This document shows, piece after piece, positions 1-64,000 of a DNA stretch of 64,000 nucleotides (positions are counted from its first letter, which is position 1; every line of letters starts with the position of its first letter). The translations under genes and the position numbers were made by a program. The notes under the pieces were generated by a model. That model saw nothing but the letters and a program-made list of their open reading frames with translations, did not search any database and was not told where the DNA came from. Source of the stretch: Escherichia coli (GTDB taxonomy: Bacteria; Pseudomonadota; Gammaproteobacteria; Enterobacterales; Enterobacteriaceae); NCBI RefSeq assembly GCF_013122565.1, contig NZ_CP053258.1; one strand, 5' to 3'.

Positions 1-499
1 GGGAAATACGTTTGTCTTCCCCATGGCGGGTTATTCCAAAAAAATAAAAACCGTGGCGCAAATAAAAGAAGGCGCTACAGTGGCGATCCCCAACGACCCG
101 ACCAACCTTGGTCGCGCGCTTTTACTGTTGCAAAAAGAGAAGCTAATTACTCTGAAAGAGGGAAAAGGGTTATTACCTACCGCGCTGGATATAACCGATA
201 ATCCTCGTCATTTGCAGATTATGGAACTCGAGGGGGCGCAGCTCCCGCGCGTACTGGATGATCCCAAAGTTGATGTGGCGATTATTAGCACCACTTACAT
301 TCAGCAGACCGGACTTTCTCCGGTGCACGACAGCGTATTTATTGAAGATAAAAATTCGCCGTATGTGAACATCCTGGTGGCACGGGAAGATAATAAGAAT
401 GCAGAAAACGTGAAGGAATTTCTGCAATCTTATCAATCACCCGAAGTCGCAAAAGCGGCAGAAACCATCTTTAACGGTGGCGCGGTGCCTGGCTGGTAA
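1..499 (+). CDS. nlpA: NlpA/MetQ-family lipoprotein, C-terminal part (5' end lies outside the window)
   Basis: Open frame running in from the window edge to a stop at 499; the 158-aa tail resembles the C-terminal domain of NlpA/MetQ substrate-binding lipoproteins; convergent with yicL as in K-12. Confidence 0.7.
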   Translation, partial: GNTFVFPMAGYSKKIKTVAQIKEGATVAIPNDPTNLGRALLLLQKEKLITLKEGKGLLPTALDITDNPRHLQIMELEGAQLPRVLDDPKVDVAIISTTYIQQTGLSPVHDSVFIEDKNSPYVNILVAREDNKNAENVKEFLQSYQSPEVAKAAETIFNGGAVPGW

Positions 500-502
500 T
501 TC

Positions 503-1426
503 TCACTCATGCCGCGCTGGACGATTTATTTTTCTGGCGCGGCGACGGGAATCCATTGAAATCAAAATTACCGATGACAGAATCAGCAGCGTTCCCAGCC
601 AGTCCGGCAATGTGAACGTGATCCCCAGCAACAGCAAAGAGAGCAGCGCGCTACTTAATGGTTCCGCACAGCTTAAAATGCTGGCTTTTGGACCGCCAAT
701 TAATTGTGCTCCTTTCAGGTACAGGCTAAATGTCAGAGATGTACCAATGACCACCAAATAAAAAAACGCCAGAATCAAACTGCCGTTAACGACAAAGTTT
801 GTTCCTTGTCTGGCATAAAAAGGCAACAGAATCAGACCGCCAATCAGCATACTCCAGCCGACGACTGGTAACGTGCCATAGCGGGCAATCAGCGTTGAGG
901 GATAGGTGGTATAGAATGCAGCAGCAAATGCCGAGGCAATGCCCCAGAATAACGCGGCAGGAGAGATCGATAATGATGTCGGATTACCGTGTGTCACCAA
1001 TAAAAAAGTCCCGACCAGCGATGTCAAAATAGCGCAAAAAACCAGAATGCCCGGGCGCGATTTACGTACCAGTGAGAACCAGGCGACGATAATCGTCGGT
1101 GAGAGGAATTGCAGCACCGTTGCCGTGGCTGCGTTCGATTTTTCGATGGTTAGCAAAAAAGTGAGCTGTACGGTTAGCGCGCCAACCACGGAAAAAATCA
1201 GCAGACTAAAGGCATCTTTGTGATTGTTAATAATAGAAAAGATTTTATCGCCATGAACAAATGACAGCGTCAGCAGAATCAAACCGGCGAATATCAAACG
1301 CGTCATAGTCAAAAACTGCGACGACATCTGGCTTTGCTCCATGATGTATTGCGCGCAGACCCCTGAACTTCCCCACAACACGGCGGCAATCAGAACGTTC
1401 AGCATCCCCTTTCTGGTGGAACCCAT
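503..1426 (-). CDS. yicL: EamA/DMT-family inner-membrane transporter
   Basis: 307-aa highly hydrophobic ORF, same length as K-12 YicL; position between nlpA and setC. Confidence 0.8.
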
Positions 1427-1536
1427 TTTTCCCTCTGCATACTGTTTTGTCGTTTATGTATGCAGGCATGATAGCAAAAATGGCGAGGATGGCTCTGTTT
1501 GCGCCACGCCGATTTTTCTTAGCCCAGACTGGTGAG

Positions 1537-2721
1537 CTAAATATCTTTAATAAACAGCAGGCAAATCATCGCAATACCCAACATCCCTATCGCCAGCCAG
1601 AACAACGCGTGGTAGCTCCAGATTTCAACCATAATTCCGTCAACAGAGCCGGCGATAATCCAGCCGACGCGTGAAGTATTTGCATATAACGTTGTCGCAG
1701 AGCCTATTTTTTCAGGCATCAGGTCCTGAAAATAAAGCATGCCGATACCACAGAGAATACCAAGGAAGATGGCATTTAGAATTTGCAATTCCAGCTCAAC
1801 TGCCGGAGTCGTCGCCATGAGTACGCTGGCGTAAAAACACATTCCACTCACGATAGCAATGAGCATTAATAGCCGCTTGCCAATACGTTTCATGTAATAG
1901 CCTGCGATTAACATCATCGGAATTTCCAGACCGGCAGCGATACCAATCATTTCTCCAGCCAGTTTATCGGTTAGATGCAGTTCATCAATAATAAATAGCG
2001 GCATATTTATCATGTAGAGATTATTCGCCGCCCACATCATTGAACAGACTACAAAAAGTAGCCGTGTATCCCGCTTTCTATGGATGGAGGGTAAAACTTC
2101 TACGGGTTGGGTAACAACAGGAATATTTCTTTGTATTGATGGCAAAAACAACCAGACTATCAGCCCGCAAATAACAAATGCGATGGCAGCGGTGAGATAC
2201 ATCACTTTAAAACTAAATCCCATTGCCAGCTCATAAGCGAGCGGTGGCCCGATAACCCAGGCAAGCGAGATCTGAGCACGTAAAAATGTACTGAACATGA
2301 CCGTCTCGCGGCCTGTTCTGTCAGCGTGTTCACGGGCGAGGGCGAACATTTGCGGGTTTGCGGTGGAAGCAAAACTACTCAGAAGTACGCCCGTTGAGAG
2401 GAGAATGAAGTAGTTGCGATTCCACGCAAAAAGCGTGCAGGCCAGCACTCCAAATAAGCAACATAGCAGAATCAGTAATTTACGGTCGCCTTGTTTATCG
2501 GAGTGCCTTGCCAAAAATTGACTGACCAGAATTCCCATAATAGCGCTACCGGTGAAGAAAAAACCTACCATTATAGGACGAGCTTTCAGTTCATCTGCGA
2601 GGAATATACTTAAGGTAGGAGTCTGGAGAGCGCCCGCAATACCCGTCAGAAAGGCGACAAGTAAAAATGCCGCGGCAGTGAGATCAAGTATTTTTGATGG
2701 AGTGGTAGCCGTTTTTTGCAT
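1537..2721 (-). CDS. setC: MFS sugar efflux transporter SetC
   Basis: 394-aa multi-TM ORF, same length as K-12 SetC; adjacent to selC. Confidence 0.8.
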   Translation of the reverse strand: MQKTATTPSKILDLTAAAFLLVAFLTGIAGALQTPTLSIFLADELKARPIMVGFFFTGSAIMGILVSQFLARHSDKQGDRKLLILLCCLFGVLACTLFAWNRNYFILLSTGVLLSSFASTANPQMFALAREHADRTGRETVMFSTFLRAQISLAWVIGPPLAYELAMGFSFKVMYLTAAIAFVICGLIVWLFLPSIQRNIPVVTQPVEVLPSIHRKRDTRLLFVVCSMMWAANNLYMINMPLFIIDELHLTDKLAGEMIGIAAGLEIPMMLIAGYYMKRIGKRLLMLIAIVSGMCFYASVLMATTPAVELELQILNAIFLGILCGIGMLYFQDLMPEKIGSATTLYANTSRVGWIIAGSVDGIMVEIWSYHALFWLAIGMLGIAMICLLFIKDI

Positions 2722-3106
2722 TCTTCTGAATCACCGGGCGACAAAATATAACTGAGTTACAAATAAGTACCAGTCGAATGAGTATTGTATTAAGAATTTT
2801 TGAGTATCGCTGATACAACCAGAAAGCAATGCTAGCGCAATATTATAGGGCCAGCAATTGAGATTATTAGCAAAAGCATGTTAAGAATTAATTACCGAAT
2901 TTATATATTAATTATAGTAAGGCAATGAGCTATTTTTGATAGTAAAAATAAAACAAGTTGATTTGATATATTAAATGAACAAATTAATCTTGATGGCAGT
3001 CTGATTATTGGTGAGGTTTATAGGTCAGTTTTTTTCGCCAGCTGTTAAAGGAATAGAATAGTCGTATAAAAAAGGGTGTTCTGGAGCGTGTAAAACAACA
3101 TCTTCA

Positions 3107-3330
3107 CCTTAATGGCGATACAGTTGGCTGAGAGTCATCAGGGGGGCAAATCACCTGCAAATAAACACGGCGCAGACTGGCGCGAGTATCGCGGATGCGT
3201 TCGAGGACAGAAGAACCGACAGGCGGATTCTTCAGCCGCTCATCGTCCATCACAAAACCTTTGATCAGGTATTCCTGAAGCCGATTGAATATTGAGCAGT
3301 AGAAAATATCTGGATTGACAGTATTACAAG
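3107..3330 (-). pseudogene. Stop-free remnant of a RhuM-family (virulence-protein-like) gene directly 3' of selC
   Basis: Minus-strand frame translates without stops to ...[49 protein letters not shown]...*; the LxEYLIKGF-DDERLKN and ERIRD-R-S motifs resemble the central region of RhuM-family proteins (recalled, not searched); no start codon, under 60 aa from the first Met. Confidence 0.35.
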
Positions 3331-3358
3331 GGATTGGAGAACGTCAGGAGAGGCATTT

Positions 3359-3453
3359 TGGCGGAAGATCACAGGAGTCGAACCTGCCCGGGACCGCTGG
3401 CGGCCCCAACTGGATTTGAAGTCCAGCCGCCTCACCGGAGACGACGATCTTCC
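3359..3453 (-). tRNA. selC: tRNA-Sec (selenocysteine, anticodon UCA)
   Basis: Reverse complement is GGAAGATCGTCGTCTCCGGTGAGGCGGCTGGACTTCAAATCCAGTTGGGGCCGCCAGCGGTCCCGGGCAGGTTCGACTCCTGTGATCTTCCGCCA, 95 nt, with the long variable arm and encoded CCA typical of E. coli selC. Confidence 0.95.
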
Positions 3454-3745
3454 GCGCCTCGATTGCTACATGGAGGCGGGGCGCATTATAGCTACTTCCT
3501 TGAGTTTCTACATCCCCCAGATCAGTTTTTTCCGCCTAATACACGCAGCGTATTATCACGAAAGCATTATAGTTCATATAAAATTCATATTTTTCAATGA
3601 TATATAAGCGGAATTAACGCTACCACGATCACATAAAACAAGAATCATAAATTAATAACCAGATATCGGAATATTCGCTCTCACAGGGATGGTTTACAAA
3701 ATGCGTTATCGGTCTCAGCACCCCTATAGCATCAAGGAAAAGCAG

Positions 3746-5128
3746 ATGAAGAGTGAAGTGTTGTCCGTTAAAGAGAAAATTGGTTATGGCATGGGAGACG
3801 CCGCCAGCCACATTATTTTCGATAACGTAATGTTATATATGATGTTCTTTTATACCGATATTTTTGGCATTCCTGCCGGATTTGTCGGAACTATGTTTTT
3901 GGTCGCTCGTGCACTGGATGCGATTTCCGATCCTTGCATGGGGTTGTTGGCCGATCGAACGCGCTCTCGCTGGGGTAAATTTCGTCCGTGGGTACTGTTT
4001 GGCGCACTGCCATTCGGGATCGTCTGTGTACTGGCCTATAGCACGCCAGATCTCAGTATGAACGGAAAAATGATTTATGCAGCAATTACTTACACCCTAC
4101 TTACCTTACTTTATACCGTCGTCAATATCCCTTACTGCGCATTGGGTGGTGTAATCACCAATGACCCGACTCAGCGTATCTCGCTGCAATCCTGGCGTTT
4201 TGTGCTGGCGACCGCGGGAGGCATGCTTTCTACTGTTCTGATGATGCCACTGGTTAATTTAATTGGTGGTGATAATAAACCACTCGGTTTCCAGGGCGGT
4301 ATCGCGGTCCTTTCCGTGGTGGCATTTATGATGCTGGCATTTTGTTTCTTCACCACTAAAGAACGCGTTGAAGCACCACCTACAACGACGTCTATGCGGG
4401 AAGATTTACGTGATATCTGGCAAAACGACCAGTGGCGGATTGTCGGTTTACTAACCATTTTCAATATCCTGGCGGTGTGCGTACGCGGTGGAGCGATGAT
4501 GTATTACGTCACATGGATTTTGGGTACGCCGGAAGTGTTTGTCGCTTTTCTCACCACTTATTGCGTGGGTAACCTGATTGGTTCCGCACTGGCAAAACCG
4601 CTGACCGACTGGAAATGTAAAGTCACTATCTTCTGGTGGACGAACGCCCTGCTCGCAGTGATTAGCATCGCGATGTTCTTTGTTCCCATGCAGGCCAGCA
4701 TCACTATGTTTGTCTTCATCTTCGTGATTGGTGTGTTGCATCAACTGGTGACACCTATCCAGTGGGTAATGATGTCCGATACCGTCGACTACGGCGAGTG
4801 GTGCAATGGTAAACGCCTGACCGGGATCAGTTTTGCTGGCACGCTGTTTGTGCTCAAACTGGGGTTGGCCTTCGGCGGCGCTCTTATCGGCTGGATGCTG
4901 GCTTATGGCGGATATGATGCGGCAGAAAAAGCGCAGAACAGCGCCACGATTAGCATCATTATCGCGCTATTCACGATTGTTCCGGCGATCTGTTATTTGC
5001 TGAGCGCGATTATCGCTAAACGCTACTACTCACTCACGACGCACAATCTGAAAACCGTTATGGAACAGCTGGCTCAGGGTAAACGCCGTTGCCAGCAACA
5101 ATTCACCTCTCAAGAAGTGCAGAACTAA
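3746..5128 (+). CDS. yicJ: MFS glycoside-pentoside-hexuronide:cation symporter family transporter
   Basis: ORF with multiple TM segments; ATG at 3746 gives 460 aa (K-12 YicJ length); immediately upstream of yicI. Confidence 0.85.
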   Translation: MKSEVLSVKEKIGYGMGDAASHIIFDNVMLYMMFFYTDIFGIPAGFVGTMFLVARALDAISDPCMGLLADRTRSRWGKFRPWVLFGALPFGIVCVLAYSTPDLSMNGKMIYAAITYTLLTLLYTVVNIPYCALGGVITNDPTQRISLQSWRFVLATAGGMLSTVLMMPLVNLIGGDNKPLGFQGGIAVLSVVAFMMLAFCFFTTKERVEAPPTTTSMREDLRDIWQNDQWRIVGLLTIFNILAVCVRGGAMMYYVTWILGTPEVFVAFLTTYCVGNLIGSALAKPLTDWKCKVTIFWWTNALLAVISIAMFFVPMQASITMFVFIFVIGVLHQLVTPIQWVMMSDTVDYGEWCNGKRLTGISFAGTLFVLKLGLAFGGALIGWMLAYGGYDAAEKAQNSATISIIIALFTIVPAICYLLSAIIAKRYYSLTTHNLKTVMEQLAQGKRRCQQQFTSQEVQN

Positions 5129-5137
5129 GGAACGGCA

Positions 5138-7456
5138 ATGAAAATTAGCGATGGAAACTGGTTGATTCAACCTGGCCTCAATTTGATTCACCCGCTTCAG
5201 GTATTCGAGGTTGAACAGCAGGGTAATGAAATGGTGGTCTATGCTGCCCCCCGTGATGTACGTGAACGTACCTGGCAGCTTGACACGCCTTTATTTACGC
5301 TGCGCTTTTTCTCCCCACAGGAAGGTATTGTCGGGGTGCGGATTGAGCATTTTCAGGGGGCGCTGAATAACGGCCCTCATTACCCGCTCAATATTTTGCA
5401 GGACGTGAAGGTCACAATCGAAAACACAGAACGTTATGCTGAGTTTAAAAGTGGCAACTTAAGCGCGCGTGTCAGCAAAGGTGAGTTCTGGTCACTCGAT
5501 TTTCTGCGCAACGGTGAACGTATTACCGGTAGTCAGGTGAAAAATAATGGCTACGTGCAGGACACGAATAATCAACGAAATTATATGTTTGAGCGGCTTG
5601 ATCTTGGCGTTGGCGAAACAGTTTATGGTCTGGGAGAGCGCTTCACTGCCCTGGTGCGCAATGGTCAGACGGTAGAGACCTGGAACCGGGACGGCGGCAC
5701 AAGTACTGAACAGGCGTATAAAAATATCCCGTTCTATATGACTAACCGTGGTTATGGGGTACTGGTCAATCATCCCCAATGCGTCTCTTTTGAAGTGGGA
5801 TCGGAGAAAGTCTCCAAAGTGCAGTTCAGCGTTGAGAGTGAATATCTCGAATACTTTGTTATCGACGGTCCGACGCCGAAAGCGGTACTTGATCGTTATA
5901 CCCGTTTTACTGGTCGTCCGGCGCTGCCGCCCGCATGGTCCTTCGGCCTGTGGCTAACCACTTCATTTACCACCAACTACGACGAAGCGACGGTAAACAG
6001 CTTTATCGATGGTATGGCGGAACGCAATCTGCCGCTGCATGTTTTCCACTTTGACTGTTTCTGGATGAAAGCCTTCCAGTGGTGCGATTTTGAGTGGGAC
6101 CCGCTGACTTTCCCGGACCCGGAAGGGATGATCCGCCGCCTGAAAGCGAAAGGGCTGAAAATCTGCGTCTGGATTAACCCCTATATTGGGCAAAAATCCC
6201 CCGTTTTTAAAGAGTTACAAGAGAAAGGTTATTTACTCAAACGCCCGGACGGCTCGCTGTGGCAGTGGGATAAATGGCAGCCAGGTCTGGCGATTTATGA
6301 CTTTACCAATCCGGATGCCTGCAAATGGTACGCCGACAAACTGAAAGGTCTGGTCGTGATGGGCGTTGATTGCTTTAAGACCGACTTTGGCGAACGTATT
6401 CCAACCGATGTTCAATGGTTTGACGGTTCCGATCCGCAGAAAATGCATAACCATTATGCGTACATCTACAACGAACTGGTGTGGAACGTGCTCAAGGACA
6501 CCGTTGGTGAGGAAGAAGCTGTCTTGTTTGCCCGCTCGGCCTCCGTCGGTGCGCAGAAATTCCCGGTACACTGGGGTGGCGACTGTTACGCTAACTACGA
6601 ATCAATGGCGGAAAGCCTGCGCGGTGGTTTGTCTATTGGCCTTTCAGGTTTTGGCTTCTGGAGCCACGATATCGGCGGCTTTGAAAATACCGCGCCGGCA
6701 CACGTTTACAAACGCTGGTGCGCGTTTGGTTTGCTCTCCAGCCATAGCCGTTTACATGGCAGCAAATCTTATCGTGTGCCGTGGGCCTATGATGATGAGT
6801 CCTGTGATGTGGTGCGCTTCTTCACGCAACTGAAATGCCGCATGATGCCTTATCTGTATCGTGAAGCTGCGCGTGCGAATGCGCGGGGTACGCCGATGAT
6901 GCGGGCCATGATGATGGAGTTCCCGGACGATCCGGCTTGTGATTACCTTGACCGTCAATACATGTTAGGCGACAACGTGATGGTTGCGCCGGTGTTCACT
7001 GAAGCGGGCGATGTGCAGTTCTACTTGCCGGAAGGTCGCTGGACACACCTGTGGCACAACGATGAGCTCGACGGTAGTCGCTGGCATAAACAGCAGCACA
7101 GCTTCCTGAGTCTGCCCATTTATGTGCGTGATAACACCCTACTGGCGCTGGGCAATAACGATCAACGTCCCGATTACGCGTGGCACGAAGGCACGGCATT
7201 CCACCTCTTTAATCTGCAAGACGGGCATGAAGCCGTCTGTGAAGTGCCCGCTGCTGACGGTTCGGTGATCTTTACACTAAAAGCAGCACGTACTGGCAAC
7301 ACGATTACTGTGACTGGTGCGGGCGAGGCGAAGAACTGGACGCTGTGCTTGCGCAATGTTGTGAAGGTAAATGGTCTGCAAGGCGGTTCGCAGGCTGAAA
7401 GTGAGCAGGGGCTGGTGGTGAAGCCTCAAGGGAATGCGCTGACAATTACGTTGTAA
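5138..7456 (+). CDS. yicI: alpha-xylosidase (glycoside hydrolase family 31)
   Basis: 772-aa ORF, same length as K-12 YicI; GH31-like catalytic region (WIDMNE-like / [10 protein letters not shown] motifs). Confidence 0.9.
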
Positions 7457-7470
7457 TCTATTGATGGAAT

Positions 7471-7498
7471 GCCGGGTACGTCTGAGTCGTACCCGGCG
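7471..7498. terminator. Hairpin between convergent yicI and yicH (likely bidirectional terminator)
   Basis: Inverted repeat gccgggtacg-tctgagt-cgtacccggc in the 52-bp convergent intergenic gap. Confidence 0.5.
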
Positions 7499-7508
7499 AG
7501 ATTGATGT

Positions 7509-9218
7509 TTACTGCACCGGCTCCGTCGACGTAACTTCGCCACTGGAAACGACGCCCGCATTCATGGTTTGAGTCACTTGCTGCTTTGCGGCGTTCACGG
7601 CATGCAATTGCCCGCTAACCGTAGGTTTCAACGGGACATTGGCCTGAATATCGCCACTGGCGGTAAGCTGAATATTGCCGTCGCCAGTCAACGGTAATTC
7701 AGGCCATCCCCACTGTTGCAAAATATTCACCGGCACACCGCGTCCATTCAGGCTGATATGGGTCTGACGTTGTGGCGTTTGTGAAATACTGGCGGTGGCT
7801 TCCAGAATGCCTTTTTCAGTAAATGCACTCAGTTCGCTGATATTCACCGTGCTGCTGTTGGCGGTTAGCGCCAGCGATGGGCGACGAATATCAACACGAT
7901 TAAACGTCGCGGCGGCGGCATTCAGATTCGCCGAGCCACTCCAGACGCCCCATTTATGATCGGTAACCAGCGTCAGATTGGCACCGTAACCATCGAGCGC
8001 GGTGAGCTGCCACGGGAAGTCAGGGTCGATATCAATGATCAGATTGCGGCTGGCGCTAAATCTCTTCAGTTGCAGGCTGTTTAACCAGCCGGGTGTCGTT
8101 TCCATCCACAACTGTTGCCAGTTTTTCGGCAAGGTATATTCCAGCCCGGCAATTGCCGCATCATCAAGGATCAACGTTTTCCCGTCACGCAGCCAGTTCC
8201 CTGACGTTCTGACCATGCCCCCTTCCCAGCGGCTGGTGAACTGGCGCAGCGCTACGCCCTGCGGGGAAAATTCCGCGTTTATAATCGGGTCAAATAAATG
8301 CAGCGAACCATAAATGAACTCGCTGGCATTCATCGACAGTTTGCCTTCCTGTGTCTGCCAGTCATCTTTACTAAAGGTCATGTTGCGCAAGCTGAGATCG
8401 AGGTCGGTCACCGCCCAGTCCGGACCTTGCAGACGTGCGTCGATGACTTCCAGGCGACCAATCTGCAACGATGGGACAGAGCGTAATGGCGCAAAGAAGT
8501 CGGTTAGCGATTTTTCGCTTTGTAGACGGATATCCGCCATGCGCAGATTTTCCACTTGCCAGCTGCCGTCGGCGTTACGCTGCGCGTTTCCGGTTAATGT
8601 CCCGCGGGCGATGTCGGCACCCAGGTTAGTCAGCGTAACGCGATCGTTATCAATACTGCATTCAATCAGTACATTGGTGGCAGGAACATCATTGAGCGAA
8701 AGCGATCCGGCACTAAACTGAATCTGCGCCTTCGTACCCAGCACTTTACCGGCTTCTGGTGACCACGGAACCACGCCGCCATTTACCCGCTGCGCGCTCA
8801 GTTTCCATTCGCTATTCGGGCTATTAAACGCCATATCACGCAGTTGCAGACGATCGGCTTTGAACGGTAGCGGCGCGGTCTGGTCGGTGAGATTCAGCGT
8901 TCCGTTTTCCAGCAGGATGGTATCGACATGGCGTGGTTCGGTCAGTTGCCGACTGCTTAGCGCAATGTCGACACTTTTTGCCACCAGGGTCGCGGGCTGG
9001 CCATCACGGCCAAACGTGACGTTCTCCAGCACGATATGAGATGGCGCGGAAAAACGGTGATCCATCGCCCCGAAGGCCAGATGATAGTCGCTATTCTCGG
9101 AAACCCATGCGCTGATATGTTGTGCTCCCCAGCGAGTTTGCAGAAGAAAATAGAGGCCAGCGATCACCACTAACAGAGCGATGAGAATGTAGAGAAGCAG
9201 CTTCCCAATAAATTTCAT
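7509..9218 (-). CDS. yicH: AsmA-family outer-membrane assembly protein
   Basis: ATG at 9218 gives 569 aa (K-12 YicH length); N-terminal signal/TM segment MKFIGKLLLYILIALLVVIAGLYF. Confidence 0.85.
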   Translation of the reverse strand: MKFIGKLLLYILIALLVVIAGLYFLLQTRWGAQHISAWVSENSDYHLAFGAMDHRFSAPSHIVLENVTFGRDGQPATLVAKSVDIALSSRQLTEPRHVDTILLENGTLNLTDQTAPLPFKADRLQLRDMAFNSPNSEWKLSAQRVNGGVVPWSPEAGKVLGTKAQIQFSAGSLSLNDVPATNVLIECSIDNDRVTLTNLGADIARGTLTGNAQRNADGSWQVENLRMADIRLQSEKSLTDFFAPLRSVPSLQIGRLEVIDARLQGPDWAVTDLDLSLRNMTFSKDDWQTQEGKLSMNASEFIYGSLHLFDPIINAEFSPQGVALRQFTSRWEGGMVRTSGNWLRDGKTLILDDAAIAGLEYTLPKNWQQLWMETTPGWLNSLQLKRFSASRNLIIDIDPDFPWQLTALDGYGANLTLVTDHKWGVWSGSANLNAAAATFNRVDIRRPSLALTANSSTVNISELSAFTEKGILEATASISQTPQRQTHISLNGRGVPVNILQQWGWPELPLTGDGNIQLTASGDIQANVPLKPTVSGQLHAVNAAKQQVTQTMNAGVVSSGEVTSTEPVQ

Positions 9219-9338
9219 GGTCTTCCATCCCGTGAAATGCACATAAGGGAGTTATGCACGATTTACGCGCAATCCTCAAGGCGGGAATGGTGAAAGAGGT
9301 GAGACTGCGGCGGTAATTATCTTACCGCCGCCAGTGAA

Positions 9339-10730
9339 TTACTGTTTTTCTGGTGGGAAAATCAGATTCAGCACGATGGCAGTAATACCGCCCGCGGCGA
9401 TCCCGGAGGAGAGCAGGTTTTTCAGCCATTCAGGGGCAAACTGCAAAATCAGCGGCTGCTGAGACACGCCCAGACCAACCGCCAGCGACAGCGCGATAAT
9501 CAGAATCGCCCGACGGTTCAGCGGCTCACGAGACACAATGCGCACACCGGAGGCGGCGATGGTGCCAAACATTACAAGCGTTGCGCCGCCCAGAACCGGT
9601 TCTGGAATGTGTTGTACAAAACCGCTCACTGCCGGGAACAGACCCAGCACGATCAACATCAGCGCGACGACAAAACCGACATAGCGGCTGGCAACACCGG
9701 TCAACTGGATCACTCCGTTGTTCTGCCCGAAGCAGGAGTTCGGGAAGGTGTTAAACACCGCCGAAACAAACGAGTTCAGGCCGTTTGCCAGCACGCCGCC
9801 TTTCAGGCGTTTCATGTACAGCGGACCGGACACTGGCTGTTCGGAAACGTCAGAGGTCGCCGTGATATCGCCAATGGTTTCCAGCGAAGTGATCATAAAG
9901 ACCAGCATCAGCGGCAGCAGCAGACTCCATTCAATGCCAAGACCGTAATAGAGCGGCGTTGGCACCATAATCAGTTCTTGCGTCATCGGTTCGTTGCTTT
10001 CTGGCAACATGCCCATAAACCACGCCAGCGCATATCCGGCCGCCATCGCAATCACCAGTGAGGCCACGCGTAAGTAAGGGTTACGTTGACGGTTAAGCAG
10101 GATAATTAAGGCTAAGACCACGCCTGCCAGCAGCAGATTTTTCGGTGCGCCGAAGGTGTTATCGCTCATGGCTGCGTAACCGCCGCCAATGGAGGTCAGC
10201 CCCACCTGAATTAGCGACAGGCCGATAATCATCACCACAACGCCAGAAACCAGCGGCGTAATAATGCGGCGCGCCAGATGCAGAACGCGGGAGATCACCA
10301 TCTCGGTGCAACTTGCCAGCATCAACGTGCCGAACAAAGCCGCCATCATGGTAGGAACATCAGCACCACCCGTTTTTAATGCCGTACCGCCCATAATCAG
10401 CGGGGCAACAAAGTTGAAGCTGGTGCCCTGAATAGACAACAGCCCGGAGCCAACCGGACCCCAGGCCTTAATTTGAATAATCGATGCCACACCGGAGGCA
10501 AACAGCGACATACTAATAATGTGTTGCGTGTCTTGTGCCGGTAAACCCAGCGCCTGGCAGATTAATAGCGCTGGCGTGATCACCGCAACGAACATCGCCA
10601 GCAGATGCTGACAGGCGGCAAACAGGGTTTGAGGAAGCGGCGGACGATCTTCAAGACGGTAAATCAGTTCGCTGTTTTGAGTCTGCGCAACCGGTTGCGC
10701 ATTTTCTGACTCGAGGGTGGAAACAGACAT
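9339..10730 (-). CDS. xanP: xanthine permease (NCS2 family)
   Basis: Multi-TM ORF; ATG at 10730 gives 463 aa (K-12 XanP/YicE length); NCS2-like motifs. Confidence 0.85.
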
Positions 10731-11009
10731 CGAAAACAATCCCGTGGTAGCAAAGCGGGCATTTTAGCTGACCGAAAGAGAAAAGCAAACGTTTGCCACG
10801 TCCTCCTCTAAATATTTAAATGAGATAAATGCACTTTTTTATATAACTTTTGGTATTTTTCTGCTTAAAATCCATGCCATTTGTTCATTAACAGCTGAGA
10901 ATTTGACCCAGGAAAGCATGACTCGATACCCGTCATATTTCATGAAGTTGCCACTGCGCGATGAAGTATGACGAGTATGAAAGAGTGATGCGGATACAAA
11001 GGAGTAACT

Positions 11010-12215
11010 ATGTTTCATCTCGATACTTTAGCAACGCTTGTTGCCGCAACGCTGACGTTGCTGCTCGGGCGTAAGTTGGTCCATTCCGTCTCCTTTTTGA
11101 AGAAATACACCATACCGGAACCTGTTGCGGGTGGTTTGTTGGTGGCGCTGGCGCTACTGGTACTGAAAAAAAGCATGGGCTGGGAAGTCAACTTTGATAT
11201 GTCCCTGCGCGATCCGTTAATGCTGGCATTCTTCGCCACCATTGGCCTGAACGCCAACATTGCCAGTTTGCGTGCCGGTGGGCGTGTGGTTGGCATCTTC
11301 CTGATTGTGGTTGTTGGTCTGTTGGTGATGCAAAATGCCATTGGCATTGGTATGGCTAGCCTGTTAGGGCTTGATCCGCTGATGGGGCTGTTGGCCGGTT
11401 CTATTACGCTTTCCGGCGGTCACGGTACGGGAGCTGCATGGAGTAAATTGTTCATTGAACGTTATGGCTTCACCAATGCGACGGAAGTGGCGATGGCCTG
11501 TGCGACGTTTGGTCTGGTGCTGGGCGGCTTGATTGGCGGTCCGGTAGCGCGCTATCTGGTGAAACACTCCACCACGCCGAACGGTATTCCGGATGACCAG
11601 GAAGTCCCGACGGCGTTTGAAAAGCCGGATGTGGGCCGCATGATCACCTCGCTGGTGCTGATTGAAACTATCGCGCTGATTGCTATCTGCCTGACGGTGG
11701 GGAAAATTGTTGCGCAACTTTTGGCTGGCACTGCTTTTGAACTACCGACCTTCGTCTGTGTACTGTTTGTTGGCGTGATTCTGAGCAACGGTCTGTCAAT
11801 AATGGGCTTTTACCGCGTCTTTGAGCGTGCGGTATCCGTGCTGGGTAACGTAAGCTTGTCGTTGTTCCTGGCGATGGCGTTGATGGGGCTGAAACTGTGG
11901 GAGCTGGCTTCGCTGGCGCTGCCGATGCTGGCGATTCTGGTGGTACAGACCATCTTCATGGCGTTGTATGCCATCTTCGTTACCTGGCGCATGATGGGCA
12001 AAAACTACGATGCGGCAGTGCTGGCTGCGGGTCACTGTGGTTTTGGCCTCGGTGCAACGCCAACGGCAATCGCCAACATGCAGGCGATCACTGAACGCTT
12101 TGGCCCGTCGCACATGGCGTTTTTGGTGGTGCCGATGGTCGGTGCGTTCTTTATCGATATCGTCAATGCGCTGGTAATTAAGTTGTATTTGATGTTGCCG
12201 ATTTTTGCCGGTTAA
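11010..12215 (+). CDS. gltS: sodium/glutamate symporter
   Basis: 401-aa multi-TM ORF, same length as K-12 GltS; divergent from xanP. Confidence 0.9.
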   Translation: MFHLDTLATLVAATLTLLLGRKLVHSVSFLKKYTIPEPVAGGLLVALALLVLKKSMGWEVNFDMSLRDPLMLAFFATIGLNANIASLRAGGRVVGIFLIVVVGLLVMQNAIGIGMASLLGLDPLMGLLAGSITLSGGHGTGAAWSKLFIERYGFTNATEVAMACATFGLVLGGLIGGPVARYLVKHSTTPNGIPDDQEVPTAFEKPDVGRMITSLVLIETIALIAICLTVGKIVAQLLAGTAFELPTFVCVLFVGVILSNGLSIMGFYRVFERAVSVLGNVSLSLFLAMALMGLKLWELASLALPMLAILVVQTIFMALYAIFVTWRMMGKNYDAAVLAAGHCGFGLGATPTAIANMQAITERFGPSHMAFLVVPMVGAFFIDIVNALVIKLYLMLPIFAG

Positions 12216-12223
12216 CCGATGAA

Positions 12224-12250
12224 GCGGCGGTCTTCTCACCGCCGCCTTTT
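12224..12250 (+). terminator. Rho-independent terminator hairpin after gltS (in the convergent gap with recG)
   Basis: gcggcggt-cttctc-accgccgc stem-loop followed by TTTT. Confidence 0.6.
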
Positions 12251-14330
12251 ACGCATTCGAGTAACGTTCTGTCTCCGGCATCCAGCGTTCTATCAAGGCT
12301 TTTGCCTGTTGTGGGTAACGTTCGTGAATATGTCGCGCCAGGCGCTGAACTTCCGGGATCATCGCCTGATCGCGCAGTAAATCCGCCACTTTAAATTCAG
12401 CATTACCCGTCTGACGCGTGCCTAACAATTCGCCAGGGCCGCGAATCTCCAGATCTTTTTGCGCAATCACAAAACCGTCGTTACTGTCGCGCAGCACTTG
12501 CAGGCGAATTTGCGCCGTTTTAGAAAGCGGCGTTTTGTAGAGCAGCACGCAGTGAGAAGCCACCGCGCCACGACCTACGCGCCCGCGCAGCTGGTGTAAC
12601 TGCGCCAGACCCAGACGCTCAGGGTTTTCGATAATCATCAGGCTGGCGTTAGGCACATCAACACCGACTTCAATAACGGTAGTGGCAACCAGCAGATGTA
12701 GCTCACCTTGTTTAAACGACGCCATCACCGCCTGTTTCTCGGCTGGTTTCATCCGCCCGTGTACCAGGCCAACATTCAATTCTGGTAGCGCCAGTTTCAA
12801 CTCTTCCCAGGTAGCTTCCGCCGCCTGCGCTTCCAGTAACTCTGACTCTTCAATCAACGTACAAACCCAGTACGCCTGACGACCTTCAGTTATGCAGGCG
12901 TGGCGCACGCGGTCAATGATGTCGGTACGGCGGGTATCAGGAATAGCGACCGTAGTCACTGGCGTGCGGCCTGGCGGCAGCTCATCTATCACCGAGGTAT
13001 CGAGATCGGCATACGCAGTCATTGCCAGCGTGCGGGGGATCGGCGTGGCGGTCATGATCAACTGATGCGGATGGAAGCCCTGCTGCTGGCCTTTCTCCCA
13101 CAATGCCAGACGCTGATGCACGCCAAAACGATGCTGTTCGTCGATAATCACCAGCGCCAGGCCGTTAAACTGCACCTGTTCCTGGAAGATGGCGTGTGTA
13201 CCGACAATCATCTGCACCTGACCGCTGGCGATGGCTTCCTGCTGTGCCAGTCGCGCTTTACCTTTCTGCTTACCGGCGAGCCAGCCCACTTCGATACCGA
13301 GCGGTGCAAACCAGTTGCGGAAGTTATTGGCGTGCTGCTCGGCGAGTAATTCGGTTGGTGCCATCAATGCTACCTGTTTGCCGTGGGCAATCGCACGCAA
13401 CGCGGCGAGGGCGGCGACCAGCGTTTTACCGGAACCTACATCGCCCTGCACCAGACGCATCATCGGCACATCCAGCGCCATATCGCGCTCGATCTCCGCC
13501 ACTACGCGTGCCTGTGCGCCCGTTGGCTTGAACGGTAAGGCGGCGAGGAGTTTATTTTTCAGCGTGTCATTGGCGCTCAGCGGCTGGGCATGAAAACGCT
13601 GTGCTCCGGCACGTAAGGCTAACATGCTGAGGTTGTGCGCCAGCAGTTCTTCCAGAATCAGACGACGTTGCGCCGGATGCTGCCCGGTTTCCAGATCGCT
13701 AAGCTGTAGCGTCGGTGGCGGGCGGTGCAAAGTGCGCAACGCTTCCGGTAGCGTCATCATTCCTTGTGACAGTTCCGGCGGCAGGAGTTCTTCAATGGCG
13801 CAGGTGTCGAGCAGATCCAGCGCCTGGTCGGTTAATTTACGCAGCGTGGCCTGCTTTACGCCTTCCGTTGTTGGATAAACCGGCGTGAGCGTTTCCTGTA
13901 ATTCTGGCGTGCTGAGATCGCCCTGCACGCGGTATTCCGGGTGGATCATCTCCGCACCATATTTACCGCGCTTTGCTTCTCCATAGGCCAGCACGCGGCG
14001 GCCCGTCGCCAGGCTATTTTTCATTGCCGCGCTGAAATTGAAAAAGCGCATGGTGAGGATGCCGGAACCGTCGCTGATCTGGCAGGTCATCATCCGCCGA
14101 CCGCCGAAGGAGATATTGCAGTTCAGCACTTCGCCTTCCACCGTGGCATAAACGCCCGGCAGTAGTTCTCCGATGGGGTAGAGATGGGTGCGATCTTCGT
14201 AGCGCAGGGGAAGGTGTAAGAGTAGATCCTGCACGGTATGCAGGTTGATTTTCGCCAGTTTGTTACTAAGTGCTGCGCCAACGCCCGTTAGGGAACTGAG
14301 TGGGACAGCATCTAACAGGCGACCTTTCAT
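12249..14330 (-). CDS. recG: ATP-dependent DNA helicase RecG
   Basis: Walker A GDVGSGKT and helicase motifs; ATG at 14330 gives 693 aa (the track ORF is extended upstream from an alternative start codon). Confidence 0.9.
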   Translation of the reverse strand: MKGRLLDAVPLSSLTGVGAALSNKLAKINLHTVQDLLLHLPLRYEDRTHLYPIGELLPGVYATVEGEVLNCNISFGGRRMMTCQISDGSGILTMRFFNFSAAMKNSLATGRRVLAYGEAKRGKYGAEMIHPEYRVQGDLSTPELQETLTPVYPTTEGVKQATLRKLTDQALDLLDTCAIEELLPPELSQGMMTLPEALRTLHRPPPTLQLSDLETGQHPAQRRLILEELLAHNLSMLALRAGAQRFHAQPLSANDTLKNKLLAALPFKPTGAQARVVAEIERDMALDVPMMRLVQGDVGSGKTLVAALAALRAIAHGKQVALMAPTELLAEQHANNFRNWFAPLGIEVGWLAGKQKGKARLAQQEAIASGQVQMIVGTHAIFQEQVQFNGLALVIIDEQHRFGVHQRLALWEKGQQQGFHPHQLIMTATPIPRTLAMTAYADLDTSVIDELPPGRTPVTTVAIPDTRRTDIIDRVRHACITEGRQAYWVCTLIEESELLEAQAAEATWEELKLALPELNVGLVHGRMKPAEKQAVMASFKQGELHLLVATTVIEVGVDVPNASLMIIENPERLGLAQLHQLRGRVGRGAVASHCVLLYKTPLSKTAQIRLQVLRDSNDGFVIAQKDLEIRGPGELLGTRQTGNAEFKVADLLRDQAMIPEVQRLARHIHERYPQQAKALIERWMPETERYSNA

Positions 14331-14335
14331 GGCAC

Positions 14336-15025
14336 TTACCCTGCAGCCTGCATAGTAGCCCACCAGTCGGCATCAGCTTCGATCTCGCCTTGCTGATTGA
14401 CGTGGGGATAAGGCAGGCCTTTGCGTTTTGCGACTTTCGCCAGCACCGGATAGCCGCCTTCAAACAACAGGCGTTGTTGCTCTGCTTCCGGCAACATGCT
14501 GTTTTCACGCAGGTACATGCCTGCATTTTGCCGCTGACGCTGGGCTTCGTAAAGAATGAGGGCTGAGGCAACGGAAACATTCAGCGACTGCACCATGCCG
14601 ATCATCGGAATGATGATGTCCTGATCCGCCAGGGCCAATGCTTCCTGGGTGATGCCCGTTTTCTCCTGTCCCATCAAAATGCAGGTCGGGCGAGTGTAAT
14701 CAATTTCGCGGAAATCGACAGCGTTATCAGAAAGATGGGTTGCCAGAATCTGCATGCCCTGGCCTTTCAGATGAGCGACGGCATCGCCAATGGTGCGGTG
14801 TGTTTTCACCTGTACCCAGCTGTTACTACCCGCCGCTGCCGAAGCCATGGTGCGCATGCGGCTACCAGGCCAGACGGCGTGAACTTCATGTACGCCAACG
14901 GCATCTGCGGTACGAATAATCGCAGAAACGTTATGAGGTTTGTGGACCTGCTCCATACAGACGGTCAGATCAGGCTGCCGCCTAGCGAGCATTTCGCAGA
15001 TGCGTGCATAACGTGTTGGGTTCAT
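14336..15025 (-). CDS. trmH: tRNA (Gm18) 2'-O-methyltransferase
   Basis: 229-aa SpoU-family ORF between spoT and recG. Confidence 0.9.
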   Translation of the reverse strand: MNPTRYARICEMLARRQPDLTVCMEQVHKPHNVSAIIRTADAVGVHEVHAVWPGSRMRTMASAAAGSNSWVQVKTHRTIGDAVAHLKGQGMQILATHLSDNAVDFREIDYTRPTCILMGQEKTGITQEALALADQDIIIPMIGMVQSLNVSVASALILYEAQRQRQNAGMYLRENSMLPEAEQQRLLFEGGYPVLAKVAKRKGLPYPHVNQQGEIEADADWWATMQAAG

Positions 15026-15031
15026 AAAACA

Positions 15032-17140
15032 TTAATTTCGGTTTCGGGTGACTTTAATCACGTCTGGCATCACGCGGATTTTGCGCATGATATTCGCCAG
15101 ATGCACACGGTCACGGGCGGTCAGACGAATAAAGGCGCTATAGACGCGACCATCTTTCTCTTCCGTATTCAAACTTTGAATATTCGAGGTCGTGGTGTTA
15201 ATTGCCGCCGTCAGGTTTGCCAGCGCGCCCTGATGATTGAACATCTCCACCTTGATTTCGGTGATGAACTCCTGCGCCGTCTCTTTATCCCATTCCACAG
15301 CCATAAACTTCTCTGGCTCTTTCTGGTAGCCACGGATGTTACGGCAGGATTCATGGTGGATCACCAGACCTTTACCGGGGCTGACGTGGGCGATAATCGG
15401 GTCGCCAGGAATAGGGCGGCAGCATTTCGCAAAGGTGATCAGCACGCCATCAGCGCCTTTGATCGGCAGATGCCCGTGGCTTTGAGTCGCCGGTGGAATG
15501 GAACCGTCTCCCTGCTGGAGATTCTTCGCGACCACCACGCTCATCGCGTTGCCAAGACCAATTTCTGCCAGCAGATCGTCAAGCGTTGCCAGCTTCATGC
15601 GATCCAGCTCGCGCTGAATATTTTCCTGCGGGATTTCATTGAGCTTACGGCTGCCACCCAACGCATGGTTGAGCAGGCGACGGCCCAGACTAACGGAATC
15701 ATCACGCTTGAGGTTTTTCAGCAACTGACGAATTTTGGCGCGCGCTTTCGAGCTAACGACAAAGTTCAGCCACGCGGCATTCGGGCGAGCGCCCGGTGCG
15801 GTAATGATTTCAACGGTTTGACCGCTAGTAAGCGGCTGCGACAGCGGGTAAGGCTGGCGGTCGACGCGTGCGCCCACGCAGGCATGACCGATATCGGTAT
15901 GCACCGCATAAGCGAAGTCGACGGGCGTTGCACCGGCAGGCAGTTCGACAATTCGCCCTTCTGGTGTGAAAACGTAAATCTCATCCGGGAAGAGATCGGA
16001 TTTAACGCTCTCAATAAATTCGAACGAGCTACCGGCGCTCTGTTGCAGCTCCAGCAGGCTTTGCATCCAGCGCTGGGCGCGGATTTGTGCGGTAGTACTG
16101 GTTTCGCCGTGCTCTTTATAAGCCCAGTGCGCGGCAACACCCATCTCCGCCATCTGATCCATATCTTCGGTACGGATCTGGACCTCAACCGGCACACCGT
16201 GCGGGCCGATCATCGAGGTGTGCAAAGACTGATAGCCGTTCGCCTTTGGAATGGCGATGTAGTCTTTCACGCGACCCGGACGCGGCTTGTACAGGCTATG
16301 CATTTGCCCGAGCACGCGATAACAGGTGTCGGAATCATTGACGATCACGCGGAAAGCGTAGATGTCCATGATTGAGTGAAAACGCTGCTCTTTGAGCACC
16401 ATTTTGCAGTAAATCGAATAAAGATGCTTCTCGCGACCACTGACGCGGCACGGTATTCCCGCTTCCTGCAAACGCCCTTCGATTTCAGAAAGAATCTTCT
16501 GGATCATCTCTTTACGGTTGCCGCGCGCGGCTTTCACCACTTCTTTGATTACGCGATAACGGTTGGGATACAGCGCCTCAAAACCCAGCTCTTCGAGTTC
16601 GGTTTTAATGTGGTGGATACCTAAACGGTGCGCCAGCGGGCTGTAAATTTCGAGTGTTTCACGGGCGATGCGGCGACGTTTGTCCGGGCGAAGTGAGCCC
16701 AGCGTGCGCATGTTGTGGGTACGGTCGGCAAGTTTGATGAGAATGACGCGGATATCCTGCACCATCGCCATAATCATCTTGCGAAAGTTTTCGGCCTGCG
16801 CCTCTTTCTTATCGCGGAACTTGAGCTTATCAAGCTTCGACACCCCCTCTACCAGCTCGGCGACGCTTTTACCAAAAAGCTGTTCCATGTCCTGGTAGGT
16901 GGCGGGTGTATCTTCAATCACGTCATGCAGCAGCGCCGCCATTAGCGTTTCATAGTCGAGTTTCATCTCGGCCAGAATGCAGGCAACCGCTACCGGGTGC
17001 GTGATATAGGGTTCACCGCTTGAACGTGTTTGCCCCTCGTGAGCATCACGTGCAACGAGATACGCCTGCCGCAGACGCTTGATTTGGTCTTCCGGCAGGT
17101 AGTTTTGAATCAGCTGATTCAGGCTTTCAAACAGATACAA
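15032..17140 (-). CDS. spoT: bifunctional (p)ppGpp synthetase/hydrolase SpoT
   Basis: 702-aa ORF with HD-domain (HDVIEDT) and RelA/SpoT synthetase region; follows rpoZ. Confidence 0.95.
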   Translation of the reverse strand: MYLFESLNQLIQNYLPEDQIKRLRQAYLVARDAHEGQTRSSGEPYITHPVAVACILAEMKLDYETLMAALLHDVIEDTPATYQDMEQLFGKSVAELVEGVSKLDKLKFRDKKEAQAENFRKMIMAMVQDIRVILIKLADRTHNMRTLGSLRPDKRRRIARETLEIYSPLAHRLGIHHIKTELEELGFEALYPNRYRVIKEVVKAARGNRKEMIQKILSEIEGRLQEAGIPCRVSGREKHLYSIYCKMVLKEQRFHSIMDIYAFRVIVNDSDTCYRVLGQMHSLYKPRPGRVKDYIAIPKANGYQSLHTSMIGPHGVPVEVQIRTEDMDQMAEMGVAAHWAYKEHGETSTTAQIRAQRWMQSLLELQQSAGSSFEFIESVKSDLFPDEIYVFTPEGRIVELPAGATPVDFAYAVHTDIGHACVGARVDRQPYPLSQPLTSGQTVEIITAPGARPNAAWLNFVVSSKARAKIRQLLKNLKRDDSVSLGRRLLNHALGGSRKLNEIPQENIQRELDRMKLATLDDLLAEIGLGNAMSVVVAKNLQQGDGSIPPATQSHGHLPIKGADGVLITFAKCCRPIPGDPIIAHVSPGKGLVIHHESCRNIRGYQKEPEKFMAVEWDKETAQEFITEIKVEMFNHQGALANLTAAINTTTSNIQSLNTEEKDGRVYSAFIRLTARDRVHLANIMRKIRVMPDVIKVTRNRN

Positions 17141-17158
17141 GGGCGACCCGCTTTGTGA

Positions 17159-17434
17159 TTAACGACGACCTTCAGCAATAGCGGTAACGGCTTGTAATTC
17201 AGCGGCTTCCTGCTCTTGCTGTTCCTGGCGTTCGCGAACGTCGAGGATCTGGTTGTTGATCAGACCTTCTTCGATTTCGCGCAGCGCGATTACAGTGGTT
17301 TTATCGTTTTCTTCCGGTACCAGCGGATCCTTTCCGCCTACCTGCATCTGACGAGCGCGACGCGCGGCGACCAGTACCAGGTCAAAACGGTTACCAATTT
17401 TCTCTACAGCGTCCTGAACAGTTACGCGTGCCAT
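17159..17434 (-). CDS. rpoZ: RNA polymerase omega subunit
   Basis: 91-aa [32 protein letters not shown]... Confidence 0.95.
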
Positions 17435-17488
17435 ACTTAAAAAGCTCCACAGGTGAAGAAATGACTGGGCATGATACTGAAATCAGGT

Positions 17489-18276
<788 letters not shown>

Positions 18277-18277
18277 C

Positions 18278-20666
<2,389 letters not shown>

Positions 20667-20956
20667 GGTTCTCTCCCTAAAAATCTGTCTGGCAGGGTAG
20701 CGATTTGTGCGTATTGTCACGATTGAGATTTTTTAAGGTGAGAGGAAATTGATAACTTGTAGTTATGTGAAATCGCTATTTTCTGTAGCGGAGATGCATT
20801 CATCTGACTTCTTGTCTGAGAAAATGCATAAGAAAAAATAGGTTAAAACTGAGGGGGGAAAAGAAAGGTGCAATGTTTAGCCATTGTGTTCACTGCACCT
20901 GGACCTTGGCTTACGCATCGGGTGTCTCAATCAACAAAAAGAGTTTTTCGTTTCTG

Positions 20957-21781
20957 CTATTTCTTCTCTGTAATTTTTACACTGTTTTCCAACTGCTTGA
21001 TGCTGACCTGCGGGGTCGGCAACTCCTCAGGCATGGTTCCGCCAAGTTCCTGAATGGTTTGCCTCACCTTGCTACCCACGTCAAAGTGTGTGGTATTAGC
21101 TTGCTGTTTTGAATTCACGCCATCCCGCTTGAGTTTTTCTTCTGTTTGGGTAGCTCGAAAGAGATTAGCCGCCAGTTCTGTTGAACCCATATGATCCAGG
21201 ATCTTCTGACTCTTTTTCAGCCCCTTCCGTTGATGAATAGCTTTCTGATCTAATCCACCATACAGCCCCCGGTAACCATGATTCTGAAATATGGCGAAAT
21301 CGATAGCTGTCGCTACCCCAGCTTGCTGCGCTGCCTCAACCAATTGTTTGTTATGTTCTTTCAATTCATTTCTCAGAAAAAGACGCTTTTCGTCTTCACG
21401 AAGTTGCCTGAAAGCTTCATCGTCAGCCAGCTCCTGCCGTCGGGTCTGGATAGCAAAATAAGTTTGCCCTGCCGCAATAACCGGTTTCGCAGGGTCGCCG
21501 TTTTGTACTACCAGGTAACAGGCATAGCGGGAGAGATGAACATCTTCAAGTTCTCGTTGAGCCCCTGAACCTAATACAACCATTTTGGTGGTTTCAACGA
21601 AATGGTCAGATGCAGCTTGATTGCTAGCTTTGCACGCTTGAGTCGCGCGGGTCAGTACCTTTTGAAAATTGCGCCAGTCCCGATAATTCAGTAACGGTGC
21701 CAATTCTCTCGCTGACCAAAATTCTTGCCCTTCAGTGCCATAATGCCGTATCTCTTCAAAAGGTTGATGATGTTCGTTCAT
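20957..21781 (-). CDS. dinD: DNA-damage-inducible protein D
   Basis: ATG at 21781 gives 274 aa; LexA box in its upstream region. Confidence 0.8.
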   Translation of the reverse strand: MNEHHQPFEEIRHYGTEGQEFWSARELAPLLNYRDWRNFQKVLTRATQACKASNQAASDHFVETTKMVVLGSGAQRELEDVHLSRYACYLVVQNGDPAKPVIAAGQTYFAIQTRRQELADDEAFRQLREDEKRLFLRNELKEHNKQLVEAAQQAGVATAIDFAIFQNHGYRGLYGGLDQKAIHQRKGLKKSQKILDHMGSTELAANLFRATQTEEKLKRDGVNSKQQANTTHFDVGSKVRQTIQELGGTMPEELPTPQVSIKQLENSVKITEKK

Positions 21782-21824
21782 TGCCCACTCCATGTGATAT
21801 CGATTGCAAAGAAAGTAAATCTGT

Positions 21825-21844
21825 AACTGTATTTATATACAGTT
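21825..21844. promoter_or_regulatory. LexA operator (SOS box) upstream of dinD
   Basis: aaCTGTatttatatACAGtt fits CTGT-N8-ACAG; an extra CTGT half-site lies just 5' (21821-21824). Confidence 0.7.
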
Positions 21845-22001
21845 ATGAGTATCTCACGTTCTCAGTGTGCTGGGCAAAAAGACATCGCAAAATCTGGAGC
21901 AGGCACGCAAAACAGAATTGAAGTTGCGGGGAAGAAAAATGCCGCTCTGTTTGAGTGGGCGGCATTTGTGAAGGCTGAAAAGTAAGAATTGGCGTTACGA
22001 G

Positions 22002-22865
22002 TTATTCAATGTTCTGAATCTGCTCGCGCATCTGCTCAATCAACACTTTCAGCTCAATCGCGGAGTTTGTCACTTCGGCATTGATAGACTTCGACGCAAG
22101 AGTGTTCGACTCGCGGTTGAACTCCTGCATCATAAAGTCCAGACGACGACCAACGGCTTCTTTTTTCTTCAGAATGTTGTACGTCTCTTTAACATGCGCT
22201 TCGAGGCGGTCCAGTTCTTCGGCAACGTCAATTCGTTGTGCCAGCAGAACCAACTCCTGCTCCAGACGGTTGTTTTCCAACTGCACCTGAGCATCTTCCA
22301 GCTTCGCGACCAGACGTTCACGCTGCCATTGCAGGATTTCCGGCATATGGGCGCGGACTTTAACTACTTCGGCGGTGACGCCTTCCAGACGCTGCTCAAT
22401 CAACGCTTTCAGCGCCTGACCTTCGGTTTCGCGTGCGACAATAAAGTCGTCCAGCGTACCATCCAGCGCCGCGAGAATTTCAGCGGCAATGGCGTCGAGA
22501 TCTTGCTCCTGGGCCGCCATCACGCCCGGCCAACGGAGAATATCAACTGGGTTGATTTCCCCTTCGTCACTCTGCATTTTTACCCAGTTCGCGGCAGTTA
22601 CCAGCTGTTTAGCCAGTTTTTCGTTGAGGATCAGCTCACCTTGCGCGCTAACATCTGGCTCATAGCGCAGGGTACATTCCACTTTACCGCGCGTCAGGCG
22701 AGAACGAATACGCTCGCGAACGACAGGTTCAAGGCTACGGAACTGCTCCGGCAGACGAAAGTAAGTTTCCAGATAACGCTGGTTTACCGAGCGCATTTCC
22801 CAGGTTGCGCTCCCCCATTCACCCTTGATTTCACGCCGGGCGTAGGCGGTCATACTGCGGATCAT
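22002..22865 (-). CDS. yicC: YicC-family stress-induced protein
   Basis: 287-aa ORF, same length as K-12 YicC. Confidence 0.85.
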   Translation of the reverse strand: MIRSMTAYARREIKGEWGSATWEMRSVNQRYLETYFRLPEQFRSLEPVVRERIRSRLTRGKVECTLRYEPDVSAQGELILNEKLAKQLVTAANWVKMQSDEGEINPVDILRWPGVMAAQEQDLDAIAAEILAALDGTLDDFIVARETEGQALKALIEQRLEGVTAEVVKVRAHMPEILQWQRERLVAKLEDAQVQLENNRLEQELVLLAQRIDVAEELDRLEAHVKETYNILKKKEAVGRRLDFMMQEFNRESNTLASKSINAEVTNSAIELKVLIEQMREQIQNIE

Positions 22866-22991
22866 AGACGTTCCTGTTTATAAAAGGAGAGGTGGAAGGA
22901 TTATAGCCATCGATGCCTTGTCAGGATAGGAATAACCGCCGGAAGTCCGTATAATGCGCAGCCACATTTGTTTCAAGCCGGAGATTTCAAT

Positions 22992-23708
22992 ATGCGTCCA
23001 GCAGGCCGTAGCAATAATCAGGTGCGTCCCGTTACCCTGACTCGTAACTATACAAAACATGCAGAAGGCTCGGTGCTGGTCGAATTTGGCGATACCAAAG
23101 TATTGTGTACCGCCTCTATTGAAGAAGGCGTGCCGCGCTTCCTGAAAGGTCAGGGCCAGGGCTGGATCACCGCAGAATACGGCATGCTGCCACGTTCTAC
23201 CCACACTCGTAACGCGCGTGAAGCGGCGAAAGGTAAGCAGGGTGGACGCACAATGGAAATCCAGCGTCTGATCGCCCGTGCGCTTCGCGCGGCAGTAGAT
23301 TTGAAAGCGCTGGGTGAGTTCACCATTACACTGGACTGCGACGTGCTTCAGGCTGATGGTGGCACGCGTACCGCTTCGATTACGGGTGCCTGCGTGGCGC
23401 TGGCAGATGCGCTACAGAAGTTGGTGGAAAACGGCAAGCTGAAAACCAATCCAATGAAAGGGATGGTAGCCGCGGTTTCTGTCGGGATTGTGAACGGCGA
23501 AGCGGTTTGCGATCTGGAATACGTTGAAGACTCTGCCGCAGAGACCGACATGAACGTAGTGATGACCGAAGACGGGCGCATCATTGAAGTGCAGGGGACG
23601 GCAGAAGGCGAACCGTTCACCCACGAAGAATTACTTACCTTGTTGGCTCTGGCCCGAGGGGGAATCGAATCCATTGTAGCGACGCAGAAGGCGGCGCTGG
23701 CAAACTGA
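22992..23708 (+). CDS. rph: ribonuclease PH (apparently intact, full-length)
   Basis: [14 protein letters not shown]... through ...[16 protein letters not shown]; 238 codons with no frameshift. Confidence 0.9.
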
Positions 23709-23713
23709 TTTTT

Positions 23714-23741
23714 AAGGCGACTGATGAGTCGCCTTTTTTTT
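23714..23741 (+). terminator. pyrE attenuator (intrinsic terminator in the rph-pyrE gap)
   Basis: aaggcgactgatgagtcgcctt hairpin followed by a T run, 6 bp after the rph stop and about 30 bp before the pyrE start. Confidence 0.75.
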
Positions 23742-23773
23742 GTCTGTAGAAAAGTAAGATGAGGAGCGAAGGC

Positions 23774-24415
23774 ATGAAACCATATCAGCGCCAGTTTATT
23801 GAATTTGCGCTTAGCAAGCAGGTGTTAAAGTTTGGCGAGTTTACGCTGAAATCCGGGCGCAAAAGCCCCTATTTCTTCAACGCCGGGCTGTTTAATACCG
23901 GGCGCGACCTGGCACTGTTAGGCCGTTTTTACGCTGAAGCATTGGTGGATTCCGGCATTGAATTCGATCTGCTGTTTGGTCCTGCTTACAAAGGGATCCC
24001 GATTGCCACCACAACCGCCGTGGCGCTGGCGGAGCATCATGACCTGGACCTGCCGTACTGCTTTAACCGCAAAGAGGCAAAAGACCACGGTGAAGGCGGC
24101 AATCTGGTTGGTAGCGCGTTACAAGGGCGCGTAATGCTGGTAGATGATGTGATCACCGCCGGAACGGCGATTCGTGAGTCGATGGAAATTATTCAGGCCA
24201 ATGGCGCGACGCTTGCTGGCGTGTTGATTTCGCTCGATCGTCAGGAACGTGGGCGCGGCGAGATTTCGGCGATTCAGGAAGTTGAGCGTGATTACAACTG
24301 CAAAGTGATTTCTATCATCACCCTGAAAGACCTGATTGCTTATCTGGAAGAGAAGCCGGAAATGGCGGAACATCTGGCGGCGGTTAAGGCCTATCGCGAA
24401 GAGTTTGGCGTTTAA
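23774..24415 (+). CDS. pyrE: orotate phosphoribosyltransferase
   Basis: [13 protein letters not shown]...; 213 aa; PRPP-binding motif [13 protein letters not shown]. Confidence 0.95.
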
Positions 24416-24422
24416 AGAAACT

Positions 24423-24446
24423 CGCCGGATGAAAAGTCATCCGGCG
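24423..24446. terminator. Hairpin between convergent pyrE and slmA
   Basis: cgccggatg-aaaagt-catccggcg inverted repeat. Confidence 0.5.
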
Positions 24447-24451
24447 TCATA

Positions 24452-25048
24452 TTACTGCAACTGCGCGGCAATTAGCGGCCAGCGGGCGTCAAAATCATCC
24501 GTCGGGCGGTATTTAAACTCGCTGCGGACAAAACGTGACAGCATACCTTCACAGAAGGCCAGGATCTGGCTTGCCAGCAGGGTTTCATCGGTGGTGTAAC
24601 CTTCACCCTCACGCATTCTCTTTTCACGCAATACCTGACGCAGCTGCGCTTCAATACGCTCGAACAGCTGGTTGATACGCCCTTGCAGGCGATCCTGTTC
24701 AAACATCAGCGCATGACCAGTGAGGATGCGGGTCAGGCCAGGATTACGCTCACCAAAACCGAGAAGCAGCAACACAATCAGACGCAGGCGCGCTGTGGTG
24801 TCTTTCTCATCTTTCAGAATCAGATTGATGCGAGTAATCAGGCTATCTTCGATAAACTCAATCAGGCTATCGAACATGCGGGTCTTACTGGGGAAGTGGC
24901 GATACAGTGCCGCTTCGGAAACGCCGACAGAGGCGGCCAGTTTTGCCGTCGTGATACGTTGGCTTCCATCGCTGGATTCCAGCATCAGCGCCAGAGACTG
25001 AAGTATTTCCTCGCGACGGTTCCTTTTCGCAGTTTGTTTTTCTGCCAT
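24452..25048 (-). CDS. slmA: nucleoid occlusion factor SlmA (TetR family)
   Basis: ATG at 25048 gives 198 aa starting [16 protein letters not shown]; TetR-like HTH. Confidence 0.9.
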
Positions 25049-25154
25049 GTTACAAAATACCCCTGAAAATAAGCACTTGCCAGGCGGCACCCACGCTATG
25101 ACCGCAAACGAAATGTTTGCGGCTATGTTATGACGTTATTCGGATGCGTATGTG

Positions 25155-25613
25155 TTACTGACGACCAGAGTGACCAAAGCCGCCTTCACCGCGGTCGGTG
25201 GCGTTGAAATCTTCCACCAGATTAAATTCAGCCTGTACTACCGGAACAAAAATCATCTGGGCGATGCGTTCACCAGGTTGAATGGTGAAGCTGTCCTGAC
25301 CACGGTTCCACACGGAAATCATTAACTGGCCCTGATAGTCGGAATCGATCAATCCTACCAGGTTACCAAGCACGATACCGTGCTTATGCCCCAATCCGGA
25401 GCGCGGCAGCATCATTGCCGCCAGTGAAGGATCGGCAATATGAATCGCCAGCCCGGTCGGAACCAGCGTAGTGTCACCCGGAGCCAGTTCTACGGCGTCG
25501 TCGAGACAGGCACGCAGGTCAAGTCCGGCAGAGCCAGAGGTGGCATAAGTCGGGAGCGGAAATTCCTTCCCAACGCGCGGGTCCAGAATCTTAACGTCGA
25601 TTTTTTTCATCAT
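25155..25613 (-). CDS. dut: dUTP diphosphatase
   Basis: 152-aa [18 protein letters not shown]... Confidence 0.95.
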
Positions 25614-26811
25614 AACGGGTCACGATCTCGTCGAGTAATAATTGGCCAAGGAGCTCTTTGCGCTCAAGCGGTAAGACTTTATCTCCGTCCTGCCAGAAAA
25701 GGTGTAATGCGTTGTTGTCGCTGTTAAATCCTTGAGTTGGCTGGGAAACATCGTTCGCGCAGATCAGATCAAGGTTTTTACGGATACGTTTTTGCCGGGC
25801 GTATTCTTCCACATTATTTGTTTCGGCGGCAAATCCAACGACGTAGGGGCGATGGTCTTTTAGTGCGGCAACGCCTGCGACGATATCGGGGTTTTTAACC
25901 ATTTTTATTGTTAATTCATCACCCTGCGTGGCCTGTTTTTTGATTTTTTCTGGGGCCACAGTAGCTGCGCGATAATCCGCCACGGCGGCGCAGCCGATAA
26001 AAATATTTTGCTGCTGTACAGAAGCATTCACGGCGGCTTCCATTTCCAGCGCGGTCATCACATCAACACGTTTAACAAACGGTGGCGTCGGTAGTGAAAC
26101 CGGACCTGATACCAGCGTGACGTTCGCGCCACGACGGGCAGCGGCGGCGGCGATAGCAAAACCCATCTTGCCGGAGCTGTGATTAGAGATATAACGCACC
26201 GGATCGAGCGGTTCACGCGTCGGACCGGCGGTAATCATAATGTTCAGATGTTTCAGGTCGTTGACGGGCGAAAAATGCGCCACCGCCATATCCACAATGG
26301 TTAACGGATCGAGCATTCGCCCAGGACCGATATCACCACAAGCCTGACTGCCACTGTCTGGCCCCCAGATGAGCAAACCACGGGAAGCAAGCACCTCTAA
26401 ATTATGCTGCGTGGCAGCGGCACGGTACATCTGCTGGTTCATGGCGGGGAGCACGGCTACAGGCGCAGGTGTAGCCAGACAAATCGTCGATACCAGGTCA
26501 TTCGCCATTCCGGCAGCAACACGGGCAATCAAATCTGCCGTGGCAGGGGCGAGAATCACTAAATCAGCCCATTTACCCAGCTCAATATGGCCCATAGCGG
26601 CTTCGGCTGCCGGGTCAAGCAGGCTGTCGGAAACGGGATACCCAGAAACCGCCTGCAAGCTAAGTGGGGTGATAAAGGCTTTTGCCGCTTCGGTCATGGC
26701 TACGCGGACGTCGGCCCCGCGATCGCGCAAACGACGCACCAGTTCAGGGGTTTTATAGGCAGCAATACCGCCGCTAACGCCGAGAACGATTTTTTTACCG
26801 GCCAGGCTCAT
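25591..26811 (-). CDS. coaBC: bifunctional phosphopantothenoylcysteine decarboxylase / phosphopantothenate-cysteine ligase
   Basis: ATG at 26811 gives 406 aa starting [20 protein letters not shown] (flavoprotein fold); overlaps the dut start. Confidence 0.9.
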
Positions 26812-26976
26812 GATGATTTTTCCTGTTGGGTGACACCAGAAGTTGGCGATTTTATCACAATACTTTTGTTGTCGTGCCTTCACCTGAGAATCACTTTGCG
26901 AGGCGCTTTCCAGGATTGAAAACTGGCCGTCGAATTAACGGAACGGCTATGACAGGATGCGAGCACCACAAAGGAG

Positions 26977-27651
26977 GTGAAGGTGAAAAACAATGCACAG
27001 CTGTTGATGCCGCGCGAAAAAATGCTGAAGTTTGGTATTAGCGCCTTAACGGATGTCGAGCTGCTGGCGCTATTTCTGCGTACCGGAACGCGCGGTAAAG
27101 ATGTATTAACCCTGGCAAAAGAGATGCTGGAGAATTTCGGCTCTCTTTATGGCTTGTTAACCTCTGAATATGAACAATTTAGTGGTGTTCATGGAATTGG
27201 CGTAGCGAAATTTGCCCAGTTAAAGGGGATTGCTGAATTGGCGCGGCGTTACTACAACGTGCGGATGCGTGAAGAAAGCCCTTTACTCAGCCCGGAGATG
27301 ACGCGGGAATTTTTACAAAGCCAGCTCACGGGTGAGGAGCGGGAGATCTTTATGGTGATCTTTCTCGACTCACAACACCGGGTTATAACGCATAGCCGTC
27401 TTTTTTCCGGCACGCTAAACCATGTTGAAGTCCATCCTCGGGAAATTATCCGCGAAGCGATAAAAATAAACGCCTCGGCGCTGATCCTTGCACATAATCA
27501 CCCTTCGGGTTGTGCTGAACCCAGTAAAGCGGATAAACTCATTACTGAACGGATAATAAAGAGTTGTCAGTTCATGGATTTACGCGTGCTCGACCATATC
27601 GTGATTGGGCGTGGAGAGTATGTTTCTTTTGCCGAACGCGGCTGGATTTAA
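26977..27651 (+). CDS. radC: RadC/YicR-family JAB-domain protein
   Basis: 224-aa ORF with JAMM-like motif HNHPSG. Confidence 0.85.
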
Positions 27652-27846
27652 CCCGCTATGCGCGATCCTTCGGGATCTTTGTCTGTTCGGGACTTGAGCA
27701 CATCGCTGAGTCAGCGTATACTACGCCACCTTTGAGAATCTCGGGTTTGGCATTTGGGCCTGGCAATCGAGAGTTCACATAGAACTGCGATGACCGGGCT
27801 GTAAAGCCTGACGAGGCGCCAATACCCCATACGAAGCTCGAGCTAA

Positions 27847-28104
<258 letters not shown>

Positions 28105-28121
28105 GTACTTAGAGGAAATAA

Positions 28122-28292
<171 letters not shown>

Positions 28293-28389
28293 TTCTCGCT
28301 TTGATGTAACGAAAAACCTCGCTCCGGCGGGGTTTTTTGTTATCTGCTTGCCCCCATATTGACTGCATCTGTTCATTCCTGGAGATGCT

Positions 28390-29199
28390 ATGCCTGAATT
28401 ACCCGAAGTTGAAACCAGCCGTCGCGGCATAGAACCGCATCTCGTTGGTGCAACCATTCTTCATGCGGTGGTGCGCAACGGACGCTTGCGCTGGCCGGTT
28501 TCAGAAGAGATCTACCGTTTAAGCGACCAACCAGTGCTTAGCGTGCAGCGGCGGGCTAAATATCTGCTGCTGGAGCTGCCTGAGGGCTGGATTATCATTC
28601 ATTTAGGGATGTCTGGCAGCCTGCGCATCCTTCCAGAAGAACTTCCCCCTGAAAAGCATGACCATGTGGATTTGGTGATGAGCAACGGTAAAGTGCTGCG
28701 CTACACCGATCCGCGCCGCTTTGGTGCCTGGCTGTGGACCAAAGAGCTGGAAGGGCATAATGTGCTGGCCCATCTTGGACCGGAGCCGCTTAGCGACGAT
28801 TTCAACGGTGAGTATCTGCATCAGAAGTGCGAGAAGAAAAAAACGGCGATTAAACCGTGGCTGATGGATAACAAGCTGGTGGTAGGGGTAGGGAATATCT
28901 ATGCCAGCGAATCACTGTTTGCGGCGGGGATCCATCCGGATCGGCTGGCGTCATCACTGTCGCTGGCAGAGTGTGAATTGTTAGCTCGGGTGATTAAAGC
29001 GGTGTTGCTGCGTTCGATTGAGCAGGGTGGTACAACTCTGAAAGATTTTCTGCAAAGTGATGGTAAACCGGGCTATTTCGCGCAGGAATTGCAGGTTTAC
29101 GGGCGAAAAGGCGAGCCGTGTCGGGTGTGCGGTACGCCGATTGTGGCGACTAAACATGCGCAGCGGGCAACGTTTTATTGTCGGCAGTGTCAGAAGTAA
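28390..29199 (+). CDS. mutM: formamidopyrimidine-DNA glycosylase
   Basis: 269-aa ORF starting MPELPEVE; C-terminal zinc finger CRVCGTPI...CRQC. Confidence 0.95.
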
Positions 29200-29237
29200 T
29201 TCATGCGCGCCGGATGGCATACCATCCGGCATAAACG

Positions 29238-31002
<1,765 letters not shown>

Positions 31003-31326
31003 AGTAAATAGCTGACTTATGGATGTGCTGGGGATTCTATGTATTTAGCTGTGGCTTTACCATTACTTTTCCCGTTTTTGACTTAAATAGCAATTTACCC
31101 GCCAATTCTTGCTGAACATCTATACTTTTTTTGTATTTTTATGCGATTCATTGATTTCTGCAGTACGTGCAGGAAGGAATCGCAGAGCAACAGTAAAAGA
31201 ATATGGTCACTAATGATTTTATTTGATTGATTTCTTTATTGAAAATCAACAATATGCTTAAAAATCATTCGGGTCGGATTGCCGCGAAAGAAGTGATACA
31301 CTAGCGCGTCAATATCAGTGCGGTAT

Positions 31327-31365
31327 CAGTATTCAGGTAGCTGTTGAGCCTGGGGCGGTAGCGTG
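31327..31365 (+). promoter_or_regulatory. JUMPStart element containing the ops site (RfaH recruitment) in the waaQ leader
   Basis: cagtattcaggtagctgttgagcctggGGCGGTAGCGTG; the 12-nt ops consensus GGCGGTAGCGTG is at 31354-31365. Confidence 0.7.
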
Positions 31366-31438
31366 CTTTTTCTGCTTCACCTTAATCGGATAATCTCAAC
31401 AAAAAGAGTTACTTGTGGATAAGCCATTTCGAAGAATT

Positions 31439-32473
31439 TTGCTCATTAAGATGCGTTTTCATGGGGATATGTTATTGACTACTCCCGTCATTAGTTCGCT
31501 GAAAAAAAATTACCCTGACGCAAAAATCGATGTGCTGCTTTATCAGGACACCATCCCGATCCTGTCTGAAAATCCAGAGATTAACGCGCTCTACGGCATA
31601 AAAAATAAAAAAGCAAAAGCCTCAGAAAAAATTGCCAACTTTTTTCATCTCATCAAGGTATTACGTGCCAATAAGTATGACCTTATCGTCAATCTTACCG
31701 ATCAATGGATGGTTGCTATACTGGTTCGCTTATTAAATGCCCGTGTGAAAATTTCCCAGGATTATCATCATCGGCAGTCTGCTTTTTGGCGTAAAAGTTT
31801 CACCCATTTGGTGCCGTTGCAGGGTGGAAATGTGGTGGAAAGTAACTTATCCGTGCTGACACCATTGGGACTTGATTCGTTGGTGAAGCAGACAACCATG
31901 AGTTACCCGCCTGCAAGCTGGAAACGTATGCGTCGCGAACTTGATCACGCTGGTGTTGGACAAAATTATGTGGTTATCCAACCTACGGCGCGGCAAATCT
32001 TCAAATGCTGGGACAACGCCAAGTTTTCCGCTGTGATTGATGCCTTACATGCTCGTGGTTATGAAGTCGTTCTGACGTCCGGCCCAGATAAAGACGATCT
32101 GGCCTGCGTCAATGAAATTGCGCAGGGATGCCAGACGCCACCAGTAACGGCCCTGGCTGGAAAGGTGACCTTCCCGGAACTTGGTGCGTTAATCGATCAT
32201 GCGCAGCTGTTTATTGGCGTTGATTCCGCACCGGCGCATATTGCCGCTGCAGTTAATACGCCGCTGATATCGCTGTTTGGTGCGACAGACCATATTTTCT
32301 GGCGTCCCTGGTCAAATAACATGATTCAATTCTGGGCGGGAGATTATCGGGAAATGCCAACGCGCGATCAGCGTGACCGAAATGAGATGTATCTTTCGGT
32401 TATTCCGGCGGCAGATGTCATTGCTGCTGTCGATAAATTACTGCCCTCCTCCACGACAGGTACGTCGTTATGA
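31439..32473 (+). CDS. waaQ: LPS heptosyltransferase III (GT9)
   Basis: Frame opens at a GTG at 31415 (352 aa); the TTG at 31439 gives 344 aa, matching my recollection of the K-12 WaaQ length; start is uncertain. Confidence 0.8.
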   Translation: MLIKMRFHGDMLLTTPVISSLKKNYPDAKIDVLLYQDTIPILSENPEINALYGIKNKKAKASEKIANFFHLIKVLRANKYDLIVNLTDQWMVAILVRLLNARVKISQDYHHRQSAFWRKSFTHLVPLQGGNVVESNLSVLTPLGLDSLVKQTTMSYPPASWKRMRRELDHAGVGQNYVVIQPTARQIFKCWDNAKFSAVIDALHARGYEVVLTSGPDKDDLACVNEIAQGCQTPPVTALAGKVTFPELGALIDHAQLFIGVDSAPAHIAAAVNTPLISLFGATDHIFWRPWSNNMIQFWAGDYREMPTRDQRDRNEMYLSVIPAADVIAAVDKLLPSSTTGTSL

Positions 32474-33594
32474 TCGTTGCTTTTTGTTTATATAAATATT
32501 TTCCCTTTGGCGGTTTGCAGCGCGATTTTATGCGTATTGCTCAGACAGTCGCCGCCCGAGGTCATCATGTTCGGGTTTATACCCAGTCGTGGGAAGGCGA
32601 ATGCCCTGATGTATTTGAACTGATCAAAGTGCCGGTTAAATCGCATACCAATCACGGGCGCAATGCGGAGTATTTTGCCTGGGTGCAAAAACATTTACGC
32701 GAACATCCCGTCGATAAAGTCGTTGGATTCAACAAAATGCCGGGGCTGGACGTTTATTATGCCGCTGATGTTTGTTATGCCGAGAAAGTAGCGCAGGAAA
32801 AAGGCTTTTTCTATCGCCTGACGTCACGTTATCGCCATTATGCCGCCTTTGAGCGGGCAACCTTCGAACAGGGCAAGCCGACACAGCTGCTGATGCTGAC
32901 AGATAAGCAAATCGCCGATTTCCAGAAACATTATCAGACTGAAGCGGAGCGTTTTCATATTCTGCCACCGGGAATTTATCCTGATCGTAAATATAGCCAG
33001 CAGCCAGCTAATAGCCGTGAAATCTTCCGTAAGAAGAATGGAATAACCGAACAACAATATTTATTGTTGCAGGTCGGTTCAGACTTCACGCGTAAAGGTG
33101 TCGATCGTTCCATTGAAGCACTTGCTTCGTTACCGGATTCGCTGCGCCACAACACATTGCTATATGTTGTTGGGCAGGATAAACCGCGAAAATTTGAGGC
33201 GCTGGCAGAAAAACGCGGCGTGCGCAGTAATGTTCACTTCTTCTCGGGGCGCAACGATGTCTCGGAATTAATGGCGGCGGCGGATTTATTACTGCATCCT
33301 GCCTACCAGGAAGCTGCGGGAATTGTGCTGCTGGAAGCGATTACTGCAGGATTACCGGTACTAACAACTGCCGTTTGCGGCTATGCGCATTATATTGTCG
33401 ACGCCAATTGCGGCGAGGCTATTGCTGAGCCATTCCGCCAGGAAACATTGAATGAGATTTTACGCAAAGCGTTAACACAATCTTCATTGCGCCAGGCCTG
33501 GGCGGAAAATGCGCGACATTATGCTGATACACAAGATTTATACAGTCTGCCAGAGAAAGCGGCGGATATCATAACGGGTGGTCTGGATGGTTGA
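32470..33594 (+). CDS. waaG: LPS core glucosyltransferase I (GT4)
   Basis: 374-aa ORF; overlaps the waaQ stop. Confidence 0.9.
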
Positions 33595-34384
33595 ACTTAA
33601 AGAGCCGTTTGCCACGTTATGGCGCGGAAAAGATCCTTTTGAGGAAGTTAAAACTTTGCAGGGTGAGGTATTTCGTGAACTGGAAACTCGCCGTACTCTG
33701 CGCTTTGAAATGGCGGGCAAAAGCTATTTTCTCAAATGGCATCGCGGCACGACCCTGAAAGAGATAATCAAAAATTTACTCTCATTGCGGATGCCAGTAT
33801 TAGGCGCAGACCGCGAATGGAATGCGATTCATCGACTGCGGGATGTCGGCGTTGATACTATGTATGGGGTGGCATTTGGCGAAAAAGGCATGAATCCGCT
33901 GACCAGAACTTCATTTATTATTACCGAAGATCTGACACCAACCATAAGTCTGGAAGATTACTGTGCTGACTGGGCGACCAACCCACCAGATGTTCGCGTA
34001 AAGCGTATGCTTATTAAGCGTGTCGCGACGATGGTGCGCGATATGCATGCTGCGGGCATTAACCACCGTGACTGTTATATCTGTCATTTCCTGTTGCACT
34101 TGCCTTTTTCCGGTAAGGAAGAGGAGTTAAAAATTTCGGTAATTGACCTGCACCGGGCGCAGCTTCGCACGCGCGTTCCACGTCGTTGGCGGGATAAAGA
34201 TTTGATTGGTTTATATTTCTCATCAATGAATATTGGTCTGACGCAGAGAGATATCTGGCGATTTATGAAGGTTTATTTTGGGATGCCTTTACGCGATATT
34301 TATAGACTTGAGATTGATTTACTTAAAAAGGCAAGGATTAAAGCAGGAAAAATAGAAGCAAGAACAATAAGAAAAAACTTGTAA
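33587..34384 (+). CDS. waaP: LPS core heptose(I) kinase
   Basis: ATG at 33587 gives 265 aa starting [12 protein letters not shown]; kinase-like HRDCY motif. Confidence 0.9.
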
Positions 34385-34416
34385 ATAGTATTTTATTACA
34401 AAAAGGGATTCTAAAA

Positions 34417-35397
34417 TTGTTGAAATATAGAAACTTCGTTGCTAAGAAGAAAAATTTATACCAAAACGAAGTGTCGTATGTTAAAAATTTACATATTGCA
34501 CTATGCTTTGACCGTGAATTCATAATGCCAGCGGGTGTTGCATTATATTCAATTATATCCAACAATAGACATATTAACCTTCATTTTCACCTTCTTATAT
34601 CAGGCATAGAAGAAAAGGAGTGTTCAGCTTTTTACGAACTAGAAGGTCCTAATACATCAATATCTGTATATTATATAACTGATAAATTTGACATTAATCC
34701 GGATACATTAGTTCTTGGTATTCCTTTATCAACATGTTTACGTTTTTTAATCCCAGAAGTTATTGATGATAAAATAAATAAGATACTTTATCTTGACTGT
34801 GATGTCATATGTAATGGTCCTTTAGATGAACTGGTTGATTATAATTTAAATGCTGATATTGCATATGTAATTCCAGATTCGCCAGAAATGCAAGAACGTG
34901 TAAAAAAATTAGACTATGGCATTGAGTTTATTAATTATTTTAATGCCGGGGTTATGCTTATTAATACCAGCGAATGGAAAAAAAATAATATAACACAAAA
35001 AGCGTTAGAAAAGATCAACAGTGGAAAAGTATATAGGTATGCAGATCAGGATGTGCTCAATATTTTACTTAATGGACGAGTGCATTACCTTGATAAGAAG
35101 TACAATAATAAGACAACATTGTCAGTACGATGTGATGAAGAACAAAAAAACTTGCCCAACACAATTATAATGCATTATGTTACCCAGAATAAACCATGGT
35201 ACAAAATATTTAGAGCACAAAATTTTGATCATTATTTTTCAAATTCTCCTTGGAAGAACCATAAAAGAAATCTAGCTCCATCATCAAGTGAGATTAGGTT
35301 AAAGTCTAAAGTTTTTTGGCTAGAAGGAAAATATTGTAAAGCCATTTCTTATTATTATAAGTATTTACTTGTTAAATTATTTGGCTTAAAGATTTAG
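34417..35397 (+). CDS. waaS: GT8-family glycosyltransferase at the waaS position of a K-12-type core cluster
   Basis: Positionally equivalent to K-12 waaS; the protein shares the DxD region (LYLDCDVICNGPL), FNAGVMLIN, DQDVLN and KPW motifs with the downstream waaO and waaJ products; frame begins at TTG, first in-frame ATG is codon 37, so the start is uncertain. Confidence 0.6.
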   Translation: MLKYRNFVAKKKNLYQNEVSYVKNLHIALCFDREFIMPAGVALYSIISNNRHINLHFHLLISGIEEKECSAFYELEGPNTSISVYYITDKFDINPDTLVLGIPLSTCLRFLIPEVIDDKINKILYLDCDVICNGPLDELVDYNLNADIAYVIPDSPEMQERVKKLDYGIEFINYFNAGVMLINTSEWKKNNITQKALEKINSGKVYRYADQDVLNILLNGRVHYLDKKYNNKTTLSVRCDEEQKNLPNTIIMHYVTQNKPWYKIFRAQNFDHYFSNSPWKNHKRNLAPSSSEIRLKSKVFWLEGKYCKAISYYYKYLLVKLFGLKI

Positions 35398-35410
35398 CTG
35401 GAATGAAATT

Positions 35411-36490
35411 ATGAAAATAGCCTTTATTGGCGAAGCTGTTTCTGGATTTGGCGGCATGGAAACAGTCATTCGTGATGTTATTACTACCTTCAGGCAACAA
35501 CATATCCAAAGTGAAATTTTTTTCTTTTGTCGTAATGACAAAATGGATAAGGGATGGCTGGAGGGTATTAAGTACTCGTGTTCATTTTCCAATATTCGCT
35601 TAGGTTTTTTGCGTCGCGCGAAACATATTCATGCTTTAAGCAAATGGTTTCAGGATTATCAGCCAGATGTTGTTATTTGTATTGACATGATCTCGTGTTT
35701 GTATGCGGCCAAAGCTCGTAAAAAATCGGGGATTGATGTACCTGTATTTTCATGGCCGCATTTTTCTTTAGATCATAAAAAACATGCCGAATATATCACC
35801 TGTGCAGACTATCATTTAGCCATCAGCTCTGGTATTAAACAGCAAATGATTAGCCGGGGTGTGCCGGAATCGACAATAAACGTTATTTTTAATCCCGTCG
35901 AGGCGAAAAATTCAGTCATTCCTGCACCCGGGGAAGGCGAAACGGCAACATTCATTTATGTTGGGCGCATGAAATTTGAAGGCCAAAAGCGCGTAAAAGA
36001 TCTGCTTGATGGCTTATCACAAGTGCAAGGTGACTGGAAACTTCATGTATTGGGAGATGGCTCCGATTTCGAAAAATGCCAGGCTTATGGTAGAGAATTA
36101 AATATTGATGATCGAATTGTCTGGTATGGTTGGCAACAACATCCCTGGAAATTAGTTCAGCAAGATATTAAAAAAGTGAGTGCATTATTACTCACGTCAT
36201 CTTTTGAAGGTTTCCCAATGACTCTACTTGAAGCCTTGTCGTGGGGGATCCCTTGTATCAGTGCAGATTGCGTCTCCGGGCCTGCTGATATCATTCAGCC
36301 TGATGTTAATGGTCATTTATATCAACCGGGAGATATTGCTGGTTTTGTAACTCTTCTAAATAAATATATAGCAGGTGAAATTCATATCGAACATGAAAAA
36401 ATTCCTGCGTCGATCGATAAGTTTTATCAATTAAAGTATTACGATAGATTACATAATATAATTATTTCTGCTATTTCCCGGAGGAAATAA
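35411..36490 (+). CDS. waaB: LPS core galactosyltransferase (GT4)
   Basis: 359-aa ORF, same length as K-12 WaaB. Confidence 0.85.
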   Translation: MKIAFIGEAVSGFGGMETVIRDVITTFRQQHIQSEIFFFCRNDKMDKGWLEGIKYSCSFSNIRLGFLRRAKHIHALSKWFQDYQPDVVICIDMISCLYAAKARKKSGIDVPVFSWPHFSLDHKKHAEYITCADYHLAISSGIKQQMISRGVPESTINVIFNPVEAKNSVIPAPGEGETATFIYVGRMKFEGQKRVKDLLDGLSQVQGDWKLHVLGDGSDFEKCQAYGRELNIDDRIVWYGWQQHPWKLVQQDIKKVSALLLTSSFEGFPMTLLEALSWGIPCISADCVSGPADIIQPDVNGHLYQPGDIAGFVTLLNKYIAGEIHIEHEKIPASIDKFYQLKYYDRLHNIIISAISRRK

Positions 36491-37509
36491 TGCAGCAGGT
36501 ATTATTCCAGGAAACTGAGTTTCTAAATACAGTTATTGATTATAATCATAAAGTAGAAACGGAAAATCCTTGTCTGGACATCGCGTATGGAACTGACAAA
36601 AACTTTCTATTTGGTTGCGGAATTTCGATTGCTTCAATATTAAAGTATAATGAAGGAAGTCGGTTGTGTTTCCACATTTTTACTGATTATTTTGGTGATG
36701 ATGATCGTAAGTATTTTGATGCCCTAGCGTTACAGTATAAAACCAGAATTAAAATATATCTGATTAATGGTGACCGACTACGCTCATTGCCTAGCACAAA
36801 GAACTGGACTCATGCAATATATTTTCGTTTTGTTATTGCAGATTACTTTATTAATAAGGCGGCTAAAGTCCTTTATCTGGATGCAGATATCATTTGTCAG
36901 GGGACTATTGAGCCACTAATTAAATTCTCATTTCCTGACGATAAAGTCGCAATGGTTGTTTCTGAAGGGCAAGCTGACTGGTGGGAAAAACGCGCCCATT
37001 CGTTAGGTGTTGCGGGAATTGCTAAAGGTTACTTTAACTCCGGTTTTTTATTGATTAATACTGCCAAATGGGCGGCTCAGCAGGTTTCTGCACGAGCCAT
37101 TGCAATGCTAAATGAGCCAGAAATAATCAAAAAAATAACACATCCTGATCAGGATGTATTAAATATGTTGCTGGCAGATAAACTTATTTTCGCTGATATT
37201 AAATATAACACCCAGTTTAGCTTAAATTATCAACTAAAAGATAACTTTATAAACCCAATTACCAACGATACTATTTTTATCCATTATATCGGGCCAACCA
37301 AGCCCTGGCATGATTGGGCCTGGGATTATCCTGTATCACAAGTATTTATGGAGGCAAAAAATGTTTCGCCATGGAAGAATACGGCGTTGCTGAAACCGAA
37401 CAATAGCAATCAATTAAGATATAGCGCTAAACATATGCTTAAAAAACATAGATATCTAAAAGGGTTTAGCAACTATCTTTTTTATTTTATTGAAAAGATA
37501 AAGCATTAA
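36490..37509 (+). CDS. waaO: LPS core alpha-1,3-glucosyltransferase (GT8)
   Basis: 339-aa ORF; GT8 motifs LYLDADIICQG, DQDVLN. Confidence 0.85.
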   Translation: MQQVLFQETEFLNTVIDYNHKVETENPCLDIAYGTDKNFLFGCGISIASILKYNEGSRLCFHIFTDYFGDDDRKYFDALALQYKTRIKIYLINGDRLRSLPSTKNWTHAIYFRFVIADYFINKAAKVLYLDADIICQGTIEPLIKFSFPDDKVAMVVSEGQADWWEKRAHSLGVAGIAKGYFNSGFLLINTAKWAAQQVSARAIAMLNEPEIIKKITHPDQDVLNMLLADKLIFADIKYNTQFSLNYQLKDNFINPITNDTIFIHYIGPTKPWHDWAWDYPVSQVFMEAKNVSPWKNTALLKPNNSNQLRYSAKHMLKKHRYLKGFSNYLFYFIEKIKH

Positions 37510-37548
37510 AACTGGGAAACTATAAAGTAATGATATAAGGGTAGCATT

Positions 37549-38565
37549 GTGGACTCATTTCCTGCCATAGAGATAGATAAAGTTAAAGCCTGGGATTTTC
37601 GGCTGGCTAATATAAATACTTGTGAATGTTTAAATGTTGCCTATGGTGTCGATGCTAATTATCTTGATGGTGTAGGTGTTTCCATCACATCAATTGTCCT
37701 AAATAATCGACATATTAGTCTTGATTTTTATATTATTGCTGATGTTTATAATGATGCTTTTTTTCAAAAAGTTGCAAAGCTTGCAGAGCAATACCAATTA
37801 AGAATCACGTTATATAGAATTAACACTGATAAGCTCCAGTGCTTGCCTTGTACACAGGTCTGGTCAAGAGCAATGTACTTCCGTTTATTTGCATTTCAAT
37901 TATTGGGTTTAACTCTTGATCGTTTGCTTTATCTTGATGCAGATGTTGTTTGTAAAGGCGATATTAGCCAACTATTGCATCTGGATTTAAACGGAGCGGT
38001 TGCTGCTGTTGTTAAAGATGTTGACCCAATGCAGGAAAAGGCGGCATCTAGGTTGTCTGATCCTGAATTAGTTGGGCAGTACTTTAATTCCGGTGTCGTT
38101 TATTTAGATTTAAAAAAATGGGCTAACGCAAAACTAACCGAAAAAGCGTTGTCTATTCTTATGAGTAAAGATAATTTTTATAAATACCCTGATCAGGATG
38201 TTATGAATGTCTTACTGAAAGGAATGACAATATTTTTGCCTCGTGAGTATAATACAATTTATACAATTAAAAGTGAATTAAAGGACAAAACACATCAAAA
38301 CTATAAAAAGCTGATTACAGAAAATACTCTTCTTATTCATTATACAGGTGCAACTAAACCGTGGCACAAATGGGCAATTTATCCATCGGTAAAATACTAC
38401 AAAATAGCTTTAGACAATTCCCCCTGGAAAGATGACTCTCCACGAGATGCGAAATCAATTATTGAATTCAAAAAAAGATATAAACATCTTTTAGTGCAAC
38501 ATCACTATATCTCAGGAATTATAGCAGGAGTCTGTTATCTTTGCCGAAAATATTACCGTAAATAA
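37549..38565 (+). CDS. waaJ: LPS core alpha-1,2-glucosyltransferase (GT8)
   Basis: 338-aa ORF from a GTG start; GT8 motifs LYLDADVVCKG, DQDVMN. Confidence 0.85.
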   Translation: MDSFPAIEIDKVKAWDFRLANINTCECLNVAYGVDANYLDGVGVSITSIVLNNRHISLDFYIIADVYNDAFFQKVAKLAEQYQLRITLYRINTDKLQCLPCTQVWSRAMYFRLFAFQLLGLTLDRLLYLDADVVCKGDISQLLHLDLNGAVAAVVKDVDPMQEKAASRLSDPELVGQYFNSGVVYLDLKKWANAKLTEKALSILMSKDNFYKYPDQDVMNVLLKGMTIFLPREYNTIYTIKSELKDKTHQNYKKLITENTLLIHYTGATKPWHKWAIYPSVKYYKIALDNSPWKDDSPRDAKSIIEFKKRYKHLLVQHHYISGIIAGVCYLCRKYYRK

Positions 38566-38582
38566 CATTTAACTGGTTTATT

Positions 38583-39281
38583 ATGATTCAGAAGAGCAAG
38601 ATCAAAGACTTGGTTGTTTTTACCGATGAAAAGAATTCAAAGTACCTCAATGTATTAAATGACTTCTTGTCTTATAATATAAATATCATCAAGGTTTTTC
38701 GTTCTATTGATGATACAAAAGTTATGCTTATTGATACCGATTACGGTAAATTGATTCTTAAGGTTTTTTCTCCGAAAGTTAAGCGTAACGAACGTTTCTT
38801 TAAGTCTCTGTTAAAAGGTGATTATTACGAACGCCTTTTTGTGCAAACTCAAAAAGTACGAAATGAAGGGTTAAATACACTCAATGATTTTTATTTATTG
38901 GCTGAACGGAAAACCTTACGATTTGTCCATACTTATATCATGATCATCGAGTATATTGATGGCATAGAGTTATGTGATATGCTCGATATTGATGATTCGC
39001 TAAAAAATAAAATTCAACAATCAATTAATGCCTTGCATCAACATGGCATGGTTTCTGGCGACCCTCATCGTGGTAATTTCATTATAAAAAATGGTGAGGT
39101 CCGAATTATTGATCTCTCTGGAAAACGTGCTTCAGCGCAGCGTAAAGCGAAAGATCGTATTGACTTAGAGCGTCATTATGGTATTAAAAATGAGATTAAA
39201 GATGTAGGCTATTATCTTTTAGTATATCGTAAAAAAATGCGCAATTTTATGCGGCGTTTGAAAGGGAAACCAGCGCGCTAA
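38583..39281 (+). CDS. waaY: LPS core heptose(II) kinase
   Basis: 232-aa ORF, same length and position as K-12 WaaY. Confidence 0.8.
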   Translation: MIQKSKIKDLVVFTDEKNSKYLNVLNDFLSYNINIIKVFRSIDDTKVMLIDTDYGKLILKVFSPKVKRNERFFKSLLKGDYYERLFVQTQKVRNEGLNTLNDFYLLAERKTLRFVHTYIMIIEYIDGIELCDMLDIDDSLKNKIQQSINALHQHGMVSGDPHRGNFIIKNGEVRIIDLSGKRASAQRKAKDRIDLERHYGIKNEIKDVGYYLLVYRKKMRNFMRRLKGKPAR

Positions 39282-39349
39282 AAATTCACAAAATTACATG
39301 TATTCACCAGAACAGTTTTAAGCGGAGTTATTTATTTCACAGGTTTATC

Positions 39350-40201
39350 ATGAAGAATATTAGATATATTGACAAAAAAGATGTTGAAAACCTGATTGAA
39401 AATAAAACATCTGATGATGTTATTATTTTTCTTTCTGGCCCTACATCGCAAAAAACACCTTTGTCAGTATTACGTAAAAAGGATATTATTGCTGTCAATG
39501 GTTCTGCGCAATATCTGTTAAGTCATAATATCGTTCCTTTTATATATATAGTTACAGATGTCCGCTTTTTACATCAGCGTCGTGATGATTTTTATAAATT
39601 TAGCCAGAGAAGTCGTTATACCATAGTAAACGTCGACGTTTATGAACACGCTTCCAAAGAAGATAAACTTTATGTCCTCCAGAACTGCCTCGTATTACGG
39701 TCCTTTTATCGCCGAGAAAAAGGCGGTTTGATAAAGAAGATAAAATTTAATATATTAAGTCAGATTCATAAAGAACTGCTGATCTCTGTACCGTTCTCTA
39801 AAAAAGGTCGTCTGGTCGGATTTTGCAAGGACATTAGTCTTGGTTATTGCTCATGCCATACTATTGCCTTTGCTGCAATTCAAATAGCATATACACTTAA
39901 GTATGCGCGGATTATTTGTTCTGGTCTTGATTTAACTGGTAGTTGTTCTCGTTTCTATGACGAAAATAATAATCCCATGCCCTCGGAATTGAGTAAGGAT
40001 TTATTCAAAATCTTGCCATTTTTCCGTTTTATGCGTGATAATGTTGAAGATATTAATATCTATAATTTATCAGATGATACCGCAATTTCTTACGATGTAA
40101 TTCCATTTATTAAATTTCAAGATATCAGTAGAGAAGAATCAAAAGATAAGACAAGAAAAAAAATGCAATATAGAACTTCAACTGATTCTTATGCTAATTA
40201 A
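39350..40201 (+). CDS. waaZ: LPS core biosynthesis protein WaaZ
   Basis: 283-aa ORF, same length and position as K-12 WaaZ. Confidence 0.75.
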   Translation: MKNIRYIDKKDVENLIENKTSDDVIIFLSGPTSQKTPLSVLRKKDIIAVNGSAQYLLSHNIVPFIYIVTDVRFLHQRRDDFYKFSQRSRYTIVNVDVYEHASKEDKLYVLQNCLVLRSFYRREKGGLIKKIKFNILSQIHKELLISVPFSKKGRLVGFCKDISLGYCSCHTIAFAAIQIAYTLKYARIICSGLDLTGSCSRFYDENNNPMPSELSKDLFKILPFFRFMRDNVEDINIYNLSDDTAISYDVIPFIKFQDISREESKDKTRKKMQYRTSTDSYAN

Positions 40202-40233
40202 TCATCCTGAAACTAAAGTGATATGGTATAAAA

Positions 40234-41307
40234 ATGCGTTTAGGAACTTTTCACAAAAAGAAAAGATTTTATATAAACAAAATCAAAATTAATTTCCTTT
40301 CTTTTTTATTTCGTAAGAAAATAAATAATCAAATTACAGAACCAGCGCAAGTTAATTCATGTCTTATTATTCATGATAATAATAAGCTCGGTGATCTAAT
40401 TGTATTAAGTTCGATTTATCGTGAACTTTATAGTAGAGGGGTTAAAATAACCATTCTTACAAATAGAAAGGGTGGGGAGTTTCTCTCTAACAATAAAAAT
40501 ATATTTGAGTTCTGTATTAAAGAATCAACTGGTTTTCTTAAAATGCTTACTCTATGTAAGCATCTGCAGGATTTACAGTTCGATATTGTATTAGACCCCT
40601 TTGAAACTATGCCCTCATTTAAGCATAGCTTAATATTATCAAGTTTAAAAGATTCTTACATTCTGGGTTTTGATCATTGGTATAAGCGTTACTATTCATT
40701 TTACCATCCTCACGATGAATGTTTAAAAGAACATATGAGTACACGAGCAATAGAAATACTGAAGCATATTTATGGTGAGGGTAAATTTTCCACCGACTAC
40801 GACTTGCATTTACCAGTAGATGTTGAAGATAAAATAATAGAATTTATTGGAGATACAAGAATAGTCATTATTAATCCATTAGGTGCAAAAAAAATATGCC
40901 GTCTTACGTTTGAGCAAATAAAAGTTATATATCAAGAAGTGAAAACACACTTTGAAAATTATCGGATTATATTTACCGGGTTACCGCAAGATTTATTGAC
41001 AATACCAATACTTGAAATCGAAACACTACCATTTGATGAGTTTATTTATACCGTTGCGTTGACCAAGTATAGTGATTTTGTCATTTCTGTTGATACAGCT
41101 CTTGTTCATATCGCTGCGGCTTATCATAAACCAACGCTTGCATTTTACCCTAATTCACGTACTCCGGAATATCCCTCGCATTTAATTTGGTCCCCGAATC
41201 ATCATAAATCTATACAAATAGTATCCCCAACATATACGGTAAAAGATATCGATACTGAAACTTTAACTAATTCAGTAAAGAGATTAAGTTGTATAGATAA
41301 GAAGTGA
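40234..41307 (+). CDS. waaU: LPS heptosyltransferase IV (GT9; WaaU/WaaK)
   Basis: 357-aa ORF, same length and position as K-12 WaaU. Confidence 0.8.
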   Translation: MRLGTFHKKKRFYINKIKINFLSFLFRKKINNQITEPAQVNSCLIIHDNNKLGDLIVLSSIYRELYSRGVKITILTNRKGGEFLSNNKNIFEFCIKESTGFLKMLTLCKHLQDLQFDIVLDPFETMPSFKHSLILSSLKDSYILGFDHWYKRYYSFYHPHDECLKEHMSTRAIEILKHIYGEGKFSTDYDLHLPVDVEDKIIEFIGDTRIVIINPLGAKKICRLTFEQIKVIYQEVKTHFENYRIIFTGLPQDLLTIPILEIETLPFDEFIYTVALTKYSDFVISVDTALVHIAAAYHKPTLAFYPNSRTPEYPSHLIWSPNHHKSIQIVSPTYTVKDIDTETLTNSVKRLSCIDKK

Positions 41308-41338
41308 GTTTTAACTCACTTCTTAAACTTGTTTATTC

Positions 41339-42598
41339 TTAATTAATTGTATTGTTACGATTATTAATAACGAGTAAGAGCACTATAGCGGATATAATAA
41401 TAATTGGAATGCTGCGTGCCCATATGATCACATCACTGAGTCCAATCCCCACAATGCCAAGCGTTAATATCAACAAACCCAAAGCTCGTTTTTTATATGC
41501 TATATAAAATAGTGAAAAATAGAGGAAAAGTGTGGAAAAAATTCCCATCAGACCTTTCAGTGACCCTGCTTCAATTATCTCATTATGTAGATGTACGTTA
41601 GAAAACTCCAATGCCCCTCTTAGCCTGTTGTGTTCTGCAACTAACAAATTCATACTTTCAGCGCGCGACTCTGCAGATCTAAATGAAAAAGGTGACTTTT
41701 TGAATATATCCAAACCAATTTCGTACATTGCCAGCCTTGCACCTAAGGAAGTCACGCTATTAGCATTTGTATAACTGTTTAAATCATTTAATGCTTCATT
41801 ATAGCGATTCTGTATTGGTTTATTAAATATAATTACAATACTCGCCAATATAGCAATTAGAAGAAAAATAGCGGAAGTAATTTTCTTAGGTGATTTATTA
41901 TAATAAGCTATTAATGTAACAGCACAAATTCCAGGAAACAGGAGTAGTGTTGCTCTGGTTTGTGTTAGTGCCAGAACATAAAGTACCGCGCAACTATTTA
42001 ATAAAAATAAAAAAGGATGGTTTTTCTTAGTATAAAGAATCGCAACACCACTAACTATCCCTATTAGCATTGTTGAATATGCCGCTCCTGTTGCCGTTCC
42101 TACACCAAAAGAAATACGATCATATTCATGAATACTATTAATATACATTGCATATCCAGCAATTATAAATGACAGAGAATATAAAATGTATAATATACTC
42201 TCTTTTTTATTTTTTAGCTGGCTAGTTAGTGCTAAAAAAACAATAAAAGAACCAAATATAAATATTTTGGCAGTATTTAAATAACTATGGTAAGTAGCAC
42301 GATATGGCGAGTTATCTACTTTAAATACAGAATACCAAATTAAATCAAGAAACCCTATAAAAAATATAGAAAGGGGCAGAATAATATTTTTTATATTGTA
42401 ATTTATTTGTCTGCCACGTAAAATTAGTGCTAATAAGCAAGTTATAGCAGTGATGTTATACATCTTTATGCTGAAATTGTTATCGACGAATGCAATTATT
42501 AATGAAAAAAAACATAATATATAAGTTATTATCTCTAAAATCATAGATGATTGCAGAGTGTAAGGTTTCCATGAATGAAGTTTAATGAAGGTTGGCAT
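41339..42598 (-). CDS. waaL: O-antigen ligase
   Basis: 419-aa polytopic ORF, convergent with waaU. Confidence 0.9.
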   Translation of the reverse strand: MPTFIKLHSWKPYTLQSSMILEIITYILCFFSLIIAFVDNNFSIKMYNITAITCLLALILRGRQINYNIKNIILPLSIFFIGFLDLIWYSVFKVDNSPYRATYHSYLNTAKIFIFGSFIVFLALTSQLKNKKESILYILYSLSFIIAGYAMYINSIHEYDRISFGVGTATGAAYSTMLIGIVSGVAILYTKKNHPFLFLLNSCAVLYVLALTQTRATLLLFPGICAVTLIAYYNKSPKKITSAIFLLIAILASIVIIFNKPIQNRYNEALNDLNSYTNANSVTSLGARLAMYEIGLDIFKKSPFSFRSAESRAESMNLLVAEHNRLRGALEFSNVHLHNEIIEAGSLKGLMGIFSTLFLYFSLFYIAYKKRALGLLILTLGIVGIGLSDVIIWARSIPIIIISAIVLLLVINNRNNTIN

Positions 42599-42607
42599 GT
42601 TTTACCT

Positions 42608-43567
42608 TTATAATGATGATAACTTTTCCAAAACTGTTTGACCGTTGAGATTATTTAAACTTTTCCCCGGAGCCCTACAAACCATCTGATTCTTCCCATA
42701 CCCACCAATTAATCCCGGATCGGTTGGTCCATAAACCGTGATATTCGGTCTATCCAGTGCCGCCGTTAAATGGCTTAACCCCGTATCCACCGACACTACA
42801 AATTTAGCCCCGGCCAGCACGCGGGCAACGCCTTCCAGACTCATCTTCGGCAATACTTCAACATAAGCAAATCCTTCCGCCAGTCGTTTCGCCCGTTCTT
42901 CCTCATGCGGCGCGCCCCACGGAAGTTTAATCCGTATTCCTGAATCAGCCAGTAAACCAATCAATTCTCGCCAGTGTTCTTCCGGCCAGTGTTTATCATC
43001 ACGGGTCGTCGCATGAAGAAATACGGCATATTCGCCAGCATCTGTAGGCAGGTTCGTCAGGAAATGCTGTGCAATAGCATAATCGCCCTGGGTTTGCGGT
43101 TTGCTATAGCCCAAACTTTTGGCAAACAGTTCGCGGGTGCGTTCTACGGCGTGCTGCTGTTTTGCAATATGATGTTTACGATTGTAAAACAGGCTGGCTA
43201 AAGGTTCGCGAGCGGTTTGCCAGTCCATTCCATGCTTTACGCCATGCGCCAGACGCGTCACCAGCGCCGCGCTTTTTACCAGCCCCTGAGCATCGATAAC
43301 TGCGTCATAGTTCTCTGCTTGTAGCGCTTCACGAAACGCTTTGCGTTCCGCTTTTATGGGGGCCGAGAACCAGGCTTTACGCCAGCGACGTATTGCCACA
43401 GGAATAACTCGCTCAACGGCGGCGTGCCAGGAAGGAATTTGTGCGAACCCTTCTTCCACCACCCAGTCAAACTTAATCCCTGGGATTGCCTGCTGGGCAT
43501 CAGTGAGTGAGGGCAACGTATGGAGAACATCGCCCATCGACGATGTTTTAACGATCAAAACCCGCAT
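42608..43567 (-). CDS. waaC: LPS heptosyltransferase I
   Basis: 319-aa ORF starting MRVLIVKTSSMGDVLH. Confidence 0.95.
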   Translation of the reverse strand: MRVLIVKTSSMGDVLHTLPSLTDAQQAIPGIKFDWVVEEGFAQIPSWHAAVERVIPVAIRRWRKAWFSAPIKAERKAFREALQAENYDAVIDAQGLVKSAALVTRLAHGVKHGMDWQTAREPLASLFYNRKHHIAKQQHAVERTRELFAKSLGYSKPQTQGDYAIAQHFLTNLPTDAGEYAVFLHATTRDDKHWPEEHWRELIGLLADSGIRIKLPWGAPHEEERAKRLAEGFAYVEVLPKMSLEGVARVLAGAKFVVSVDTGLSHLTAALDRPNITVYGPTDPGLIGGYGKNQMVCRAPGKSLNNLNGQTVLEKLSSL

Positions 43568-43570
43568 CCG

Positions 43571-44617
43571 TCAGGCTTCCTCTTGTAACAATAGCTCGTT
43601 GAGTTCTTCCAGTACGCGCTGGGGAGTAATGTCGATCAAGCTCTGGTGATAACCCTCCGCAGCGTCACCTTTACGCACTTTGTGATAGCCGGTAATCAGA
43701 CGGATCACGCGTGCTTTATGGGATAGCGGCGGTGTGAAGTCCGGGCTACTCGGACCATACAGGGCAACCAGCGGACGATTGAGCGCCGCCGCAACGTGCA
43801 TCAGGCCAGAATCGTTAGTGACAATGGCTTTACAGGCTGCAATCAGGATAACCGCTTGATCAAGCTGTGTTTCCCCCGCCAGGTTCCGACACCATGCCTG
43901 CTGCTCGGTATTCAAAGCGGCAAGAATCTCATTGCCCGCTTCATGATCTTTCGCCGAGCCAAACAGAACCACCTGATAACCTTCATCAATCAGCTGCTTT
44001 GCCAGCTCCGCATAGTGGTAGTGTGGCCAGCGTTTTGCCGGACCAAACTCTGCACCCGGGCAAAAACCAATCATCGGACGTTCTGATGAAAGCGAAAATT
44101 GATTACAGGTATATGATTTTTCACCTTCGCTCACCTGCAACTGCGGCCATAACAATGGCTGCGGCAGATCTTGTGCGGTACGCATAATGCCTTTGTCATA
44201 GGCCAGCGCGACATAGCGTTCCACCATTAGCGGCCAGGCTTCTTTATCGAGCACACGTACATCGTTGAGTAAACCGTAGCGCATCTCGCCGCGCCAGCCG
44301 GTGCGATGAGGAATACCCGCGAAGAAAGGCACTAATGCAGATTTGAAGGAGTTGGGTAAGACGTAGGCGCGGTCGTAGCGCTTTTCACGCAGGCTATGAC
44401 CCAGTTTGCGGCGTTCGCCGATTTCCAGCGCTCCGTGACCGAGAGGCATAGGGATAGCTTCGTTAACTTCCGGCATCCGCGATAATAATGGACGGCACCA
44501 TGCAGGTGCCATCACGTCGATTATCGCCTGGGGATAGCGCGCCTGGAGCGTGCGATAGAGACTTTGCGACATCATCATGTCGCCAACCCAAGACGGGCCG
44601 ATCACCAGTATTTTCAT
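43571..44617 (-). CDS. waaF: LPS heptosyltransferase II
   Basis: 348-aa ORF starting MKILVIGPSWVGDMMMSQ. Confidence 0.95.
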   Translation of the reverse strand: MKILVIGPSWVGDMMMSQSLYRTLQARYPQAIIDVMAPAWCRPLLSRMPEVNEAIPMPLGHGALEIGERRKLGHSLREKRYDRAYVLPNSFKSALVPFFAGIPHRTGWRGEMRYGLLNDVRVLDKEAWPLMVERYVALAYDKGIMRTAQDLPQPLLWPQLQVSEGEKSYTCNQFSLSSERPMIGFCPGAEFGPAKRWPHYHYAELAKQLIDEGYQVVLFGSAKDHEAGNEILAALNTEQQAWCRNLAGETQLDQAVILIAACKAIVTNDSGLMHVAAALNRPLVALYGPSSPDFTPPLSHKARVIRLITGYHKVRKGDAAEGYHQSLIDITPQRVLEELNELLLQEEA

Positions 44618-44626
44618 GCAGAGCTC

Positions 44627-45559
44627 TTATGCGTCGCGATTCAGCCAGGCCATATATTCCGTTACACCTTCGGCAACGGTTTTGAACGGTTTGTCGTAAC
44701 CCGCCGCGCGCAGATTTGTCAGATCTGCCTGAGTGAACGCCTGGTAGCGGCCTTTCAGCTTATCCGGGAACGGAATGTATTCGATCTGGCCTTTCTTGTG
44801 ATAAGCCAGCGTTGCATCGGCTACTGCCTGGAAGGATTCTGCACGACCGGTGCCGAGGTTGAAGATACCGGAAACGCCATTTTCCAGGAACCACAGGTTG
44901 ACGTCTGCCACGTCGCCTACGTAAACGAAATCGCGTTTGAAGTTTTCGCTACCTTCGAACAGCTTCGGTGATTCACCGTTGTTAAGCTGGGTGTTGAGAT
45001 GGAAAGCGACGCTCGCCATGCTGCCTTTATGGCCTTCACGCGGCCCATAGACGTTGAAGTAGCGGAAGCCAACAATCTGTGAATTTGCTTCCGGCAGGAT
45101 TTGACGAACATATTCATCAAACAGGAATTTTGAGTAACCGTAGACGTTCAACGGTTTTTCGTACTCGCGGGATTCAATAAAGTCGGAGGTGCGTCCGCCG
45201 TAAGTGGCTGCGGAAGAGGCGTACAGGAACGGGATTTCACGCTCCAGGCAGTAGTGCAGCAGCTCCTTGGAGTATTGATAGTTGTTATCCATCATATACT
45301 TGCCGTCCCACTCGGTGGTGGAAGAGCACGCGCCTTCGTGGAAAATCGCTTCGACATCGCCGAACTCTTCGCCAGCCATAATCTGGATCAGGAAGTCTTC
45401 CTTATCCATATAGTCCGCGATATCCAGATCCACCAGGTTCACAAACTTGGTGCCGTCTTTCAGGTTGTCCACCACCAGAATATCGGTGATGCCTTTATCA
45501 TTCAGGGCTTTAACGATGTTGCTGCCGATAAAGCCCGCGCCGCCGGTAACGATGATCAT
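44627..45559 (-). CDS. hldD: ADP-L-glycero-D-manno-heptose 6-epimerase
   Basis: 310-aa ORF with Rossmann motif [16 protein letters not shown]. Confidence 0.95.
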
Positions 45560-45772
45560 AACTGTAACCTTCGAATTATGGAGTCAGAGACAATCTCAGA
45601 CACGAATACTTCTATCATATCACTACACGGCGTTGGCTTCAGCCATTCGCCAAAAGTGAGATTGATGGACGTTATTTATCCTGAATTTTGCAGAAGTGTT
45701 AACGCGTCATCTCGTCGCGACCTATAAGTTTGGGTAATATGTGCTGGAATTTGCCCTGTCTGGAGAATCGCA

Positions 45773-46969
45773 ATGCGTGGAGAATTTTATCAGCAGTTAA
45801 CCAACGATCTGGAAACCGCACGGGCGGAAGGGTTGTTTAAAGAAGAGCGCATTATTACGTCTGCGCAGCAAGCAGATATCACTGTGGCTGATGGAAGCCA
45901 CGTCATTAACTTTTGTGCCAACAACTATCTCGGGCTGGCGAATCATCCGGATCTGATTGCGGCGGCAAAGGCGGGAATGGATTCTCACGGTTTCGGCATG
46001 GCTTCGGTGCGTTTTATTTGCGGCACTCAGGACAGCCATAAAGAGCTTGAACAAAAACTGGCGGCTTTCCTGGGGATGGAAGATGCGATTCTCTACTCTT
46101 CCTGCTTTGATGCTAACGGTGGCCTGTTTGAAACGCTGCTGGGTGCGGAAGACGCCATTATCTCCGACGCACTGAACCACGCGTCTATTATTGATGGTGT
46201 GCGTCTGTGTAAAGCTAAACGCTATCGCTATGCCAACAACGATATGCAGGAGCTGGAAGCACGTCTGAAAGAAGCGCGTGAAGCCGGTGCACGTCATGTG
46301 CTGATTGCCACCGATGGTGTGTTCTCGATGGACGGCGTGATTGCCAACCTGAAGGGCGTTTGCGATCTGGCAGATAAATACGATGCCCTGGTGATGGTAG
46401 ACGACTCCCACGCGGTCGGTTTTGTCGGTGAAAATGGTCGTGGTTCCCATGAATACTGCGATGTGATGGGCCGGGTCGATATTATCACCGGTACGCTTGG
46501 TAAAGCGCTGGGCGGGGCTTCTGGTGGTTATACTGCGGCGCGCAAAGAAGTGGTTGAGTGGCTGCGCCAGCGTTCTCGTCCGTATCTGTTCTCCAACTCG
46601 CTGGCACCGGCGATTGTCGCCGCTTCCATCAAAGTGCTGGAGATGGTTGAAGCGGGTAGCGAGCTACGTGACCGCCTGTGGGCGAACGCGCGTCAGTTCC
46701 GTGAGCAGATGTCGGCGGCGGGCTTTACCCTGGCGGGGGCCGATCACGCCATTATTCCGGTCATGCTTGGCGATGCGGTCGTGGCGCAGAAATTTGCCCG
46801 TGAGCTGCAAAAAGAGGGCATTTACGTCACCGGTTTCTTCTATCCGGTCGTACCGAAAGGTCAGGCGCGTATTCGTACCCAGATGTCTGCGGCGCATACC
46901 CCTGAGCAAATTACGCGTGCAGTAGAAGCATTCATGCGTATTGGTAAACAACTGGGCGTTATCGCCTGA
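45773..46969 (+). CDS. kbl: 2-amino-3-ketobutyrate CoA ligase (glycine C-acetyltransferase)
   Basis: 398-aa PLP-dependent ORF; immediately upstream of tdh. Confidence 0.95.
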
Positions 46970-46978
46970 GGATGTGAA

Positions 46979-48004
46979 ATGAAAGCGTTATCCAAACTGA
47001 AAGCGGAAGAGGGCATCTGGATGACCGACGTTCCTGAGCCGGAACTCGGGCATAACGATCTGCTGATTAAAATCCGTAAAACAGCCATCTGCGGGACTGA
47101 CGTTCACATCTATAACTGGGATGAGTGGTCGCAAAAAACCATCCCGGTGCCGATGGTTGTCGGTCATGAATATGTCGGTGAAGTGGTAGGTATTGGTCAG
47201 GAAGTGAAAGGCTTCAAGATTGGCGATCGCGTTTCTGGCGAAGGCCATATCACCTGCGGTCACTGTCGCAACTGTCGTGGCGGTCGTACCCATCTGTGCC
47301 GCAACACGATCGGCGTCGGCGTTAACCGTCCGGGCTGCTTCGCCGAATATCTGGTGATCCCGGCGTTCAACGCCTTCAAAATCCTAGACAATATCTCCGA
47401 CGACCTGGCTTCCATTTTTGATCCCTTCGGTAACGCCGTGCATACCGCTCTGTCGTTCGATCTGGTTGGCGAGGATGTGCTGGTCTCTGGTGCAGGGCCG
47501 ATAGGTATTATGGCTGCGGCGGTGGCGAAACACGTTGGTGCACGCAACGTGGTGATCACGGATGTTAATGAATACCGCCTTGAGCTGGCGCGTAAAATGG
47601 GTATCACCCGTGCGGTTAACGTCGCCAAAGAAAATCTCAATGACGTGATGGCGGAGTTAGGCATGACCGAAGGCTTTGATGTCGGTCTGGAAATGTCCGG
47701 TGCGCCGCCAGCGTTTCGTACCATGCTCGACACCATGAACCACGGCGGTCGCATTGCGATGCTGGGTATTCCACCGTCTGATATGTCTATCGACTGGACC
47801 AAAGTGATCTTTAAAGGCTTGTTCATTAAAGGTATTTACGGTCGTGAGATGTTTGAAACCTGGTACAAGATGGCGGCGCTGATTCAGTCTGGCCTCGATC
47901 TCTCGCCGATCATTACCCATCGTTTCTCTATTGATGATTTCCAGAAGGGCTTTGACGCTATGCGTTCGGGCCAGTCCGGGAAAGTTATTCTGAGCTGGGA
48001 TTAA
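46979..48004 (+). CDS. tdh: L-threonine 3-dehydrogenase
   Basis: 341-aa zinc-type alcohol dehydrogenase-family ORF. Confidence 0.95.
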
Positions 48005-48011
48005 CACGAAC

Positions 48012-48038
48012 AAGGGCTGGTATTCCAGCCCTTTTATC
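48012..48038 (+). terminator. Rho-independent terminator after tdh
   Basis: gggctgg-tatt-ccagccc stem-loop followed by TTTTAT. Confidence 0.6.
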
Positions 48039-48242
48039 TGAGGATAATCCGTTAAATATGTAAAATCCTGTCAGTGTAATAAAGATATCGTAATTGCGCT
48101 GATCTCTTATATAGCTGCTCTCATTATCTCTCTACCCTGAAGTGACTCTCTCACCTGTAAAAATAATATCTCACAGGCTTAATAGTTTCTTAATACAAAG
48201 CCTGTAAAACGTCAGGATAACTTCAGAGGTCGTCGGTAATTT

Positions 48243-49277
48243 ATGATGAACAGCACCAATAAACTTAGTGTTATTATCCCGTTATATAATGCGGGCGATG
48301 ATTTCCGCACGTGTATGGAATCTTTAATTACGCAAACCTGGACTGCTCTGGAAATCATTATTATTAACGATGGTTCAACGGATAATTCTGTTGAAATAGC
48401 AAAGCATTACGCGGAAAACTATCCGCACGTTCGTTTGTTGCATCAGGCGAATGCTGGCGCATCGGTGGCGCGTAATCGTGGGATCGAGGTGGCGACGGGC
48501 AAATATGTCGCTTTTGTCGATGCTGACGATGAGGTCTATCCCACCATGTACGAAACGCTGATGACCATGGCGTTAGAGGACGACCTCGACGTGGCGCAGT
48601 GCAACGCTGACTGGTGTTTTCGTGAAACGGGAGAAACCTGGCAATCCATCCCCACCGATCGCCTTCGCTCAACCGGCGTCTTAACCGGCCCGGACTGGCT
48701 GCGGATGGGGCTTTCTTCGCGCCGTTGGACACACGTGGTCTGGATGGGGGTTTATCGCCGCGATGTTATTGTTAAAAATAACATTAAATTTATTGCCGGA
48801 TTACATCATCAGGATATTGTCTGGACAACAGAATTCATGTTTAACGCGCTGCGTGCGCGATATACCGAGCAATCATTATATAAATATTATCTGCATAATA
48901 CGTCAGTGAGTCGGTTGCATAGACAAGGGAATAAAAACCTTAATTATCAACGTCACTATATTAAGATTACCCGCCTGCTGGAGAAATTAAATCGAAATTA
49001 TGCCGACAAAATTACGATTTATCCGGAATTTCATCAGCAAATAACTTACGAAGCATTGCGTGTTTGCCATGCGGTGCGCAAAGAGCCGGATATTCTTACC
49101 CGCCAACGGATGATTGCCGAGATATTTACTTCCGGTATGTATAAGCGCCTGATTACCAATGTCCGCAGCGTGAAGGTGGGTTACCAGGCGTTACTGTGGT
49201 TTTTCCGCTTATGGCAATGGCGCGACAAAACGCGGTCGCACCATCGCATTACGCGTAGCGCCTTTAATTTGCGCTAG
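48243..49277 (+). CDS. waaH: GT2-family glycosyltransferase WaaH/YibD
   Basis: 344-aa ORF with N-terminal GT2 signature LSVIIPLYNAGDD...DADD. Confidence 0.8.
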   Translation: MMNSTNKLSVIIPLYNAGDDFRTCMESLITQTWTALEIIIINDGSTDNSVEIAKHYAENYPHVRLLHQANAGASVARNRGIEVATGKYVAFVDADDEVYPTMYETLMTMALEDDLDVAQCNADWCFRETGETWQSIPTDRLRSTGVLTGPDWLRMGLSSRRWTHVVWMGVYRRDVIVKNNIKFIAGLHHQDIVWTTEFMFNALRARYTEQSLYKYYLHNTSVSRLHRQGNKNLNYQRHYIKITRLLEKLNRNYADKITIYPEFHQQITYEALRVCHAVRKEPDILTRQRMIAEIFTSGMYKRLITNVRSVKVGYQALLWFFRLWQWRDKTRSHHRITRSAFNLR

Positions 49278-50223
49278 CGTTAAGTTTTGCCGCTTCGGGC
49301 TGCTTGCCCCAGCCTTGCCACTGATGCTGGAAGTAAACGATCAGCGTGCTCTGGCTGATGCTTTCGCTTAATACTTCAAAGAAGCGATTAGCATAAACAG
49401 GTTCTATCGGTTTCTTCGGTTTGCAGAGCTTCACGCCACGGAACGGATTACGCGGTGTGTCGGGCACAGTGTTTTTCGGCGGTGTAGACGTATCAACCTG
49501 CGGTTCATTCAGCAAGCTGCTGGCTTTCACCAGCGTAATGTCTGGTGGCAGGTTATAAACCATCTGTTGTAGCACGCGTACCGTTGAAGGGTGAGGATGA
49601 CCGATGGCAATGGTCGAACCGTTGCGACGCGCGAGGTCAATCGCGCGATTGAACTGCACACGGATGTCCGCTTCGTTCTGTGAATCGTCGAGGAACACCT
49701 TCCGTTTGATCACCTTCACGCCAGTGCCTTGTGCGGCGCGCATCGCCTGGGTATTACCGATGGTTACGCTGTCGAGGAAGTAAAGATTGTAACGCTCCAG
49801 CGCCTGCATCACTTTCTGCATACCAAACAGGTTAGAGGTCATCTTGCTGCCCATGTGGTTGTTGATCCCCACGGCATAGGGCACGTTATTGACCGCACTA
49901 CGAATAATGCGCTCAATTTCGTCGCTGCTCATCTCCGGGCGTAGCGTATTTTTCTCCAGCGGCTGTTTACTCAGTGGTGCCATCGGTAGATGAATCAACA
50001 CTTCGTGACCGCTGTTATGCGCTTTGGTCGCCATCTCTCTGGCGTGCGGTGAATCGGGTAATACAGCGACGGAGATAGCGGGAGGCATCGCCAGCACCTG
50101 GTTTTCGTTGTGCGGGCGATACCCAAAATCATCAATGACGATGGCAAGTTTGCCAGCAAGTACGGGGGAGGAGAGCGCCAACAGAGCGGCAAATGCAAGA
50201 ACGTTACGACGAAATGGAAACAA
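49264..50223 (-). CDS. yibQ: divergent polysaccharide deacetylase-family protein
   Basis: 319-aa ORF with signal peptide; 3' end overlaps the waaH 3' end by 14 bp (convergent). Confidence 0.8.
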   Translation of the reverse strand: MFPFRRNVLAFAALLALSSPVLAGKLAIVIDDFGYRPHNENQVLAMPPAISVAVLPDSPHAREMATKAHNSGHEVLIHLPMAPLSKQPLEKNTLRPEMSSDEIERIIRSAVNNVPYAVGINNHMGSKMTSNLFGMQKVMQALERYNLYFLDSVTIGNTQAMRAAQGTGVKVIKRKVFLDDSQNEADIRVQFNRAIDLARRNGSTIAIGHPHPSTVRVLQQMVYNLPPDITLVKASSLLNEPQVDTSTPPKNTVPDTPRNPFRGVKLCKPKKPIEPVYANRFFEVLSESISQSTLIVYFQHQWQGWGKQPEAAKLNASAN

Positions 50224-50226
50224 AAC

Positions 50227-51486
50227 TTATCTTCCCAACCACGGCTGTGGATTGACCGCCTGACCCTGGCGGCGAATTTCGAAATAGAGTGAAGGTCTGC
50301 CCTGACCACCACTGCTGCCCACCAGTGCAATTGGCTGGCCCGCGCGAACCTGCGAACCAACGCTCACCAGTGCGCTCTGATTATAGCCGTAAAGACTCAT
50401 GTCGCCTTTACCATGCTCAACCACCACCACCAGACCGTAGCCTTGCAGCCAGTCAGCCAGAATCACCCGACCGTCGGCAATCGCTTTAACTTCAGTACCT
50501 TCAGAGGCACCAATCACCATCCCTTTCCAGCGTAATTCACCCTGTAGCTGTTCGCCATAGCGATGCAGCGTCGGCCCGCGAACCGGCCAGAATGCCTGAC
50601 CACGCGGTGCGCCCAGACCACCGGTACGGGACATCAGCGATTTTTCGCTTTCAGTCGGTTTGTAGGTGGTGCCTTTACGCGTCGCTTCTTTCTGGCGGTC
50701 GCGAACCGCCTGGGCCTCACGTGCTTCTCGTTCTGCACGCGCTTTCGCCGCGGCTTCCGCACGGGCAATGCTGTTACGCAGACGGGATTCGTTGGCGCGC
50801 AGCTCGCTCAACTGTTGCTGACCTTGCTGGATGGAAGACTCCAGCCCTGCCAGCGTCTTTTTACGCTCGTTCAGCGCCTGAGTCAGTTTCGCCTGTTGGG
50901 CGCGCTGTTCGTATAACAGCGTTTGTTGCTCGCTCTGTTTCTCTTCCAGTTCGGCACGCTGCATAGCGACTTCTTCACGCGTTTGCTTCAACTGGGCGAT
51001 GGTTTCTTGTCGCGCCTGGTTGAGATAGCCGAAGTAAGCCTGCAATCGTTGACCGCGCTGGCTTTCTTCGCCGCTGAGAATCAGCTGAATACCGGTATGT
51101 TCACCCTGACGAAACGCGGCATCCAGTTGCGCGGCGAGGCTGCGTTCCTGGGAGGCTTTTTGCTGCTCCAGTTTCGCAATCGACGCATTCATCTCATCAA
51201 TCTGTTTATTCAGTTGATTGAGGGTGTTTTGCGTTTCGCGCAGCTTGCGGGTGGCTTCCGAGATCGCCTCTTCCTGCTTTTTCAGCTGAGCAAGCAGGCT
51301 TGCGCGTTGTTGCTGCTGTTGACGTACCGCGCGCTCTTTTGCGGCGATGTCAGCCTGAATAGATTTGAGTTGGTCACGCTCATCCGCGTGGGCGGAAAAG
51401 GCGCACAACAATACGCCAGCGCTAAGAACGCTGGCGTAGATGATGGGCCTGATTGCAAACCTGCGCGGTTTCACGGCCCGTGTCAT
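50227..51486 (-). CDS. envC: murein hydrolase activator EnvC (coiled-coil plus LytM domain)
   Basis: ATG at 51486 gives 419 aa; long Q/A/E/R-rich coiled-coil region, C-terminal peptidase M23-like domain. Confidence 0.9.
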   Translation of the reverse strand: MTRAVKPRRFAIRPIIYASVLSAGVLLCAFSAHADERDQLKSIQADIAAKERAVRQQQQQRASLLAQLKKQEEAISEATRKLRETQNTLNQLNKQIDEMNASIAKLEQQKASQERSLAAQLDAAFRQGEHTGIQLILSGEESQRGQRLQAYFGYLNQARQETIAQLKQTREEVAMQRAELEEKQSEQQTLLYEQRAQQAKLTQALNERKKTLAGLESSIQQGQQQLSELRANESRLRNSIARAEAAAKARAEREAREAQAVRDRQKEATRKGTTYKPTESEKSLMSRTGGLGAPRGQAFWPVRGPTLHRYGEQLQGELRWKGMVIGASEGTEVKAIADGRVILADWLQGYGLVVVVEHGKGDMSLYGYNQSALVSVGSQVRAGQPIALVGSSGGQGRPSLYFEIRRQGQAVNPQPWLGR

Positions 51487-51519
51487 GGTATTAATCGCCT
51501 TTCCCCTCATGGGGAGGGA

Positions 51520-53064
51520 TTATTCCACGATGAACAGCGGCTTACCAGTCATCTCTTGCGGGATTTCCATACCCATCAGCGACAACATGGTCGGCGCGAT
51601 GTCAGAAAGTTTGCCGCCTTCAACCGCTTTCACGTTCTTATCGCCAACGTAAATCAGCGGAACTGGCAGGTTGGTGTGCGCTGTGTGCGCCTGACCCGTT
51701 GCCGGATCGCGCATCTGCTCAGCGTTACCGTGGTCAGCGGTGATCAGCAGTTGTCCACCTACAGACTCAACCGCTTTCGCAACTTCATCCACGCAGTGAT
51801 CCAGCGCTTCAACGGCTTTAACTGCTGCTTCCATCACCCCGGTGTGACCTACCATGTCACCGTTCGGGTAGTTACAGATGATGGTGTCGTATTTGCCGCT
51901 CTTGATTGCCGCAACCAGTTTTTCGGTCAGCTCTGCGGAGCTCATTTCCGGTTGCAGATCGTAAGTTGCCACTTTCGGTGAGTTGATCAGAATGCGGTCT
52001 TCGCCTTGGAACGACTCTTCTACACCACCGTTAAAGAAGAAAGTGACGTGGGCATATTTTTCGGTTTCGGAAATACGCAGCTGAGTTTTGTCGTTTTTCG
52101 CCATCCACTCGCCGAAGGTGTTAACCAGGGAAGCTGGTGGGTAAGCAACCGCAGTTTTGATGTCTGCGGCGTATTCGGTCAGCATCACGAAATCCACGTT
52201 AACCACTTTCTTACGCGCGAAGCCGTCGAAATCAGCGTTCACGAAAGCACGAGTGATTTCACGCGCACGGTCAGCACGGAAGTTCATGAAAATCAGTACA
52301 TCGCCGTCTTCCATTGCCGCGTCTGGCTGACCTTCTGCACGAATAACGGTCGCTTTCACGAACTCGTCGTTTTCGTCGCGAGCATAAGCTGCCTGCAAAC
52401 CAGCAACGGCGGTATCGGCCTGGAACTCACCCTGCGCCAGAGTCAGCAGGTCATAAGCTTTTTCAACGCGATCCCAACGGTTATCGCGGTCCATGGCGTA
52501 GTAACGGCCAATGATAGACGCTACGCGGCCTTTGCCCAGCGCGGCAAATTTCTCTTCAAATTTTTTCAGCGAGGATTCAGCACTGCGCGGCGGAGTGTCG
52601 CGACCGTCAAGGAATGCGTGCAGGTAGATTTTTTCTGCGCCGCGTTCAGCTGCCAGTTCTACCATCGCCATGATGTGATCTTCGTGGCTGTGTACGCCGC
52701 CTGCGGACAGCAGACCCATAATGTGTACCGCTTTGCCCGCATTTTTCGCTTTATCTACCGCGCCAGTCAGCACCGGATTAGCAAAGAAAGCGCGATCTTT
52801 GATTTCAACGTCCAGACGAGTCAGGTCCTGATACACGATGCGGCCGGCACCCAGGTTAACGTGGCCTACTTCGGAGTTACCCATCTGACGGTCAGGCAGA
52901 CCGACTTCCAGACCGGAAGCGTCGATCAGGGTATGCGGACGATTGGCCCACAGTGCATCCATTACCGGGGTTTTAGCACTAAAAATGGCGTTATCCTGCT
53001 GTTCTTCGCGATAGCCATAGCCATCCAGAATCACCAGTACCATAGGTTTTTTAGAAACCGACAT
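51520..53064 (-). CDS. gpmM: 2,3-bisphosphoglycerate-independent phosphoglycerate mutase
   Basis: ATG at 53064 gives 514 aa starting [18 protein letters not shown]. Confidence 0.9.
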
Positions 53065-53308
53065 TGCGACAACCTCATACTCAAGAGTCAAAATTTGCGT
53101 AATTTTACTACAGCTGAATCGATAAAATAGCCTCTGAAGATCAAAATATACGACCGCTCGCGGCAAGCCGATGCCAGATTTGCGCTTTTTTTTCGTCGCG
53201 CCCCGCAAAATTGCATTCCAGTTAACGCGCTGGCTGTATTTGCCGCACCGCGCAGGTATACTCCTTTCCTGGTTTTTTTAATCACTACGTCGGGAGTTGT
53301 TACCCCCC

Positions 53309-53740
53309 ATGCAAGAAATTATGCAATTTGTTGGCCGTCATCCCATACTGAGTATCGCCTGGATCGCGTTACTGGTGGCGGTTCTTGTGACTACGTTTAA
53401 GAGCCTGACCTCGAAAGTGAAGGTGATTACTCGTGGTGAAGCTACGCGTCTGATCAACAAAGAAGACGCTGTGGTTGTGGATTTACGTCAGCGTGATGAC
53501 TTCCGTAAAGGCCATATCGCAGGTTCTATCAATCTGTTGCCGAGCGAAATCAAAGCCAACAATGTTGGTGAGCTTGAGAAGCACAAAGACAAACCGGTTA
53601 TCGTGGTAGACGGTTCTGGCATGCAGTGCCAGGAGCCTGCAAACGCGCTGACGAAAGCTGGTTTTGCGCAAGTATTCGTGCTGAAAGAGGGCGTTGCTGG
53701 CTGGGCTGGCGAAAACTTGCCTCTGGTGCGCGGCAAATAA
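53309..53740 (+). CDS. yibN: rhodanese-domain protein
   Basis: ATG at 53309 gives 143 aa; N-terminal TM segment followed by a rhodanese-like domain. Confidence 0.85.
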
Positions 53741-53880
53741 TTTACCTGTCGTCTTTCATGATGCAGGCCGTTAGCTGCAATTAGGCCCCCAGCGACTTAT
53801 TGTTATAAGCTTCTGGGGACACTCCATTTTGCTGCCGCCCTGCAACATGAAATTTCAGGGTAAAAAACAGGAGCTAAGTT

Positions 53881-54132
53881 ATGGCCAATGTTGAAATCTA
53901 TACCAAAGAAACCTGCCCGTATTGCCATCGTGCAAAAGCACTGCTGAGCAGCAAGGGCGTGAGTTTTCAGGAGTTGCCGATCGATGGCAACGCCGCTAAG
54001 CGTGAAGAGATGATCAAACGCAGCGGTCGCACCACGGTTCCCCAGATTTTTATTGACGCACAGCACATTGGCGGCTGTGATGACTTGTATGCATTGGATG
54101 CACGTGGTGGACTGGATCCCCTGCTGAAATAA
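53881..54132 (+). CDS. grxC: glutaredoxin 3
   Basis: 83-aa ORF with active site CPYC. Confidence 0.95.
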
Positions 54133-54194
54133 CGTGTGAACGTTGGCATTACATTGCGCAGTATTTAAGGACAACACTTAAGGGTTTTCTACAC

Positions 54195-54662
54195 ATGTCA
54201 GAACAAAACAACACCGAAATGACTTTCCAGATCCAACGTATTTATACCAAGGATATTTCTTTCGAAGCGCCGAACGCGCCGCACGTTTTCCAGAAAGATT
54301 GGCAGCCAGAAGTTAAACTTGATCTGGATACGGCATCTACTCAACTGGCAGATGACGTTTACGAAGTGGTACTGCGTGTTACCGTAACGGCCTCCCTGGG
54401 CGAAGAAACCGCGTTCCTGTGTGAAGTTCAGCAGGGCGGTATTTTCTCCATCGCGGGTATCGAAGGCACCCAGATGGCACATTGCCTGGGCGCATACTGC
54501 CCGAACATTCTGTTCCCGTATGCTCGTGAGTGCATCACCAGCATGGTATCCCGCGGTACATTCCCGCAACTGAACCTTGCGCCGGTTAACTTCGATGCGC
54601 TGTTCATGAACTATTTGCAGCAGCAGGCTGGCGAAGGTACTGAAGAACATCAGGATGCCTGA
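54195..54662 (+). CDS. secB: protein-export chaperone SecB
   Basis: 155-aa ORF starting [29 protein letters not shown]. Confidence 0.95.
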
Positions 54663-55681
54663 TGAACCAACGTAATGCTTCAATGACTGTGATCGGTGCC
54701 GGCTCGTACGGCACCGCTCTTGCCATTACCCTGGCAAGAAATGGCCACGAGGTTGTCCTCTGGGGCCATGACCCTGAACATATCGCAACGCTTGAACGCG
54801 ACCGCTGTAACGCCGCGTTTCTCCCCGATGTGCCTTTTCCCGATACGCTCCATCTTGAAAGCGATCTCGCCACTGCGCTGGCAGCCAGCCGTAATATTCT
54901 CGTCGTCGTACCCAGCCATGTCTTTGGTGAAGTGCTGCGCCAGATTAAACCGCTGATGCGTCCTGATGCGCGTCTGGTGTGGGCGACCAAAGGGCTGGAA
55001 GCGGAAACCGGACGTCTGTTACAGGACGTGGCGCGTGAGGCGTTAGGCGATCAAATCCCGCTGGCGGTTATCTCTGGCCCAACGTTTGCGAAAGAACTGG
55101 CGGCAGGTTTACCGACGGCTATTTCGCTGGCCTCGACCGACCAGACCTTTGCCGATGATCTCCAGCAACTGCTGCACTGCGGCAAAAGTTTCCGCGTTTA
55201 CAGCAATCCGGATTTCATTGGCGTGCAGCTTGGCGGCGCGGTGAAAAACGTCATTGCCATTGGCGCGGGGATGTCCGACGGTATCGGTTTTGGTGCGAAT
55301 GCGCGTACGGCGCTGATCACCCGTGGGCTGGCTGAAATGTCGCGTCTTGGCGCGGCGCTGGGTGCCGATCCTGCCACCTTTATGGGCATGGCGGGGCTGG
55401 GGGATCTGGTGCTTACCTGTACCGACAACCAGTCGCGTAACCGCCGTTTTGGCATGATGCTCGGTCAGGGCATGGATGTACAAAGCGCGCAGGAGAAGAT
55501 TGGTCAGGTGGTGGAAGGCTACCGCAATACGAAAGAAGTCCGCGAACTGGCGCATCGCTTCGGCGTTGAAATGCCAATAACCGAGGAAATTTATCAAGTA
55601 TTATATTGCGGAAAAAACGCGCGCGAGGCAGCATTGACGTTATTAGGTCGTGCACGCAAGGACGAGCGCAGCAGCCACTAA
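54662..55681 (+). CDS. gpsA: NAD(P)H-dependent glycerol-3-phosphate dehydrogenase
   Basis: 339-aa ORF; start overlaps the secB stop by 1 nt. Confidence 0.95.
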
Positions 55682-55760
55682 CCCCAGGGAACCTTTGTTA
55701 CCGCTATGACCCGGCCCGCGCAGAACGGGCCGGTCATTATCTCATCGTGTGGAGTAAGCA

Positions 55761-56582
55761 ATGTCGTGTGAAGAACTGGAAATTGTCTGGAACAATATTA
55801 AAGCCGAAGCCAGAACGCTGGCGGACTGTGAGCCAATGCTGGCCAGTTTTTACCACGCGACGCTACTCAAGCACGAAAACCTTGGCAGTGCACTGAGCTA
55901 CATGCTGGCGAACAAGCTGTCATCGCCAATTATGCCTGCTATTGCTATCCGTGAAGTGGTGGAAGAAGCCTACGCCGCCGACCCGGAAATGATCGCCTCT
56001 GCGGCCTGTGATATTCAGGCGGTGCGTACCCGTGACCCGGCGGTGGATAAATACTCAACCCCGTTGCTATACCTGAAGGGTTTTCATGCCTTGCAGGCGT
56101 ATCGCATCGGTCACTGGTTGTGGAATCAGGGGCGTCGCGCACTGGCAATCTTTCTGCAAAACCAGGTTTCTGTGACGTTCCAGGTTGATATTCACCCGGC
56201 AGCAAAAATTGGTCGCGGTATCATGCTTGACCACGCGACAGGCATCGTCGTTGGTGAAACGGCGGTGATTGAAAACGATGTATCGATTCTGCAATCTGTG
56301 ACGCTTGGCGGTACGGGTAAATCTGGTGGTGACCGTCACCCGAAAATTCGTGAAGGTGTGATGATTGGCGCGGGCGCGAAAATTCTCGGCAATATTGAAG
56401 TTGGGCGCGGCGCGAAGATTGGCGCAGGTTCCGTGGTGCTGCAACCGGTGCCGCCGCATACCACCGCCGCTGGCGTTCCGGCTCGTATTGTCGGTAAACC
56501 AGACAGCGATAAGCCATCAATGGATATGGACCAGCATTTCAACGGTATTAACCATACGTTTGAGTATGGGGATGGGATCTGA
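55761..56582 (+). CDS. cysE: serine O-acetyltransferase
   Basis: 273-aa ORF with hexapeptide-repeat C-terminal region. Confidence 0.95.
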   Translation: MSCEELEIVWNNIKAEARTLADCEPMLASFYHATLLKHENLGSALSYMLANKLSSPIMPAIAIREVVEEAYAADPEMIASAACDIQAVRTRDPAVDKYSTPLLYLKGFHALQAYRIGHWLWNQGRRALAIFLQNQVSVTFQVDIHPAAKIGRGIMLDHATGIVVGETAVIENDVSILQSVTLGGTGKSGGDRHPKIREGVMIGAGAKILGNIEVGRGAKIGAGSVVLQPVPPHTTAAGVPARIVGKPDSDKPSMDMDQHFNGINHTFEYGDGI

Positions 56583-56595
56583 TGTCCTGTGATCG

Positions 56596-56636
56596 TGCCG
56601 GATGTGATGCGGTTCATAACGCATCTTATCCGGCAT
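56596..56636. repeat. REP-like palindromic unit between convergent cysE and trmL
   Basis: Minus strand reads GCCGGATAAGATGCG...CATCACATCCGGC, an imperfect palindrome of REP (PU) type. Confidence 0.5.
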
Positions 56637-56643
56637 GACGTAA

Positions 56644-57117
56644 CTAATCTCTCAACAACGCGCCCGGATACCCCAGCTGCCGCCAGGCTTCATACACCAC
56701 AACCGACACCGCATTGGACAGGTTCATGCTGCGGCTGTCCGGCACCATCGGAATGCGAATTTTTTGTTCAGCGGGCAGGGCATCAAGAATGCTCGCTGGA
56801 AGGCCGCGTGTTTCCGGGCCGAACATCAGATAATCGCCATCCTGATAGCTTACGGCGCTGTGAGCAGGTGTACCTTTCGTGGTGAGGGCAAACAGGCGCT
56901 GGGGATTTTCTGCTTCGAGGAACGCGCGATAGTCATGATGACGCGTAACGGCGGTAAACTCGTGATAGTCCAGCCCCGCACGGCGCAGGCGCTTATCGTC
57001 CCAGGCAAATCCCATCGGTTCGATGATATGCAGACGAAAGCCGGTATTAGCGCAAAGACGGATGATGTTGCCAGTATTTGGCGGAATTTCTGGTTCGTAA
57101 AGTACGATGTTTAGCAT
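56644..57117 (-). CDS. trmL: tRNA (cytidine/uridine-2'-O)-methyltransferase TrmL
   Basis: 157-aa SpoU-family ORF. Confidence 0.9.
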
Positions 57118-57169
57118 ACTGCCCCCTTAGTGCGGGGGCAGGATAGCAGAAAATTGGTGAGCAGTGCGG

Positions 57170-57262
57170 CCTTTTCCCCTCACCCCGGCCCTCCCCCTGT
57201 CTCTTGATCAGGAGATCTGATCAAGAGACAGCTCCCTGAGGGAGAGGGTTAGGGGGAGGGGG
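57170..57262. repeat. Compound GC-rich palindromic element with an IS50 inside-end-like core
   Basis: cccctcaccccggccctcccc-CTGTCTCTTGATCAG-gagatc-TGATCAAGAGACAG-ctccctgagggagagggttagggggaggggg in the 154-bp lldD-trmL gap; the minus strand of the core reads CTGTCTCTTGATCAGATCT. Confidence 0.6.
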
Positions 57263-57271
57263 CGCAAACGA

Positions 57272-58462
57272 CTATGCCGCATTCCCTTTCGCCATCGGAG
57301 CCAGTGCCGCAGGCAACTCTTTACCCAGCCCTTGCACCAGCGAATCTTGCGTAATTTCGCTAATCGATTTCGCGCCAGTCAGCGTCATCGCCACTTTCAT
57401 CTCTTTTTCGATCAGATTTAGCAGGTTAGCTACACCCGCCTGGCCCGCTGTTGCCAGCGCATACAGGAAAGCACGACCCAGCAGTACGGTGTCGGCACCG
57501 AGCGCAATCATACGCACGACATCAAGCCCGTTACGAATTCCGCTATCCGCCAGAATGGCGATATCACCTTTCACCGCATCTGCAATAGCGGGCAACGCAC
57601 GAGCGGAAGAGAGTACACCGTCCAGCTGGCGGCCACCGTGGTTAGAAACCACAATCCCATCAGCACCAAAACGTACTGCATCGCGCGCATCTTCCGGATC
57701 GAGGATCCCTTTGATCACCATCGGGCCATCCCAGAAATCGCGGATCCACTCAAGGTCTTTCCATGAGATGGACGGATCGAAGTTATTCCCCAGCCAGCCG
57801 ATGTAATCTTCCAGTCCGGTCGGTTTGCCGAGATATGCTGAGATATTACCTAAATCATGCGGACGACCGTTTAGGCCCACATCCCACGCCCATTGCGGAT
57901 GTGTCACCGCCTGCAAGTAGCGCCGCATTGCCGCATTTGGGCCGCTCATACCCGAGTGCGCATCACGGTAGCGTGCGCCCGGTGTCGGCATATCCACGGT
58001 GAAAACCAGCGTCGAACAACCCGCTGCTTTTGCTCGCTCCAGCGCGTTACGCATAAAGCCGCGATCGCGCAGCACATAAAGCTGGAACCACATTGGGCGC
58101 TTGATGGCTGGCGCGACTTCTTCAATCGGGCAAACGGAAACCGTCGAGAGAGTAAACGGAATGCCATGCGCATCCGCCGCTTTGGCTGCCTGAACTTCGC
58201 CACGACGCGCATACATGCCACACAAACCCACCGGTGCCAGTGCTACCGGCATCGACAATTTCTCATTAAACAGCGTCGTTTCCAGGCTTAAGTCGGACAT
58301 GTTTTTCAGAATACGCTGGCGCAGCGCCACTTCTGACAAATCTTCCACGTTGCGGCGCAGCGTGTATTCAGAATATGCCCCCCCATCCATATAGTGGAAC
58401 AGGAACGGCGGCAGAATGCGTTGCGCTGCGGCGCGATAATCGCTGGCTGCGGAAATAATCAT
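57272..58462 (-). CDS. lldD: L-lactate dehydrogenase (FMN-dependent)
   Basis: 396-aa ORF, alpha-hydroxyacid oxidase family. Confidence 0.95.
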
Positions 58463-59235
58463 GCGTTTTTCTCCCTCGAATGCTCATTATGCTCACCGGG
58501 CAGGCGGGTAATCCGTGCGTGGCGAGCCTGATCTTCATCGAATCGTTTCATGGTGGTGTGAACAAAACTAAGGTGCGCCATCATTGCTTTACGCGCCCCG
58601 TCGGCATCACCAGCAAAAATGGCGTCAATGACAGCCTGATGTTGTTCGGTCAGTTGTGAAAAAACCGGTGGCACCAGATACATCCGTTGACGGCTATGCT
58701 TCACTGAGGATTGCAGGACATCGAAGAAACCGCGCATGGTTTGCAGCAGCACGATGTTATGTGAGGCTTCGGCAATCGCCAGATGAAAACGAACGTCCGC
58801 TTGTGAGGCGATATCCGGGTCTTCGCTGAGCGTTGCTTCAAAGCAAAGCTGAATCTTTTCTTTGTCGCCAGGTGTGGCGCGCATTGCCGCATGCCACGCG
58901 GTGCTGGCTTCAATGGCGTAGCGAGCTTCCAGAATATCGAAACTGTAATCCGGATCATCGGCCATCAGCGTTTTTAGCGGCTGGACGATGTTTTGCTCCG
59001 ACCATGTGTCATGACGCCAGCGAATAAACGTCCCGCCGCCGCGTCGACTGAGCAGCACGCCTTCGCTCACCAGTTTTGCCAGCGCCTCGCGCAGTGAATT
59101 ACGCGATACGCCGAGTTGCATCGCCAGTTGACGTTCAGCGGGCAACTTCATGCCCGCCTCCAGGTTTTTTTCATCAATCAGCGCCCGCACACGATCGGCA
59201 ACCTCGTCTGACAGGCGTCTGGGTAAAACAATCAT
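58459..59235 (-). CDS. lldR: GntR-family transcriptional regulator LldR
   Basis: ATG at 59235 gives 258 aa; N-terminal winged-HTH plus FCD domain. Confidence 0.9.
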
Positions 59236-60890
59236 TAAGGAATCATCCACGTTAAGACATAGGCCTGAAGCGTGGTGATCACGCCCACCATACAGGTGAA
59301 GATCAGGCTGTGTTTGACAGTAAAGCGGAACAAATCAGACTCTTTGCCCACCAGGCCTACCGCCGCACAGGCGATAGCGATAGATTGTGGGGAGATCATC
59401 TTACCGGTGACGCCACCGGTGGTATTGGCGGCAACCAGCAACAGATCAGAGACGCCAATTTGTTGTGCTGCGGTGGCTTGCAGCGCGGCGAACAGGGCGT
59501 TAGATGAGGTATCCGACCCGGTCAGGAATACACCCAGCCAGCCGAGGAACGGCGAGAAGAAGGTGAATGCATGACCGGTGTGCGCCAGTGCGAGCGCCAG
59601 TGTTGATGACAGTCCGGAATAGTTCGAAATAAAGGCGAACGCCAGCACCATACCGATGGAGTAGATAGGCAGAGCCAGTTCTTTCAGCGTGCTGCCGAAG
59701 GTGCTGATAGCGTCAGATGGTTTCATCTTCAGCCAGACAATCGAGAGCAGGGCAGCAAAAAGAATGGCGGTACCGGTGGCAGAGAACCAGTCGAACTTAA
59801 ACACGGCGGCATACGCTGTCGCCTCGCTGACCACTGGCGGCATACGGGCAACCAGTTTATCGAGGTACGGCACCGGAATATTGATCACCCACTCATACAG
59901 CGCGCCACCCGATGCGAACAGGGCTTTAAACGGCGGGATACTCCACAGTGTTACGGTAGCGGTCAGGAACAGGAACGGTGTCCAGGCACGTAATACCTGA
60001 CCCGCGGTGTAACCGGTGTGGGCCAGCGTCATATCAACCTGTGACGCCCCCAAATCACCAAAACGGAATACGCGCACTGGCTGCCAGCGTTTGAGGAACA
60101 GCGTCAGGCAGAGCAGTGATACCAGCGAAGAGATAATGTCCGGCAGCTCCGGCCCAATGAAGTTAGAGCTAAGGTACTGAGCGATGGCAAACGAGCCGCC
60201 CGCAACCACGACCGCAGGCCACGTCTCTTTGATACCGCGCCAGCCGTCCATAATCGCCATGATCCAGAACAGCACGATAATGGTCATAAACGGTAGCTGC
60301 CGCCCCACCATCTGACCAATCTCAAAGCTGTCGATACCTGTTACCTGTCCGGCAACCAGGATTGGAATGCCCATCGCGCCAAATGCCACTGGCGCGGTGT
60401 TAACAATCAGGCACAGCCCGGCGGCGTACAGTGGTTTAAAGCCCAGACCGACCAGCAATGCGGCGGTAATTGCTACCGGTGCGCCAAAGCCTGCAGCTCC
60501 TTCGAGGAACGCGCCGAAACAGAAACCGACGATCAGCATTTGCAGGCGCTGGTCTGGGGTTATCGAAAGAATAGACGAGCGAATGATGTCAAACTGCCCG
60601 GTTTTCACCGAGATCTTATAGACGAACACCGCTGCAATAATGATCCACGCGATGGGCCACAAACCATAGAAGAAGCCATAAACCACCGAGGCCAGCGCGT
60701 TAGCGACCGGCATTTTATAGAACAGCAAAGCCACGGCAAGGGCGATTGCCACCGTCCATGAGGCGGCAACGTATCCTTTCAGTTTGAGCTTAATCAGCGC
60801 AAAGAAGAAAAACAGGATGGGAAGCGATGCTATCAGGCTGGAAAGCCAGATATTCCCAGCGGGATCGTAGTTTTGTTGCCAGAGATTCAT
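59235..60890 (-). CDS. lldP: L-lactate permease
   Basis: ATG at 60890 gives 551 aa starting [13 protein letters not shown]; polytopic. Confidence 0.9.
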
Positions 60891-60962
60891 TGCAGGTCTC
60901 CTGGAGTCCACGCACATCGTGTAATGAGTCTGTTGCTCATCTCCTTGTCACACGTTGTGTAA

Positions 60963-60979
60963 AAGTGGCACTGCCAATT
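60963..60979. promoter_or_regulatory. Candidate LldR operator (promoter-proximal) upstream of lldP
   Basis: aagTGGCACTGCCAatt GntR/FadR-type palindrome about 75 bp upstream of the lldP start. Confidence 0.5.
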
Positions 60980-61088
60980 ATGTTGTGTAGGGATAATGAC
61001 AATGAATGGTTAACTAAATGTTATGTATTGGCAACATTTATGTGAGTTTTAATTGGGGAACTGTGAACCAGAGGTCAGATAAGCGAAG

Positions 61089-61104
61089 AATTGGTAGGGC
61101 CAAT
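61089..61104. promoter_or_regulatory. Candidate LldR operator (distal) upstream of lldP
   Basis: aatTGGTAGGGCCAat palindrome about 200 bp upstream of the lldP start. Confidence 0.5.
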
Positions 61105-61120
61105 CTTGGGAGATAGGTAA

Positions 61121-61155
61121 TGAAGAAAAGGGCAATTCCCATCAGAGAATTGCCC
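61121..61155 (-). terminator. Rho-independent terminator downstream of the adhesin gene
   Basis: Minus strand: gggcaattc-tctgatggg-aattgccc hairpin followed by TTTTCTTC. Confidence 0.55.

Positions 61156-64000: not shown

Follow-up and report, generated by a model that had tools for sequence, protein, structure and literature searches.

Two palindromes upstream of lldP in Escherichia coli very probably form the LldR operators O1 and O2 of the lldPRD promoter

Are the two short palindromes upstream of lldP in this Escherichia coli genome the operators through which LldR controls the lldPRD operon, and how might such a pair act? The window considered here is the 64,000-nucleotide (64 kb) stretch of contig NZ_CP053258.1 (assembly GCF_013122565.1), and an initial annotation made from its letters had proposed two GntR-type palindromes, about 125 bp apart and upstream of lldP, as candidate LldR operators. 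The palindromes are found exactly where they had been placed: on the plus strand, TGGCACTGCCA occupies 60966-60976 and is a 5+1+5 inverted repeat without mismatch, and TGGTAGGGCCA occupies 61092-61102, with only its outer TGG/CCA perfect; taken with its flanks (AATTGG-N5-CCAATC), the arms of the latter are matched at 5 of 6 positions here and at 6 of 6 in K-12. Because lldPRD is on the minus strand, higher coordinates are upstream of lldP, and both palindromes do lie upstream of its ATG (60890-60888). The genes and the terminator of this region are as follows.

57272-58462, minus strand: lldD, FMN-dependent L-lactate dehydrogenase (Pfam FMN_dh, 426 bits; K-12 annotation)
58459-59235, minus strand: lldR, GntR/FadR-family regulator, 258 aa, second gene of the operon (Pfam GntR and FCD)
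59235-60890, minus strand: lldP, L-lactate permease, 551 aa (Pfam Lactate_perm, 784 bits; K-12 RefSeq orthologue)
61128-61157, minus strand: intrinsic terminator of the upstream adhesin gene, strong, with a 13-pair stem followed by a T-run (terminator scan)
61302-63908 and beyond, minus strand: gene for a large UpaG/EhaG-type trimeric autotransporter adhesin, YadA-like (YadA_head, eight stalk repeats, YadA_anchor)

The LldR encoded in the window is identical to K-12 LldR at 258 of 258 residues, and the published operator specificity therefore transfers directly. It scores 499.7 bits with the NCBIfam LldR equivalog model (cutoff 311), as against 182 for PdhR and 126 for GlcC; there is no LldR-DNA complex among the solved structures, the nearest of which are those of PdhR. 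An in-frame ATG at 60915-60917, 27 nt upstream of the lldP start, gives a mechanical open reading frame of 560 aa; the start at 60890 (MNLWQQ..., 551 aa) is supported by the GGAG at 60901-60898 and by the K-12 annotation. The adhesin gene probably continues past the end of the window. K-12 has yibL at this position, and an adhesin there is also common in E. coli. REP-like palindromes (GCCGGATGCGGCG... and CCTGATAAGCGTAGCG..., within 61170-61260) precede the terminator, downstream of the adhesin gene, and a sub-threshold Rfam match to naRNA4 falls among these REP-like sequences at 61176-61216.

The functional units are 17-bp boxes read on the minus strand, which refines the reading of the palindromes as 11-mers.

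61105-61089, lldP-sense (minus) strand: probable LldR operator O1, 17-bp box GATTGGCCCTACCAATT, -105 to -89
60979-60963, lldP-sense (minus) strand: probable LldR operator O2, 17-bp box AATTGGCAGTGCCACTT, +22 to +38

The architecture of the LldR box AAnTGGTCnGACCAnTT, a 17-bp inverted repeat in which outer AAT/ATT arms flank a TGG-N5-CCA core, is present at both O1 and O2, and each departs from AATTGGN5CCAATT at just one of its 12 specified positions. Both diverge at the inner GGT/ACC positions (GGC in O1, GGC/GCC in O2), and so do the K-12 boxes. The measured distance between the boxes, 126 bp both start-to-start and centre-to-centre, bears out the earlier estimate of about 125 bp and corresponds to 12.0 helical turns at 10.5 bp per turn.

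Table 1 of Anzai et al. 2023 (PMC10272880) gives the LldR boxes of the K-12 lldP promoter as AAtTGGcCctACCAaTT and AAgTGGcactgCCAaTT, with scores for the LldR box of 12/14 (O1) and 10/14 (O2); its authors equate them with the two sites that Aguilera et al. 2008 had footprinted. The same promoter is the strongest LldR gSELEX peak genome-wide, with an intensity of 62.9, and was bound by LldR in gel shifts (PMC10272880). In a base-by-base alignment O2 agrees with the K-12 box AAgTGGcactgCCAaTT throughout (17/17) and O1 matches the K-12 box AATTGGCCCTACCAATT at 16 of 17 positions, with an outermost G for the K-12 A. From O1 to the ATG there are zero indels relative to K-12 and four substitutions between or beside the boxes. 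Because there are no indels between the boxes relative to K-12, the 126-bp spacing is preserved. Both palindromes coincide with published operators, and their spacing does fit the two-operator arrangement of LldR, as had been suggested. The footprints of Aguilera and colleagues (2008) reportedly extend from -105 to -79 at O1 and from +22 to +48 at O2, with a transcription start 110 nt upstream of the ATG, a distance that agrees with the +1 at 61000 anchored on the ArcA site (below). Taken as a whole, these matches make it very probable, and the best explanation, that the palindromes are the cores of O1 and O2 of the lldPRD promoter, to which LldR dimers would bind. The pair is already known and ordinary, and the initial annotation identified it correctly.

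Directly beside O1, on its upstream side, 6 bp (within CCCCCCACAAGA) are missing relative to K-12 (61105-61112). In the alignment, E. coli 118UI shares both the outer G in O1 and the 6-bp-shorter flank, and the flank is matched in an estimated ~590 complete E. coli genomes. These matches rule out reading the G and the shorter flank as marks of a special or non-coli allele, and the differences are ordinary variation. The LldP of the window is 100% identical to that of Escherichia sp. E1V33, a genome in which the sequence upstream of O1 is unrelated. A further 100% identical LldP with the same O1 and O2 boxes is found on CALXDF010000207.1, binned as an 'uncultured Oscillospiraceae' MAG; this contig is almost certainly mis-binned Escherichia.

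Species-representative genomes were scanned with LldP, and the 80 loci obtained represent at least 24 named genera (among them Escherichia, Salmonella, Citrobacter, Klebsiella, Enterobacter, Kluyvera, Raoultella, Kosakonia, Cedecea and Buttiauxella), which together with the window and K-12 make 82 upstream regions of Enterobacteriaceae. Two LldR-type boxes are present in 82 of the 82, at 123-127 bp from one another, and the centre-to-centre spacings are distributed as follows.

126 bp: 58 regions
125 bp: 20 regions
124 bp: 2 regions
127 bp: 1 region
123 bp: 1 region

The spacing is thus 125-126 bp (11.9-12.0 turns) in 78 of 82 regions, in contrast to the distance from O2 to the ATG, which varies from 49 to 86 nt. 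In the eight most divergent loci the leader is shorter by ~30 bp and the spacing is still 124-125 bp. These short-leader loci (L072-L077, L079 and L081, from Cedecea, Dryocola, Buttiauxella and Enterobacter sp. R1) have O2 centred at -49 to -53 relative to the ATG, and their two boxes are nearly alike (such as TATTGGTCCTACCAATC) and nearer to the GGT/ACC consensus. Mean column conservation, taken from a 74-sequence alignment, differs along the region.

O1: 0.93
O2: 0.90
-35 to start: 0.85
O1 to -35: 0.62
Upstream of O1: 0.39

The pattern is a clean phylogenetic footprint of two operators, the core promoter and the ArcA site. With conservation at 0.39 upstream of O1, the adhesin terminator marks the upstream limit of the lldP control region.

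The elements between and beyond the boxes can be placed once the transcription start is fixed.

61007-61049, plus strand: ArcA-P operator of three direct repeats, overlapping the core promoter (-35/-10)
61034-61029, minus strand: candidate -35, TTGCCA, 5/6 against TTGACA
61011-61006, minus strand: candidate -10, AACCAT, 3/6 with the key A2 and T6 present, after a 17-bp spacer
61000, minus strand: predicted start of lldPRD transcription (+1), anchored on the ArcA site and 110 nt before the lldP ATG
60891-60999, minus strand: lldP 5' leader, containing O2 and a Shine-Dalgarno GGAG at 60901-60898

The K-12 ArcA site TGGTTAACTAAATGTTATGTATTGGCAACATTGATGTGAGTTT is annotated at 3775263-3775305, which is given as -49 to -7 (supplement of Park et al. 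2013, PMC3798270), and because the equivalent sequence in the window is 61007-61049, +1 falls at 61000. With the start so anchored, O1 and O2 lie on opposite sides of it; the LldR sites are published as flanking the transcription start on both sides (PMC3424551), and O1 and O2 as enclosing the -35, the -10 and the ArcA operator, all of which fall in the stretch from +1 to -80 (PMC8689689). A box coordinate of 3775215 given in the study of PdhR (PMC7660256) corresponds to -97, the centre of O1, and provides an independent check of the numbering. A sigma-70 promoter had also been expected between the sites, and in substance this expectation holds. A strict sigma-70 consensus scan of 60800-61400 gives no promoter match; a looser enumeration gives the weak pair TTGCCA-17-AACCAT, with a predicted start at ~60999 as compared to the anchored 61000. 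The TTGC of the -35 is invariant in 73-74 of 74 species and the -10 candidate lies within a conserved block (TTAACCATT, 61013-61005). Since the weaker pair is conserved and fits the anchored start, the null result of the strict scan is not counted against the promoter, and a weak -10 is to be expected of an activator-dependent promoter.

Within the leader, blocks conserved beyond O2 are TTTTACA (60964-60958) and AGACTCA (60931-60925), both on the minus strand. The predicted RNA fold of the leader is no more stable than those of shuffled sequences (z = -0.25), and a search of the region and leader against Rfam gives no match at the gathering score; weak matches to naRNA4 and STnc380 (E = 0.3-0.6) are sub-threshold, and we take them as REP-related or chance and reject an RNA element on this basis.

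The ArcA site of the window matches TGGTTAACTAAATGTTATGTATTGGCAACATTGATGTGAGTTT at 42 of 43 positions, with the lone substitution at 61039, and belongs by its direct repeats with 11-bp spacing to the class of ArcA-P operators, matching the lldP site defined by ChIP-seq and PWM. Its 15-bp ArcA box GTTAACTAAATGTTA (61009-61023) has one mismatch to the consensus and is the sole match at no more than one mismatch in the window. Further upstream, a TCACA in the lldP sense at -66 to -62 (61066-61062) is invariant in 74 of 74 species and has variable flanks, and it sits outside both the annotated ArcA site (-49 to -7) and the two LldR boxes. We know of no annotation of this element in the lldP control region. 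Its plus-strand form, TGTGA, is spaced exactly 21 bp from the TGTGA in the third ArcA repeat (61041-61045), a distance that would suit a fourth such repeat; read as TTCACA, it scores like a -35 as well. There is a small chance that TCACA is an extra control component, which might be a fourth ArcA-P repeat that carries the repression complex further toward O1, a binding site of some other factor, or part of a cryptic second promoter with TTCACA as its -35. A CRP site can be ruled out, as the position of its partner half-site (-77 to -73) is TGACC and is not conserved.

How the parts might work together can be set out conditionally. In the published K-12 model, induction by lactate requires the distal site, O1, and repression needs the proximal one, O2 (PMC8689689, PMC3424551). 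Without lactate, LldR dimers would occupy both O1 and O2, which would lie on one face of the DNA, 126 bp apart, with both the weak sigma-70 promoter and the operator of ArcA between them; the dimers would interact and loop out the promoter, giving repression. On binding of L- (or D-) lactate the repression mediated by O2 would be relieved and LldR at O1 would activate, ArcA-P between the operators would repress independently under anoxia, and PdhR may also occupy O1.

Three other readings bear on this account. That the palindromes are chance short GC-rich inverted repeats without function has practically nothing to recommend it beyond the bare core, TGGN5CCA, which occurs at its expected frequency (15 in the window, 14.5 +/- 4.5 in shuffles). 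The longer AATTGGN5CCA is found twice against 0.67 expected, and AATTGGN5CCAATT with no more than one mismatch is found twice in 64 kb against 0.30 expected, the two being O1 and O2 and no others; with up to three mismatches there are 26 in the window against 41.8 expected, and so without general excess. A Poisson estimate of the probability of at least two such boxes within one 400-bp region is ~2e-6. Because the 11-mer core is not enriched and the 17-bp box is rare, significance is placed in the longer boxes and their context: the signal is real, but what carries it is the clustering of the 17-bp boxes and the position that they occupy, and not the 11-mers by themselves. Chance occurrence is ruled out by this uniqueness in the window, by (near-)identity to experimentally bound K-12 sites, and by the retention of boxes and fixed spacing in 82 of 82 regions while adjoining sequence diverges. 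A reading with somewhat less than an even chance is that O1 is primarily or additionally an operator of PdhR, the pyruvate-sensing paralogue, which would bind the AATTGGnnnnACCAATT box and repress lldPRD at low pyruvate, such that the distal palindrome integrates pyruvate and lactate. PdhR is the nearest family match of LldR after LldR itself and provides the closest solved structures; the E. coli PdhR box AATTGGTnnnACCAATT has the same 17-bp palindrome architecture as O1 and O2. It has GGT/ACC where O1 and O2 instead have GGC/GCC in one or both half-sites, and in the window O1 matches it at 12/14 (G at position 1; 13/14 in K-12) and O2 at 11/14, pdhR itself lying outside the window. Aguilera and colleagues (2008) are said to have seen no effect of PdhR on an lldP-lacZ fusion. 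In K-12, a PdhR gSELEX peak is found at yibL/lldP, where AATTGGccctACCAATT matches the PdhR box at 13/14, and lldPRD mRNA is up 3.3-fold in a pdhR mutant (PMC7660256); however, this peak is weak (632-943, as against 9,889 at pdhR, with a cutoff of 500; PMC7660256), whereas lldP is the strongest of all LldR peaks (PMC10272880). PdhR binding at lldP is weak and its physiological role there disputed, and the PdhR reading adds to the LldR reading and does not replace it.

The remaining reading concerns the loop, which in our account is inferred and in the published model unproven, the phasing and its conservation being compatible with it. O1 and O2 could instead act independently, O2 as a downstream roadblock or block to promoter clearance that lactate relieves and O1 (at -97) as an activator site, with their spacing reflecting fixed distances to the promoter; we regard this as the less likely course. 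The fixed distance of each site to the core promoter would alone conserve the O1-O2 spacing, and in a massively parallel reporter assay (MPRA) on lacUV5, pairs of LldR operators gave neither synergistic nor periodic repression (PMC7804116), although lacUV5 is a foreign promoter context. In an engineered promoter, removal of 10 bp between O1 and the -35 left sensing unaffected, whereas a deletion of the same length between the -10 and O2 left the promoter uninducible (PMC8689689); the former does not discriminate on looping, because a 10-bp deletion keeps the helical phase, and is hence no argument against it. Against independent action stand the spacing of 11.9-12.0 turns in 78 of 82 regions and the findings of Aguilera et al., in the form in which later papers summarise them, that repression needs both sites and that the distance between the operators and their angular orientation make a difference (PMC8689689, PMC3424551).

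Comparison with related systems places the two LldR operators in context. The window and K-12 lldPRD have in common the locus, an LldR that is 100% identical, O2, O1 at 16 of 17 positions, the spacing, the placement of the boxes with respect to start and ATG, and the ArcA operator in between; K-12 differs in the outer base of O1 (A), in the 6-bp longer O1 flank, in four substitutions and in having yibL as the upstream neighbour. The LldR of Corynebacterium glutamicum and the LldR/D-LldR of Pseudomonas (AATTGGTAtTACCAATT at +11 to +27) are likewise GntR/FadR regulators with the same type of palindrome and lactate as effector, and share an operator downstream of the start that is a repressor site (PMC6731338). 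They have one operator and pure repression, whereas in the enterobacterial promoter 126 bp separate two operators and LldR is both repressor and activator. LacI (O1/O3), GalR (OE/OI) and AraC (O2/I1) also use two in-phase sites flanking a core promoter, an arrangement in which repression is proposed to be phase-dependent, but the LldR loop is inferred, and the MPRA gave no periodicity of the looping type (PMC7804116).

The lldPRD promoter is textbook material: it has already been footprinted and mutated, and lactate biosensors have made use of it, so the operators carry little weight as a discovery. They do illustrate that such sites can be called correctly by a reader from sequence alone, and the check also yields exact coordinates for the promoter elements. 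The conserved boxes and their 125-126 bp spacing bear on the question of whether LldR represses by DNA looping. If the TCACA element is indeed a further control component, then together with a near-invariant spacing across at least 24 genera it would favour a higher-order LldR/ArcA nucleoprotein architecture over two independent sites.
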